Below the pieces are notes generated by a model, which saw nothing but the letters and a program-made list of their open reading frames with translations, had not been told where the DNA came from and ran no database searches. A stretch of 64,000 nucleotides of DNA, taken from NCBI GenBank assembly GCA_965112155.1, contig OZ218108.1. One strand, 5' to 3'. The DNA is from Podarcis liolepis (lineage: Eukaryota). The position numbers were made by a program, and so were the translations under genes. Shown piece after piece: positions 1 to 64,000 of the stretch. The first letter of the stretch is position 1; each line of letters opens with the position of its first letter.

Positions 1-460
1 CCAGCAGTCAAAATGCCATTCAGAATGCACTGAAACAGTGCAGTTTTTGCCCACAGAAAGGTTGTTTTATTTCTATTGCTACAGCACTGTAAAGAAATAA
101 AACATGCAGAAACATGAGGCCTGCTATAAAATATAAGTATTCTAACATTATGCAGTCTTTTGCTAGTTATTGTAGAAAAGCGCCAGAGGTTAATTTTATT
201 TTATTCAAAGTTCTTGGATCCAATGATACATGCCCAGTATCTGTCCAGCACATTGTTCACTTAACAAGTATTTCACCACTTTACTATGTACCAAACAAAT
301 TCTGAATACAGTACATGATTTCCTCTATTTCAGCATACAGATAAATCTACAAGTATTTTTAACAGTGAACTCTGATAAAAAAACACTTTCATGGGTAGAA
401 TTGAAAATATTTACATTATAAAAGAATAAAATTGCAAGGGTATAAGCTTTGTTATCATAC

Positions 461-535
461 CTCAAGATTTTTACTCGCTACATTCTTCACTACGGAAGGA
501 AACAATTCAGATGCATTCTTCCCTCTGGCAATCAT
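461..535 (-). CDS. AP3B1: AP-3 complex subunit beta-1, coding exon 3 ([25 protein letters not shown]); gene continues beyond the left edge
   Basis: 75-nt exon bounded by AG (536-537) and GT (459-460) on the minus strand; translation matches recalled vertebrate AP3B1 (human [25 protein letters not shown]). Confidence 0.96.
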
Positions 536-564
536 CTTGGAACAGAAAATAAAACATTTATTAT

Positions 565-620
565 AGTATCATAGAATTGGAAGGGACCCAAGGGTTATCT
601 AGTCCAACCACCTGCAATGC
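565..620 (-). mobile_element. Short CR1 LINE (or CR1-tailed SINE) 3' end fragment
   Basis: Reverse complement of the CR1 terminal motif (ggttggactagat..cccttccaa..ctatgat) also seen at 12101-12150 and 35850-35920. Confidence 0.6.
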
Positions 621-1045
621 ATAAATAATTATATTATAACAATTATATTTCTGCAATGCAGAAAAATTATAGCACATTATTTTCAAATAAAGTTCATGAT
701 TATGCTATTAGGGACTTAAATTAAGTTACTATATTTCACTTCTGAAATTCTTCAGAGCATCTTCATCTTTAAAGCCAGTTAAATGTGTCCTTTAAAATAT
801 TGCAAGCTGTCTACTAGATAGCCACGCAACTATTTTTTTTTTTTTACAATCTGAAAAGTGTATGAAAGATTTACAAAACACAAGCAGTTTTGGTATTTAT
901 TGGGCAAGAAAGTAACAAACACAAAAGGAAGGCAAATCAGAACATTCTTAGCATTTCTATTCAACTGTATTAGTCATTCTCTGCCAGGATATCCTGTGAA
1001 TTTTTGCTCTGATACATACCTAGCTAAATTAAGATAGAAACTGAC

Positions 1046-1128
1046 AGGACAATCCTAAGAATGCTTACTCAGAAAATCCACTGATTTCAGAATTACTTCT
1101 AGGTAAATGTTTACCGGATTGCAGCCTA
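1046..1128. mobile_element. Short (~85 bp) palindromic MITE-like repeat (caatcct...cttact...cttact...ggattgc)
   Basis: Imperfect terminal inverted repeats; diverged relatives at about 31670-31760, 40665-40780, 49245-49325, 53385-53460 and 54085-54170. Confidence 0.5.
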
Positions 1129-2433
1129 ATTTTACCATTTCCAGAATTAATGCTTTCCCCACTAACAGGTCTCAGATAATTTGGCTGAGCAGTTTAATAC
1201 GACAACATATGAAAAAAGTTCCAGGCATATTTATAAACACACACAATTTGTTGTGATGGTATATTTGGAATATCACTAGCTTTAATATATATCATGGAAA
1301 TTCACATGTATCTTGCATTATTTAACTGACCAACCATAATAGCTGCAGTGTACCATGTAAATATGTATTTAGGATCTTTTTAAAGTGTATTTTGTCTCAT
1401 TAAGCCATAATGATCAGTGTAAATCCTCCTTTGTTCATGGCTCATTAACCCAAGAGAACATAATGGGTCTTTCAAAGACCAAGATATCATTTCAGTTTAG
1501 CAGCTTTAAATAGCCTGAATGTTAAAAGCTTTGGTACTGCATATTATATAGAATGAGAGGTTAAGAGTTTGCGATCAGGAAAGTTTCTTTGCTAACCTGT
1601 TGCAGTTCACAACACAGTAAAATTCTGGTTATCGTAACCAGTGCTTTACAAATTACCCTTTTCAACAGCAATGCAACTGCTCAGCCTAGCTGTAATAGTG
1701 CGAGTGTAGAATCTGTGCTGGAGTCTGAAGCTTTAGCTCTGTCATATTATAAATCTGGGTACTATTCTCTCACTAAAACATTAAGCAATCTCTCCATTGG
1801 CTTATTTACATCATAAACTCACAGTTCATTATCTACTTTCAGGGTATGACAGGGTGGACTGATTTAAATCAATGAGATTTCAACCAGATACACACCCTTA
1901 AAAGGGAAAGATTTGAATTATTGGTTTAAATCAAGTTTTCTATTTTGAAACTTATGGTATTTCCTAAAGAAGAACAGAGTAGTTAATCAGCTTTCTGTAC
2001 CACTTAAAGCAATCACAATCCAGAACCAGATTACTATGGCCAGGAGGTCCCATGCACCTGTAAACTGGCAGAAGAAACAAAGTGCCTAGTAGCTAAGCAG
2101 ATTTACATGTCCCAATTACAGAACCAAAATGCTGTTAGTATTGTGGACTTTAAAATGTACTCCATTCCAAGGATATAGGTTGCATTTAATCTTAGTAAAT
2201 ACAAATGGAAGTTCCTCACTGTTGAGGGTGGTACATACTCATGTCATTTATTTCTGGGGCTGGTAGTTCCAAATCATGCCTTACCGTGCTCAAGTCTGTC
2301 AGAGGCAACTTTGGTTTGTGAGAAACTGGGTGTACTAGTGGGCTGCATCATACTTTGATCAGGTAGAATACTACCTACACATTTTTCCGTCTTGGTAAGC
2401 CAATTGGCAAGAGGCTTCTTTGTATCATTTTTT

Positions 2434-2435
<2 letters not shown>

Positions 2436-2468
<33 letters not shown>
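2436..2468. repeat. (AG)n microsatellite
   Basis: About 16 perfect AG units seen directly. Confidence 0.95.
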
Positions 2469-2471
<3 letters not shown>

Positions 2472-2559
2472 ATCCACAGGATCTGCAGGCCCAATTTAAA
2501 ATCCCTCCTCTTTGCCACAGGCTCATTGGGTACATTACTCTGCTGCACTGTCAATCAAA

Positions 2560-2740
2560 GGGTTAGTCAGCTAGCCATGACTCACAGCAGAAATAAAACT
2601 ACAGTCCAGTAGCAATTTAAAGGCTAGCAAATGTCTTACTAGATAAGCATTCATGGATTAGCAAGAATGATGGACTTGAGCCCCCAAAAGGTTATGCCTT
2701 AATAAATGTGTTAGTCTTGAAGGGGCTAGTACAGTTCTTT
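2560..2740. mobile_element. Highly degraded Penelope-like inverted pLTR remnant
   Basis: gtccagtagca..ttaaag..tag and gttagtctt..aggggcta arms resemble the better copy at 20689-20877; the hammerhead core is not recognisable. Confidence 0.4.
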
Positions 2741-3139
2741 TTGCTGCTTTACTCAAATTGCACTGTGGTCTACTTCTTAAGTTTTTTGACAGAACAAAAT
2801 AACATAAAACCCTTTGACAAACTAAAAATGCTATTGTAAAAAGGAGATTGGTGCCCGGGATGTTTCAGTTAAGAACTCCATGTGTAACAGCGCATATGCA
2901 GTATGGGAGCATGGATTGCACCCTGCCAGCACTACCCACACAGGCAATCCTGTCACAGCAAATAGCCGCATATTGGATTTGTGGACAACCTGCATGAAAC
3001 TTTCATTGTTTGTAGCCCTGAATATCTTGGTTACATGCGAGAGGCTTTTCTCTTTAAGGTTTTTTCATGATTTCAAATCTCTCTCTCTCTCCCCACCCCC
3101 TTGTTCAAAATTAGGGGTAGGCAGGCAGGGCAGTCTTTT

Positions 3140-3350
3140 TATTATTGTTGGTGTTTAACAGCATTATGTTTAGATCTGTCTTTCCTCCAAAGATCTCAAG
3201 GTGGTATTCATGGATCTTCTTTTCTCCATGTTATCCCCGCAATAGCCTTGAGGGTAGGTTAGACTGGCTGGCCCAAGGTCACACAGTGCATTTCATGAAT
3301 GAGTTTTACCTTTGTCTCCCAGATGCTAGTCCACTTAATATCCCATCATT
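3140..3350 (-). mobile_element. Degraded CORE-type tRNA SINE (Squam3/MIR-like)
   Basis: Shares gactggc(tggc)ccaaggtcac.cag and the tail region with the younger copy at 34503-34742. Confidence 0.5.
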
Positions 3351-4427
3351 TTATTCCACATTCTTAAAAAATGGTGTAGAAGTGAATAAGCAAAGAGGGA
3401 AACAATCTTTTCCCAGAGGTCTGGAAGTTTATGGGGGCCCTTGTTAACAGTCCAGTGGTACTTCTGAGTAATGTACAGTTATTGTGACATGAACCCACAC
3501 TACGACGGGGGAACCCCTACAATGATTAGCACTTAACTAAACTGAAAAGTGTTTTACCTAGTTTCAGAAGGGATTCCTAGTCATAGTTGTGTATTTTTCT
3601 GCCTCCACATCAGTGTTAGAATTCTATCAGTTATATTTTATCTTTACAATCAGAATGAATTTCAAGAACCAAAATGCTTTTTCTGTGCAGCCTCAGCAGG
3701 AGCAGTCACCATAAAAAAAGAAGAGGTAGGAATAGGCCAATATATATGTGGATTTCTCTGGATCAAATAACTTTTCTTCTTTAATTTCTCAAAGTTCTTA
3801 ACCTAACTCAAGGTTGACATCTGAACTAGCCAGGTGTTTAACTGATTATCAATCGCAGTCAGTCCATCACATAAAAAAGAGACTTTAGAGCTGTCTTACC
3901 CAAAAACGACAACTAGATATTCTGTTTTGGTGACTGTAAACTTGGTTTAAGGAGCCATTTGGCACCTAGCATATATGAGTTTCGAACACTGTTCCATGTG
4001 TTTTGATTCTCTCCCTATCCTCTTCTTCCATAGAGAAACAGTGAGCACTTGATCCCAGGGTCCCCTCAGCTAGGTCCACCTGCCATAGAATACTTTGAAC
4101 TTCTGAGAGGAGTTTGATATAGCAGAAGGGGTGGTGGAAGAGGTGGTGGTAACGTTTTGTTGCACATCACCTTGGATATACTCAAGTAGCTTTTAGATTC
4201 CAGATTGTGAACTAGATCCATGCTAGCCTGTCCTTAGTAACCAGAAAAGTGGGGGAGGGGAGAGATTTCAAATAACCACTGAAATGGAAACATTCAAACT
4301 TATTATGTCCATATCCAAGGTGCTGAAGCTACAAGCGTCTAGCTCTCAAAATAATATAGTCTGTTGTGTGTATATATGCTATTACTAAGGTGCACAAAAC
4401 ACATGTTCATTGTTTTCCTGAATAAAA

Positions 4428-4788
4428 GGTAAAGGTACCCCTGCCCGTACGGGCCAGTCGTGACCGACTCTAGGGTTGCGCGCTCATCTCGCTCAAGAGG
4501 CCGGGAGCCGTCGCCGTCCGAAGACACTTCCGGGTCACGTGGCCAGCGTGACGAAGCTGCAACTGGCGAGCCAGCACCAGGGCTGCACACGGAAATGCCG
4601 TTTACCTTCCCGCTATAAAGCGGTACCTATTTATCTACTTGCACTTAGGGGTGCTTTCGAACTGCTAGGTGGACAGGAGCTGGGACCGAATGACGGGAGC
4701 TCACCCTGCCACGGGGATTCAAACTGCCGACCTTACGATCAGCAAGTCCTAGGCACTGAGGTTTTACCCACAGCGCCACTCGCGTCCC
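4428..4788 (-). mobile_element. Full-length Sauria SINE (Squam1)
   Basis: Reverse complement begins gggacgcg.gtggcgctgtgggt and ends in an (acctt)n-type tail; 14-bp TSD tttcctgaataaaa at 4414-4427 and 4789-4802. Confidence 0.9.
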
Positions 4789-4984
4789 TTTCCTGAATAA
4801 ATTAATGCTAATAAGGACAAAAAATACATAGTAAAGCCAATAGCTTTTTTTTTAAAAAAAAACTAGCTTCAGACTAACTCTGAGAAACTTAAATTTGTGT
4901 GTGCGTGCACATGTGTATTCAATGCATGAAGAAATACAACTTTCAGAGCTGCCAACATTATATGCACATTAAAATCTAACATAC

Positions 4985-5060
4985 CCCAACAATCCTTTTC
5001 ATAGCATCCAGCTTAGCAGAATCTTTGCTGCTTTCCAACATTTGCTTCAAATCTTCATTT
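4985..5060 (-). CDS. AP3B1: AP3B1 coding exon 2 (K|NEDLKQMLESSKDSAKLDAMKRIVG)
   Basis: 76-nt exon, AG at 5061-5062 and GT at 4983-4984; phase 2 in and phase 0 out, fitting exons 1 and 3; near-identical to recalled human sequence. Confidence 0.96.
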
Positions 5061-6679
5061 CTATAAAAGGAAGAGAAATAATGAGTTGTCATTTGTATCA
5101 CAACCTACTAATGAGGATACCAAAAAGTGTTCCAACATGCCCCAGAACTTCAAATTTTGCAACAATGCTGCTAATTGTTTTTTAAAGAGGGAGGATGCTG
5201 GAAATTAAAATGTTGCATAAATATATCCATCAGGGTGGGGAGGGGACTGAGAAGGCATAAATAAAAATAACGTGTTCTGAAGGCTGAGGATAATCAATTT
5301 AAGTAGCAGTATGGGAGGAACATTTTGTTTGGGGTGTCAAGCTATTGGAATCATTTCATAGAAAATCTCATACTAACAATCAAACACTTTATGAATTGTA
5401 ATTGCTACTGATTTTACCAAATGTGGCAATGAAAGTCTGGCTTTAAAATACACACAAGAATATATACTGGTGGTGGAGACCTAACTCCAAGTCAGCACGT
5501 TTCAAGACATGGACTGGCTTAATTTTTACAATGTTTCCAAAGAAAATGCGAAAGAAAGAACAATGAATTGTCTCAATGTGGCAACTCTGGGTAATTTTCT
5601 TCTTCTTCATCTAGGTACACACTGGGATATCTGAAATTCATAAGAAATAGTATGTGGGAAGCCTTCTCTCTTTTTAGTAACATAAAATAAGTTGAAAATA
5701 CCCTTTAATGCGAGTCTATGTAACATTTAGACAATCATTGTTGCACTCACACATTAACAGAAAAAAGAGATACTACTGGGGAGGGAAGAAGGTGACAGGA
5801 AGAGGTTTTTTAAAACTGGCAATCCCTTCTTCACTGAGGAAACAATGCCATGTCCCTCTATGGGCATATAGTAGTACATTTATTTAGGCCGGAATCCAAA
5901 GACTTAGTTTAGGCTGAAATCTTATACACTTTCTGGCCTGAGTAGATGTGTACATAATTCTTCTCTTAGAGACAAAACACTTGCATGAGTTTGTTTAAAA
6001 ACAAAACAAAACTTCCCTCATCCCCTAATTTCCTTAACATTCTGTGAAGTGTCTCACTTTTAAATGAAGTTTACCATGTGGGACTGCTATATGAAAAGCT
6101 CAAATATATTTCCTGCAACTTGTTCAAGGTGTCAGATCTTTTAGGATTCTGGCTACTCTGTTTAGAAAGTATTCCAGGTACAGTTAGCCCACTGTAAGAT
6201 TAGATGAACAAATGCTACACACACTTAGGAGGCCAGTTTGCTATTACAGTTATGATTGAGCTGATTTCGCCTCTGCGTATCATCATCAATGAGATAAGTA
6301 CGAAAAATGCAGGAATTATCACTTCATTAAAAATTGTGGCATTTTCTATGTTATCCTTAAAAAGCATTTTAAAAAATTCTGTAAGAGATTTAGAACAACA
6401 GAACATGAATTGCTACTTCAAACAAACTCTCGCCTAAAAATAAAGGAATTAATTTAGCTTGTACTAAACAGCACTTCAGTGCTGATCTAAGCCTCTTGGC
6501 GACATGCTCAATTAAATAAGAAGGAGTTATTTTTTAGTGCACAATAACAATACATTGTTACGGCTCAGATAGTTAAAATATAACATTCACAGTATAATAT
6601 TGATTATTAGTCATTCTGCACTGTATGAAAAGTAGATCACAAAAGACAGGTGAGCAACAGCAAGTTTACCAATACTTAC

Positions 6680-6816
6680 AAAACAAGGTTTTCCTCACAT
6701 GGCTCAAAAGTACTAGTAATCCCACTCTCTTCTATACTAGGATCTGGTTTTAAGGTAACTTCTAGGGACGCTGCTTTTTCAAGAATAAATCTAATATTGC
6801 AACTAGAACTACTCAT
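6680..6816 (-). CDS. Candidate alternative first coding exon of AP3B1 (MSSSSCNIRFILEKAASLEVTLKPDPSIEESGITSTFEPCEENLV)
   Basis: aaaATGa start, 137-nt open frame, GTAAGT donor at 6679-6674 in phase 2, which joins exon 2 in frame; same length and phase as canonical exon 1. No transcript evidence available. Confidence 0.45.
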
Positions 6817-7321
6817 TTTAGCAAACGAAGAGTCTTGCTCCACTTCTTCTAACTCAGGAAAAAGAATTAAGTGCACTGGTAACCAGACCTTATCAGGATC
6901 AAGATTGCAGTGTGGTTTGAAAAAACCTATGAGGTAACAGGATACCCACTCCCTTCACTTGAAGAAAATGCCTACTGTATAAAAGGTCATTTCCTTTTAC
7001 AGAAATACATCTTACCAGCCAACTTCAACAAACAATCTTATTATATTGCCTGCTTGCTTTAGCTTAACAAGAATTATGGAACATACCAGGAATTTTATAT
7101 AGCTGTAAAAATGAAATCACATGCAACAGATCCCTCATAATGTCTATGCTGAATTCTAAAAATCAATGCAAAATTATATGATTTTGGCCTTGTTTCCGAA
7201 GCCTCTTTATAAATATTACCTTTCTGACAAAGGGCCAAACTAAACGAAAATTAGATTTCAGGTTCTCTTCATAGTTGAAGACCTAATTTACACTGGATTG
7301 GAAGCCAACATCCTTCTAGAC

Positions 7322-7574
7322 CATGGGTAGGCAAACTAAGGCCCAGGGGCAGGATGTGGGCCAATTGCCTTCTAAATCTGGCCCGCGTACAGCCCAGGAA
7401 TCAGCGTGTTTTTACATGAGTAGAATGTGTCCTTTTATTTAAAACACATCTCTGGGTTATTCGTGGGGCATAGGAATTTGTTCATTCCCCCCCCAAAAAA
7501 AATATAGTCTGGCCCCCCACAAGGTCTGAGGGACAGTGGACTTGCCCTCTGCTGAAAAAGTTTGCTGACCCCTG
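7322..7574 (+). mobile_element. ~250-bp hAT-type MITE (family A)
   Basis: Ends catgggtaggcaaac / tttgctgacccctg; perfect 8-bp TSD ttctagac (7314-7321, 7575-7582); sister copies at 14258, 30470 and 51196. Confidence 0.88.
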
Positions 7575-7591
7575 TTCTAGACCGTCTAGAG

Positions 7592-7685
7592 CAGCCTTTC
7601 TCAACCTGTGGGTCCCCAGATGTTGTTGAACTACAACTCCCATCACCCCTAGCTAGCAAGGCCAGAGCCTAGCTAGCAAGGCCAA
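7592..7685. mobile_element. Half of a palindromic hAT MITE (family B-like), ending in a local duplication
   Basis: cagcctttctcaacc..cagatgttgttgaactacaactcccatca matches one arm of family B; cctagctagcaaggcca is repeated twice at the break. Confidence 0.65.
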
Positions 7686-8149
7686 GTCAGCACAGAAACA
7701 ATTAATTTCAATGAACATTGAACTATTTTCTAAATGTTAGGCATGTCAAAAGAATGTCACAACCAGCACAGGGACTCTTCACTAACAGACCTGGAGAATC
7801 ACAGTGTTATTTACATCTTTTACACTTACTGCACTAAAAATATTTCCCCACACCCCAAATAAGGTCTGACATTTTATTTATGCAATAAAAATAGCATTCT
7901 GCCAAAGTATTGATAGCTTGCAGCAATGCTACACAGATTAAACAAAGCAAGATTCTAAACTTCTAAAATATAATTAATGCCATCCCTCACCCTTGGGATA
8001 TGCCCCAGTGTGTACATTTTCAAAACATATTCACAATGTGTATAAAATATTTCAAGCTTCAAAGCACACTTTCTGCCATCACTTTATACCACAGCTGTTT
8101 GAGTGACATCTTGTGGCATGATTCCGACATTACCATATTCAGCACTAAC

Positions 8150-8880
8150 AAATTCATTTTATTTATATATTTTATTGGCTTTTTATCCCACCTTTCTAAA
8201 ATATACAGAGGGCAACCTATAAATGTTAGAATAGTAAAACAGAGCCCTAAGAACAAAACCAGCCGCAGTAACCATTGTAAGCTGCTGCTCATCCTTAAAC
8301 ATTCTAAACATCCTTCAGAAATACAAATTTAGAGAGACATGCCTTTTTAGGGAGGCCTTCAGAATTCTTGGTGCCACAGCGGATGAGGCCCCATCTATGA
8401 TACCCACTTGCCACCTGTGATGAACCAGAGATACCTGGAGAAAGGCCTCTAAAATGCAACAGAGCTCCTGGAGAAGGAGAGTAACTCTGGTTCCACATTA
8501 TATAAGACTTTAAAAATAAAAAAACATTGCTTCAAATTGGACCTGGAAGCAAATTTTAGCAAGAGAAACAGATAAAAGTTTTTTGTGAGATAAGATGTGC
8601 CATGTAGGCAACCATATTCTGAATCAACTGAATTTTCCAAATTGGTACCAAGGGCAGCCCATTATATAAAACATATTATAGTAATTTAACCCTGAAGTGA
8701 CTAGAGATCTGGCTGTCCCAGGAAAAGATACAGCCAGTATATAAGACACAGCTGGAAAAAGGCATTCTTGGCCACTAGCACCACCTGGGCATCAATCTCA
8801 GGAACTGCTGCAGCCTTATCCAACATAGGATGCCCACTCCAAGATTACCAGAACCCCTAAGAAACAGTACTTCCAATTTG
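8150..8880 (-). mobile_element. Degraded L2-like LINE 3' portion
   Basis: (ttta)n-like tail near 8150-8180 and a decayed RT C-terminal region resembling the copies at 45640 and 60838. Confidence 0.45.
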
Positions 8881-8928
8881 TCTGGATTCAGCTTTTTAAA
8901 AGATGCTTTATTTGGACAACTACCTCTT

Positions 8929-9969
8929 CATAGATCACTGCCTTGTGGTGGCGAAGAACTTGAATAACTCAGAGAAGCTATGAGCTATGCCGTGCAGGGT
9001 CACCCAAGATGGACAGGTCATAGTGGAGAGTTTTGACCAAACGTGATCCACCTGGACCAGGAACCGGCAAGCCACTCAAGTATCCCTGCCAAGAAAACTC
9101 CATGGACAAAGTCAATAGGAAGATGAGCCCCTCAGGTCAGAAGGCGTCCAACATGCTACTGAGGAAGAGCGGAGGACAAGTACAATGAGATTCAGAGCTG
9201 ATGAAGTGGCTGGACCAAAGCCGAAAGGTCGCTCAGTTGCGGATATGCCTGGAAGCAAAAGGAAAGTCCAATGCTGTAAAGAAAAATATTGCATAGGAAC
9301 CTGGAATGTAAGAACCATGAACCTTGGTAAGCTCGATGTGGTCAAAAATGAGATGGCAAGAATAAATATTGACATCCTGGGCATCAGTGAACTAAAATGG
9401 ACGGGAATGGGCGAATTCAGTTCGGATTAGCATCATATCTACTACTGTGGGCAAGAATCCCGTAAAAAAATTGGAGTGGCTCTCATAGTCAACAAAAAAG
9501 TGGCGAAAGCAGTATTGGGATGCAATCTCAAAAACGATAGAATGATCTCAATACGAGTCCAAGGCAGACCTTTTAACATCACAGTAATCCAAGTTTATGC
9601 ACCAACTACTGGTGCTGAATAAAGTGAAACTGACCAATTCTATGAAGACTTACAACACCTTCTAGAAATGACACCAAAGAAGGATGTTCTTCTCATTATA
9701 GGGGATTGGAATGCTAAAGTAGAGAGTCAAGAGATAAAGCTGAGACTCCAATACTTTGGCCACCTCATGAGAAGAGAAGACTCCGTGGAAAAGACCCTGA
9801 TGTTGGGAAAGATTGAGGGCACAAGGAGAAGGGGACGACAGAGGACGAGATGGTTGGACAGTGTTCTCGAAGCTACGAACATGAGTTTGACCAAACTACG
9901 GGAGGCAGTGGAAGACAGGAGTGCCTGGCGTGCTCTGGTCCATGGGGTCACAAAGAGTCGGACTAAACA
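8929..9969 (+). mobile_element. RTE-BovB LINE, internally deleted (5' end and APE endonuclease fused to the extreme 3' end)
   Basis: IGTWNVRTMN, DILGISELKW and IIGDWNAKV endonuclease motifs, then immediately LRLQYFGHLMRREDS..GTRRRGRQRTRWLD and a caa tail; 13-bp TSD acaac(t/c)acctctt at 8916-8928 and 9970-9982; in-frame stops present. Confidence 0.9.
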
Positions 9970-12100
9970 ACAACCACCTCTTGGTAAAAATAAAAGATTT
10001 CTTTAGATGCAATACTTGAAAAAGAATGAAAAGCCAGTCAAAAAATGCTGTCATAGAATGAGGAATCCTCTGAAATAGCATATTGGTGTGAGGCAATGCA
10101 AGGGAAAGAAGGGGGCGAGATTCCTATTCCCGCCCTGATGTTTGCTGAATCAAAGTCATTTCTATTAATGGAAGGGCATGTCTGAATCTATCCCATTTTA
10201 CTTAACTGCAGAATCAGGATTAACCTCAGCGGGGAGGGAACATAGCAAACAAAAAGTAGAGAAGACATACAAAGATAAAACAGTATTTTGTTGATTAAGA
10301 TAGAAAAACTAAAAGTAGTAACTTGCAAACCAGGTCCATCAATTCAAGTTATACTTTTTTTTATACAGAAAATGTATTTTTATGGATTCGCTTCTTGTAC
10401 AGGGGTGGGGGGGTGGGGAGGACCAACATACTATACCTTACAATTACAGGTGAGATATTAGTATCCCAGATATTCTTCATCACTAAGAGGAAAAGTTATT
10501 ATAATCTATTATAAAATATTATTGGCAATCACTCAACCAATTAACAGGTTGGCAGCTAATCATAGGTATCCAACAACACTTGCATATAACAGCATGTAAA
10601 AAAATGTGTGTGTGTTATGTTTACTCTGGAAATCTGTGCTTGAAGAGGAAAACACAGTTCCAAAACACGCAAATATTTTTTACACAAATAGTTGGTCGAA
10701 GAAACAGAAATCATTGTTTCTAGAGAGTAATAAAGGTGCTAGAACTCAAAGCAGATCTGTTTAACTACCAGATTTAGGCCTGCACAATGGAACACCATCC
10801 TATCCTCCTTTCCCCCCACCCCCAAAATCTGCTCTGGAGGCTCCATCCTGCCCACTCCTTCTAGTGTTTTAAGAAGGGGGTCAGCTTCTTCCAACAGCCC
10901 CTTTTCAAAGGGTTTTATGAGAGCCCACCACTTTCCCATCATAGCCCTCATAGGCTCAAACAGAAGGGGGTCATCTTAAAGGAAAGAGGGTTGTCTTAAA
11001 GTTTTTATAAGTCTCTCCATGGTCCTCTTTTAAATCTTCAATATCAGGAGTTTAAAATAGGAGGGGACATCATATGATTGACGGGAGGCAGTCCCACAAT
11101 GCCAGCACAGCCAAAAAGGTTCACCACCCCTCCTCTAAAAAAACACTTAAGTACTACAGTATCCAAGACTTGTTTGATAAGTAACTGTTACTGCCCTTCA
11201 ACACCTCTTCTGCCTTTCCCATCCAGAAAAGGAGCTTCCATCTCTTGCTGGTTAGTTGCTTGTCCCCTCTGCCCTCAGCAGCAAATGAGTGCTGCTAATA
11301 CAAGGGTATATGGGGGGAGGAGGCAGGTGGACACTTGAAACCCATCAATATGTTTTGAGGCCCCATCTTTTGATTGGCGGGCCGGCAGTGACGTAGAATG
11401 GAAGGCTTGGCTTAGCGGTAGTGCCCCTTTGAGAGAAGGGGCAATGGTGACAGGAGGCAGAGCAGAACTGCTGGGCCATGCGGAGGCTGTGACACAGCAC
11501 AGGCCCAGCGGAGACATGGTGTGCAGCCAGCTGATGGGACTTGGCAACACCTCTCTGCCCAGAGCTCCTTGGGGTGGGCGGGCTGCCCTTGGCCATGGAG
11601 GCTCTGTTGCTGGCTACCATGTTTGACAACTGAATAAGGGGTGGCTGCTGAGCAGTGGGTGGCTGCCTGCAAGGAATTGAAGGGGGTCAGGTTAGTTGAC
11701 TCTCAGAGACCTCCTTCTAACTCTACAAATCCCTCTCTTCAGTTAACCACTGACCTAAAGGACTGTGATGTTCCTGTATCGTAAGCAACATCACTTGCAG
11801 GTTTGCACCACAGATTTTTCTAAGATAAACAGGTGGTATGAGCCTATGCACATTGTACTCCATGACTGATATCCAGTGATACCCACCCACTTATGCCATG
11901 GACATCAGCTTGCAATGGGTCTTCTGGTTTATATTCTGCCCCTCTAGCACCCTGCGCTTCCCTAAAATATGCTCTGGAGGGTCCCCATATCCCCTGAAGC
12001 AATTTTGTGTATGGAAGAAGAAAGGAAGGGAAAACCTCACTGAATGAGCAGGTGCCTACTCACATGATGTTGGAATGTCAGTGCATACATATTGACCTAT

Positions 12101-12150
12101 GCACTGCAGGGGGTTGGTCCCTTCCAACTCTACAGTTCTATGATTCTATT
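12101..12150 (+). mobile_element. CR1 3' tail fragment
   Basis: gtcccttccaactctacagttctatgattctat is the typical CR1 terminal repeat. Confidence 0.65.
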
Positions 12151-12158
12151 ATCTAATC

Positions 12159-12294
12159 CAGACTTTCTCAAACTCAGCCCTCCAGATGTTTTTGGCCTAC
12201 AACTCCCATGATCCCTAGCTAGCAAGACCAGTGGTCAGGGATGATGGGAATTGTAGTCTCAAAACATCTGGAGGGCCGAGTTTGAGGAAGCCTG
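12159..12294. mobile_element. ~135-bp palindromic hAT MITE (family B)
   Basis: Long imperfect inverted arms (ccctccagatgtttt..tacaa..cccat / atggga..ttgta..aaaacatctggaggg); perfect 8-bp TSD atctaatc. Confidence 0.88.
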
Positions 12295-14257
12295 ATCTAA
12301 TCCATGGACATGGAGGCACAATGTGGACAATCCCAGTTCCTCAATACATTAGGATTGCCCAGTTACAGCTTCATCTGAGACACACCTTAATACTACTCAC
12401 ACATCAGATCACAGGCATTTTCTATCATTTTATGCTATTTGCTAATATTGTGCCACAGTTTGAGACTCAGATTGGACCATGCAGATTTATTAGCTCAAAA
12501 TTCATTAAGGACTTACTTTATAGGATATTCCATCCAAACCATTCATCCTTTCTGGCTTGTGTGCCTAATGAAACTGGCATACTACTATAGTAGGAGGCAC
12601 AGTGCCATACTAACAGATGGCCCTGATGGTAAACATGCCAATGAACCAGTATATGCATCACATATAAATATCAGGGCTAGACTACTCTAAAATAAATCCA
12701 ATAATTTATTTCTATACATTTCCATTACTTTTATATAGGCTATGTATGCCCAGTGTGCACTAAACTAAAGAATTCAATATATAAATTCTGTATATCAACA
12801 GAAGTTATTCAGTCTCTTTCAGCATTAAACTTAGGAATCAGTATTGTACTGAAACACCATCTTCAGTCCATTCTCAGCAAAGGAGTCATTTGCAAAACTC
12901 AAAGGCAGTTTGCTACCCTGCTGCATTTGCTAGTACACATGTACTCTGAAAAGGAAAAAGGCTCCAATAAATTACAATCACATTTTGTTTGGCAGGAATC
13001 TAGTCTAAAGATGCAAATTCATGAAGTTGAACACTATTCTTCTAAATTTTGCCATCTGTTGAAAAGTTCACATATTCTACCTACCACTATGCACTTTTCA
13101 TATAATATGCCTCCAAATTTTAACATTTGGTTAAAGATTTCATTTTTACTGTTGCTGTTAAGATGCAGTTTCCAAAGGTAAGGAAAAGAAAGGCTTTTAT
13201 AAAATTCACACATTTAAATATGACAGAACACATTTAATTTGGAATCAGAACAGTAACTGCTGGCAAGAATAAACACTCTTGTATGAGAAACATTCCAAAA
13301 TATCTGGAAAATCAGTTCCACCTGAAATCAGCTGAACATTAAAATGTTTTATACGTCACTTCCTAAAGATATTCCAATCAAATAAACTTTACGTGAAGGA
13401 TCAGTATGAGCTACTGACATCTGGATCTTTTATAAAGCTTGTGGTTCTTGGTTTAAATGGCCAGATTACATCTTGATTAAGGGAACTTCTATCAATACTA
13501 TTCAGACATTAAAACGAATTTTCAATTCTATCAAGAGATCTGAACCATTGCTTTCTCATCATATCACTCTACCCTCAGGTGAACAAGCCTTGCTATTCAT
13601 TTCTGTGTTCCTGGCATGGTTGGTCTAGTTCTAGCAATCAAAGTATTTGTTAGAAGTACTGCATACTGAATAGTTTGATGACGTTCTTCAACTCTGGTTC
13701 AAGTTATAGAAACACCCTTACTTTTCAATGCAATCCAATTCAATCATTCCACACTTATCTTCAAGGATGTAGGGCAGCAATTGAGAGCAATTGACAATTG
13801 ATGGCCTGTGGACATATTTATAATTTTGAGTGTATACCATGACATCACCTTCTCTGGATGCTTCTCCTGTCCACCCAGACAGAAAGTGTGCACACACTAC
13901 TTTGCTTTTCCCAAGGGGTATGGGTAAAAGTCAGATTCAGCAGAATTAAAACAGTTCCTCTTGGAGTTCCCCCAAAACAGCATCACTGATAGACAGCACA
14001 GAAAACAACCACTCTACAGATTTGGTGCTTGGATGGAATCTTGGATCCAATGATTTTTGCACAGGATGGCAACTAAACCACAACAAATTACCCAACATAT
14101 ATATACATGAACACAGAGGTGACCAATAATTTGATGACATTTTTAGGGGATCCCATGTAAAAATTACGAGTATCCATAACTTGGAACTGTATTTCTGCAC
14201 CATGGAAGCTAGGATGGTTAGAGGTTACCCAGTCAGTTAGTCCTAATTGCCTTAGGC

Positions 14258-14500
14258 CATGGGTAGGCAAACTAAGGCCTGGGGCTGGATCCAGCCCAAT
14301 CACCTTCTAAATCCAGCCCATGGGCGGTCCAGGAATCAGCGTGTTTCATGTGAGTAGAAGATGTCCTTTTATTTAAAATGCATCTCTGGGTTATTTGTGA
14401 GGAATTCGTTCATCCCCCCCCCAAAAAAAATAGTCTGGCCCCCCACAAGGTCTGAGGGACAGTAGACCAGCCCCCTGCTGAAAATGTTTTCTGACCCCTG
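14258..14500 (+). mobile_element. hAT MITE family A
   Basis: Same ends and body as the 7322 copy; perfect 8-bp TSD ccttaggc (14250-14257, 14501-14508). Confidence 0.88.
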
Positions 14501-14509
14501 CCTTAGGCC

Positions 14510-15300
14510 CTCCCCTCAACAGGCAGGTGTAGAGTTGTAGCCAATCTGAGCTGGGTGATGGACCTCACCCTACAACAGCAAATCCTTCCTGTTGAGTAGG
14601 AACTCATGAGTTTGCCATGAGTTCCATGAACAAGGCTCTCCTTGGTCAGAAGGGAGCTACTATGATAATCTCCCCTAGAGCGGATCTAACTCACCTGAAA
14701 ATCTCTGGATTAGGACCATAGGAGTAAAGGCATATAAAAGCCCCACCGAGCCACGTCAGGGTATCCATGCCCATTGCTTCTTGGGCCCTGAACCAGGAGA
14801 CCACCACCTTTCCATGTTCTGGACTAGAACAACGTCCACTTCTGGAAGGCCAAAGCAATCCACTATTTTCTAGAACATCTATGGATGAAGGATCCACTCT
14901 GTCTGCAGGTGGCTGACCCAATCTGCTCAAGTGTTGGGGGCACCCGCTAAGTGCTCTGCTGATAGGGATTCTAGATACTGTTCCACCCAGGAGAGGAGGC
15001 TGGTTGCCTCTTGCATGAGAGCCTGTGACTTGCTTTCACCTTCTTTACATATATATGCCTTGGTGGCAATGCTGTTAGAAAGGATCAGCCTGTGCTTGCC
15101 CTCCACCAGCCTCTCAGAGTGGAAGAGGGCCAGTCTGAGTGCTCCAAGTTCCAACCAACTTATGAGTTATTTGGCTTCCTCCTTGGATCAGGTTTCTTGG
15201 ACATACTGATCTTCTGTGTGGGGTCCACACACCAAGAGGGTCGCATCTGTCATTATCTGCACCCATGGCTGCGCCCTGAAGGAGTGTCCCCTTTCTAAAG
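14510..15300 (-). mobile_element. DIRS-like (tyrosine-recombinase) retrotransposon remnant, RNase H and downstream region
   Basis: ORF 14927-15154 (LELGALRLAL..RLILSNSIATKAYICKEG..LSAEHLAGAPN) resembles the DIRS1-type RNase H pattern (LELxAVxLAL..SDNxxxVAYINxQG..HLPGxxN); frameshifted and decayed. Boundaries approximate. Confidence 0.65.
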
Positions 15301-18300
15301 CCAGGGAAATCCACCACCTGAGGACCCTAATGGGCCTCTAGGAAGTGGGAGAACATGGGGACTGCAGGTTGGCCCCAGAGCCTGACCTAGCCAGGTGAGT
15401 CACTCTGGGGTAAATGGCAGCATCCGGGGGGGGGAGGCACGAGCAGTTGCCCATCCTTCCTTTCATGCTTACCAACACTTCTGGGAGCACTGCAGCTTCT
15501 AGGACAGGCCATTGCAGGTCCCCCATTACCTCTGTGGTCAAAGGACTCACTGTTGGGAACAGGGAGATCCCAGGTCCCCTTGCATGGGTGGTCTGGTTTC
15601 TCAGCCAATGAGTCTGCAGAGAGCTCCCCAATAGTAGTCAAATAACTGAGACTGAGCTATCAGCAATCTAAAATTAAGTTACAATAAGCATTTCCTTTTA
15701 AATTCTGTTTCACAATACAATCTAAAATTGCCTTCAAAGATCATAATTACTAAGGTGTGCTTTTAAAAAAAAAATCTTCTCTATAAACTCCAAAGTTTCA
15801 GAAGCAAATGTTTCACTTGCAACAGTGCCTCTTTGAAAATGCCAAATTGCAATGATACATTTTATTGGATATAAAGAAAGGAAACAACTAGATTACGAAC
15901 AACAAGCAACACAATTACGTTTTAACCACACTTCCCAATTTACAGAATGTAATGAAATCTTATTTGGTAATTAAATGCCAACTTAAACAAGATTGCCAAT
16001 ACAGATTACATAACAAATGAATTGTGAGACTGCATGTGCCTCCTGCTGTAAAAGCTCTTCAAGACCTTAGATTTACCTGCAAGATCTGCCAACTCAAAAT
16101 GGCATTTTTGAGAACTTTCAGTCTATACAATATTCCAATTCCATGTTCTTCAGTAATCAAGTTTATTAACGGCTCATCTCATCTCAATTTATCATATAAA
16201 CCATAGGGCCACATTAGATATTCTTCTTACAAAGTATTAAGGGCCAAACTAAATATAAAATTAACACAACTTGTTTGGAATGCCATGATTTTTTAAAGAA
16301 AATAAACAGCAGCTTTGGGGTAGTGGGGGAGAAAAATCAGGACCAAAACCAAAGCAGGGTTGTTTTTTAAAGCACTTCAATAAATTTGAACATGAACACA
16401 CATACACAAAGCTGCTTTCACTGGATGGCAGATTCTTTCTTGATGCAAATAGTAGCTGGGTGGGGAGATTTTTATCAGAACTACAGTGTGGAAGGAATAG
16501 GCTAGAAAACCCTCCCTCTTTGCTGCAATCCCAATTCTGACTTACTTCTCCCATATCTGCTATATAAAGTTAAAGAAGGAGGACACAGTGCTGTTTAACA
16601 AAGTGTGTCTAGCCCCAGGCCTACACTTCTGGATGGTCGGCAGCAAGATATCAAATTATGTTTTGGGAATTACATTAACTTACCGTACATTTATTAATTT
16701 TAATTTTTTTTACTGGTGTTAGGTATTTTACTAAACTGGACTTTTTAGCATTATGGCTGGTTCTGTTAGTGAATATTTTAGTGTTATTTTTTGTGTTTTG
16801 ACTTCTGTATATTTAGGGAGTGTTAGGATTCTCTAATAAAGAAACACCCAATTTGTGTTATTGGCAAATAAAATGTAAACCACAATACCTGTTCCCTAGT
16901 TAAAGTTAAGACACTGGTGCTGACACTACAAGATGAGCATCTCTTTGTTGTAAAAATAATTTCTCACTTTTATGGATACATGATTCAAAGTAGCTTGCCA
17001 TGCCACAGAAGACTGAAAATAGGCAGTACTATGTCTGAGAGGTAAAATAAATAATGGCACACAAATAGCATGCTGTAGGTAGTAGACTAGTTAGAAGTGA
17101 AAGCAGATTAGGGTTTATGTTTCCACTTCTGTGAAAGCAAGGTTCTGTGAACATGACACATTACTACATAAGACTTATTCCCAAGGCACATGTTCAGGTC
17201 TGTATGTGTAAAGCAGCAAAGGAAGGAACCCTATCAAAAGAGAAAGCTAACAAAATTACTCAATTACATGATTTAAATTAAGTATAAATAATTCTGTTCT
17301 ATTATACATCTAGGTTTATAAATGGTTTGAACTTCAACTTTAAAAAGTATTTTCTTCTGTTTTGTTTAAATAAATTAACAGCACTGACTAGCAACCTTCT
17401 TGAACTCAAAACCTTTCTAACTTACAATGTTTCAAGAGTACAGACTAATCACTCACTTGTACACACACATGCACACGAAGTAGTATTATCAAGCTATAAC
17501 CAGCAAAATTAGATATTCTACATGTGGCACTTGTTTTTACTGGAAAATGTATTGTGTTAATTCCCTTGAAAATATTGCAGACAAACCTGAAACACTGAAG
17601 TTACAAATAGCAGAATTTATGATTTATTAATATTAAGTCTTCTAAATAAAGGGTTCCCAGTACAATTTATTTCGATTTTAACATTTGTTAAAATAATGGA
17701 CACTTGAAGACCATTAAGAGGCTATCCAAGATCTCGTGGGAACAGAGCACCACATAATCAAATTTAAAAGGGGAGGAAGCATATTGCCACCTCCGCCCCA
17801 TCAACAAATATGAAATGTTACCAATATTGGCAAGCTGAAATGGCAATATAAAGAGTCCATGGGCCAGTATGAGCGGTAATATGACATAATGCCCCCTTCA
17901 TCAAGCATGAATCCAGTGTCTCCACTGTGGCCAACCCAACTTGGCTGAAGAATCCAAAAAAACCTTGTGATCCAATCCCACCCTCAACATAACTTCTGCC
18001 AGTGTCTCCCTGATTTCAAAACTATCAGTGTCTCCAGGAGCACAAGAGTTTGAATGTTTACACAGAAGGAAATCGCTACCAACTTCGCTGTGACTTACTC
18101 CCTCGTGCGTTTAGGATTGCAGCATAAAGTGCATAAAACTGAAAGGAGGGGTCCCTGAGGCGTTTCTCATGCTGCTCTCAGCGGGCACTTCTCCTTACAG
18201 TCATTTATTACTTCCCTTGCATTGATATCCTGTATACAACTTTTTACCACGTTAGTAGGAAGAATTCGGACTTCTCCCTTACTCCACAATTCAAGGCAGA

Positions 18301-18479
18301 AAAAGAAAATCCGAAGCAGCCGTGTTGATCTGCAAGGAAAAACAACTGAGCTCTGAAAGCAACCGCAAGGCAGTAACTTTATTAGGGACCAACTCCCAAC
18401 GTCACACAAAGTCGCAGAGCAACTCATAATGGCACAACCCCGCTTTGCAGTAAGTTTCACAAAGAACCGTATTCCGGAC

Positions 18480-19520
18480 CCCGAAGTTGTTAATAGGATT
18501 TGGGGTGGGAAGGCGGCTGGGAAACGAGGGGAAGAGAGACCCACGGGCGGCTGAGCGTCTGGTCTCCTCGAAGGAAGCAGCGCCTGCACTTACTTCCCTG
18601 AGGAGAGGAAGCCCAGCCCCCGGCCGCCCCAGCCGCGCCTCACTCCGCCTCCGGCCGTTCCTTACTTACTTCTTGGTGTCGCTGCTGAAGAGCCCGAAGG
18701 CCGTCGAGGCAGAGGAGGCGGCGGCGGCGGTGGGCGTCGCTTCCTGGCCCACCTCGGGCTGAGCGTCCCCGGCCTGCTCGTTGTAGCCGACATTGTTGGT
18801 CGACATGCCCGCGCGCCGTTACTACTACTACTACTAGCACCACAACTACTCCCCCCGCCTCCGGTTCCCTCGCTATCCGACTCTTCCCCGGAAGCTGAAG
18901 GAAGAGCGGCTGCCGGAGGATAGTCACGTGGTGGCCGAGAGGGGCGGGGAAGAGCGGCCAAGGGGAACGTTCTCCGGCCTGCCTCCAGGCGCCGCCGTTG
19001 CCACGGCAACGAGGCCCTTCACGCCCGAAATCCTCCGGCTCGCAGTCACGAGAAAAACCTCCTGCCCGCGACTTCCCGAAGGCGCGCCTTACACCCCCCC
19101 CACCCCACCGCAAGTCACGAGGACACGGAGAAGCCGTTGAGCAATGCCACGTCACCCGCTAAGCGGTTGGTCTCGTGCGCGTACTTGGCGCCACGTATGC
19201 GAAGCTAAGCCTTCCTTACTGCCGGGGCTGGACCACCCTCGAGGCACCTCCGGCGGCAGAATCCCATTGCTTCTCCTCACTTCTCTAGTGATGTGGGGGC
19301 TGGAAAAGTGAGGAGAAGCGGAAGCAGCAGCAGATTCTGGTGGGAGGGTCCCCCTACCATGGGAGAAGCGGCTTCTGGCGAGATTTCACCAAAACCTGGA
19401 AGTCAGCAAAGGAGGGCAAAAGGTGCCCCCGGTGGCGCTGGAGAAGTTATCTGCTACTGCCAGAGATCTGGGGAGAAGCGGCGTCGTACGGCAGTAGGCC
19501 CACCACTACCACCACTGTCC
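18480..19520 (-). promoter_or_regulatory. AP3B1 CpG-island promoter and 5' UTR
   Basis: High GC and CpG density; ETS-like ccggaag (18888-18894), E-box gtcacgtg (18923-18930), RFX X-box gttgccacggcaac (18997-19010), TGACGTGGC on the minus strand (19146-19154). Confidence 0.8.
18670..18806 (-). CDS. AP3B1: AP3B1 coding exon 1 (MSTNNVGYNEQAGDAQPEVGQEATPTAAAASSASTAFGLFSSDTK|K)
   Basis: ATG at 18806 inside a CpG island; similar to human MSSNSFPYNEQ..GQEAT..AFGLFSSDLKK; GTAAGT donor in phase 2. This frame is absent from the ORF track because it is shorter than 60 aa. Confidence 0.95.
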
Positions 19521-19624
19521 CTCATGATTCAGGAGTGAGTCTTAAGGACCAAATTGAGAGGACTCAAGGTCCCTGTTCCTTTCCTAGGTGATCAAGCTAC
19601 CCTAAGCTGAGACTCCATGGGAAC

Positions 19625-19650
19625 CACACACACACACACACACACACACA
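19625..19650. repeat. (CA)13 microsatellite
   Basis: Seen directly. Confidence 0.95.
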
Positions 19651-19889
19651 GCAACTAGAGGGTTGTTGAGAAGGCCAATACATTTTAAATGGACAAAGGA
19701 GGGTTGGACAGCTTTCCAAAAATTGTACTGTTATTCCATACTACAAAACCATACTAAAAAAAACCCAAACCCTAAGCACTGCTATACTCAGGAACATAAG
19801 CATCAGCAGAAGAGTCACTGTTTCCTGTACCTGGACAAGCTGGGAGGGGAGAAGAAATCACTGTTCAGAAAAACCCAAAATTACATATA

Positions 19890-20115
19890 CAGTGGCACCT
19901 CTGGTTACGCACTTAATTCGTTCCGGAGGTCCGTTCTTAACCTGAAACTGTTCTTAACCTGAAGCACCACTTTAGCTAATGGGGCCTGCCGCTGCTGCCG
20001 CGCCGCCAGAGCACGATTTCTGTTCTCATCCTGAAGCAAAGTTCTTAATCCGAGATACTATTTCTGGGTTAGCGGAGTCTGTAACCTGAAGCGTATGTAA
20101 CCCAAGGTACCACTG
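19890..20115. mobile_element. Tc1/mariner (Tigger/pogo-like) MITE, family C
   Basis: TIRs cagtgg(c/t)acct.. / ..aggtaccactg with TA on both sides; sister copies at 25677 and 35453. Confidence 0.88.
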
Positions 20116-20189
20116 TAAATGGTGGGCACAATTCAAGCATCTGCAAACACCATCAAACACATACCTACCTGGCATAGGAGACACCTTGA

Positions 20190-20440
20190 TCAGCAAGGGA
20201 AACACCTTGGAGGAGGTTTTCCCAGGGTGAGGCTCATCCATTGCACCAGGCAAAAATATTTCTCTATAACAAGGCCTTTGGCTGATTAAACGATAGGCTT
20301 TTTAATGTATTTGGGGGGGTGGGTATTGGTTTGTTGGTTTTGTTATGTATTTTGTGTTCTCATTTTGTATCTTTATGTTGTGAACTGCTCTGTGATCTTT
20401 GGATGAAGGGCTGTATACGGTTTAAATAAATAGATAAATA
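20190..20440 (+). mobile_element. L2-like LINE 3' UTR fragment
   Basis: T-rich tract followed by tgtgaactgc..tgtgatc..gatgaagggc and a (taaa)n tail. Confidence 0.5.
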
Positions 20441-20688
20441 CTGTGAAACTTCTGTTCACCAATTTTCATTTATCACGTTCTGTTGTTTTACTGTTGTTTT
20501 ATTAAGTTTATGTGGGGGGGGGGGGGTTTCTTGCAAACCATCCTGCAATAATTTATTTGCTGAATGCTCAGGTTGTATATCTTAACAACTGTCATTTTAC
20601 TGACTGCAATATGGGGCGGGGGAGAGGGGCAGTTGGCCTTATTATGTAGGTACCAGCATACTTTTTAGTGTTAACTGTTACAGTATTG

Positions 20689-20877
20689 GTAGGTAGCCGT
20701 GTTGGTCTGCCATAGTCAAAATAAAAAAATTTCTTCCAGTAGCACCTTAAAGACCAACTAAGTTAGTTCTTGGTATGAGCTTTTCGTATCTGAAGAAGTG
20801 TGCATGCACACAAAAGCTCATACCAAGAACTAACTTAGTTGGTCTTTAAGGTGCTACTGGAAGGAATTTTTTTATTT
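20689..20877. mobile_element. Penelope-like retroelement inverted pLTR remnant with hammerhead-ribozyme motif
   Basis: gtagccgtgttggtctg start; 68-bp inverted arms (20717-20784, 20812-20879); 13-bp flanking direct repeat tgttacagtattg; CTGAAGA-stem-AAAA core in the loop. Confidence 0.75.
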
Positions 20878-21071
20878 TGTTACAGTATTGTCACTGCATA
20901 TTTGTTTGGTGCCCTCTTGTGGTTCAGATTGTGAATTACAAAGTTAACCTTAGTTGTAATTTTACTACAGTATGTAAAGGAAGTGGCCGCCTGATCTTAT
21001 TCATGTTGACTTATAAGTAAGCCCCACTAAGTTAATTTGAAGTGTGTGTGTGTGTCTCACACAAACTTGCA

Positions 21072-21107
21072 ATCTGAAGAAGTGTGCATGCACACGAAAG
21101 CTCATAC
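21072..21107 (+). ncRNA. Minimal type I hammerhead ribozyme motif (intact core, weak helix I)
   Basis: CUGAAGA-A-GUGUG(CAUG)CACAC-GAAA-GC-UC-AUAC; palindromic AGCU helix III typical of dimer-forming PLE hammerheads. Confidence 0.6.
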
Positions 21108-21161
21108 CAAGAACTAACTTAGTTGGTCTTTAAGGTGCTACTGGAAGGAATGTTTTTATTT
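21074..21161 (+). mobile_element. Penelope-like pLTR fragment starting exactly at a hammerhead core
   Basis: Nearly identical to the right arm of the 20689 element; 11-bp direct repeat aaacttgcaat at 21063-21073 and 21162-21172. Confidence 0.75.
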
Positions 21162-24100
21162 AAACTTGCAATTGTTATCCATATATTTTTTGTTTCATTA
21201 ATTATGCAGCAGAAAAAGGGTCACTTCCGGTCAGTATCCAGTATCGCTTCTGAAATATAATTGACCTTCACACTGGCATTGCAGGTTCCATTTCCCCTAA
21301 ATTTAATATTTATTCTTCCCGGTTAGCAAGAAATCAAACTTTATTAGTGGAACATTTGCACTTCAGTTGCACCGGATTACTAGGTTAGAGCTTTAAAATT
21401 TCTTATCATTTGTTCAGTGGTTCTCTGCTAATTAACCACAGAATCCCCTTGGGGCACTCCAGTAAGAGAGTGGAATCCAGGAGTATTTGCAAACTATAAA
21501 CCTTCTTCAGTGGGGAGTGCAACCCCTCCCAGAACAGTTTGTCTGCCGAATTCTAGGACATGGGAATCACCCACCCACATCCATCTTATCAGGACTCAGC
21601 TGGGGGGCAGGGCGGTTGCACGCATGCAGCCCATCACAGTTCCCAGGCACAGGATCCAACACCTTCATAGCCTTTCCTGATTCAAATGTAATAGACAGCT
21701 AGAGCTGCATTATTAATGTGCTGGTGACACAGTGCTCCAGATCCTTAGATGACTGCTTCCAATGGTTTCATACAAATAAATGTTAAATAGCATAGGACCC
21801 CACAGCCCCAAAACTATGAGCCAAGTAACAGTGCCCTAATGCTACTTTCTGGCAATGATCCTTCAGGTAGGAACAGAGCTCTGAAAAACAGTATCTCAGC
21901 TTCAACCTTCCTGAGTCATTCCCGAAGAGTACTGTACTGGGCAGCTTCCAACACCACCCTTTCAGCCATCTTGCCCAGGAAGTGAAGATTTAGAGTCTGA
22001 GCAGATCCAGAGATGGCCTCTTCAGGAGTCACCACATCCTGCCTCTTTCAGGGTAGTGGGCATAAGTCCCACATGTAGTGCTGTGTTGACCATTCCCTGG
22101 ACCTATTCAGTCAATCACCTCCTGGAGTTTATCAGCCATGATGGACAGAAATAGAGAGAGAGCATGCTGCTACCCTGACTTCTACAAGTGTCCTGCAGGC
22201 TGCAACTAGTTGGTGCTTGAAGGCCCTCCAATGGACCTGCACTAATTGTGACATAAAGTTTGGCACAGAGCCAAGTGATTTTACCCTTTGCAAATCTCTT
22301 AACAGCAGGCTTTTGAGTGGTACCTATCAGCTAATTTACCATACTAAAAAGCTCTGCTGGACAATTCACTAAAAACACAATCGAAACAGAGAAGTATGCG
22401 CTCTTTTTGCCACTGTCACATGCATTGTGGTTGTACTTGTGTTTGATCAAATTCATATTGGGACTTATCCCACCTGTGCTCCAATCATCAGCCAGCCCAC
22501 TTCATTGTTGCTCAGGGAGCATATACCCAAAGGTATCTTTCTGAGTATAATGTTAATACCATGCCTCTGTGAAATAAAAGCTCACTGAGCTATCAATGCA
22601 TATCTGAAGTGGAAAAATATCAAAAGGTTGGTTAATAGAACAGTTATGGTGTTAAAACATGGTATAAAATATATATCTTAGGAGCACTAGCTGTTTACAT
22701 GTACAGATTCTATGCATTTGTTTCTGATAAAGCATCAGAAATGTATTATGGTATTCATAGGAACCATGCCTGTAGAGATGGAGAGTAGGACACATTTTTT
22801 CTATTTCATTATTGTAGAAAGGGCCATCTATTGATCAGTTATTTACTCTTGCTAGATATTGAAAACACTTTCTAATAAATTCTAATTAAATCTTTTTCTT
22901 AATTAAATCTTAATTTTCTAATTAAATCTTTATCGACCTGTCTCCTGGTTGCAAATAGTGGCTTCTTGTACTGTGGTATAAATGTAAAGCATTTCACTCG
23001 CAGCCTGATCGTGTGCTGAGTTAGGTGCATCTCAGTCCATTGGTTTCCATGGGTATGAGGTGCTAAGTCTGCCCAGGATGGGGCTGTCAGTCTGTTGCCA
23101 TGTCTAGCACTTTGAGCCCTCGAGGAAATGGCAATGCACAAAAGGGACATGGGTCAAGAGTTTGACAGCAGCATAGATTCATAATTGGCTTTACTTGTTT
23201 ATTATGCAGTGCAATTATAATCTGAGCTGTCTCTTGTGGAATTCTTACTGAGAGGGAAATTATGTAGAAGATTTTGCAGCATTAATAAAGAGTAGCATGA
23301 TTCATTTGTTTAAGATCAGACAATTAAAAAAGCAACAATAGAAATGTCAACAGAACAACAAAATGTGTAATCTTGTATGGGTGTTTGCCTTGGAAACAGA
23401 CAAAGGCTTTATTGGCATGCTTGAATAATCCATAGTATCTAGATATTTTCCCTTGACCTAATTCACATAATCCAAATCAAAAGTGTCATCATATATTTAC
23501 AATAGAGGGAAGCTTAGCTCTGCCTGAGCCAGGTTTAGACAATACGTGTTGGTTTCAGAAGAAAAGATAGTAGGTTAACCTCTACTTGCTAAGCTATCAC
23601 TGTGTCCCTTCTTCCTTCTGAGCTGCGAAAACTTCAGTTTGCTTTGCAAAAAAGAACACTGGGGACATATACAATACTGTTTGTATAGTAATCTGATTAG
23701 AAATGTATTGTTTTCAACAAGCAGGAATGTGTGTAAGCATCCTGGAGCAAATTCAACAACCAGTTCCCTAGAGTCAAAGCAGCATTCAAGACAAAGAACG
23801 ATTTTATTTTTCAAAAAGCCTATGGTTACAATCCTGTGCCCACCTTGGAATTTCTAAGTAAACATGCATTGGATTGGGGTGTCTCTGAACAATCTATGAG
23901 TCAAAGTGTACCAGCTGAAGGGACACAGGTTTTTTTTAACAAAAGTTCCACTACAGCAGCAGAACATAAGATCTTCTGGTATATCCATCATGGCAGCAGT
24001 ATAACACCTCAGATACACTGGTGAAACACTCTGCTGGCAGACTTGTCAGTGGAATGATTAAAATGTGGTGGGGTCACAGACAACCCACAAACATGCTTAC

Positions 24101-25676
24101 ATCATATCCTATACCTTTTCAATTCATGACCACATGCTCCGCTTATATGATATTGCAGACATTAATATTGTGCAGCCTGAAGTGACTGGATGCATAAAAA
24201 CTGACTCCTTTTTGAATAAAAATTGTCTAGACCCATTTGTTTGATTCGAAACTTTACTTGCAGAAATTTCTTCAAAACAGAACAAAAACATCAAAGATAT
24301 ATCCAAAAAAATTCATAAAACATATGGTTATCCAAGCACAGGCTCAACATCTTTTTAGAAATAAAATAACTTATCAAAGCTGAAAAACACAGTTCTCCCC
24401 CTCACAGGCTTCATTAGTCTGAACTCCAGCTCTTAAGGCTGTTGAGCTCCTGGAGAGGCATCTTACTTCCACAGAGCTTCAGCCACAACCCTTCCAAGAC
24501 AGAGAAATTTGCAATTCACTACCTCTTGTGTTATCTAAGGTTAAACACAACAATAACAATTATCAACCCATCAAGGAGCTCAGAGTCCTATTCTTGACTT
24601 CAATATAGCTCCATGGAAAATCACCATGTTAAAGCCTTCAGTAATACACATTGAGGCATTCTCTATTTCAGTGTCAATTAAAAAATTACACTTAACATAT
24701 ATTTATCATAAACACCTAGGTGGTCGCTATTGGAAAAAGGATGCTAGACTAGAAGCATCCTCCTAATTCAACCAGATTATTTATTTCATTCACAAGCAAG
24801 GGAGAATTCTGTTTGGTGAACGCAGAAAATGGCACAAGGTACAACACATTTCAGATGTGTTGCAGGGCAGGAAAAAGTAAGATTAGTTTTCTAACTAAAA
24901 CATGAATGCTAAGGGTAACTACAAACTGCCTGCTGCGTGATGGCCAATCAAACTACCTGCATGGTAAACTGGCTGCTTGTACCGTTCCTCAGATGTGTCA
25001 GTGTGACACCATTTCACCTCCTAGCTTGAAACTGCATACAACCAGCTCCCTCAGATCAGTTGCCCTATTGTGAGTCTACAAGCAGCCTCTTGGCTCTCTG
25101 TGGTAACCCAGTAATGAAGAGGAAAAAAGGTGCAGAAAGGATACAGTCCAGAAACCAATAACATTTTGCAGAGAGTGAAACACTTAACTTATTTGCCCTA
25201 GTGTAAAATCTTTTCTAATATTTGATCATTCATAAATGGTTTCTGGATGGAATGTAACAAATTGTCTGAGAATCAGATCTGTAAGCATTTGCTACACTCA
25301 AGTGCGCTTGTATATGAACGAGGTGAAAAGGCCAATAAATTATTTTCTTGGCAGATCAAGGATGAGGAATTTGAGAGATCTATTTTGGAAACAACACTAG
25401 ATACACAGATGGTAATTTCAGACTAGCAGAAAATTAATCAGGCTTTTTTGTCACAGAGTCCTCGTACAGTTTGCCTCAGTGCAGTGTCCATACAGGGCTC
25501 AGTTGTGGAAGCTTGAAGCTTTTAGACATGCAAGTTGGTGCTTTTGTAATGCAGTTTCTCTTCTCGGCTTTGAAAGGAAATAGAAATTTATCTGTTCTAA
25601 AGGTCAGAGAGCTCTTCCAAAGCTTTTGCTTTCATAGGTGATGCGAGGGGAAAACTGACTAGCACAAAACCACATA

Positions 25677-25917
25677 CAGTGGTACCTCGGGTTACATACG
25701 CTTCAGGTTACATACGCTTCAGGTTACAGACTCCGCTAACCCAGAAATAGTACCTCGGGTTAAGAACTTTGCTTCAGGATGAGAACAGAAATTGTACTCT
25801 GGCGGTGCGACAGCAGCAGGAGGCCCCATTAGCTAAAATGGAGCTTCAGGTTAAAACAGTTTCTGGTTAAGCACAGACCTCTGGAATGAATTAGGTACGT
25901 AACCAGAGGTACCACTG
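25677..25917. mobile_element. Tc1/mariner MITE family C
   Basis: cagtggtacctc..gaggtaccactg, TA on both sides; internal duplication of ggttacatacgcttca; opposite orientation to the 19890 and 35453 copies. Confidence 0.88.
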
Positions 25918-26154
25918 TAGTAAGAAAAGTATTGTATGTAAACCATAAGTATTTTTAAACTACAAAAAATAGGAAACATATTAATGCAGAGATTGACCCT
26001 CAATGTGAGTGTCTTATTTCACCAGTCACAAAGTAAATTAAACTTTTAGATTTTTTCACAAGGACTCCTAATGCAAATGCACACAAGAATGCACACACAC
26101 TGGAAAAGATTAGCCATCTTGAATGTGTAACGGTGAGAATGCTGCCATCTACGC

Positions 26155-26290
26155 CAGGCATCCCCAACCTTCGACCCTCCAGGTGTTTTGGACTACAATT
26201 CCCATCATCCCTGACCACTGGTCCTGTTAGCTAGGAATCATGGGAGTTGTAGGCCAAAACATCTGGAAGGCCACAGGTTGGGGATGCCTG
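26155..26290. mobile_element. Palindromic hAT MITE family B
   Basis: TIR caggcatccccaacct / aggttggggatgcctg; 8-bp TSD atcta(c/g)gc. Confidence 0.85.
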
Positions 26291-26416
26291 ATCTAGGCTG
26301 TCAAGGTCAAAGTGTTACGTAATGTCATCTAAACTATCAAAGACGGGGGGGCAGAGAGAAACAAGAGAAAATGGGAAAAGACTAAGTGCTCTTTCACACA
26401 TGAAGCCAATGTGAAG

Positions 26417-26585
26417 AGGCATAGCTCAGTGACAGAGCATCTGCTTTGCATGCAGAAGATCCCTGTTCAATCTCCAGGTAGGTCTGAAAATGTCCCCTAT
26501 CTGAAATCCATTAGAGCCACCACTACCAGGCAGTGTGGACAAATACTGAGCTGAATGGACCAATGATCTGAGTTCCTTTGTTCCA
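26417..26585 (+). mobile_element. tRNA(Ala-like)-derived SINE, degraded
   Basis: tagctcagtg..agagcatctgctttgcatgcagaag..gttcaatc head plus a body shared with the minus-strand copy at about 56720-56870. Confidence 0.65.
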
Positions 26586-27637
26586 ATATTCCAAACTTAA
26601 CCAAATGTGAGACTGCAGTCATATATCAGCTTTGTAGAACAATATCACTGATGTGTTTTTCACAGAAGCAAACTCCTCTTTTCTGACTGATGTTAACAGA
26701 AAATCCACTTTATCATTCTTGGGTTGCAGGTGTGTTTACTCTGATGACATGCAGTAGAAGTATGGTGAAACTAATGTATCAGACAAAATCTTAGCTTGAA
26801 ATTCTTTGCCACAATTGTGCTTTTGACTCTGTATTAATCTGAACAGATCAGGTTTACTAAATGTCTTTTCCAAAGGGAAGACTTCAGAGTAACTAAAACA
26901 CATTCTAAAGATTTAGTAACAAAGATACTTCAGCAGCCTGAAGTCAAATGGCAGGTTGAACTCATGTGAAGCTATTAACTACTCCAATTATCCCAAACAA
27001 ACAGGTTTAAAACCCCTGTGGATTTCAGTAGCACTGCTACTTGGTTAACAGAGTGCCTGGAAGTCACCAGAACAGCTACTTCCCACTGTTCCTGATTTAC
27101 TGCTGTAGTTTGCAATCCAGGTCACAGGGTACAGTTTGGGGAACAGTATTATGATATTTAGAGTTTCAATTTCTTATTTCACGATGTAATAGTTTACTAT
27201 ATATTTAACAAACAGTACACACTGTTTTATTGTAAATAGAACTTCTAAGTGGTTTGCAAAAATAAACATTAAAATTTTCGGTTAAAAAAAACCAGGAACA
27301 AAAAAAATCAAAATAGAATTACAAGCAAGTTTAAGATAAAAACAAATAAAAACAGATGTTGACTTCCATGTGCTGGGAAAGGCTTGCCTGAATTTTTCTT
27401 TCTGTAATTCCAACTGTGAGCACCAGAGGTAGATGTTTTCACAGAAAACATTAAAATTAACTTCACTTAATAATCACTGCTTACTGCCACTATTAACATT
27501 TCCCAGTTTACACTTTATGAACAGGAATATAGTCTGGCATTTACCTCTAAAACTGAAATCCCATATACTGTATTCACTAAACCAGGAATAGACAAGTGTA
27601 ACATAAGATTGTATTATTAAGTCCTTAATTTAGAAAC

Positions 27638-27758
27638 ATAGAATTGTATCGTTGGAAGAGACCAATCTCCTGCAATGCTCGAAGTTTTTGCCCAACATGG
27701 GGTTTGAACCCATGATCCTGAGATTAAGAGTCTCATGCTCTAATAACTGAGCTATCCC
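27638..27758 (-). mobile_element. tRNA-Lys(CTT)-derived SINE with CR1-type tail
   Basis: Reverse complement of 27689-27758 resembles tRNA-Lys(CTT), followed by a ..cttccaac..tacaattctatg tail; same family as 52042-52190. Confidence 0.7.
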
Positions 27759-27942
27759 AACAATTAGTGCTCTTAGTGCTACATGACTACCATAGCCATC
27801 GCCTATAAAGAGCAAAAAACTAACTATAGCAGGAATGCAATCCCCAACACATAACTGCAGACATGGTTATTTTTATTGAGCTTTTCTGCTACACACAAAA
27901 AATGAAGAGAGTGAGGCCAGTGTAACAAGATGAATCTGCATA

Positions 27943-28657
27943 CCGTATTTTTCGCCCTATAGGACGCACCGGCCCATAGGATGCACCTAGTTTTTTTGGG
28001 GGGAAATCAAGGGAATTTTTTTTTATTTCCCCCCCAGGTTTGCGCAACCATCCCAAGCTAGAAGAGGGAGACGGAGCGCTCCGTCTCCCTCTTCTGCCTT
28101 CAGGGACAGCTTGCCCCGCTATCCCGCGAGCTTGTGGGGCTGGCGGGGGGGAGAAGCAGGCTTGCTCCCCCCCCCCGCCAGCCTCCAGATCAGGTCGGGG
28201 AATAGCGGGGTGGTGGCGCTCTGCCATCCCCCTATCCCCCGAGCTTGTGGGGCTGGCAGGGGGGAGAAGCAAGCTTGCTTCTCCCCCTCCCCCCAGCCTC
28301 CAGATCAGGTCGGGGAATAGCGGGGTGGCGGCGCTCCGCCACCCCCTTATCCCCCAAGCTTGTGGGGCTCGCGGGGGGGGGAGGAGCGGGGTGGTGGCGC
28401 TGCGCCTCCCCGCTGTCCCCAGCTTTTGGGTGCAGGCTGCTGCCCGCAAGCCTTGCGAGCCCGCGGGACATCCCGCCGGGCTTGCAAGACTTGCGGATAG
28501 CTTCCTGAAGCCTGGAGAGCGAGAGGGGTCAGTGCGCACCGACCCCTCTCGCTCTCCAGGCTTCAGCAAAAGCCTGCATTCGCCCCATAGGACGCACACA
28601 CATTTCCCCTTCATTTTTGGAGGGGAAAAAGTGCGTCCTATAGGGCGAAAAATACGG
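27943..28657. mobile_element. 715-bp TA-flanked non-autonomous Tc1/mariner-superfamily (Tc2/pogo-like) element with GC-rich internal repeats
   Basis: Perfect 27-bp TIR ccgtatttttcgccctataggacgcac; TA at 27941-27942 and 28658-28659; internal ~115-120-bp tandem units and palindromes. Confidence 0.88.
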
Positions 28658-29399
28658 TAAATGCAGTTGTTGGCTGCTAGATGGGACTTGTGAGAGTTGC
28701 AACCTACAATACGTGGTAGCGCTTTTACCAATAAATAGTTTATCCTAATGTTCAATAGACATCTAGCCTCCTGTAACTTGAGCTCATTAGATCTGGGCTC
28801 TCATTACAACAGCCTGTCGTGGCTCCCACTCATTGAAGAACTCAGGTTGCAGTTTCTATCCACAGCTTCAACGCTCAAATCAGCACACTGTACAGTATAG
28901 GTAAATTGAAGTTCTGGGGCACAGCATACATGCACATGGCTGCACAAGCAAAGACAGAGACCGAGCAATGACACGGCCCCTGAAACACTGTTCCAAGGGA
29001 AAGGGGTGGGCACAACAAAGTGCAGCAACTGGTTCTGCTTCTTAGACTGGGCGTACAACCATCTGCTCACGCCTGCACTGGTGTCTCCATGACAGGCAAT
29101 GGAGGAAGTGTTACTGCCTCATCAAAAGCTGATGGAACAGGCGGGGCAACAACCTCCTCTGGAGAGGTGGGACTGCACTTGGTTTCTGACAGCTCCAGAG
29201 GTGGAGCTGTGGTGCGATAGGCGAGCCAGAACCAGCTGCTGGCAGCTACAGTGGTGGAGCCTGTGCCTTGTACTGTGGGGATTGATGGGGAGATGGGACA
29301 AAGCGAGGGAAATTCCACATACACCCACCCACAAGATCGTCCCCAGGATCTCCTAACCCAGATAGAAAGCTTCCCAGCCCACTGGATCCCTCCCCAGTG

Positions 29400-29795
29400 T
29401 CATCTATTAATGCAGCTTAGAGTGGCATTAGAGATTCCCCCCTACTCGCTCTACATTGCTGACCCAGGTTCTGCTTGTGATCAACTGCAATCTAGATAGC
29501 TCTTTCACAGGTACTACTGCTAGGCCAGGAATTTCTCCATCCCATGCCTGTGCATTTTTGTCTTCTGCCTAAATGGAGAGTTTTGCAGTTGTTCCTGTGG
29601 AATTTCATTTTGTTAGTTTCATCACAGTTTTCCATTCCATCAAGCTTGATGAGGACTTTGAGGAGTTTTGCAACCAGCTATGAATCCTCATGACAGTATT
29701 ATAATCGAGCCAGCATTTAGCCAGTTTGCTAATCAAAAGATCATGGGGAACTTTGTCAAATGTTCTGCTGAAATCAAGATAAATTACATCCACAG
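29400..29795 (-). mobile_element. CR1 LINE reverse-transcriptase fragments
   Basis: DVIYLDFSRTFDKVPHDLLISKL (RT motif) and a downstream IAVDHKQNLGQQC resembling CR1 IVVDHKLNMSQQC; internally deleted. Confidence 0.75.
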
Positions 29796-30469
29796 CAGAG
29801 AGAGCACTATTCTATGACACTATTCTATGAATGTTTACTTGAAGGGAAGTCATCTGTCTCTTCCACATATTTTGCCACTTCATAGCCTTGCAATCTGCCT
29901 AATATAACCTATTATTTATTGGCCTTATCATCTGCTCAATATAAAATAGCTGAAATCTTCTCCTAGACCAGATAAACTAAATAGTTCAGTTTGCGTCATG
30001 TGGCGTACCATGAAACATTCTTACAGCTATTTTCTGCATTTTATTTTTCCTTACTAGCTTTTATTGTACTCAAATAAAAGAAGTGGAAAATGTAGTAGAG
30101 TCAGCCAGTAAAACTTATGCTTCTGTTCAAAACAAGCACATGGTTGGAAGAGTTTAATTTCACCAGCTACATTTTATAATATTTATGCAGTTCTTTGTTT
30201 GCTGCATTTCATGTGCAAAAACAAATACCTAAGTAGCTTTTACTAACAGGAAAAGAGAGCAAATGAGGATAGACATAAATGACACATTTCACCAGGTTTA
30301 ATGGGGTGAGCAATCCTAAAAACAAGGTTATTTTCTTCTGACCCTCCATTCCCAATTTGGGATGTAGATGTAATGTGGTCCACTCATATAAGGCAGCCAC
30401 ATGGGTTCCACTTCACTGGCATACCTGAGTGTTGTCACACACAATAAAGTACCTTCTTAGAACTTAGAT

Positions 30470-30725
30470 CAAAGGTAGGCAACCTAAGGCCCGTGGGCCA
30501 GATGCGGCCCAATTGCCTTCTCAATCCGGCCTGCGGGCGGTTCGGGAATCAGTGTGTTTTTACATGAGTAGAATGTGTGCTTTTATTTAAAATGCATCTT
30601 TGGGTTATTTGTGGGGCATAGGAATTCGTTCATTCCCCCCCCCCAAAAAAAAATATAGTCCGGCCCCCCACAAGGTCTGAGAGACGGTGGACTGGCCCAT
30701 GGCTGAAAAAGGTTGCTGATCCCTG
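30470..30725 (+). mobile_element. hAT MITE family A
   Basis: Same body as the 7322 copy; perfect 8-bp TSD acttagat (30462-30469, 30726-30733). Confidence 0.88.
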
Positions 30726-31448
30726 ACTTAGATAAAAAACCTCAACAAAGATAGCTAAAGAATTTGTTGCTTGAGGCAGTGATCTAGGAGAACACCTTCA
30801 TTAAGCAGGAGTTACTGTGTGTGTGTTTTACCACAGACCCTGAACCAGGAGAGAAGCTGAAAATCAGTATACCTGGGAGCTGTAAAACAGAAGCAGGTAA
30901 ACAGTTGCCACATGACAGAAGATGAGGTCAGGCAATGAGACTTGGATGGTAAGGGGACAATGGGTTGAAGGGCTGGAATGTGGAGGTAAACAGGGACTAG
31001 ATCTTTGTCTCAACTTAGCCAGACCAAATATGACAAGCTAGCTGCCATAAAAATGGGGTTTGGCGCATATTGCACAAAAGCTAAAGTGTGGCTTTTGACT
31101 TAGGTTATGTACGTTGTAAAGAATATTCCTTTTAAATAAGCCAACTTAAGCATAATAAATAAAAGCTGCCCTTGGTGCTACAAAGAAATTGTATTTTAAT
31201 TTCCCCCTATCAAATTAGGAGCACTGTATGGAATACAGAATATTGTCTAATACCTCAACATGCCAGGAAGAAATATGACTAAAAATGAGCATATAATCTC
31301 ATCAGTATCACAGCAGATGAAGATTTAACATGAGTATGGACATCAATTTCTGCTAAGCACCATCAGATTGATTTACCTGTAATTTCTAGTGCCATTAGGA
31401 AAAGGATTGTGGGTTTACCTTATTGTAAATGTGTTATTTTTAGATACA

Positions 31449-31541
31449 GTGAAAAAAGGAGACCCATCTTTTTGTTGTTTTTGTTTAGTCATTTAGTCGT
31501 GTCTACAAGCACAACAAAAAGATGGGTGCTCCTTTTTTCAC
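31449..31541. repeat. ~30-bp inverted repeat enclosing a BovB-like 3' tail fragment
   Basis: gtgaaaaaaggagacccatctttttgttgt versus acaacaaaaagatgggtgctccttttttcac (1-nt indel). Confidence 0.8.
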
Positions 31542-32030
31542 CTATCTTTGTTTTATTACATTTACTATATGGTGATGGACCTGCATGATAGGAACAGTGG
31601 CACATGCTTTATTATCAAGCCTATTTAACTAAAGGGAAGGGGCAGATTTTGATCTGAAATTAAGGATTCAATAACCCTAGGCACACTTATGTTGGAGCAA
31701 GCCTCACTGAACTTAACAGGGCTTACTTCTGAATAAAATTCAATGCATTGGATTGGCCCACATAGCCTTAATGATAGATTATTAATTGCCTAAATACCTT
31801 TTTAGCTTGATTGCTTTTTGATTAGGCTGCAATTAAAACTTGCAACCTAATCAAAAGGCAATAAAGCTAACAAGAAGGGAACTTGGGACAGAGCCATCAT
31901 GGACAACTCTTGGATGCTTATGCATAAAGAGCATGTGCTTATGCATAAAGCCCCCATTGGGTGGGGTCCTCACCATGGAGGCCTGAGGCCCAAAGATCTG
32001 ATTTACATATGGGCTGAGCTAGCTGCAGCG

Positions 32031-34430
32031 CAGGGCCTTATAATCTAGGGGGGCCTTGGCCTCTTGCAAAATAAAAAAATTAAACAGGCAGATTTTACTA
32101 TATAGGCCCAGTTGCTTACTAATATTAAACATGTGGTGTATGAATCTATGACTGTATAACAGTTACACAAGTGCATACTCTACTGTTTAGTAAATTTCAC
32201 AGAGGCTTTAAAACTACTCAGAATCAAATGATAAAGCAATATAAGTGTTCTCATCACTGCATTTTATATCACTGTGAATCACAATATTTAATTTTGACTT
32301 TTTGTGAAAAAAATGATGAGTAAGCGCTATGAAAGTGCTGCTAGTAAATGAAAGCAAAAAACAAACAAACAAACAAACAAACAAAACAGAAGGAAATACT
32401 CAAATGTTTAAAGCCAATCATGTCATATGGCTTTGTACACCAAGCAGAAACAGTCCTACATAATCCGTCATATAGAACATCCATGTTTACAAACAAAAGA
32501 AAATAAAGTAGACTACACTGAGTAGTCTGAGCAGACTGAATAACAACCAGTTCATATACAGAACACAGCCTCCCAAGACCTTCAAGGAGAATTGTTGTCG
32601 GTAACAACCACTACAAGTACAGAAACAACTGGAGAAAGTGACAACGAAGTGATAGGACCTATGACCCAAGAATTAACACAAGGTGCTGAAGGAACATACC
32701 ATGAGATGGTTGCAGTTCAAGCTCTATACTGTCTTAAAGTATTGGAAAATAAAGCAAATTATCTGAGTGAAAACCCTTACATTGCACACACAAAAATACC
32801 AATAGTTCATGCTACTAGTGATTTTAGAGACAATAATGTCATAGGTTTATGGTCCACATTAAATAACAAGGAAATATCATTCTGGGATGAGAAAGGTCTA
32901 TCGGAATGTCAGCACTGGGATGGACGTTTTACCACTTTGAAGCAAACATCTAAAAACCAAGTCTGGATCTGTTCAAAAAATTATTCTATTCCACCAAAGT
33001 AAATGGATAAATCTACCCTCAAGAATGGCTAGTGTATTCCCCCACGAAAGGAAGTGTCAAAGGTTTTGTGCACAAACCTTTCTCTAACCAAACTACCTCA
33101 ACTACAACTTTAGGTTCTACTGGATTTGATGATTGGCATCACACTTATCTTGTTCAAACCCATGGAAACTCTAAAAATCATACAAACTCTCTGCTAACAT
33201 ACTTAACAAGAAAGTGTGCTCAAACACTCACATAAAAACTCAAAGAACCAATCAAAGCAGGATTACTGGAGCTGCCTGTACTTCAGCGAGTTATTGCAGT
33301 GATTTCCCTTTTGGGGGAACGTGGCTTGGCATTTCATGGAAATGATGAAACATTTGGTTCACCAGACAATGGTAACTTTCTCAGATTGCTTGAATTAATT
33401 GCAAAATTCGATCATTTCCTGTGTGCTCACATAAATCAGTATGGAAGTAAAGGCTCTGGTCAGCTATCATACTTCTCCAAAACCATATGTGAATAGGTTA
33501 TCCAGCTGATGGCTTATACAGTTCAAGAAGCAATACTGAGCAACATCAAACAGGCAGGTTATTTTAGTTTATCTGTTGATTCAAACCCTGATGTTTCCCA
33601 TGTTGATCAACTTACTGTCATGGTTAGATATGTTTCTCCTAGCGATGGATCACCAGCTGAATGCTTTCTGAGTTTTTTGAACTGAAATACCACACCAGTG
33701 AAAGTATGGTTGAGCCGACACTGAACTACTTCACTGAACATATGATTTCAGTACATATGATTTCAGTAAATCATATGACAATGCAGCTAATATGACCGGA
33801 AAATATAACAGCATTCCACAAAATATTCTGGAAAGGAACAAGCTTGCAAAGTTTATTCCATTGCACTGGACATTCCCTAAATCGAGTTGGACAAACCACA
33901 GCTGACTTGTCCCTGGATGCAGTGAATTTTTTTGCCGTAATAAATGAGCTTTATTGTTTTTTCTCATCTTCTGCAAAAATATCAGCCTCTTGAGTCAAAA
34001 GTTTTTTCTCATCTTCTGCAAAAATATCAGCCTCTTGAGTCAAAAGTTCCTAAACATTTATCATATGCAAGAAGGGAGGCTAACACCAAAGCTACTGCAG
34101 CTATTAGTGAAAGTTATGCTTACTTACATTGTTGAAGCCCTCAGTCATATTTACTGTGATGAATCTGAAAAAGGAGATGCTAGACGACAGGCTGAAAATC
34201 TGCAAAAAATGGAAGGATTTTAATTAATTTTCATGTTTTAGTTTTGGACACACTTTCATAAACTTAGAAAGGCACTCCAAAGTTCACAAATTTCATTAAG
34301 CACGTGTGCAAATATTTGCTGCTCACTACTGCAGTTCATATCAAACAGTTGGGTTAATTTTGATGAAATTGAACAGCAAGCAAAATTCACTTTACCAGAG
34401 TACAAAACTGTCAAAACAAAGCAGACTATT
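32031..34430 (+). mobile_element. Decayed autonomous hAT DNA transposon (DUF4371/ZMYM1-like transposase pseudogene)
   Basis: Fragments MMSKRYESAASK*, GERGLAFHGNDE..NGNFLRLLELIAKFD, YFSLSVDSNPDVSHVDQL and SYDNAANMTG are in the canonical order but broken by stops and frameshifts. Ends approximate. Confidence 0.8.
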
Positions 34431-34502
34431 GGGGGGGGGCGGTGATAGAACAGCATCCAAAGCCCGAGACTTTGCTCACATTGGTCACAAATACCTATTC
34501 CC

Positions 34503-34742
34503 AAGAAGAAGAAGAGTTTGGATTTGATATCCCGCCTTTCACTCCCTTTAAGGAGTTTCAAAGCGGTTAACATTCTCCTTTCCCTTCCTCCCCCACAACA
34601 AACACTCTGTGTGGTGAGTGGGGCTGAGAGACTTCAAAGACGTGTGACTGGCCCAAGGTCACCCAGCAGCTGCATGTGGAGGAGCGGGGACGCGAACCCA
34701 GTTCCCCAGATTACGAGACTACCGCTCTTAACCACTACACCA
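34503..34742 (-). mobile_element. CORE-type tRNA SINE with (CTT)n tail (Squam3-like)
   Basis: Reverse complement starts tggtgtagtggttaagagc (A box) with ggttcgcgtcc (B box), a CORE-like body and a (ctt)n end. Confidence 0.8.
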
Positions 34743-35311
34743 CAAGGGCAAAGTAATTCTTAAAATATAATCTGAAAAACAATTACAAATAGGGTTAAAA
34801 TGGGGGGGGGGATATATGCAGCTCAAACCTATCCACATTTTACTCAGGAGTCATACTGAACTAAGTGATCCCTGAAATAAAGGAGACTCTTTTGAAACAG
34901 TCATCCTGCAAAATTGTTGTCTACTTTTTAAACACTTGTTTTCTCATGCACTATCTTATTTGATCCACAAGGAATCCAGTTGTATTTATTCCTAAGCAAT
35001 ATAAGACCAGAGCCTGAAATTCATAGGACATCCAGAAAGGTTGTGGAGATAACTTCTTAAACTAATGATTAAAACACAAACACCATGATGGGTGGTATTC
35101 AACAGAGTAGACCCACTGAAATTTATGAACATGACTAAGATCCATTGATTTCAACAGGTTTAATGTGAGTGGAACTTAGCTGAATACCACTCATTTCAAT
35201 TCAGTATCACCATTGAAGTGTTTGTGAACAGCACTCAGGGAATCCCCATGTGTTACAAATAGAAAAAAGGAAGAACATCTGCCTCAGAACATCAGGAATA
35301 ACTTTCTGACA

Positions 35312-35706
35312 AGATTCAGGTAGGTAGCCATGTTGGTCTGACACAGTCGAAATAAATAAAAAAATTGTCCAGTAGCACCTTAGAGACCAACTAAGTATGT
35401 CCTGGATATAAGCTTTCGTGTGCATGCACACTTCTTCAGAAAGAAGCTTATACAGTGGTACCTCGGGTTAAGTACTTAATTCGTTCCGGAGGTCCGTACT
35501 TAACCTGAAACTGTTCTTAACCTGAAGCACCACTTTAGCTAATGAGGCCTCCCACTGCGGCCGCGGCGCCGGAGCCCGATTTCTGTTCTCATCCTAAAGC
35601 AAAGTTCTTAATCTGAAGCACTTTTTCTGGGTTAGCGGAGTATGTAACCTGAAGCGTATGTAACCTGAGGTACCACTGTACACGAAAGCTACTGGCCATT
35701 TTTTTT
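35312..35706. mobile_element. Penelope-like inverted pLTR remnant with minus-strand hammerhead core, interrupted by a MITE
   Basis: ggtaggtagccatgttggtctg..ccagtagcaccttagagaccaactaag matches the 20689 element; 14-bp TSD ataactttctgaca at 35298-35311 and 35707-35720. Confidence 0.75.
35453..35678. mobile_element. Tc1/mariner MITE family C
   Basis: cagtggtacctc..gaggtaccactg; TA at 35451-35452 and 35679-35680. Confidence 0.88.
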
Positions 35707-36029
35707 ATAACTTTCTGACAGTGAGAGCTGTTCGACAGTGGAACGGACTCCCTCGGAAGGTAGTGCACTCTCCTTCCTTGGAAGCTTTTAAGCAGAGGTT
35801 GGGTGGCCATCTTCCATGGATGCTTTAGTTGAGATTCCTGCATCGCGAGGGATTGAACTAGATGACCCTCGGGATCTCTTCCAACTCTACAATTCCATGA
35901 CTCTATCATGACCCTATGAAAAGTTCGCCCCTTCCTCTCTCACCTATAAGGCGAGAACAAAACCCTTAAGAGAATAAGCGACTCTTCCATAGAAGTACAC
36001 GAAGGAAAGAGGATGGGACGGAAAGCAAG

Positions 36030-36900
36030 AGCAGGCCACCTCCCCACATACTTTCACCGCCCTCTTTTGAACCTCCGCCTCTCTTTCCGCCAACCCATCT
36101 CCCTTTCACCCTTCCATTTTAATCAGGTGCTGACGCAGCTTTCTACGTCACTTCCGGGGTGGCCATTTTGGAGGCCTTTGCGCCCAATCGGCTTGCTCCG
36201 TGTTCGGGAGGAGGGGCGGGCACTTCGTGCCGGATCTACCTGCGCTGACATCGGCGGGGGAGGGGGGGAGCCACACGAAGCAGCCTGTGGGGCGCTCGGC
36301 CGGAGTCGCTGTCCGCCGCCGCCGCCATCCGCGCATCGCAGCGCCCGACAGACCCCCCTCCCCGCGCCATGTCGGACTTCGACAGCAACCCTTTCGCCGA
36401 CCCGGACCTCAACAACCCTTTCAAGGTAAGAGCGGCGGGGAGGCGGCGGCGACGCTTCGGGCCGAGAAGCCGGGCGTGTCGCGTTGACGCGGGTTCGGTG
36501 GCGGGGAGGCCCGTGGGCTAAGGTATTCCCCCCCAGTCCCGTGAATGGACCTGCAAGGTCCTCCCCCTCGCCGCGGAGGCCTCGTCTCCGGCGTGCCCCA
36601 CCCCCCTCCCCCTGGACCCGCCGCGTTTGCCGGGGAGACTGAGGCGCCTCTTTTGTGCTGGGAACGGGAGGGCGAGTCCTCCTCCTCTCGGCTCTTCTGT
36701 GCTCCCGCTCCGGGCCTCCCTTGTTTTCCCTGCGGGAGGAAAGGGCTCCCCGTTAAGGGTCTCCCGGGTCCGCCGCTCTGGTGGCCAGGTGGGCGGAAGG
36801 TAGGAGGGGCGGGTGGCTCTGCGTCCCAAGAGGGACGGCGACCGGCGATGCGCTCTGCCTCAGACCTGGCCAATAGATGCTGCCGGTAACAGCATCTTCC
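36030..36900 (+). promoter_or_regulatory. SCAMP1 CpG-island promoter
   Basis: CpG-rich; acgtcacttccgg ETS-CRE composite (36145-36157), YY1-like ggccattttg (36161-36170), CCAAT (36184-36188), GC box (36213-36220). Confidence 0.8.
36369..36425 (+). CDS. SCAMP1: Secretory carrier membrane protein 1, exon 1 (MSDFDSNPFADPDLNNPFK)
   Basis: gccATG Kozak context, two NPF motifs, AAG|GTAAG donor; identical to the recalled mammalian N-terminus. Confidence 0.97.
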
Positions 36901-37741
36901 TCTCCGATCTCTTATCTGGCCACACACGGTCCGTAATGGAAAATAATTCCTAGTCGCTTTCAAAGCTGCCAATAGGTTCCTAAAAGGGATGCTAGGACTG
37001 AAGGTCTTCCAAGAGGCGATCATCTCCTTTGCCTGCCACCTGTTAATGTTCTGTAGAGAAGGCTTTGCTTTAAATTTTGTTTTTTAGCTGCCGTTGCAAT
37101 TCCTTGCTGCTGAAAAGGTCTGAAGTCAGGATGTGAGGTCTGACACCGACTGGTTTGGTTTGAACTAGGATTGAAGAAGGCTGGAGTAATCGTCTGAGCT
37201 TAGTTTCAGTGTGTCTTGGGATCTCTTTTGAGCAGTGTCTGTATTCAGCTTATTGATGTAATATCTGGAGTAAAGTAGATGTACATGTGGACTTTAATTG
37301 TGGATGGTGAGCAAACAGTTTTTATGGGATCTGGTGGAATTCCCTCCCCAAAGGCTTTTGAAATAGAAACTTCAAAATATTTTTTCCTTACTAACTTTGA
37401 AAGCATGCTTTCTTCTTTAGACAATCATAAACTTAATCAATCCAGCCCTAGTATAGCACAGAACACCTTAGCAGAGTTAACCTATGTAGAATTTTGAAGT
37501 TTAAAGGCAGAGCTGTGAAGTCCACTTTCAAAATAAATTCAATGCATGGTTGCTATTATGTTGGTTCTAAAACATGATTCTCCACCAACCTAAATAAATC
37601 TAATATTTAAAAAAACAAGTCCAATTGTTATGGTTCTTTCCGCACATTTGGTGAGGCTTGTAAAAATTCTCCCGTGAACTCACAACCTCTAAATTACAAT
37701 TCTCAGAGTTGCCTGGGAAGAGGGAGTAACTATTAAATCGG

Positions 37742-37743
<2 letters not shown>

Positions 37744-37784
<41 letters not shown>

Positions 37785-38220
37785 TTTATTTATATCCCGC
37801 CCTCCCCAGCCGAAGCCGGGCTCAGGGCGGCTAACAACAATAATCACACAATTAAAAATATTTCATTATAAAAATTAATTAAAATCAGATTGATGGCAAC
37901 CGATTAAGCAAAATTCTGTGCAGGTTGCCAGAGGAGGGAGTCAGGCTGCGCCCTGACCAAAGGCCTGGCGGAACAACTCTGTCTTGCAGGCCCTGCGGAA
38001 AGATGTCAGGTCCCGCATGGCCCTAGTCTCTTGTGACAGAGCATTCCACCAGATTGGAGCCGCAGCTGAGAAGGCCCTGGCTCTAGTTGAGGCCAGCCTA
38101 ACCTCTCTGAGGCCTGGGACCCTGAGGATGTTATTTTTGCAGACCGTAGGTTTCTCTGTGGGGCATACCAGGAGAGGCGGTCCCGTAGGTACGAGGGTCC
38201 TAGGCCGTATAGGGCCGTTA
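37744..38220 (-). mobile_element. L2-like LINE 3' end with (TAA)n tail
   Basis: (taa)~13 at 37744-37782; minus-strand LYGLGPSYLRDRLSWYAPQRNLRS is typical of an L2-clade RT C-terminus. Confidence 0.75.
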
Positions 38221-38321
38221 AGTCTGTGATGCAGATCATCCTAAAAATCATGACATCTTGATAGCCTAACAATTGTATTATGGTTTGAGTTTTTATAGGC
38301 CAGTAGCCCACATGTTATATA

Positions 38322-38669
38322 GGGACGCGGGTGGCGCTGTGGGTTAAACCACAGAGCCCGGGACTTGCCGATCAGAAGGTCAGCGGTTCGAATCCCTGTG
38401 ACAGGGTGAGCTCCCATTGTTCGGTCCCATCTCCTGCCAACCTAGCAGTTCGAAAGCACGTCAAAGTGCAAGTAGATAAATAGGTACCGCTCTGGCAGGA
38501 AGTTAAATGGTGTTTCCATGCACTTCTCTGGTTCGCCAGAAGCGGCTTAGTCATGCTGGCCACATGACCTGGAAGCTGTACGCCGGCTCCCTCAGCCAAT
38601 AAAGCAAGATGAGCGCCGCAACCCCAGAGTCAGCCACGACTGGACCTAATGGTCAGGGGCTCCTTTACC
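38322..38669 (+). mobile_element. Full-length Sauria SINE
   Basis: gggacgcgggtggcgctgtgggttaaacc head, ..cctttacc end; 13-bp TSD tagcccacatgtt with 5 extra nt (atata) at the 5' junction. Confidence 0.9.
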
Positions 38670-38730
38670 TAGCCCACATGTTTGGATGGCTTTTCTATTG
38701 TGAACTTACTTTCAAGACTGCAGTAGAGAC

Positions 38731-38851
38731 TATGGGTGTAGCCAGGATTTTTGTTGGGGGGGCAGAACCAACGTGATTGGTCAGTTAGTTAAGTATTTCT
38801 ATTGTTTTACTTGATCTTGGAGGGGCAGCTGCCCCCCTGGCTACGCCCATG
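38731..38851. mobile_element. Small hAT-type MITE (family D)
   Basis: TIR tatgggtgtagccagg / cctggctacgcccatg; perfect 8-bp TSD gtagagac. Confidence 0.8.
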
Positions 38852-40247
38852 GTAGAGACTTGTAGGACCAGTGTAAGGCAATGATGGCTAATCCTTGGCT
38901 CTTCAGATGATGCTGGACAAAAACTCGCATTATATCTGAATATTGGGTTCAGGACTGCTACAACATTTGGATGGCTTCAGATTTGCAATCCCTGGTGTGA
39001 TGTGTGATGTGATATTGCTTGATAACTGCGGTTTACGGGATTTAATTCATTCTCAGATTGTGTAATGAGCCTAAGTTGCACGATAACTTTTAAATTCTCA
39101 TTTTCAATGAAAAGGTTTAGGCTTCCTTTATAAAAGTCAAGATAAACAACTCATGAATAGAATCATAGACTCAGAGAACTGTAGAGTTGGAAGAAACTCT
39201 GAAGGTCATTACTCCAAGTTCTCCAAGCCCTTGAATGTGCAAAACAAAGGAATTGCTAAGTATCTAGATGGGTATAATATAGTACAGTTTACTAGAGAGA
39301 GCCCCAGTTCTTCTTGTTGTGCACTGCTTACATTATCAAAAGTCTAGCTGTCAATATTAAATTAGTCAGACGAGACCTCCATCTGCAGGTTTCAAATTCA
39401 ACTACACGTGTAGTTGTATGTTTTAGCATATGTTGTAATGATGATGTTCCTGCAATTTTCACTGAGCAAACTTCTGAGGAGCACGTGCCTTTTGCCTGCA
39501 TTCCCTTTGTGGCAACTTTCTGTTATTTTTCTGCAGTATCCCTCTCCACAGAGGTGCATCCAGCATCTTGGTCATACAGCTTTCACTGTATGCTGAAGAC
39601 ACACCTTGAAAAGTTAAAATTTATTGTTTTTGGAACCCAGCTCTTTTGCTGAATTTATCATATTTGCTTCTATTTTTGTAGTTTTACTTGTTTTATGGTT
39701 TTATTTGTTTTTGTAATTGTATATTCTATTATTGTGACCTACCTTGAGAACTTACAGTGAAGGGCAAGTAAGAAATATTATAAATAAATAAATTTAGAAG
39801 TTGCTGTTCCCTCTCTGTTCCATCCTTCTGATCTTACAGCGGAAGAAGGCATAATTCACGGAAAGGAGCATACATCCAAATTGTGTTCTTTCTTCCTAGG
39901 CAAAGATAAAAAACTGGTTAAGATTGTTTTCTAATAGGTTATAAGTACGATGTAGATAGTCTATTTTCTGCCATTGAACACCAACAAAATGAAAGTTAAG
40001 ATGGACAGTGCTACCATGATCCCTACAAAATCTAAGTTTTCTTTTTCCATTGAAACTTTTTGTTTCAGCAGAAATCTTTTTACTTTTATATATAAAGTCA
40101 AAAGCTGTGTCTTTTTGATGGAATTCCAAGCTTCATTAAGTACATTGATAAAATATATGTAACTGTTGTTCAAAACACATAAACCACTTCTTTATGTAGT
40201 GTTCATTATACCTTGTCTGCACTAGGTTTTGTTAGATAAGTGTAAAC

Positions 40248-40383
40248 CAGGCTTCCTCAAACTTGGCCCTCCAGATGTTTTGAGACTACAGTTCCCATCA
40301 TCCCTGACCACTGGTCCTGCTAGCTAGGGATCATGGGAGTTGTAGGCCAAAAACATCTGGAGGGCCAAGTTTGAGGAAGCCTG
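40248..40383. mobile_element. Palindromic hAT MITE family B
   Basis: TIR caggcttcctcaaacttggccctccagatgtttt; TSD (g/a)tgtaaac. Confidence 0.88.
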
Positions 40384-40808
40384 ATGTAAACCCCTCAGTC
40401 ATCTGAACGAACGGTTCTACCAGCCAAATTTGGTCTCCATTAATTAAACCTAAAGCTGTGTTTAAAATTGATTGCAAGTAGATTTTAAATGAAGGGTTGT
40501 TTTTTTCATTGAAGCTTTCCTGCCTGCTGCATGCATCATCTTGGTTTAATGATTTGGGAAAATGCTTACTTAATGTTCAAGCTTTATATTTCATTTCTGT
40601 TTACAAGTTTTATTGAATGCTTATGTGATACCGAAGCTATAGTGTATCCTCCATGATGGTTGTTAGGGATATAATCCTGAACCAACTTACTGTGAACCTA
40701 AGTCTTATTGAATTCAACAGACACTCTAGTCAGACTTAAATAGGACTTATTTCTGAGTAGATATGGTTTAGACTGTGCTGCAAAACTCTCATTGCTAGAT
40801 ACTGTGTT

Positions 40809-41459
40809 GTTGTTGTTTAGTCGTGTCCGACTCTTCATGACCCCATGGACCAGCGCACGCCAGGCACTCCTGTCTTCCACTGCCTCCCGCAGTTTGGTCA
40901 GACTCAAGTTTGGGGCTTCGAGAACACTGTCCAACCATCTTGTCCTCTGTCGTCCCCTTCTTCTTGTGCCCTCCATCTTTCCCAACATCAGGGTCTTTTC
41001 CAGGGAGTCTTCTCTTCTCATGAGGTGGCCAAAGTACTGGAGCCTCAGCTTCACAATCTGTCCTTCCAGTGAGCACTCAGGGCTGATTTCCTTCAGAATG
41101 GATAGGTTTGATCTTCTTGCAGTCCATGGGACTCTCAAGAGTCTCCTCCAGCACCATAATTCAAAAGCATCAATTCTTCGGCAATCAGCCTTCTTGATGG
41201 TCCAGCTCTCACTTCCATACATCACTACTGGGAAAACCATGGCTTTAACTATACGTACCTTTGTTGGCAAGGTGATGTCTCTGCTTTTTAAGATGCTGTC
41301 TAGGTTTGCCATCGCCTTTCTCACAAGGAGCAGGCGTCTTTTAATTTCGTGACTGCTGTCACCATCTGCAGTAATCATGGAGCCCAAGAAAGTAAAATCT
41401 CTCACTGCCTCCATTTCTTCCCCTTCTATTTGCCAGGAGGTGATGGGACCAGTGGCCAT
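40809..41459 (-). mobile_element. 5'-truncated RTE-BovB LINE (RT C-terminus, open frame)
   Basis: ORF 40698-41459 (FTFLGSMI..KAMVFPVVMYGSESWTIKKA..YFGHLMRR); (caa)n tail; 11-bp TSD gatactgtgtt at 40798-40808 and 41460-41470. Confidence 0.92.
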
Positions 41460-44400
41460 GATACTGTGTTACACTTCATTAAAGGATAAACCAATTGTGC
41501 CTGTACAGTACAGGTATGGGAATACTAAATGAAGCTTTAATAATGCCTAAGAGGTGTTAACCTCACACTTGTTTTTCCAATCAGGGTTGATCTTAAAATT
41601 CTAAACAGCACATCATTTGCTGTGCTGGATTCGTGGCAGAGTTCTGTGCCTTATGAACATGCCCAAATATGCTTCCAAGCAATTACTGTTTTTAACAGCC
41701 GTAGCTATGGGGCTGCATCTATTAACAGCTACAGTATCCAAGTTTATGGGACTGAACCAAACTGTTTTAAGCCATTAAAATAATCTTTGCTACTTGACAG
41801 AGTGGGCTGATAGCTTGGGTACACAATTATAATTAATTTGTAGCTTAGTTCACAACTGTTAGCATTTTTGGATATTTTGCTTAAATTTAGCTTTAAGATG
41901 AAGAAAAAAATAAATTACAAGGACTGTTGAAGCCTGAGAAGCAGATTTAGCAAGCCAAAGGGAAGAAGTTACATGAATCAAAGTTTTATTGATTTTGCAT
42001 ATTACCACCTTATTTAGTTACATTTATTATGGTTTAACTCGCTTAGATATGTACATGGTAAGCACAATGGTATCTGATTCCCCTGTATGCTCCTATTCTG
42101 TTTTGTGTTGAAATTGCCATAGCTATGTCAGTAAAAATAATTCATTCAATTCATTTCTAAATTCATCATTTTAAGATTATAAAACTCCAAAAGAAAATTA
42201 TCTTCAAAGAGCATTTTGGGCTTGGAAATAGCCATTTGTTTAGTGTATAAATTGCCTGCAGGAGACCAGAAGAAAGACACTTGTGTGCATTCAGTTCCTT
42301 TATGTTACCAAACACCATTTGAAATTATGTGCCTTGACTTACTAGATTTACCTTGGAGTGAAATGGGCAAAAAGTAAAATGCAATGAAGCTAGTTCCTGC
42401 CTTATTTTATTTTCATCTAGGGAGAAACAGAACACAAGGGACACAATAGTTTGGATTGCATTAATAACTTCATCTAGCTCCTAGGCATGCAATTCCTCCT
42501 TAGGACTTTGATTTCCTTCTTGAATGTAGGCTATGACGGGCCTTTTAATCAGGAGTGTAAACCATGAGTTGGTTTGCCTTGAAACTAGAAGAAGAAACAA
42601 CAACCTATGGTTTGCCAAGAAATAGTGCAGCCAACTGCACTGCAGTTGCCTTGGCTAATGGAGCGAAGCTAGCTGGCAGACTGTTCTTGCACTGACTGTC
42701 TCTGGTAAACAAGGAAGGAGAATGTGATGCTAAGGATATATGACTGCAGGTTACAGTTCTTTCATTTCCCCATCTTGAAGACTTTAGATGAGATGTCAGA
42801 AGGGGGAAAAGGAACAGCTGCTAATTGCACTGCATTGTGGGAAAATGACACATTCTGGATATCAATTCTCCTTCCTGGCTCTTCCTTATCTTGTCAGAGC
42901 TGTGGAAGGATGTGTGGTGTATTTGTGTGGTGTGTAATAGCAGCTCCCTCACTGACAGCTCAGGTGAACTAATCTGGGTGGATGCCCTCTGCACCGCCGA
43001 GTATTTTGCAAAAATGCACGTCCCCGCCCCGCCCCCCCCGGTAAAATGGGGTCTAATGCAGTCTTCCTTCAGGTAATGCTGTCCCATTTCACTTGCCATG
43101 GAAGAATAGAGTACAGTGGAAATTAGAATCCCCAGTGTAAGCTATAATGTCTATTCAACTTTCTAAGCTAGCCTGCCATGTCAGGTTTGGCTTTGAATGA
43201 AACACTTAATGCAAGCTCCGTATTTCTAGCAGATAAAACTAATTGAATTGCAAGTTAGTGCAGAAGTCAAGTTAATTACAAGATGGAATGTGAAAAAGAA
43301 TTGAAGCTTCCAAAGGAAGCTTCCTGGGATGGGACTGCACTGAAGAGTTGGCAGTCCACATGGTCTGTTGCAGTGTAAAAGCACCTAGTGCTTGGCTGGC
43401 ACTAAAAACTTTTTAAGTACCAGCAGCTGTAGATCTTGATTCCTACACATCTGGGTTAGTGTTACAATATGCAGACAGTTCTGTTACTTCAGAGTTGCAC
43501 TGGGATTTGCTTCCAATTTTGTGTGTGTGTAGAATGCACTTCTATGTTCTTTAAATTTGTTATGGCAGATTTTTAAAGAAGTAGGAGGAGAGGATGGGAC
43601 GTGTTTTTCAGATTATTTGAAAGTAGTAGTTTTTGGGCTTTGTGTTAATTTCAAGAGAACAATAATTCACAAATGGATCACTTCAGTGTTGAAATGCATC
43701 TTCGGAGTTCTGGCCAAATTCCAAAGCATCAAAACCAGCTTAAGAAAATCTTTTGTCTTTGTACTCTAAAAATAACACTGAAGACTGCTATGTTTTCATG
43801 GTGACTGTAATCAATGTCAAAACCCTTCCTCTTAGGGTAGCTCTTGAAGTCCTTAGAATATGCAATTGGAAGTGTCTAGGAGCCATTTTGCATGCTATAA
43901 GGAAGCAGTAATAGAGAATGCATGAGTAAAGCTGGTTCATGTTATTTCACAAGGAGCTGTTATACACAATACCTGGAAGCATGGCAGGGAAGCATGGATC
44001 ACTTGTGCCTCTTTTTTCCTTGCATGGTGAAGCAGTCCTAAGTCAGTGTCATAAGTATTTCTGCCAACCAAAACTAGATGAGTTTAAAAGCTTCCTTGCT
44101 TTCACCCAAAGGTGGCTTTGCAAAGCACTTTGCAGGGGAAAGTCATAAGAATTTCATTACTGAAGCTTGAAGATCTCTTATTTAGCACAGTATAAGAATA
44201 AGTTCCTCCTAGTCACTTTTCCAGAGGTTATTTTCTTGCACAAACAATGGATATACTAGAGCGTTTAAAAATAGTCTAGTATGTGTTGCATGTTTTATGG
44301 TTGTTGTTTTTTTCAAATTGGCAGATGTTTTGAACACCACTGCCATAAGAAGGCAGTGTGGGGTAGTGGCAAATGTTTTGCACTCAAAGGTAGGAAATTT

Positions 44401-45333
44401 AGGTTAATGAAACTCACTGGGTGTCCTTGGTGAAGTTGTTGTGCTTGGCTAATTTGGCAATTGCTGCAACCCTTGGGTGGATGGAAAATTCCTTATAGAA
44501 GGAATTTATAAGGACTAAATTGGCAGTAGGGGGAGGGGTTGAATTAATTCAGTTTATCCCTGTCACATATGCATCTCTCTGTGTGGAGAGATGGCATTGG
44601 CTGTGTCTTCCCTCTAAATGTCAAAACTGGTGGGGTTGTATGTGTGCTGCGCACAGTGTTAGAAAGTGAAATAGGAAAGCTAGGAGCTTATACCTGGGTT
44701 ATGGGTGCAGTAACAGAATGTCTAGATGCATTTTTTTATAATGATAATAGAAAGCTGAAAATGAATGAACTGCAGCTAAAATATTACGTTCATTTTTCAC
44801 ATGGTCTAGTCCTTCCCCTGCCCACCCCCCTTATATTCTTCAGAGGGTCTCTTCTCCAGTCTTCAGAGATTAGCTGGAAGTGGGGAGGCAGACAAAGGTC
44901 CTCCTTTCCTTCCACTCCGCAGTTTTAATCTGAAACTTTAGGCACGGTACTGGGCCGATAGCTCAAAAACTGCTCATGCTAATGAAATTCCCTGTCACAA
45001 AATGCACCTAGAACAGTGGGAATTTTGAACACTGGTGGCTGCCAGAGAACACTGAAAGCAGAAAGTAGCGGATAAGCATGCTTCAGCTGATGGGCTTGGG
45101 TTAGGCTAGGGTGGTCTAACTTAGCCCAAGAGCTGCATGTGGCTCTCAACACCTTTTTTGACAACCCTCAGCAGCATTTGACACCCCACTCTTTCCCAAA
45201 ACCAGGTAAGGGAGGTGCTGGGTTTTGGAAGCAGGCATGATGGTTCTTACAGGGTCCTAGAGTCCTCCTCTCTCCTTCCCAAATCCTAGTTAGCTCTTTC
45301 CCAGCTTTGAAAAGGAGATGGGAGGACTCTAAT

Positions 45334-45432
45334 AAGGTTACCAGATGTCCCTGTTTCCCGGGGACAGTCCCCGGATTCACAAATCAGTCCCCTGACAAAA
45401 TCCATTGACGTTGAAAAAAATCTGGTAACCTT
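45334..45432. mobile_element. Small hAT (Blackjack/Ac-like) MITE
   Basis: TIR aaggttaccagat / atctggtaacctt with internal gtccc motifs; TSD not clean. Confidence 0.55.
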
Positions 45433-45639
45433 CCTCTAGGACCCTGCCAGAGCCTTGCGCCTCCTTCCCAAAGCCCTGGTGCCTCACTTAGCCAGCTTTG
45501 GGAAAGCAGTTCAAGGGCTGCAGGGGGTGGGAGCTCAAATTTTGGCCTCATCCCCCCCCCCTCACCCTCAGGCCACCAATACTCTTGCAGCCCACTTGCT
45601 GTGAAGAGTTGGGCTGCCCTGGGTTAGGCATAATGGAAG

Positions 45640-46050
45640 TAGTAGTAGTAGTAATAATAATTAATAATAATAATAATTTAGCCACTCTGGGCAGCTTCCA
45701 GCATATATAAAAACATAGGAAAACATTAAACCTTTAAAAGCTTACCTATACTGTACAGTGCTGCCTGCAAATGTTTCCTAAATGTTATATAATTACTCAT
45801 CTCCTTAACACCTGATGGGAGGGCATTCCACAGGGTGGGCAGCTCTACTGAGAAGGCCATCTGCCTGGTTCCCTGTAGCTTGACTTCTCGCAGTGTGGGG
45901 ACCACCAGAAGGCCCTCAGACCTGGATCTCAGTATCCAGGCTGAACAATGGGGGTGTAGACGCTCATTCAGGTAGACAGGGCCGAGGCTGTTTAGCACCA
46001 ACACTTTGAATTGTGCTCAGAAATGTATGGGAGCCAATGTGGTTTAAGTT
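45640..46050 (-). mobile_element. L2-like LINE 3' fragment
   Basis: LGPVYLNERL..RQMAFSVELPTLWNALP with a (taa/tag)n tail; close relative at 60838-61205. Confidence 0.75.
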
Positions 46051-46810
46051 TAACTTCAGCTTATGGGGTAAAAGGAGGGAGGAGTTTGCATAGTGGATAT
46101 GCACATTCAGGTATTCTTCCTCTGAGCCAGGTCCACATATCTCACCCCATTTTCTTTTAGCCTGCAGTGGACTATATGGGGTGTCACTTAAAAATGGCTT
46201 TGAAGTATATGAGCTCTGCTTCCGTGTGTGTGGATGGGTGGGTGTGGGTCCCCAGTGGTTGAGTGCTAAAAACTCTGATCTGTATACATTCTTAGAATTT
46301 GACGGATTCATGCCCTATATGAAGATAACATTGTGCTGTCTCCTACATTTCATATTTTGCACAGTGTAATGATGGCTATTGTGACAGGCAGGAGCCCAGT
46401 ATGCTTTGGCAGGAGAAAATATGCTTATTCATTGCCTCCAAAATTTCATTGGATATGTTTTATATTTCAGTTTCTCAGTGACAGTGTGCAGCTGAAAATT
46501 GAGCTCACATTTATATGCTCAGGAGGAGCAGCATTCCTCATAAATCAGCTGTGTGACAGATGGGGCATCTCACAAATCATGTTAATCTAGATTTGTAAGA
46601 AGATCAGGGTGAAATGAGGTGACCTACAGAATAGGAAGAATGAAAACATGAATGAGTTTCTATTTCTACATCAAATAAAGGCAGGTCTAAAAGTGAAAAT
46701 ATTGTCATATTGGGAAAATAACTATTTTTCTGTTTATTACTAACATTTGTTACAAGCTTCTAGCACTGTTATTTTTTAAAGCAAGGTATCATACTTCTCT
46801 CTCTGTTTAG

Positions 46811-46888
46811 GATCCTTCAGTTACACAAGTGACGAGAAATGTTCCTCCAGGATTAGATGAATACAACCCTTTCTCAGATTCAAGAACA
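46811..46888 (+). CDS. SCAMP1: SCAMP1 exon 2 ([26 protein letters not shown])
   Basis: 78 nt, TAG| acceptor and |GTAAG donor; third NPF motif. Confidence 0.97.
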
Positions 46889-46995
46889 GTAAGCATCCTT
46901 CTTAATATCAAATAAACCTTTCTCATGTGGAAATCTATGTGACACTTCAGTTTCTTTATAAACTTACAAATTAAGCTTGTGTATGTTATGACCAA

Positions 46996-47344
46996 GGGAC
47001 GCGGGTGGCACTGTGGGTTAAACCACTGAACCTAGGGCTTGCTGATCAGAAGGTCGGCGGTTCGAATCCCCGCGACGGGGTGAGCTCCCATTGCTTGGTC
47101 CCTGCTCCTGCCAACCTAGCAGTTTGAAAGCACATCAAAGTGCAAGTAGATAAATAGGTACCGCTCCGGCGGGAAGGTAAACGGTGTTTCCATTTGCTGC
47201 TCTGGTTCACCAGAAGCAGCTTAGTCATGCTGGCCACATGACCTGGAAACTGTACGCCGGCTCCCTTGGCCAGTATAGCGAGAGCCGCAACCCCAGAGTC
47301 ATCTGTGAGTGGACCTAACGGTCAGGGGTCCCTTTACCTTTACC
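46996..47344 (+). mobile_element. Full-length Sauria SINE
   Basis: Canonical head and (accttt)n tail; 13-bp TSD tatgttatgacca at 46982-46994 and 47345-47357. Confidence 0.9.
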
Positions 47345-48185
47345 TATGTTATGACCAGTCATTTTTATAGTAGCCTGTTGAAGGAAACTCTAAAGATGCC
47401 ATTCTTAAAAATTATGGCATTCTACAAGTATCAGTTTTCTCTCATAGTGAACAGAGGAGATTGAGGGCTGGTGGGATTGAAGCCCAAACTGGTGCACTGA
47501 GATAAAAGAAGGGAAGAATTAACATGGCCGGCACTCCAGTGATGATTTTTAGTAATTGCTGAGTGGTTGGTTGGTGTGTGTATGTGAGAGCAAAAATGTG
47601 CATGCTTTGCCCTCCATTGTGCTGTGGTGTGTTGGGGAGTGTCCCATGTTCTTTTAAAAGTGCTTTGTTCTTCTACATACCTTGGCACATAATGTGGCTG
47701 AGGATTACATGTAGCTTAAACTGGAAGTATAAAAATTACATCTTATTTTTCTGTTGAATACATAAGGGGGGAAATCTGGCAGTAAAAGGTGCACCTAAGA
47801 TTAAATGAGACAGAAAATGCTTTTAAGAGCACATGAAAAGGTAAAGGCAAAGAGACTGAAACGGCTATAGATATTTTCATCACTCACTGTATCTAAATAA
47901 CTTACTTGTAGCTGCTTGATGCCCTGTAGGCTGCTGGCTCTTTGGGGAACGTCCCATTTCATTTATATTCGGCTGATGTTTCTAAGAGGTGGGTGTGAGA
48001 TGTAAGCAAGAACTTCTCCCCCCTGAGTGATTTATTGGCGCAGTCTGCCGAGAAACTGTGTGGGAATGGAACAGGGACCGGAGATAAACCAAATCCTATG
48101 TCAGTGGAAAGGGAAATTAAATGAGAGAGAATGTTCAGTTCTGTGGGCAGCTGAGTGATTGTGAAGAAGTAACTTTTCTTTCATG

Positions 48186-48248
48186 ATGTTAAGATGCCTC
48201 TTCTAGTCATTCATGAAAAGCTAATGACTAGAAGAGGCATCTTAACAT
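48186..48248. repeat. Perfect 26-bp inverted repeat with 11-nt loop
   Basis: atgttaagatgcctcttctagtcatt / aatgactagaagaggcatcttaacat. Confidence 0.92.
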
Positions 48249-48536
48249 TGCTATTCTTAAAATATTCCATTCCCTTTCACAATTTTCATTATGTTATTAC
48301 AGTCCTGTCCTGGGACAGAGATCAGATTTTTTTAAAGTGTCAGCTTCCATGTGTGTGTAAGTAAACCTGCCCTAAGAAAGGGACAACATGAAATAAAAGT
48401 GCAAGTCCGGAAGCCAAAGGGTAGCATACACAATGCATCTCTTCCAATTTATTAATCATAGCAACCCTGCGACTAACCCAAGCCCATCTAATGAGCTTCA
48501 TGGCCGAGTAAGATTTTGAATGTGCTTACCCTAGTC

Positions 48537-48672
48537 CAAGCGTGGCCAAACTTGGCCCTCCAGCTGTTTTGGGACTACAACTCCTATCATCCCTAGCTAA
48601 CAGGACCAGTCGTCAGGGATGATGGGAATTGTTGTCCCAAAACAGCTGGAGGGCCAAGTTTGGCTATGCCTG
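48537..48672. mobile_element. Palindromic hAT MITE family B nested in an old minus-strand SINE (about 48440-48710)
   Basis: Inverted arms; TSD ccct(a/g)gtc; the flanks join into a CORE-SINE-like sequence ending ..ctacaccactg. Confidence 0.8.
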
Positions 48673-49690
48673 CCCTGGTCTTAAGTCAACGCTAGCTGCT
48701 ACACCACTGTGCCTTGGTTCTTAACCTATCTATGCAACTTTGAGAAGTGTGTGAAAATGAGAACTGCATTAGTCTTAAGTGTTTATACCTCAGTGGTACT
48801 CTCATTACCAATCACTGCTTTGTTCCTGAAAAGAAACCTCCTGCTATTGCTTAACTTGCCAGCTGAAGAATGTAATTGCTACCGGTGGAGTTATTCAGTG
48901 GGCAGGTGTTTTATAATCACTCTGCAAGCTGTGTCATAGCGCTCCATATGTCTTTAAGGAAAAATGACTCTGTATTTAGACCACCTCCCTTCAGGATCCT
49001 CTCCACCTGTCCCAAGACTGTGTGGAGGGGGAATGGACTGTGATCTCTGCCCTTGTCCTCACTGGCTCCACCAAAAATTTCATACATTGAGTAGGCTGTC
49101 TATCTGTGTGTGTTGGAATGAACATGAGCCGGCTTGCTGATCTTATATTTTTGTGCTTCCCATGTTGAAAATGTGTTGCTGGTGCTTTCAAGGTACACAG
49201 GATTGTTTGTCAGTTAGAATCATTACTGTAAAAATAGCAGGCGAGTTGCAATTCTGTATGCACGTACCTGGAAGTAAATCCCATTGATCTTGGAGGAACT
49301 TGCTTCTAAGTAGGATAGAGCTGCCAGAAATATGAGATTTGTTACCTACAGCACAAATGCAGAAACATTACTTAAAGTTGCTTAATATTATAATCCTATT
49401 TTCTTTAGAATTATGATGTGTTGGATAGTTCTTCTTTTGCTATAATATTTTTTATTGAAACTTTTCAACTTACAATATAATAAAAGCCAAACTAATCTAA
49501 ATAAAAATAGAAAAAGGAGAAAGCAAAACAAACACACACAAAAGAAAGACAGAAAGAAAACTTTGTATCTTAACCTCTAGTACTGATTATAAACTTCAAA
49601 ATCTGAACTAGGGGTAATCTTGTAATGACAGGTGAGACCTGTAATAAAAACTTCCATTCAGTGTGCTAGCCAGGCCTGCTCCATCTAGTA

Positions 49691-49951
49691 CAGCGGTACC
49701 TCGCAAGACGAAAAGCGCGCAAGACGAAAAGCGCGCAAGACGAAAGAGTTTTCCGTTTTTTGAGTCGTTCCGCAAGACGAATTTCCCTATGGGCTTGCTT
49801 CGCAAGACGAAACGTCTTGCGAGTTCTTGCGAGTTTGTTTCCTTTTTCTTAAAGCCGCTAAGCCGCTAATAGCCGTGTTTCGCAAGACGAAAAAACTGCA
49901 AGACGAAGAGACTCACAGAACGGATTAATTTCGTCTTGCGAGGCACCACTG
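49691..49951. mobile_element. Tc1/mariner (Tigger-like) MITE family E with repeated gcaagacgaa motifs
   Basis: cagcggtacctcgcaagacgaa / ttcgtcttgcgaggcaccactg; TA on both sides. Confidence 0.85.
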
Positions 49952-50607
49952 TATACTCCATTTTATTTCCTTTCCCAACACATTTTCTGCCTACTCCACC
50001 CCATCTCAACCCTCAACAGTTGGTCAGGATTCTGTGGCCACTGAGTTTGCTTAATCATCATCAGGCTGGTTTGGGAGTCTCTACCCCCTCCCCCAAACAG
50101 GTTTTCCTAATTATTATTGCAGTTCTGCAAACCTTGGGAGTTCCCACAAGCCTGCTTCCTCTTTCATCTTCTTTGTGGGAGTGGTGTTGGTTTGGTTTCT
50201 CATAGATCTGAGCTCACCTCTGAACTTTGGAAATGGCTTTTGCCAGACACCTAAGATGCAATAGAGGTCTCCTAACTTCTGGATTGCCCGATGTAAAGTA
50301 TTTTACAACATTTTCCAGACCTAACCACGCGATTGCTGTCTTTATTTTTATACCACTATATCATCCTCAAGCATCCTACACATTTCTCCAAATTTTGGTT
50401 ACTTGTGTAACAACCATAAGGTTGGTTGGTTGATTGAAGAAACTGAGGAAATGCTTTGTTCTTAAAAGAAGACTGTATGCAACAGCAAGCTTCTAACATT
50501 TTAAAAATTGGCTACATTTAATTTCAATGTCCTGTAGATCTCCTCCCACCCCAATAACTTGGTGCAATGTAAACCTTATATGGCAGGGACAATTTCAATC
50601 TATATTA

Positions 50608-50756
50608 CTGTATATTTCCATTTATAAGACACCTCCTATTTTGGGGGACTCCAAATTAAGAAAACACCCCTTAGCACTACCCGTGTATAAGACGAGCCCC
50701 AATTTTAAGCCTTTTTTTTGGGGGGGGGAGCTAGTCTTATACACGGAAAAATATGG
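50608..50756. mobile_element. Degraded Tc2/pogo-like MITE
   Basis: TA-flanked ctgtatatttcc..tataagac / gtcttata..ggaaaaatatgg ends, similar to the 27943 element. Confidence 0.6.
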
Positions 50757-51195
50757 TATGTGCTTTTTGATCCTGTGAAGGGTCTCTGTGCTGCTGCAAC
50801 ACAAGTAATAACTGACCATCAAGGTATATAATACTGTGGCACTCTGAGAGAAATATATTTCATTTTCTCAACAGCTACTTAATGGTTAGTAGTTAGAAGT
50901 TTATATCTGTGGCCTGAGTTTAAATAGAACACTTTAGAAGCATGAGGAAGAGTGCAGTAAACGAAAAGCAGAATTTTGATCTTTTTACCATGCTAATTAA
51001 TGCAACCAAAAGATCTTGATTGTTCTTGGAATTTCTATGCTGAGCTATTTTAAGTAAATACTACAGAACAGGCTATGAAACTTAATATCTCTTGCATCTA
51101 AGTCATTGTCTTTTAGTCTGTGTTCAGTATTAAACTTGCATGTTCCGTGCCTGAAACATTTTGCTGTACTTGATATTGTACTTCATTGTTTAAAG

Positions 51196-51429
51196 CAGGG
51201 GTCAGCAAACTTTTTCAGCTGGGAGCCGGTCCGCTGTCCCTCAGACCTTGGGGGGGGGGGCGGACTATATTTTGAAAAAGGAAAAAAATGAACGAATTCC
51301 TATGCCCCACAAATAACCCAGAGATGCATTTTAAATAAAAGCACATATTCTACTCATGTAAAAACACGCTGATTCCCGGACCGTCCGCGGGCCAGATTTA
51401 GAAGGCGATTGGGCCGGATCCGGCCCCTG
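51196..51429 (-). mobile_element. hAT MITE family A lacking the outer 22 bp of one end
   Basis: Reverse orientation; perfect 8-bp TSD gtttaaag (51188-51195, 51430-51437). Confidence 0.88.
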
Positions 51430-52041
51430 GTTTAAAGGAATAGATTCAGACAGAAGAAGATAATAGTGAACTGTTCAGCTTACTGATGTCTTGTCTCTTG
51501 TTTGTTCATGACATACTGCAGCGAACCAGGAGTAGGACTTGTAATGATGGCTTCAATTTTGAATGTGTTAGAAACCAAAACAAAGGTGCCTCTCCGTTGG
51601 AAGAAAACCTCTTCCACTCATGGAAGGGCTGTTCCAACCAATTTAGCATTTAGGGTCACTTTTCTCATGCAGTGCTCTTTGGCTGTGAATATATAAAATT
51701 TGTAAACTACTTAACACAGTATATTGAAATGGAGTACAGTTCCTGTTTGTTTCAGGCTATTTATTTAACTTGTTTATTTTATTAAGATAGCTTGCTTGCC
51801 CTTCAGTATAAAGTCCCACAGTGAGCTACAACAATAAAATATACAATTATAAAATAAATCAAACAGTAATAATAACAAAGAAAAGTGTAAAGAAAGACAA
51901 AAGTTTCAAATAAAACAATTCCACATGTAAACATATTTGTAATGCAAATATAGACAAAGATTAACATTTCATGTGGCAGCAGTAGTACATTTTCTGCATT
52001 TGCTTGCAGGTCATCAAATGCAAGCAACTTGATGCCCTGAA

Positions 52042-52190
52042 GGATAGCTCAGTCAGTAGAGCATGAGAATCTTAATCTCAGGGTTGTGGGTTTGAGCCCC
52101 ATATTGGGCAAAATATGCCATCACAGCAGGGATTTGGACTAGATGATCCTTGTGGTCCCTTCCTACTCTACAAATTTGTGATTCTATTAT
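52042..52190 (+). mobile_element. tRNA-Lys(CTT)-derived SINE with CR1-type tail
   Basis: ggatagctcagtcagtagagcatgagaatcttaatctcagggttgtgggtttgagcccca..ttgggc, then ttggactagatgatcc..gtcccttcc.actctac..tgattctat. Confidence 0.75.
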
Positions 52191-52646
52191 TCTAACTATA
52201 TAGTAATATAACATTTTACCTATCTTGTATATCAGTAGCTATTTTAAATGTAGATGAGGTGCTTAGGGTGTCTGTTGTTATTCCTGATAGTAGTATAGTA
52301 GTAGTATTTCCATTTATAAGCCACTTACTATTTGAAAACCTCAAAGCAGTTTTAAATAAATATATATAGAAGCACAATAAATACAATAATAATCATATCA
52401 AATGATTTACACTGAAGTAAAATAAATACACAAACAATATAAATGGTTTGGCAATGTATAGTGATATGGACAGATATCATTTGTATGTAGCAACTTTTCT
52501 ACTTATATCTAAAGTTTAGGAAATGTATAGAGTTGACCAGTCAACTAATTAGAAGGGCTGTTGTACATCTTGAATGCCTCTTTAAGATATTTTCTGAAAG
52601 TATCCAAGAGCCACTCTAAAATTGTTCTGTTCTTTTCCTTTCTTAG

Positions 52647-52745
52647 CCACCACCAGGAAATGTCAAAGTTCCCAATGTTCCCAGTACGCAGCCAGCTATA
52701 ATGAAACCAACTGAGGAACCACCTGCTTACACACAGATTGCAAAG
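52647..52745 (+). CDS. SCAMP1: SCAMP1 exon 3 ([33 protein letters not shown])
   Basis: 99 nt; polypyrimidine tract plus TAG| acceptor, AAG|GT donor; phase 0/0. Confidence 0.95.
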
Positions 52746-52841
52746 GTATATTTAATATTATTGATTTCAGCATCAAAATGGGAATTGATATATATTTATA
52801 ATATAGTGCTACTTCCTTATATCTCAATTTCCCCCCATCAG

Positions 52842-52953
52842 GAACATGCCTTGGCCCAGGCTGAACTCCTTAAGCGTCAAGAAGAATTAGAAAGAAAAGC
52901 AGCTGAACTAGATCGCAGGGAAAGAGAGATACAGAGCCTCAACCAGCAGGGAG
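52842..52953 (+). CDS. SCAMP1: SCAMP1 exon 4 ([37 protein letters not shown]|G), coiled coil
   Basis: 112 nt; CAG| acceptor and G|GTAGG donor; ends in phase 1, matching exon 5. Confidence 0.95.
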
Positions 52954-53916
52954 GTAGGCCTTAAACATACCTCAACAGCTTTCAAAATGTTGTGCTTATG
53001 GAAACCATTTAATTCAGTGCTTAGAGTTGGTTTAAATGCAGTTTCTGGAGCTCTGAAGTTCCTGCCAATTGTCTCTTAAAACAAAAATGACAAAATTTAA
53101 TTACTGCAGTTTTATATATGCTTGGAGATTTAAACGGGAAATACAGAGTTTGCTTTTATTGGGTCATTACTGTCCTCTATTATCTGTGTTAAATTAAGCT
53201 GAAGTGTAATGCTGGTCTTCTGAAGGAGATAGAAGCAGTTGCCAGGAGAGATGATAACCTTAAAAATCTAGTCAGTGCAGCATTTACTTGCATAGAAGAC
53301 CCCTTAAAACCAATGATAACTTTCCTTGTAAACAAGATTAGCAGGAGAAATAGCAACCTCTAAGTAGAGAAACTCAGATTCTGTACATGATTACTCAGAT
53401 ACAAGTCACTTTGTGTTTAGTGGTGCTTGCTCCCTGCAAAGTTTGTATAGGATTGCAGTCTGATAAGCATTCCATTTAATCTGAAAGTGCATCCATCACT
53501 TCGTGGAGAGACAGGGTTTTTATTTTTTTAAGTAAAATTCAGGTTCTTACATTGGAAGCCTTATTATTTGTATATTCAGTAAGCAGCTGGACTTTGTTTT
53601 CACATGTTCTGTATTAGTGCTGATAAAATAGGATGTGTCAGCACTAAATTTTGTTTTCACTGTTTTAAAATCTGTGTTTAATTCCTTGTTAGCAGTGTCA
53701 AGTGGAAGTGAATGAAGCTATCACTACTGCTTGGATTCAGGATTGAGATCTTAACTGGTAGCATCTCAAGGCTGCTGCAGTTATATCTCTGTAGGAAAGT
53801 GTGTGTGTGTGTGGCATGTGATAGAAGATCCACAGCTCTTTCTTCAACTGTTATTTTAAAAATTGTTTGAAGTGACCCTTAATATTCAGCAAAATATTTA
53901 CCTTTTGCTCTTCCAG

Positions 53917-54045
53917 GAAGAAAGAACAATTGGCCTCCACTACCTGGGAATTTCCCAGTGGGACCCTGTTTTTACCAGGATTTCTCCGTAGACATTCCTG
54001 TAGAATTCCAGAAGACAGTAAAGATTATGTACTACTTGTGGATGT
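53917..54045 (+). CDS. SCAMP1: SCAMP1 exon 5 ([42 protein letters not shown])
   Basis: 129 nt; CAG| acceptor and |GTGAGT donor; SCAMP NWPP signature. Confidence 0.97.
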
Positions 54046-54243
54046 GTGAGTAAGATTTATAGAATATGTGTATACAATGACAACACAATCCTGGGCATAT
54101 CTTCTTGAGAGCTAGTTCCATTCAGATCCATTGGGGCTTGCTTCCAGCTAAGCAAGTATGGGATTGAGCTTTATAATTTCAGTACTCAATTTACATACTC
54201 TTTGCATCATTACTACCAAGTGTAGGCATTTGAGGTTATATAC

Positions 54244-54376
54244 CAGGGATGGTGGACTTGTGGCCTTCCAGATGTTGTTGCTGAAACCCCTGTAAATCTC
54301 AGAAAGCATAGCTAGTGGTCAGGGATGATGTGAATTGCCCAACAACACTTGGAGCGCCACAGGATTCCTACCCATG
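54244..54376. mobile_element. Degraded palindromic hAT MITE (family B-like)
   Basis: ccagatgttgttg..tggtcagggatgatg..caacaacacttgga; no clean TSD. Confidence 0.55.
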
Positions 54377-56719
54377 TCATAAATGCTTGGCAAAATCACT
54401 TCGGAGCTGTTTATCTCCTTGAAAATATTACTGTAATAAAAAGGGCACCAATGACTTACAATATATAGAGAGCCAAGTTTTCGGCAGTTTTCTTTGGAAG
54501 TTTAACATCCTGCATAGGATGCACACACTTGAGTTTAGTAAGCTGCAAAAATATGTCTGGCATCCATATGATGTGGATATATCTCAAATTACATTTTCCT
54601 TATTTTGGTATGTTGTACCTAATGCACACATATGCACACCACTCCATGCACTCCTGATTCAGACTTCCTTTCCCAATTCCAGAATAACCTCTCTTACAAG
54701 TACACTTCTGTGTTGGCACTCTTAACTTTTAGAAGATGGTCAACCAATAATTTACAGTCATCCATACCGGAAAGTTTTTATATGTCAGTTGGAGCTTGGT
54801 TAGCAAGACGAAAGGATATGGCTTGTTTCATTACCTCTCTCCTTCAAACTTCAGCGGTATGGCAACATCCTGAGTAGAAGGAACTGGGTGATAGGCAAGA
54901 TGGATGAATTCCCTGTTGGCTGTTTTTCTTACTTCCAATTTGGTGGGATTTGTTGTTTTAAGAGTTTCTCTAAAAAGTTAACACTTTTTAAAAATGTGAC
55001 CCTAGTAACCTGATCACCTTTGGGTCCACTTAATATGCCTTCAGCAAGTGGAATAGACTCTGCCAGCTAAGCCTGCCAGTCTGCTTACTACCAAGTCGCC
55101 CTGGTTAAATTCTCACCTCAGGTGCCTATTGGCTCCTATGTTAACATTTTCCATGGTGGTCTTGTGTGGCAAGGCAGTACAGTGCAATTGCAAGCAGCAA
55201 TCGGCAACACTGCATCATTAGGTTGGTAGTGGAAGTATGACATTCGTAAGGGAACTGTTAAATCCAATTTTGTTTGGTTTGTACAGCAGTCCCTGGGGTT
55301 AGACTGTTACACTGTGAGCCTAAACAGCTATTTGAAATGTCACTGGAAACGGTGAAATTTGCTGCTAGTAAATACATTTAGAACTGAAAGCCTCCAACAC
55401 CTTAAGGTGGCACTAAGTAACACTGACAATTTTGTTTTCTAAACTTGTGCACCAAGAGCGGAGTTGGGATAAGTGTACATGGTACTTGCTTACCATCTTT
55501 CATGCGTAACTCTTCTAATTTATAAGAACTTGCAAATGAGTTGAGCAGTGTTTCAGTATAACTAATTATAGGATACTGTAGTGTTCCTGTATGTATTTAC
55601 CGGTCTGACACTCAGATAATTAAATAGTATCTGCAAAAATCTGTGTACCCGGTAATTATTGTAGAAGTGTCAGCTATTTAAACAAGAAATGCTGTGGTGA
55701 TTCTTTGTTACATTTGCTTGAAAATCTGGCAATAGATTAAAAAAATTACCAGGCCAGAGAAAGATGGTGTCCTGTGGCATTCACTACACTCTATTACCTC
55801 ACTGCAACTAATCTGATTTGATACTTGCTGCTGATAAAAAGGCGGTGGGTGGGAATTACATTAGGTTTAAAGAATGCAGAAAACTTTAGTGGATTCATTT
55901 TTAAAAATCAAGGTGGATCAAGCAAAATACTGTATCTAAATGATAGATTTAAATATCCTAATAATTACATTTCCTGAAAATGCATACTAACTAGTTGTTG
56001 TAACAATTAAAACACATTGGTTTGCAGTCAGAAAGGCATTTATTCTGCCTAGGATCATAGCTGGAAACCAATGGTGTTATAGGCAGCACTCCAAGTGCAC
56101 TTAATTCGTATCCACTTAAGACACTGAAATAACACTGAAGTGAAAGGTTTCTGGTTGGCTTTTTGTACACATTCAAGGACACTAAGAGCACTTTCTTGAG
56201 GACTAAGTGCACAAAACTTTCAAGATGTAAGGGCTGATTGTGGGTGGCTAAAGAAAAAATGTAAGGGAGGAAAGAAACAGTGTTGACCATTATTATGGGG
56301 AAAAGAATTTGAATCCAGTCTACAGAAAACCATAATATACTAAAAGCTAGTGAAGCGAATGTGGTAGTAAAGGGAAATACCTGCCACCCTTAGAGTCATA
56401 CCTGGGGCTGACAGATACTGAGAAAAACTGTGTTTCTCCATGAGACGGAAAGTAATTGGCCATGTTGTTCAGTTGGCAACCACAGTAACATATATATTAC
56501 ACATACCTATTATTTCATACCCAGGATCAAGTCGGATATTTTCCCCCACCCCCTAGTTTTAATCTTTTATAGAAGCAGACTTTAAATCAGTGGCTCAGTT
56601 CCAAAGCTCTTCACACAGTATTCAGGCTGCACATGAGAACTTTTCAGCTCACCTTTTACAGCAGCTGCCTCTCAAAGTTTCCCCCGCCCATCAAGGTACC
56701 CCATGAATCACTTGAGGTG

Positions 56720-56870
56720 CAGCCTAGGAATATAGAAAGCTACGTTATGCCAAGTTGGACCCTTGATCTAGCCAGCTCAGTATTGTCTACACTGATTGGC
56801 AGCGAGTCTCCAGGGATCTAGATAGCAGTCTCTCCATGCTATACCTGGAGATGGCGCGGATTGAATCTGG
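56720..56870 (-). mobile_element. tRNA-derived SINE, same family as 26417-26585
   Basis: agctcagtattgtctacactg.ttgg is the reverse complement of the body of the 26417 copy. Confidence 0.6.
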
Positions 56871-57014
56871 TGGCTATTTAATGTAAGAACTGATCACTGA
56901 TCCACCCTGATCAGTGATCAGATCCTGATATAAAATCAGTAGAGATAGCTTATTAAGTTTTTATATATTTTTAGAATTGTGGCAATTCAATTTTATCATA
57001 CCTGTTTTCTATAG

Positions 57015-57174
57015 TTCATGCAGTGACGCTGTTTCTTAACATCTTTGGATGTCTGGCCTGGTTTTGCCTACAGCCCATTCGAGGAGTTGACTTCGGATTG
57101 AGTATTCTCTGGTTCTTGCTTTTTACTCCTTGTTCATTTGTCTGCTGGTACAGACCACTTTATGGAGCCTTCAG
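57015..57174 (+). CDS. SCAMP1: SCAMP1 exon 6 (TM1-TM2 and E-peptide [11 protein letters not shown])
   Basis: 160 nt; TAG| acceptor and AG|GTAAC donor; conserved E-peptide. Confidence 0.97.
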
Positions 57175-58474
57175 GTAACAATTCCCACCTACTGTGAAAT
57201 TAATGCTATTAAGGTGCTACATAATTTAACTGCTTTTTAATCATCCAGCACTTCATTTAACTTGGTTTTACAACTTTTAATGTGAATTCTTGTACTGGTT
57301 TGGCAATTTTCAGAGTAGCTGACTGGCCTCAAAGCATAGATTAGCAAATTGATAAATATATTAGTTTCTTGAAAATGTAGCCGCTGTTTCTTGTAAGTAG
57401 TGTGATAGGTTAGCTAGATGTGTCCATGTTTTATAAATAGTGGCTCAGCACACCATGCTAAGTCAAACCATGGTTTAGTATGAACAGAGTTTCTCATAAG
57501 CAAGGCTTACTCTCTTTGTGTCTCTTAGACTAAATTAGGCAAGCTGCTTGCTTTTTGGAGTCTATTATTCTCAGAATTAGGCTTTCAAAATCCATCTATT
57601 TTTAAATATGGGGTGGGTGAAGTTAATATAATGCATTAGACAGGAATAAGGAGAGGCTGTTTTGCCTGCATAATGGAACACAAGCTCACTCACTTATGAA
57701 TTCTGCAGTTTAGGCAGCTCACACTTCTAAACTGTTCTTTTTCACATTTTAATCTCCTTTCCTCAGTACTCCGTAATTGGACTCTGACCTGTTACCTCCC
57801 TTCCCTGGAAGAGAGTTGCTTTGCTATGTGCTAGTCCCTACTATTACTTGTTAAAACTTCCTCTTCATGCACCCAGTTTCCACGGAGATGGTATATACGG
57901 CCTCAGTGCCTGCACCTTGTTTTGTTGGCAGAGCATTAATCTTTTTAGTCTTAAAGCTAAAAGCAACAAAGCAAGACCCCCCCACTAGCTGTGCAAGAAA
58001 ACAAGTTAATAATCCTGAAATAAGTTAATTACCCATATCATCAAATAAGAAAAGATTGGAATTAAAAAGAGATGGAGAAACTCTTATTATATATCAGGCA
58101 GGACACTAAGGTCATTTTTGTTGCAGCCAGAGTTCACAGCACTTGCTAGATTATGTTAGTAGGTTTGCTTTGGGGGCGGGTTGTGAGGAGAGGATTGCTT
58201 CTCATACTTGACATTTCTTTAATTGTTGCTATGCTTGTGGTGTTACATTATTGTAGTTTGATTGGATTATATTGATAGTATAGGTAAAGGAGGCAGCTCT
58301 GTTCCCATGGAGATCAGCTGTACTCAAAAAAATTGTTTTATTTGTAAAAGATAAACAGTATGTATGGTTTTGTTTGTTGCTATTGATTAGCTTTCCTGGT
58401 AGAGACGTTAAACTTTGGAAATGTTTCTTAAATATTGTGAAAACACCTGACGATTTCCCCCCTCCCTCTTTTAG

Positions 58475-58576
58475 GAGTGACAGTTCTTTCAGATTCTTCG
58501 TTTTCTTTTTTGTGTACATTTGTCAATTTGCTGTGCATGTACTTCAGGCTGCAGGATTCCAAGGATGGGGCAATTG
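58475..58576 (+). CDS. SCAMP1: SCAMP1 exon 7 ([33 protein letters not shown]|C)
   Basis: 102 nt; TAG| acceptor and |GTAAGT donor; phase 2/2. Confidence 0.97.
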
Positions 58577-58799
58577 GTAAGTGGCTTATTTTATCATTCA
58601 GTGGAGAGTGCAATAACAAGCCACCTTTACAAAGTTCAACAATGCACAGAGAAACATTTTGCATTTGAAAGTTTTATGGAGGATAAGCAGAACCAGTATG
58701 CAATTGTTAATAAGCAGCAATTGTTCGTCTAGCCAGCGACTGTGTACCAAAAATGTCCATAACTGATTTGCACCAACAATATATCATCCAAATGTCCAT

Positions 58800-59390
58800 G
58801 GTGTGTAGATGACACTTAAGCCACATGCCTACAGTCACAGCTGTTTCTCGGCCAGAATAATTGGACCACTGTCATCTACGTGCTGGTAATCTCCAGGCTG
58901 GTTTACTGCAATGTGCTCTATGTGGCTTACCCTTGAGGTTGGTTTGGAAGCTGCAGCTAGTACAACAATGCAGTGGCTCAACTGCTCATTAGGGCAGAAT
59001 ATCACTGCTGAAAGAATTGGACCGGCTACCAGCTATCAGGCTAAGCTCAAGGTGCCAATACTGGTATAGATACCTATGCAGGTTAGATACCTCCTATAGA
59101 TATCATACCATCAGGAAGTCCATTCTGTATAACATAGGAATTAGGCCTTCAGTGGTGCAATACCTACCCTTTGGAACATCTTCCCATTACATGTCTGACA
59201 GGGACCATCTCTATTGTCTATTCAACACCTATTTAAGACCTTCCTTTTCTAACAAGCCTTTTAAGTAGAGACTTTTATCCCATTCTGTGTATGCATTGAA
59301 CTTGAACTTGTTTTTATATATGCTTTTATTCTTAAATCACTTCAGAATGTTTTATGGTCAGCAATTCATAAATTAAATAAACAGTTTAAA
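58800..59390 (+). mobile_element. Degraded L2-like LINE RT C-terminal fragment
   Basis: ctccaggctggtttactgcaatgtgctctatgtg resembles the SRLDYCNALY motif; ends in a (taaa)-type tail. Confidence 0.55.
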
Positions 59391-60154
59391 AATTGTATAA
59401 GAGAGTTTCAAATCCCAGTCCTAGTGCACCTTGATCCTGGGCATTCCAAGCACTTTGTCATCACAACTGGTCTGTCAGTTGTATGTAGATGGGCTATAAC
59501 ATGCCTGCCTGCTGAGCCCTCACTGCAAATTGAGAACAAAGTGGCCGGAGGCATCAAGAGCCCAGCCCCATAACTAGGTGAGAGGCTGAGGAGGCACAGT
59601 TTTGGCACAGTTGATGTGCAAAAAACTAAGGTTGTTGAAGTGTATCTGGACTTGTCCATTAGGACAAGTTTGTGCTGAGTGAATTATAATGTCCAGCTGT
59701 CTGCTGAAGTTTCCACCTAGCATCTGTTAGATGCTTCCTGCTGATGTTTCGTTTTGACCTACTTGGTAGCAGCCAAAACAAAATTTAAAAAACACCACCA
59801 CCTCTGTTCTTGAAAGGCAATTTGTGAAGAGATTTTGAAGGAAACTTTATCATATTTATCAAGGTTGCCAAACTTTCTGTATAATTAGAGAGAACAGTAG
59901 TTCCACAAGATTGTTCAAGGAATAGTGAAAAGTGAATTTCAAGATAATTCAAAGTGAACTGCCTTACTGTTTCTAGAGTCAACCTAAAATGCTTTCAAAA
60001 CCTTAGTTGTGCTTGGCTCCCCAAATACTCCAGTAATTTCCTGTAAGGATTTTAGTGAAAGAAACAATAGCTATGGTATTTCAAGATGTATCATATTGGG
60101 GCATGTGTATGTTATTTACCTCTCTTTTGTTATTTACCTCTCTCCTGTCTTTAG

Positions 60155-60272
60155 TGGATGGATTTCATCCCTCACTGGGCTCAATCTTAGCATTCCAGTA
60201 GGCATTATGATGATAATCATAGCAGCGCTTTTCACAGCATCTGCTGTCATCTCACTAGTAATGTTTAAAAAG
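60155..60272 (+). CDS. SCAMP1: SCAMP1 exon 8 ([39 protein letters not shown]), TM4
   Basis: 118 nt; TAG| acceptor and AAG|GTAAGT donor. Confidence 0.97.
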
Positions 60273-60662
60273 GTAAGTTTTCTGTCTGTTGAATCCATAT
60301 TGTTGATAGAAGGCTTTGTGTTTGCACACAGATGTTAATCAAAGGAGTCTGCTAGCTTCTTTCTTAATTTCTATTAACTTGGGCAGATCGTCATGGATAG
60401 AAATGTCACAGAATCAAATTAGGAAAATGGATATTTTAATTGTTGCAAATTCATTTGAGTTGGAATGTGCTTGATTCCTCACTTCCCAGTCCCTGCCCTT
60501 GTTCTTTTCCAGCTGTAGAAGTTATCTTATTTTTATGGCTTTTGTGAAAAGAGCACATCAGGATCCTAGAGATTTCTCTCAAATAATATATTATCAAAGA
60601 GTAAAATTTATGCTTCAGCACCTTTCATTTTAATTCTACATAAAAGTTCTGTCAGTGTAGGC

Positions 60663-60779
60663 CAGGTTTTCCTGGTCTGGTGCCCTCCCATCAGTGCTAG
60701 TCAGCATGGCCAATGGTCAGAGATGATGGAAGTAGTAGTCCAAAACATCTGGAAGGCACAAGGTTGGGGAAGGTTTCTG
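60663..60779. mobile_element. Degraded, internally deleted family B-like hAT MITE
   Basis: tggtcagagatgatggaagtagtagtccaaaacatctggaagg arm. Confidence 0.5.
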
Positions 60780-60837
60780 GTTGTTTGGGGGGGGAGCAGA
60801 TGAACATTTAGAAGCTGCAGAAAATTATAATAATGCT

Positions 60838-61205
60838 TAATTAATTAATTTATACCCCACCAATCCGGCTGGGTTTCTCAGCTACTCTGGACTGTTCCCA
60901 ACAGATTAAAAACAGAATAAAACATCAGACTTTAAAAACTTCCCTATTTATTTCCTTGACACATGATAGGAGGGTGTTCCACAGGGCAGGTACCACCACT
61001 GAGAAGGCCCTCTGCCTGGTTCCCTGTAACCTCACTTCTCGCAGTGAGGGAACCACCAGAAGGCCCTCAGAGCTGGTCCTCAGTGTGCAGGCTGAATGAT
61101 GGGGGTGGAGATGCTCCTTTAGATATACTGGGCCAAGGCCTTTAAAGGTCAGCATCAACACTTTGAATTGTGCTCGGAAATGTACTGGGAGCCAATGTAG
61201 GTCTT
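60838..61205 (-). mobile_element. L2-like LINE 3' fragment
   Basis: LGPVYLKEHL..RQRAFSVVVPALWNTL; close to the 45640 copy. Confidence 0.75.
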
Positions 61206-61871
61206 ACATTGAAAGAAATGAGATGAAAATAAGGCAAGGTAGATGAGGGATATTTGGGTATTATAATTATTGAAACAGATGGCAACACAGACGTTGTTCT
61301 GATGTCCCATAAATTGTTAATAATAGCACAGGAGCTTTTTCAATGGAAGAAATGCATCAGTATGCCCTGTGCATGCCCAAGTAGCTTATGGTATTTCATT
61401 TTGAGACTAAAAAGTAGTGGCCATGAATGTTAGAGGAGGAACTAGAGTGAGTAAAGCATACCAGAGAGATGTATGAAGGCTACTAAACAGACAAAAATCA
61501 CTCATGGTATTCCTCACAAGTGTTGAGTTTTTAGCTCTCCACTCTGGCTGAACTGTCCAGCATCTGTGAAATCATGTGTGCCGTCGTTTTTCTGTAACCA
61601 CTAGGGGTCACACTTTATATCTTATGAATACCTGCTGTGGAGTTCAAATCATAGATGATACAATTACTAGGAAACAAATATGTACACTGGAGGGCTTTGA
61701 AGCAGACACAAAACATAATGCAAGGGAAATTTAACCAGTGATTTAATATCTTAAGAATTGCTGTTTTTGCTACAAATATGTTGGTGCCTAAAACTCTGCT
61801 AGGTGCTGTATGCAAGATTTTTTCTTTTTGGAAAACACGCCTCATCATTTCACTCTGGGCTTCTTCCACAG

Positions 61872-62036
61872 GTACATGGTCTCTACCGCACAACTGGAGC
61901 AAGTTTTGAGAAGGCCCAACAAGAATTTGCAACGGGGGTGATGTCCAACAAAACTGTACAAACTGCTGCAGCTAATGCTGCGTCAACAGCAGCAACTAGT
62001 GCTGCTCAAAATGCTTTCAAGGGTAACCAAATATAG
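61872..62036 (+). CDS. SCAMP1: SCAMP1 exon 9, last coding exon ([54 protein letters not shown])
   Basis: CAG| acceptor, TAG stop; the nine exons total 1020 nt (339 aa plus stop) with consistent phases. Confidence 0.97.
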
Positions 62037-63985
62037 CGAAAAGAAATGGGAAAAAAAATCACTACCATTTTCAGCTGTATTTTCTTTTTCAGTCACTTAT
62101 ATTCCCTAAAGACTTGTGTTAAAAATGCACACAGCATGTATGTCTCTTCGGCTGTGCATGGGCTAAAACAGGAAAAGGTCCTTGTTTCATTACTTTGTAC
62201 ACTTATTTATTCAATCAAAGGTACTTCCTGGCTACTACTCTTAACTGAAAATGGTTCTATTATTCCTCATCTTTTTGGAGGCACGCTATATTTGGTGAAA
62301 ATTTAAAACCGTGAATCTGAAATTGATATGGCAACTTCTGGCGTCAACTTAAATGATTTTTTTTTTTATTTTTTTTTGGCGAAGGGGGGTGGGTTCTTGT
62401 CAATAGCTGTCCCTGGAAACTTTCATTTTGACTTGAGACGAGCACTTTGGATTAACTCCTTCTATTCATAACAACTTGATTCCCTATTTTCTTAACGTAA
62501 GGAATGGGGCAACTGATGGTCTTGAATATGAAATTTTGGCTGCTGCTTTATAGCTTCAGCAGCTGATGAAGGACAAATGTAAGCTTAAAATAAGTATGAT
62601 AGATAATGTAAATTTCTTTCTTTTTTTAGGATAATAGGTCTTTTGATAAAAATCTGAGTTTGCATGAAACAGTTTTGACCATGCTGAGCTAGTGTTTTGG
62701 TCCAGAATTTGTCTCTACCACTATGGTCACAGTATTTGTTGGGATCTGTTTTCATGGTGTGTGGTCTTCTTACAGAAATTTTGGAGCACAGATAGTCTCA
62801 CCAAAATAATATGTGATGCAACAGGCAGTGAGAATTACGTTTAATGGAATCTGAGTGATTATATATGCTATTTTTAATTTCAGTATTCATGTCTTTGGAA
62901 AACATACTGATAAAGAGAACCCATTAACCAATATTTAGAACACTCCCATAGCTAGTCCTTTTTGACCTGTGTTAAAATGCAGTGGAATTTTTGTTGTGCT
63001 TAAGGAGTCTGGCATTTTTTAAGTGTGCACTTGTGTTTAACAATGGTACTAAATCTTTAGCCTTGTCAATCACTCTGTTTATTGCTTGTACAAACATCTG
63101 AATATACAGTATCTTACTGAAATCTTTAAAAACAACCATGGTCTCTAATCAGGCATTTAAAAATGGAATTTAATTATGTACTTGAATTCTTTTTAACATA
63201 CTTCAGCCTTTATGTGTGATTTTTAATCTGAATAAATGCATTTTATAAAATGCAGATTGAGGATGAGTTTTCAGTGCAGTAATAATCAGCTATGTTTGTT
63301 ACACAGAGGTTTTTTCATTTTTAATTCATCTTTGTATCCTGAGTAATCAGCTCTCATTTTAAGGTTGTCATCCCCCCATTGACATTCTGAAGTATATGAA
63401 TTATTGGACTGCAACTTGGAACATATCTTGGATTAACTTTTCAAATAGCATTCAATTGCTGTCATTAAAGACTCTTAATTCTTATATACTGCATAAAGGT
63501 ATTGCAATATAGGTCCTAATCTTAACACACTCTGATCCAATATTTATTTGGGAAAAGTATTATTCAGCTGACCCACTATTGGAAAAATATTCAGCATGGT
63601 CTAAAAGCTATGTCTGGGGTATATTCATATATCTCAAATTACAAACTTTACCTTATATGAATAAACAGGATAAATTTGACAGCTTAATCACAACAGCAAA
63701 TACTAGAAAATAGACTATATGGGAATTACATTTTGTAAACAGTTTTCTATACCTAACACAGAGGGCAAGTCATATCATGGATGTTGTGAGGAATTTGACG
63801 TATTTAGTCCTTGATTAGTAAGAGAAAGTTTAGTTTTCTTTAATGTACATTTTATTTTAATCCTTCATCCTACTTCTGTTGCCCTATAACATTTTTGTTG
63901 CTAATCCTGTAACTTGTATTTGGGGTTGGAGATGAATTTTAATTATAGTTTAAAAATGAATAAATTGTTCTTGAATATTTTTTTT
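62037..63985 (+). other. SCAMP1: SCAMP1 3' UTR with several candidate polyadenylation signals
   Basis: AU-rich with no recognisable repeats; AATAAA at 63231, 63660 and 63959. The true 3' end cannot be fixed from sequence. Confidence 0.65.
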
Positions 63986-64000
63986 TCCTCAGGGGATAAA

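What the first reader, a model, noticed from the sequence alone, without database searches (positions are those of the whole stretch)
6680..6816. Hidden alternative first coding exon of AP3B1 with the same length and phase as exon 1
Seen: on the AP3B1 sense strand, an ATG with A at -3 (6816) opens 45 codons plus 2 nt, followed by a consensus GTAAGT. That is exactly 137 nt and phase 2, as in canonical exon 1 (18670-18806), so it would splice in frame to exon 2 (..EENLVL-NEDLKQ..). The peptide starts MSSSS (human AP3B1 starts MSSNS) and shares M1, S2, A15, S31 and F37 with exon 1 without gaps, which is weak similarity. A TATAAAA lies upstream (7099-7093). A possible 89-nt 5' UTR intron (7015-6927) would remove two upstream ATGs. 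Inference: a second, non-CpG, possibly tissue-specific promoter giving an AP-3 beta3A subunit with a different N-terminus, perhaps from an old exon duplication.
Basis: partly seen in the sequence, partly recalled or inferred. Interest (0 to 1): 0.78.

Follow-up and report, generated by a model that had tools for sequence, protein, structure and literature searches.

The report
Possible lizard-specific alternative AP3B1 first exon
A short open reading frame inside the first intron of the trafficking gene AP3B1 could splice in frame to exon 2 and looks protein-conserved in a few related assemblies, but no RNA reads used it.

Summary
On the minus strand, ATG 6816 opens 45 codons plus 2 nt and ends at TTT|GTAAGT (6680/6679). 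It has the same length (137 nt) and phase as AP3B1 exon 1.

This alone is near chance. 24% of shuffled introns give such an ORF of at least 100 nt; 13% give one of at least 137 nt.

The exon-duplication idea fails.

RNA gave no support. Three bulk RNA-seq runs and one RNA contig set have zero depth on the exon. All 20 listed junction reads and the mRNA contig join exon 2 to canonical exon 1.

A protein search found six unspliced ORF homologues in Logan assemblies of unknown species. All six end at the same Leu-stop. All indels are in frame. Their replacements are more conservative than neutral drift allows (0 of 1000 simulations). The five distant ones start at a Met nine codons upstream, where this genome has GTG.

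Best reading, about 45%: a real, lineage-restricted alternative first coding exon whose start codon has moved here, with expression unshown. Chance ORF: about 30%.

The parts
6680..6816 (-).
   Evidence: RNA depth was zero in 4 of 4 runs. The frame is homologous to six Logan ORFs.
6817..6843 (-). In-frame upstream extension. GTG at 6843-6841 sits where 5 of 5 distant homologues have their Met (MEQ, MEK or MDQ).
6674..6679 (-). GTAAGT donor candidate with a weak exon side (TTT). Its TAA is also the stop of the unspliced ORF.
   Evidence: All six homologous ORFs end at this same column.
4985..5060 (-). AP3B1 exon 2 (residues 44-68 of AP-3 beta-1)
   Evidence: Covered in all 4 runs. Loose ends at both edges lead to exon 1 and exon 3.
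18670..18806 (-). Coding part of canonical AP3B1 exon 1 (residues 1-43), in a CpG-rich promoter region
   Evidence: The loose-end consensus at 5060 equals 18670-18699.
458..535 (-). AP3B1 exon 3 (residues 69-94)
   Evidence: The loose-end consensus at 4985 equals 506-535.
7093..7099 (-). TATAAAA proposed as a promoter element; no support found
   Evidence: It is one of 7 TATAAAA on this strand of the intron. X1 contig piece 6939-7122 runs across it.
6927..7015 (-). Proposed 89-nt 5' UTR intron holding upstream ATGs at 7010 and 6990; untested
   Evidence: No joint was seen. X1 contig piece 6939-7122 is collinear with the genome across its 5' part.
6955..6990 (-). Short upstream ORF in the same frame (ATG 6990 to TGA 6957-6955). 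In P0001 the TGA reads Trp, which gives one 104-codon ORF.

Best explanation
The frame at 6843-6680 (minus strand) is most likely a genuine protein-coding first exon of an alternative AP3B1 transcript, confined to a group of lizards. A promoter inside intron 1 would give an mRNA whose first coding exon splices from the GTAAGT at 6679 to exon 2 at 5060. This would replace the 43-residue N-terminal extension of the AP-3 beta3A subunit with an unrelated acidic peptide of about 46-57 residues, and the adaptin trunk (from exon 2 on) would be unchanged.

In relatives translation would start at a Met that this genome has lost (GTG 6843-6841).

Shown: the anatomy in this genome, the homologous open frames elsewhere, and the conservative pattern of their replacements.

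Inferred: that those ORFs are orthologous and lie in AP3B1 intron 1, that the shared stop reflects a conserved donor, that the exon is transcribed and spliced at all, and where its promoter lies.
For: 1. Compatibility. It has the same strand and phase as exon 2 and a perfect intron-side donor hexamer.

2. Homologues. phmmer against 1.84 billion representatives gave 5 hits at E <= 0.001. Four are true homologues and one is a spurious 870-aa repeat protein. Two profile searches gave 6 of 155 and 6 of 346 candidates, the same six ORFs each time.

3. Shared end and indels. All 6 of 6 end at the same Leu followed by a stop, as GTAAGT or GTGAGT after ..TTG would give. The three gap sites (1, 3 and 1 residues) are all in frame.

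4. Start codon. 5 of 5 distant homologues keep a Met at one column. In two of them (P0005, P0007) the called ORF starts further upstream, so that Met was not forced by gene calling.

5. Conservative replacements.
- 35 replacement events on 40 gap-free columns have a mean BLOSUM62 score of +0.35.
- Neutral drift from this DNA gives -0.47 to -0.53 (sd 0.21-0.24), and 0 of 1000 simulations reached the observed value in each of 4 settings.
- Conditioned on detectability, 0 of 400, 0 of 400 and 0 of 396 reached it.
- With kappa 8 and 15 the counts were 0 and 1 of 600. Eighteen other intronic ORFs used as ancestors gave means of -0.84 to -0.33.

6. A boundary at the Met. In the same frame, identity upstream of the Met is 9 of 34 pair positions, against about 56% in the body (Fisher P = 0.018 for P0001-P0005). 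The upstream mismatches score -0.52 (n = 25), which matches the neutral value.

7. Strand specificity. The longer antisense ORF (95 codons) has no homologue at all.

8. This species. It differs from the majority at 12 columns, and those changes are conservative (mean +0.58), so there is no sign of decay.

9. Structural tolerance. Exon 1 encodes only residues 1-42/43, ahead of the trunk. Swapping it should therefore be tolerated; this is an inference.
Against: 1. No RNA support. Depth over 6732-6899 is 0 in X16, X17, X18 (raw bulk RNA-seq, about 12-13% of each read) and X1 (contigs).
- The listed loose ends at 5060 are 3 + 7 + 10 reads plus the 2518-nt X1 mRNA contig. All carry the exon 1 end, with agreement 1.
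- No joints were reported.

2. No spliced fragment. Nothing of 36-182 aa carrying this peptide joined to AP3B1 sequence is in the protein collection.

3. Weak conservation. Pairwise identity is only 47-70% between lineages.
- Neutral drift of 0.13-0.16 substitutions per site per lineage gives the same identity and leaves the frame open in 55-61% of lineages.
- It keeps the stop in 75-80% and the first codon in 63-69% of lineages.
- Invariant columns (14 of 52) are not in excess.

4. Ascertainment. Only intact ORFs can be seen in a protein collection, so broken orthologues are invisible.

5. Unknown context. Orthology and donor conservation are therefore unproven.

6. Weak local signals. The exon side of the donor is poor (TTT). 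There is no CpG island (observed/expected 0.21).

7. Chance anatomy. The anatomy in this genome alone arises by chance in 13-24% of shuffled introns.
Confidence: 0.45

Rival explanations
1. A chance open frame in ordinary intron DNA. An AT-rich intron throws up many ORFs and GTAAGT hexamers. One of them happens to be in phase with exon 2, and related species still share the alignable sequence. Only those in which the frame stayed open were called as ORFs and are visible in the protein collection.
For: - Shuffled introns give such a candidate in 13-24% of cases.
- 32 of 266 ATGs in the intron open 45 or more codons.
- The identity level, frame survival, stop survival and number of invariant columns all fit neutral drift.
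- No RNA evidence was found.
Against: - Replacements are far more conservative than neutral mutation gives: 0 of 1000 simulations in each of 4 settings, and the result holds when conditioned on detection and with a strong transition bias.
- Conservation drops upstream of the shared Met.
- Three of three gap sites are in frame.
- The antisense ORF has no homologue.
Confidence: 0.3
2. A real alternative first exon in related lizards that is no longer used in this species. The ancestral ATG has become GTG, and the downstream ATG is an accident rather than a working replacement.
For: - GTG sits at 6843-6841 where 5 of 5 distant homologues have Met.
- RNA depth is zero in 4 of 4 runs.
- This lineage differs from the majority at the most columns, 12.
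Against: - The frame, the donor hexamer and the phase are all intact here.
- The 12 differences are conservative, with mean BLOSUM62 +0.58.
- The near-identical P0001 also keeps the frame.
- This lineage may simply be the outgroup.
Confidence: 0.12
3. A stand-alone small ORF of about 46-57 codons, or an exon of another unannotated transcript nested in the intron. It would be translated to its own TAA stop and not spliced to AP3B1.
For: - All seven sequences, this window's included, end with Leu then a stop.
- Only unspliced forms are found in the collection.
- There are signs of selection on the protein.
Against: - A stop that is also a perfect GTAAGT in phase with the next AP3B1 exon is not expected for a plain stop codon. 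This is an inference from the sequence.
- No transcript covers it in 4 of 4 runs.
- No Pfam family matches, 0 of 7 members.
Confidence: 0.07
4. An old duplicate of exon 1, the origin the reader proposed.
For: The two exons have equal length (137 nt) and phase, and both start Met-Ser.
Against: - Ungapped identity is 5 of 45, against a shuffle mean of 4.04 (P = 0.36). The BLOSUM62 sum is -14 (P = 0.24).
- The best blastn matches between the two regions are 8-16 nt at E = 3.5.
- hhalign of the seven-sequence profile against exon 1 gives probability 0.06-0.1%.
- Homologues have 56-57 codons from their Met, so the equal length holds only in this species.
- Any length of 3n+2 would be in phase.
Confidence: 0.02

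Closest known systems
Canonical AP3B1 exon 1 (N-terminal extension of AP-3 beta3A, residues 1-43)
   Same: Same gene and strand, the same 137-nt coding length and phase 2 in this genome, and the same splice target, exon 2.
   Different: - There is no sequence relation.
- GC is 0.36 against 0.68, and CpG observed/expected is 0.21 against 0.91.
- The canonical exon is used in every junction read seen; the candidate is used in none.
- The canonical exon matches the human chain (E = 1.6e-4). The candidate profile matches no AP-3 chain; its best PDB E-value is 0.29, to an unrelated protein.
Conserved alternative first coding exons reported by earlier follow-ups of this scan in the same genome (KCNIP2, DLG1, DOCK10, dystonin; notes seen, not checked by me)
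   Same: A short ATG-initiated frame inside a 5' intron, ending at a donor in phase with the next common exon.
   Different: According to those notes, the other exons occur in public gene models from fish to birds or mammals. This one has only six anonymous, unspliced Logan ORFs and no named gene model among the lengths I could search.
Chance intronic ORF or pseudo-exon
   Same: AT-rich intron context, a weak exon-side donor, no reads, and an anatomy that shuffles reproduce in 13-24% of cases.
   Different: Homologous frames elsewhere carry conservative replacements, only in-frame indels and a shared end.
Poison cassette exon
   Same: A pyrimidine tract and an AG at 6854-6853 precede the frame. 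This could define a 173-nt internal exon, 6852-6680, that uses the same donor (read).
   Different: After exon 1 it would read AAT TAG and stop at once, so a conserved open frame and a conserved Met would have no role. No reads support it either.

Membership tests
Alternative first coding exon of AP3B1 | Lies on the sense strand between exon 1 and exon 2 of AP3B1 | tested here: met
   Exons 1, 2 and 3 match residues 1-42, 44-68 and 69-94 of AP-3 beta-1 chains. The candidate lies at 6816-6680, between 18670 and 5060, on the same strand.
Alternative first coding exon of AP3B1 | ATG-initiated open frame running to a 5' splice site in phase with exon 2 | tested here: met
   45 codons plus 2 nt, then GTAAGT. 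The joined frame reads through into exon 2. The exon side of the donor is weak, TTT (the scoring matrix was recalled and approximate).
Alternative first coding exon of AP3B1 | Spliced to exon 2 in RNA | tested here: inconclusive
   - No junction read and no depth on the exon in 4 of 4 runs.
- 20 listed junction reads and one mRNA contig all use exon 1.
Alternative first coding exon of AP3B1 | Own transcription start or promoter | not testable with these tools
   No CAGE or 5' end data. TATAAAA at 7099-7093 is one of 7 in the intron. The X1 contig piece runs across it.
Alternative first coding exon of AP3B1 | Start codon, frame and donor kept in related species | tested here: inconclusive
   - The frame is kept in 6 of 6 homologous ORFs, and the end column is the same in 6 of 6.
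- A different Met is kept in 5 of 5 distant ones and lost here.
Alternative first coding exon of AP3B1 | Selection on the encoded protein | tested here: met
   The replacement pattern is more conservative than neutral simulations. This uses proteins only, with no dN/dS. It is model-dependent and rests on five lineages.
Duplicate (paralogue) of AP3B1 exon 1 | Sequence similarity to exon 1 beyond chance | tested here: not met
   5 of 45 identities (P = 0.36), no nucleotide match, and hhalign probability 0.06-0.1%.
Interspersed repeat or transposon-derived ORF | Further copies in the window or many copies in databases | tested here: not met
   Self-BLAST of 5100-9000 against the window gives no second copy of 6600-7300. 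The nearest repeats are at 7317-7665. Only six homologues were found among 5.8 billion protein clusters. No Pfam family matches.

The most novel reading that the evidence does not exclude
A group of lizards has evolved a second AP3B1 promoter and first exon. The result is an AP-3 beta3A subunit whose disordered N-terminal extension, including the FGLFSSD stretch shared with human, is replaced by an unrelated acidic peptide kept under selection. In this species the start codon has been lost and re-created nine codons downstream. That turnover would itself argue that translation of the exon matters.
Probability: 0.4. Interest if true: 0.55.

Novelty: new member of a known kind. Interest (0 to 1): 0.45.

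Why it matters
AP3B1 encodes the beta3A subunit of the AP-3 adaptor, which sorts cargo to lysosome-related organelles. From general knowledge, loss of the gene causes Hermansky-Pudlak syndrome type 2 in people and the pearl phenotype in mice.

Three literature searches found no paper on an alternative promoter or an N-terminal isoform of AP3B1 (I saw listings only, plus one passage).

If the exon is real, it would be a lineage-restricted isoform that changes only the unstructured N-terminal extension. That would give a natural handle on what the extension does. It would also be a case of start-codon turnover within an exon.

If it is not real, it shows how an in-phase ORF with a consensus donor can arise by chance. 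It would also show that anonymous ORF collections can mimic conservation.

Tried and rejected
**Exon duplication: rejected.** Tested with a shuffle test, blastn and a profile comparison.

**Repeat or transposon origin: rejected.** There is no second copy in the window and no Pfam family.

**Openness of the frame as evidence: set aside.** I first took the cross-species open frames as strong evidence. Simulation then showed that substitutions alone leave the frame open in 55-61% of lineages at the observed identity. Stop and start survival, and the number of invariant columns, are also unremarkable. I therefore do not rest the case on openness.

**Antisense control: blank.** The 95-codon ORF on the plus strand found no homologue; 2 candidates shared words and none scored.

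**Exact look-up of nearby ORFs: 0 of 8 in the collection.** This says little. Five of the eight start with GTG or TTG and may fail for that reason alone.

**Other blanks.**
- The metagenome scan for relatives matched 243 pattern stretches, and none was confirmed.
- The PDB profile search found nothing significant; the best E-value was 0.29.
- The findings look-ups gave no note on AP3B1 and no species name.

**Literature.** Three searches found nothing relevant. In one search AP3B1 appears only in a gene list from cattle.

**Not done.**
- I made no search with a joined, spliced model, so full-length AP3B1 gene models carrying this N-terminus could not be sought. Such isoforms would also be hidden inside clusters at 50% or 90% identity.
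- No supplements were needed or opened.

Full report
**1. What is in the sequence**

- On the minus strand, ATG 6816-6814 has A at -3. It opens 45 codons plus TT and ends at 6680, followed by GTAAGT at 6679-6674.
- The coding part of canonical exon 1 (18806-18670) is also 137 nt and phase 2.
- Exon 2 is 5060-4985 and exon 3 is 535-458.
- The gene is AP3B1. Exons 1, 2 and 3, searched one by one, match residues 1-42, 44-68 and 69-94 of AP-3 beta-1 chains in the PDB.
- Read without splicing, the frame stops at once (TTG TAA). The same letters are therefore also a plain 46-codon ORF.
- The frame is open upstream to a GTG at 6876, 66 codons in all.
- The TATAAAA (7099-7093), the GT...AG pair bounding 7015-6927, and the two upstream ATGs (7010, 6990) are all present.

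**2. Is this anatomy more than chance?** Not by itself.
- In 300 dinucleotide shuffles of intron 1 per setting, at least one ATG-ORF ending at GTRAGT in phase 2 arose in 49% (>=60 nt), 23.7% (>=100 nt) and 13.3% (>=137 nt). With a purine at -3 the last figure falls to 5%.
- The real window gives the same order of magnitude on both strands: 0.14-0.28 such sites per 13.6 kb per phase at >=100 nt.
- The sense strand of the intron has 266 ATGs, of which 32 open 45 or more codons. It has 10 GTAAGT, among them the canonical donor and this one.
- It has 7 TATAAAA.
- The equal length of 137 nt carries no extra weight, because any length of 3n+2 is in phase. The homologues described below have a different length from their own start.
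- A longer ORF (95 codons) lies on the opposite strand over the same letters.
- There is no CpG island: observed/expected is 0.21, against 0.91 at exon 1.

**3. Exon duplication**

This idea fails.
- The five shared residues (5 of 45) equal what shuffling gives (mean 4.04, P = 0.36). The ungapped BLOSUM62 sum is -14 (P = 0.24).
- blastn between the two regions finds only 8-16 nt matches at E = 3.5.
- A profile of seven homologues against exon 1 gives hhalign probability 0.06-0.1%.

**4. RNA evidence**

One run search listed 23 runs of the species label. I laid 4800-7300, which holds both the candidate and exon 2. The runs were three raw-read bulk RNA-seq runs (X16, X17, X18; about 12-13% of each was read) and one contig set (X1).
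- Exon 2 is covered in all four runs. Mean depth is 4.7, 7.6 and 15.7 in the raw-read runs. In X1 it lies in a 2518-nt contig of depth 116.
- The loose ends listed at 5060 number 3, 7 and 10 reads plus the X1 contig. All have one consensus, with agreement 1. That consensus is exactly 18670-18699, the 3' end of canonical exon 1.
- The loose ends at 4985 lead to 506-535, which is exon 3.
- Depth over 6732-6899 is 0 in all four runs, and no joint was reported.
- Apart from exon 2, the stretch carries only a pair of sense intronic reads in X18 (about 6480-6650) and two low-depth X1 pieces (6231-6381 and 6939-7122).
- The second X1 piece runs across the TATA box and into the proposed UTR intron without a break. 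It looks like pre-mRNA and does not suggest a transcript starting there.

Limits of this test:
- The tissues are unknown.
- With 20 junction reads, an isoform making up roughly a tenth of transcripts or less would be missed in the raw-read runs.
- Contigs show presence, not absence.

**5. Homologous frames elsewhere**

phmmer with the 46-residue ORF against 1.84 billion representatives gave 5 proteins at E <= 0.001.
- One is a spurious 870-residue repeat protein.
- The other four are short ORFs: P0001 (104 aa, 98% identical), P0002, P0003 and P0005.

Two profile searches, with length windows of about 36-115 and 57-182 residues, added P0006 and P0007 and nothing else (6 of 155 and 6 of 346 candidates).
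- All six are unspliced, and no fragment continues into AP3B1 sequence.

The alignment shows three things.
- All six end at the same Leu followed by a stop.
- The five distant ones have a Met (MEQ, MEK or MDQ) at one column. This genome and P0001 have Val there (GTG 6843-6841).

The frame and the end are kept, and a different start is conserved.

Pairwise identity from that Met to the end is 47-70% between five lineages: this window with P0001, P0002, P0003 with P0006, P0005, and P0007.

**6. Is that conservation or drift?**

No dN/dS is possible, and orthology is an inference.

Simulated neutral drift from this window's DNA shows that several features are weak evidence.
- At 0.13-0.16 substitutions per site per lineage, pairwise identity is 0.53-0.59, close to the observed 0.589.
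- The frame stays open in 55-61% of lineages, the stop stays a stop in 75-80%, and the first codon is unchanged in 63-69%.
- Invariant columns (14 of 52) match the expectation of 9-15.
- A protein collection can only show intact ORFs.

Three observations do not fit drift.

First, the replacements are conservative.
- Over all pairs of the five lineages, mismatches average +0.07 in BLOSUM62, against -0.51 to -0.60 in simulations (P <= 0.003). An AT-biased model gives the same result (P <= 0.002).
- Counted as 35 events on the 40 columns away from gaps, the mean is +0.35, against -0.47 to -0.53 (sd 0.21-0.24). 0 of 1000 simulations reached it in each of four settings.
- When simulated sequences must be as detectable as the real ones, 0 of 400, 400 and 396 reached it.
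- For pairs that do not involve the query, the figure is -0.01 against about -0.46. It was reached in 2, 0 and 4 of 150 sets.
- A transition bias of 8 or 15 changes nothing (0 and 1 of 600). Eighteen other ORFs of the same intron, used as ancestors, give -0.84 to -0.33.

Second, there is a boundary at the shared Met.
- Three ORFs run on upstream of the Met. In the same frame there, identity is 9 of 34 pair positions, against about 56% in the body (Fisher P = 0.018 for P0001-P0005; the two smaller comparisons are not significant).
- Those upstream mismatches average -0.52 (n = 25), which is the neutral value.

Third, all three gap sites (1, 3 and 1 residues) are in frame.

In addition, the antisense ORF has no homologue. 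This species' 12 departures from the majority are themselves conservative (+0.58).

Caveats on these tests:
- There are only five lineages, and their tree is unknown.
- The simulations use a star tree with this window as the ancestor.
- Only proteins were compared.
- The three gap sites would also be filtered by ascertainment.

**7. Reading**

Two independent lines point the same way. In this genome the frame has splice compatibility with exon 2. Elsewhere the same frame shows protein-like conservation.
- A chance ORF explains the first line easily and the second poorly.
- A real coding exon explains both, but it has to assume tissue-restricted or low expression to fit the RNA result.

I put a real, lineage-restricted alternative first coding exon of AP3B1 at about 0.45. 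In this version the start has moved from the lost Met (GTG 6843) to ATG 6816. The other readings are:
- the same exon, but disused in this species: 0.12
- a chance ORF: 0.30
- a stand-alone small ORF or an exon of another transcript: 0.07
- an origin from exon 1: 0.02

Mechanism, as inferred: a promoter in intron 1, the first exon spliced at 6680/6679 to 5060, and a beta3A subunit whose 43-residue extension is exchanged while the trunk stays the same. The promoter, the TATA box and the 89-nt UTR intron remain speculation. An AG at 6854-6853 behind a pyrimidine tract offers another way into the exon.

**8. Comparison with the known, and novelty**

Alternative first coding exons are a common, known kind. 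If real, this would be a new member, narrow in distribution and absent from the named gene models I was able to reach.

Earlier follow-ups of this scan on the same genome reported such exons in other genes, backed by gene models across vertebrates (not checked by me). This case lacks that backing.

Three literature searches found no paper on an AP3B1 alternative first exon or promoter.
- Searches gave 1, 5 and 4 papers. I saw only the listings.
- In one passage of PMC12237680, AP3B1 is just a name in a gene list.

Full-length isoform models with this N-terminus may therefore exist unseen.

**9. Verdict**
- Expression is unshown.
- Interest is moderate (0.45).

Noticed in passing
window 14695-14774 (minus strand): A second ATG-initiated frame in AP3B1 intron 1 is also in phase 2 with exon 2. 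ATGs at 14774 and 14768 give 80 or 74 nt, ending at a full-consensus donor CAG|GTGAGT. It is shorter than the candidate but has a much better donor.
   Followed up: no
window 7317-7582, 14253-14500, 30465-30725, 51188-51430: An interspersed repeat of about 260 nt has four copies in the window at 83-85% identity, one of them inverted. The nearest copy lies about 220 nt upstream of the proposed TATA box.
   Followed up: no
window 7577-7665, with matches at 12159-12299, 26218-26305, 40240-40391, 48560-48609: A second, shorter repeat family (50-89 nt matches at 76-82% identity) occurs in both orientations. At 12159-12299 and 40240-40391 it forms inverted pairs.
   Followed up: no
In the near-identical P0001 that codon reads Trp, which fuses both into one 104-codon ORF.
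   Followed up: partly
window 6852-6870 (minus strand): A pyrimidine tract and an AG (6854-6853) lie 10 nt before the GTG that replaces the relatives' Met. With the same donor this would define a 173-nt internal exon. After exon 1 that exon would read AAT TAG and stop. No read supports it.
   Followed up: partly
window 18823-18840 (minus strand): A run of AGT repeats sits in the 5' untranslated region of AP3B1, just upstream of the canonical ATG.
   Followed up: no
window 6269: One X1 contig (151 nt, depth 2) reads A where the window has G, and differs at 4 letters in all. This is probably an allele or an error.
   Followed up: no
window about 2430-2500 (minus strand): A dinucleotide microsatellite translates as runs of Ser-Leu in two frames.
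   Followed up: no

Follow-up and report, generated by a model that had tools for sequence, protein, structure and literature searches.

Introduction

Minimal hammerhead ribozymes are known from the pLTRs of Penelope-like elements (PLEs), turtle and snakes included, in the available text of Cervera and De la Pena 2014 (PMC4209133). Biochemical data exist for Poseidon_Ac (PAc) of Anolis carolinensis. In the accessible part of that report (Frangieh et al. 2024, PMC11167929), reverse transcription begins in vitro at two internal sites that define a tail, PAc cleaves and extends both strands, an element with a dead ribozyme inserts equally, the hammerhead cuts only when protein is added, and RNA-seq shows no ends at the cut. 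A CX2-5CxxC linker motif marks Neptune and Nematis (PMC8557442), a pLTR promoter has been described for the D. virilis Penelope (PMC2377424), and a rotifer element bears a putative TATA box and initiator (PMC3846280), each as given in the portions of these papers on which we draw.

Here, we analyzed two hammerhead motifs in a 64,000-nucleotide stretch of Podarcis liolepis DNA (the window). We consider it likely that each motif is the minimal hammerhead of a separate short Penelope insertion, that both insertions arose independently as copies of the first 90–125 bases of an uncut RNA, and that the pair, as folding predicts, does not cleave.

Results

Two minimal hammerheads and an overlooked antisense arm

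Family positions are counted from the C of CUGA (C3) as +1, the base before it being 0; the cut falls between +30 and +31. The locus comprises the following features.

20676–20688, no strand: left target-site duplication of insertion 1, 13 bp, identical to 20878–20890
20690–20787, minus strand: antisense arm of insertion 1, family ~+21 to +118 (aligned to the natural copy L018)
20786–20879, plus strand: sense arm of insertion 1, family −3 to ~+90, short end
20786–20823, plus strand: minimal hammerhead copy 1, 4-bp helix I, G12A at 20812, cut position after C20819
20878–20890, no strand: right target-site duplication of insertion 1, 13 bp
21063–21073, no strand: left target-site duplication of insertion 2, 11 bp, its final 2 bases common to the element
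21072–21161, plus strand: insertion 2, single sense arm, family −1 to ~+88
21072–21107, plus strand: minimal hammerhead copy 2, intact core, 2-bp helix I, cut position after C21103
21162–21172, no strand: right target-site duplication of insertion 2, 11 bp

A sequence-only reading had placed both motifs on the plus strand with a spacing of 284 nt, and its motif coordinates were confirmed on the letters. Its account of the two cores also held. Copy 1 has a 4-bp helix I (G20786–U20789 with 20820–20823), C3 at 20790, helix II at 20798–20811, C17 at 20819 and an A at the G12 position (20812); copy 2 has C3 at 21074, an intact G12 (21096), C17 at 21103 and a helix I of 2 bp only (21072–21073). The core boxes CUGANGA, GAAA and UH are all present in copy 2, and copy 1 deviates from them by G12A. 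Both copies have an unpaired base between 9 and 10.1 (A20797 and A21081), a G10.1–C11.1 pair (G20798–C20811 and G21082–C21095) and an intact AGCU palindrome at 15.2–16.2 without loop 3 (20815–20818 and 21099–21102). The core boxes, the extra base, the G10.1–C11.1 pair, the loop-less palindrome and a 4-bp helix I are likewise those described for the minimal hammerheads of metazoan PLEs in the available text of PMC4209133, so that the earlier assignment to a minimal type I hammerhead of a Penelope-like element agrees with the sequence features. The exact motif of this family had no match in that text.

The two copies form a 90-nt direct repeat with 98% identity and a spacing of 284, and the 29-nt core, allowing up to 3 mismatches, matched the window three times, compared with 0 matches in 100 shuffles. 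The description of copy 1 had missed a fold-back arm: 20690–20787 runs antisense, is 99% complementary over 68 nt to 20812–20879, and represents the long "tail" end, including the first codons of the ORF. The Infernal-type model search that had been proposed was run against Rfam on 19000–23000; at E ≤ 10 it returned 12 matches with no hammerhead model among them, which would fit a motif without helix III. Its top matches, hairpin-type microRNA models below the gathering score, were rejected as being caused by the inverted repeat.

Independence and age of the insertions

The flanking direct repeats that had been noted for each copy proved to be target-site duplications of 13 bp and 11 bp, and 182 nt of host DNA separates the insertions. 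DNA contigs from four of four runs of relatives join 20675 to 20878, that is, they hold one target-site copy only. For related organisms B, C and E, a single contig spans both sites with contiguous coordinates (3/3); therefore, both insertions are absent there. For organism A, the closest sample, a contig joins 20675 to 20878 and copy 1 is absent, and a 74-nt contig matches 21024–21097 without difference with 24 letters on the element side (the criterion was 31), so copy 2 is likely present. Accordingly, copy 2 is probably older than copy 1.

Copies 1 and 2 were thus inserted independently, each with its own target duplication. The proposal that a family had inserted twice in one spot stands as regards the two insertions, with their own duplications and empty sites, and fails as regards a family of very short elements. 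Among 13,000–30,000 randomly placed copies, 32–172 neighbors within 300 nt are expected genome-wide, so one such pair requires no special cause. The pair represents a known type of Penelope hammerhead and is itself ordinary.

Other features of the window

A third family copy (core 35411–35439, element 35310–35440, minus strand) belongs to an older subfamily with a long tail; it has U at the cut position and ~85% identity downstream, and another repeat lies directly upstream. By eye, a degenerate stretch at 18313–18460 (minus strand) has an end resembling the Penelope family tail and is possibly an older Penelope remnant. A short element at 19890–20121 has 25-nt terminal inverted repeats and internal 17-nt repeats, and similar sequence recurs beside several Penelope stubs in the retrieved loci. 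At 20161–20445 (plus strand), the 5′ ~85 nt of U1 snRNA (Rfam U1, 35 bits, E 2.2e-6) is fused to the 3′ end of a high-copy repeat (3,287 candidates). Of the 40 best matches in the genome, this locus alone includes the U1 part, so it looks like a single U1-retroelement chimera rather than a family.

A GC-rich island at 18500–19500 contains a likely first coding exon of 46 codons with a GT donor (18670–18807, minus strand), ~1.9 kb from copy 1. For a host gene, Pfam gave no match above the cut-off on 46 of the longer window ORFs, and the Atlas search gave only leads below 0.9. An open frame of 152 codons at 32544–33002 (plus strand) has a protein-like composition, and the Pfam and Atlas searches gave it no assignment.

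The stubs are pieces of the end repeat of a 3-kb Penelope element

In the genome surveyed (1.57 Gb, 290 contigs), the count that had been suggested gave 12,908 exact matches to the 29-nt core, compared with 0 for a reversed control. In contrast to the variable minimal hammerhead families in the available text of PMC4209133, this family is far more uniform, with 12,908 identical cores. The G12A variant of the core has 1,045 further exact copies, the change sitting at a CpG. Helix I is 4 bp long in 141 of 155 canonical motif matches from the retrieved loci, a count in which overlapping loci recur.

A link to an ORF with reverse transcriptase (RT) and GIY-YIG domains, another check that had been called for, was found in tandem arrays (L061 and L063) with a 3,008-bp unit, in which an intact 910-aa ORF lies between two identical cores. 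The ORF contains RVT_1 (441–586, E 1.3e-11) and GIY-YIG (808–860, E 2.1e-5), both exceeding the Pfam cut-off; a PDB search with it gave 0 matches at E ≤ 0.01. The identical core on each side of the ORF places the hammerhead in the pLTR, the site also reported in the accessible text of PMC4209133, where copies are, as here, mostly single or in close opposite-strand pairs. The element shows the traits of endonuclease-bearing PLEs: tandem units forming pLTRs, inverted 5′ arms and a one-sided tail. Family copies that extend upstream enter the GIY-YIG coding end, and the stubs match the end repeat of intact elements nearly base for base. The two stubs are therefore a piece of the end repeat of an autonomous element and no separate mini-element; the notion of very short ribozyme-bearing retroelements does not hold for stubs that derive from a 3-kb autonomous element and grade into longer copies.

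The translations have CX4CxxC in the linker, upstream of the GIY-YIG domain, and by this motif, which also occurs in Nematis, the element would be Neptune-type. As in the Neptune-clade inverted-pLTR insertions of PMC8557442 and PMC3846280, in their accessible text, there is a head-to-head 5′-truncated arm, a one-sided tail of 30–40 bp and a short target duplication, together with a TATA box and initiator-like element in the pLTR and the CX2-5CxxC linker. Unlike those insertions, both arms here are often shorter than 130 nt and contain at most the first ORF codons. The intact 910-aa ORFs of L061 and L063 are nearly identical, and their 3,008-bp units are arrayed both in tandem and in inverted orientation. 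Judging from its genomic copies, the family appears young and may still be active.

Ends cluster just before the core and are rare at the cut

We surveyed the ends of the first 100 of 17,188 matches to a downstream 22-mer, which represent 73 insertions in the first 4.25 Mb of one contig. The 5′ ends fell at −10 to +3 in 46 of 100 arms (35 of 73 insertions), most commonly at −5 (12/100), −3 (7/100) and −7 (6/100), with the initiator-like A at −6 accounting for 1/100. Only 2/100 ended at −31 to −11; 29/100 reached still further upstream, and 16/100 extended at least 200 nt. Downstream, 13/100 ended at +4 to +22, including 12 inverted arms, whose junctions are blurred there by the palindrome of helix II; 4/100 ended at +28 to +34, 6/100 at +35 to +47, and 0/100 exactly around the cut (+29 to +32). 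The 3′ ends form two groups, +79 to +95 (50/100) and +119 or beyond (48/100, many of which, scored as +119, may extend to ~+126, where the reference differs), with 2 shorter. A similar pair of neighboring 3′ end points, ~35 nt from each other, delimits the tail of PAc in the available text of PMC11167929.

Head-to-head pairs combined one short and one long arm in 23 of 26 cases, and ends and inversion points varied from copy to copy. Copy 1, with its long antisense arm and its short sense arm from −3, and copy 2, with a short arm from −1, are typical of the family. The junction at CUGA, which had been read as a peculiarity of copy 2, falls in the main 5′-end cluster.

Genome-wide counts of exact 22-mers gave 17,188 (+47), 16,363 (+31), 15,627 (+24, spanning the cut) and 4,053 (−31), so that 4.5% of matches were lost across the cut (base variants at C17 included) compared with 74% across the 5′-end cluster and predicted start. 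A 22-mer at −3 (13,170 matches) was excluded from this comparison because it also counts older subfamilies. When four non-family bases were demanded before a given position, junctions numbered 1,014 at −5 (older subfamilies and GT slips included), 47 at the cut (+31) and 13 at the control position +35. Of 41 distinct contexts at +31, 29 were inverted, many folded on the self-complementary AT at +31/+32; ~6 were solo stubs, one with a cleanly abutting duplication, compared with 2 of 11 solo at the control. The small excess at the cut, measured against one control position, may record some cleavage.

Among contexts that reach upstream, 41 of 49 young ones and 10 of 13 others contain a TATA-like box 36 nt ahead of C3; the end repeat has an initiator-like word with its A at −6, and the 5′-end cluster lies ~30 nt behind the TATA box. 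Alternatively, the cluster could mark a hot spot where RT stalls or switches template on meeting the hammerhead fold, or it could reflect RNA processing at the AG immediately ahead of helix I. Ends that peak at −5 and −3 rather than at a single base, the pyrimidine run and AG ahead of helix I, and a D. virilis intron that ends at the 5′ end of helix I (in the accessible text of PMC4209133) speak for such an origin. We nevertheless find it unlikely. Structural arrest should give ends 3′ of the fold (+23 to +34), where only 4/100 lie; the target duplication of solo stubs mostly abuts the 5′ end, so no foreign exon precedes the stubs, nor is there a shared one between duplication and stub; and the TATA spacing agrees with a start at the cluster. 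A splice-acceptor origin of the 5′ ends was also weighed and placed low.

It is more doubtful still that the stubs propagate themselves, through copying of their own short RNA, as a non-autonomous family of the SINE or retrozyme type. Short copies are very numerous, and animal non-LTR retrozymes, whose short type I hammerhead sequences are related to Penelope pLTRs, derive from Penelope end repeats in the available text of bioRxiv 10.64898/2026.07.22.740005. However, the upstream TATA region is missing from the stubs, whose sequence is almost exactly that of the end repeat of intact elements. Ends and inversion points vary from one copy to the next, ends seldom fall at the cut, and of 73 clusters only 1 was a same-strand pair and none a head-to-tail array. 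In contrast to the retrozymes described there, the insertions here are separate, form no head-to-tail array and do not end at the cut.

RNA reads from a related organism

In four RNA runs of organism E (6–12% of each sampled), 759–1,426 reads were placed on the element. These reads, obtained with a method other than 5′-end mapping, showed no pile of ends at the predicted start or the cut. ORF depth was 0–8, and 83–90% of placed reads continued into other sequence. The reads come mostly from copies inside other transcripts, and their loose ends repeat the junctions −2, −3, −5, +83 and +119. Two single-cell RNA runs of organism E contained a joint of ~+186 to ~−5 (7 and 12 reads), found at L063:4775–4966; it corresponds to a head-to-tail 191-nt unit, either a genomic tandem or a circle, and L063 has no GT donor there.

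The G12A change

G12A may already have been in the template RNA of copy 1, whose antisense arm also reads four A's, but a one-base slip could account for that reading. Among 20 G12A loci examined, 5 had an inverted arm bearing the normal G, and in one pair (2 loci) both arms were changed, so that ordinary decay at the CpG is explanation enough. The first 100 G12A matches included 5 close opposite-strand pairs with the change in both arms, which exceeds the expectation of independent decay at 7.5% in a comparison that leaves copy age uncontrolled; a shared template or conversion between the arms is possible.

The pair is predicted not to cleave

G12 is a catalytic base of the hammerhead. In the double-hammerhead model of Forster from 1988, each core reportedly cuts the site of its partner. 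The intact copy 2 core would thus face C20819, with a helix I of 2 bp in the modeled dimer, and C21103 would face the G12A core of copy 1, which reverses the earlier prediction of a cut after C21103. In the folded RNA of 20640–21220, the antisense arm pairs the copy 1 cut site with a probability of 0.66 and the copy 2 cut site with 0.34, the pairs of dimer helices III and I have a probability of at most 0.0002 in the ensemble, and forcing the dimer raises the energy by 43 kcal/mol relative to the best fold, or by 24 kcal/mol once the antisense arm is removed; these energies leave out tertiary core contacts and protein help. By this model the 68-bp antisense arm should trap either cut site and the pair should not cleave, in line with the doubts already voiced about its activity. 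No RNA datasets covering 19700–22700 were listed.

That the pair is a cis double hammerhead on a plus-strand read-through, in which copy 2 supplies the core, C20819 is the cut site, and a 4-bp AGCU helix III and the 2-bp helix I hold the dimer together, is very improbable: the copies share a strand at 284 nt, both AGCU palindromes are intact and minimal-hammerhead dimers gave some, if low, in vitro cleavage (PMC4209133, available text), but the dimer is strongly disfavored in the fold, G12A affects one of the two cores, relatives lack this recent pair, and neighbors within 300 nt are expected by chance.

Discussion

Taken together, the internal-start behavior of PAc, the promoters known from pLTRs and the end clusters of this family suggest that the stubs are run-off copies of an uncut RNA leader, single or twin-primed. 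On this model of uncut templates, transcription of the element would begin from a TATA/initiator-like promoter within the end repeat, at a putative start ~6 nt before CUGA. The RT and GIY-YIG protein would nick the target DNA, copying would start inside the RNA at ~+85 to +92 or +119 to +126, and the RT would run off the 5′ end of the RNA. One primed strand would give a solo stub such as copy 2; two primed strands, one per site, would give a head-to-head fold-back such as copy 1. The ribozyme would be a passenger in stub formation.

The resemblance to PAc extends, within the accessible text of PMC11167929, to a tail that lies within the ORF start and to cut RNA that shows no sign of being the usual template. 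The two differ in that the PAc ORF starts at stem II, whereas here it runs from +93, its first ATG, downstream of the ribozyme and inside the tail. They also differ in the kind of evidence, biochemical for PAc and genomic for the present element with its Neptune-type linker.

A further reading, which we offer tentatively and hold to be somewhat less probable than its opposite, is that the ~16,000 arms constitute a fossil 5′-end map. The RNA would then start 3–7 bases before the core, at most ~1% of templates would have begun at the cut, the excess at the cut site would reflect occasional cleavage in vivo, and the hammerhead would regulate the mRNA leader in the manner of a switch instead of producing the transposition template. 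A literature search, with figures and some supplements outside its reach, did not find the start-site reading stated for a Neptune element.

The available texts of PMC4209133 and PMC11167929 leave open whether Penelope hammerheads cleave in vivo and which RNA they act on. This young family, whose near-identical copies number in the thousands and which retains intact masters, supplies a genomic bound on this question, with few ends at the cut and many at the likely start, and offers a Neptune-type element that would be suited to an assay of the PAc type.
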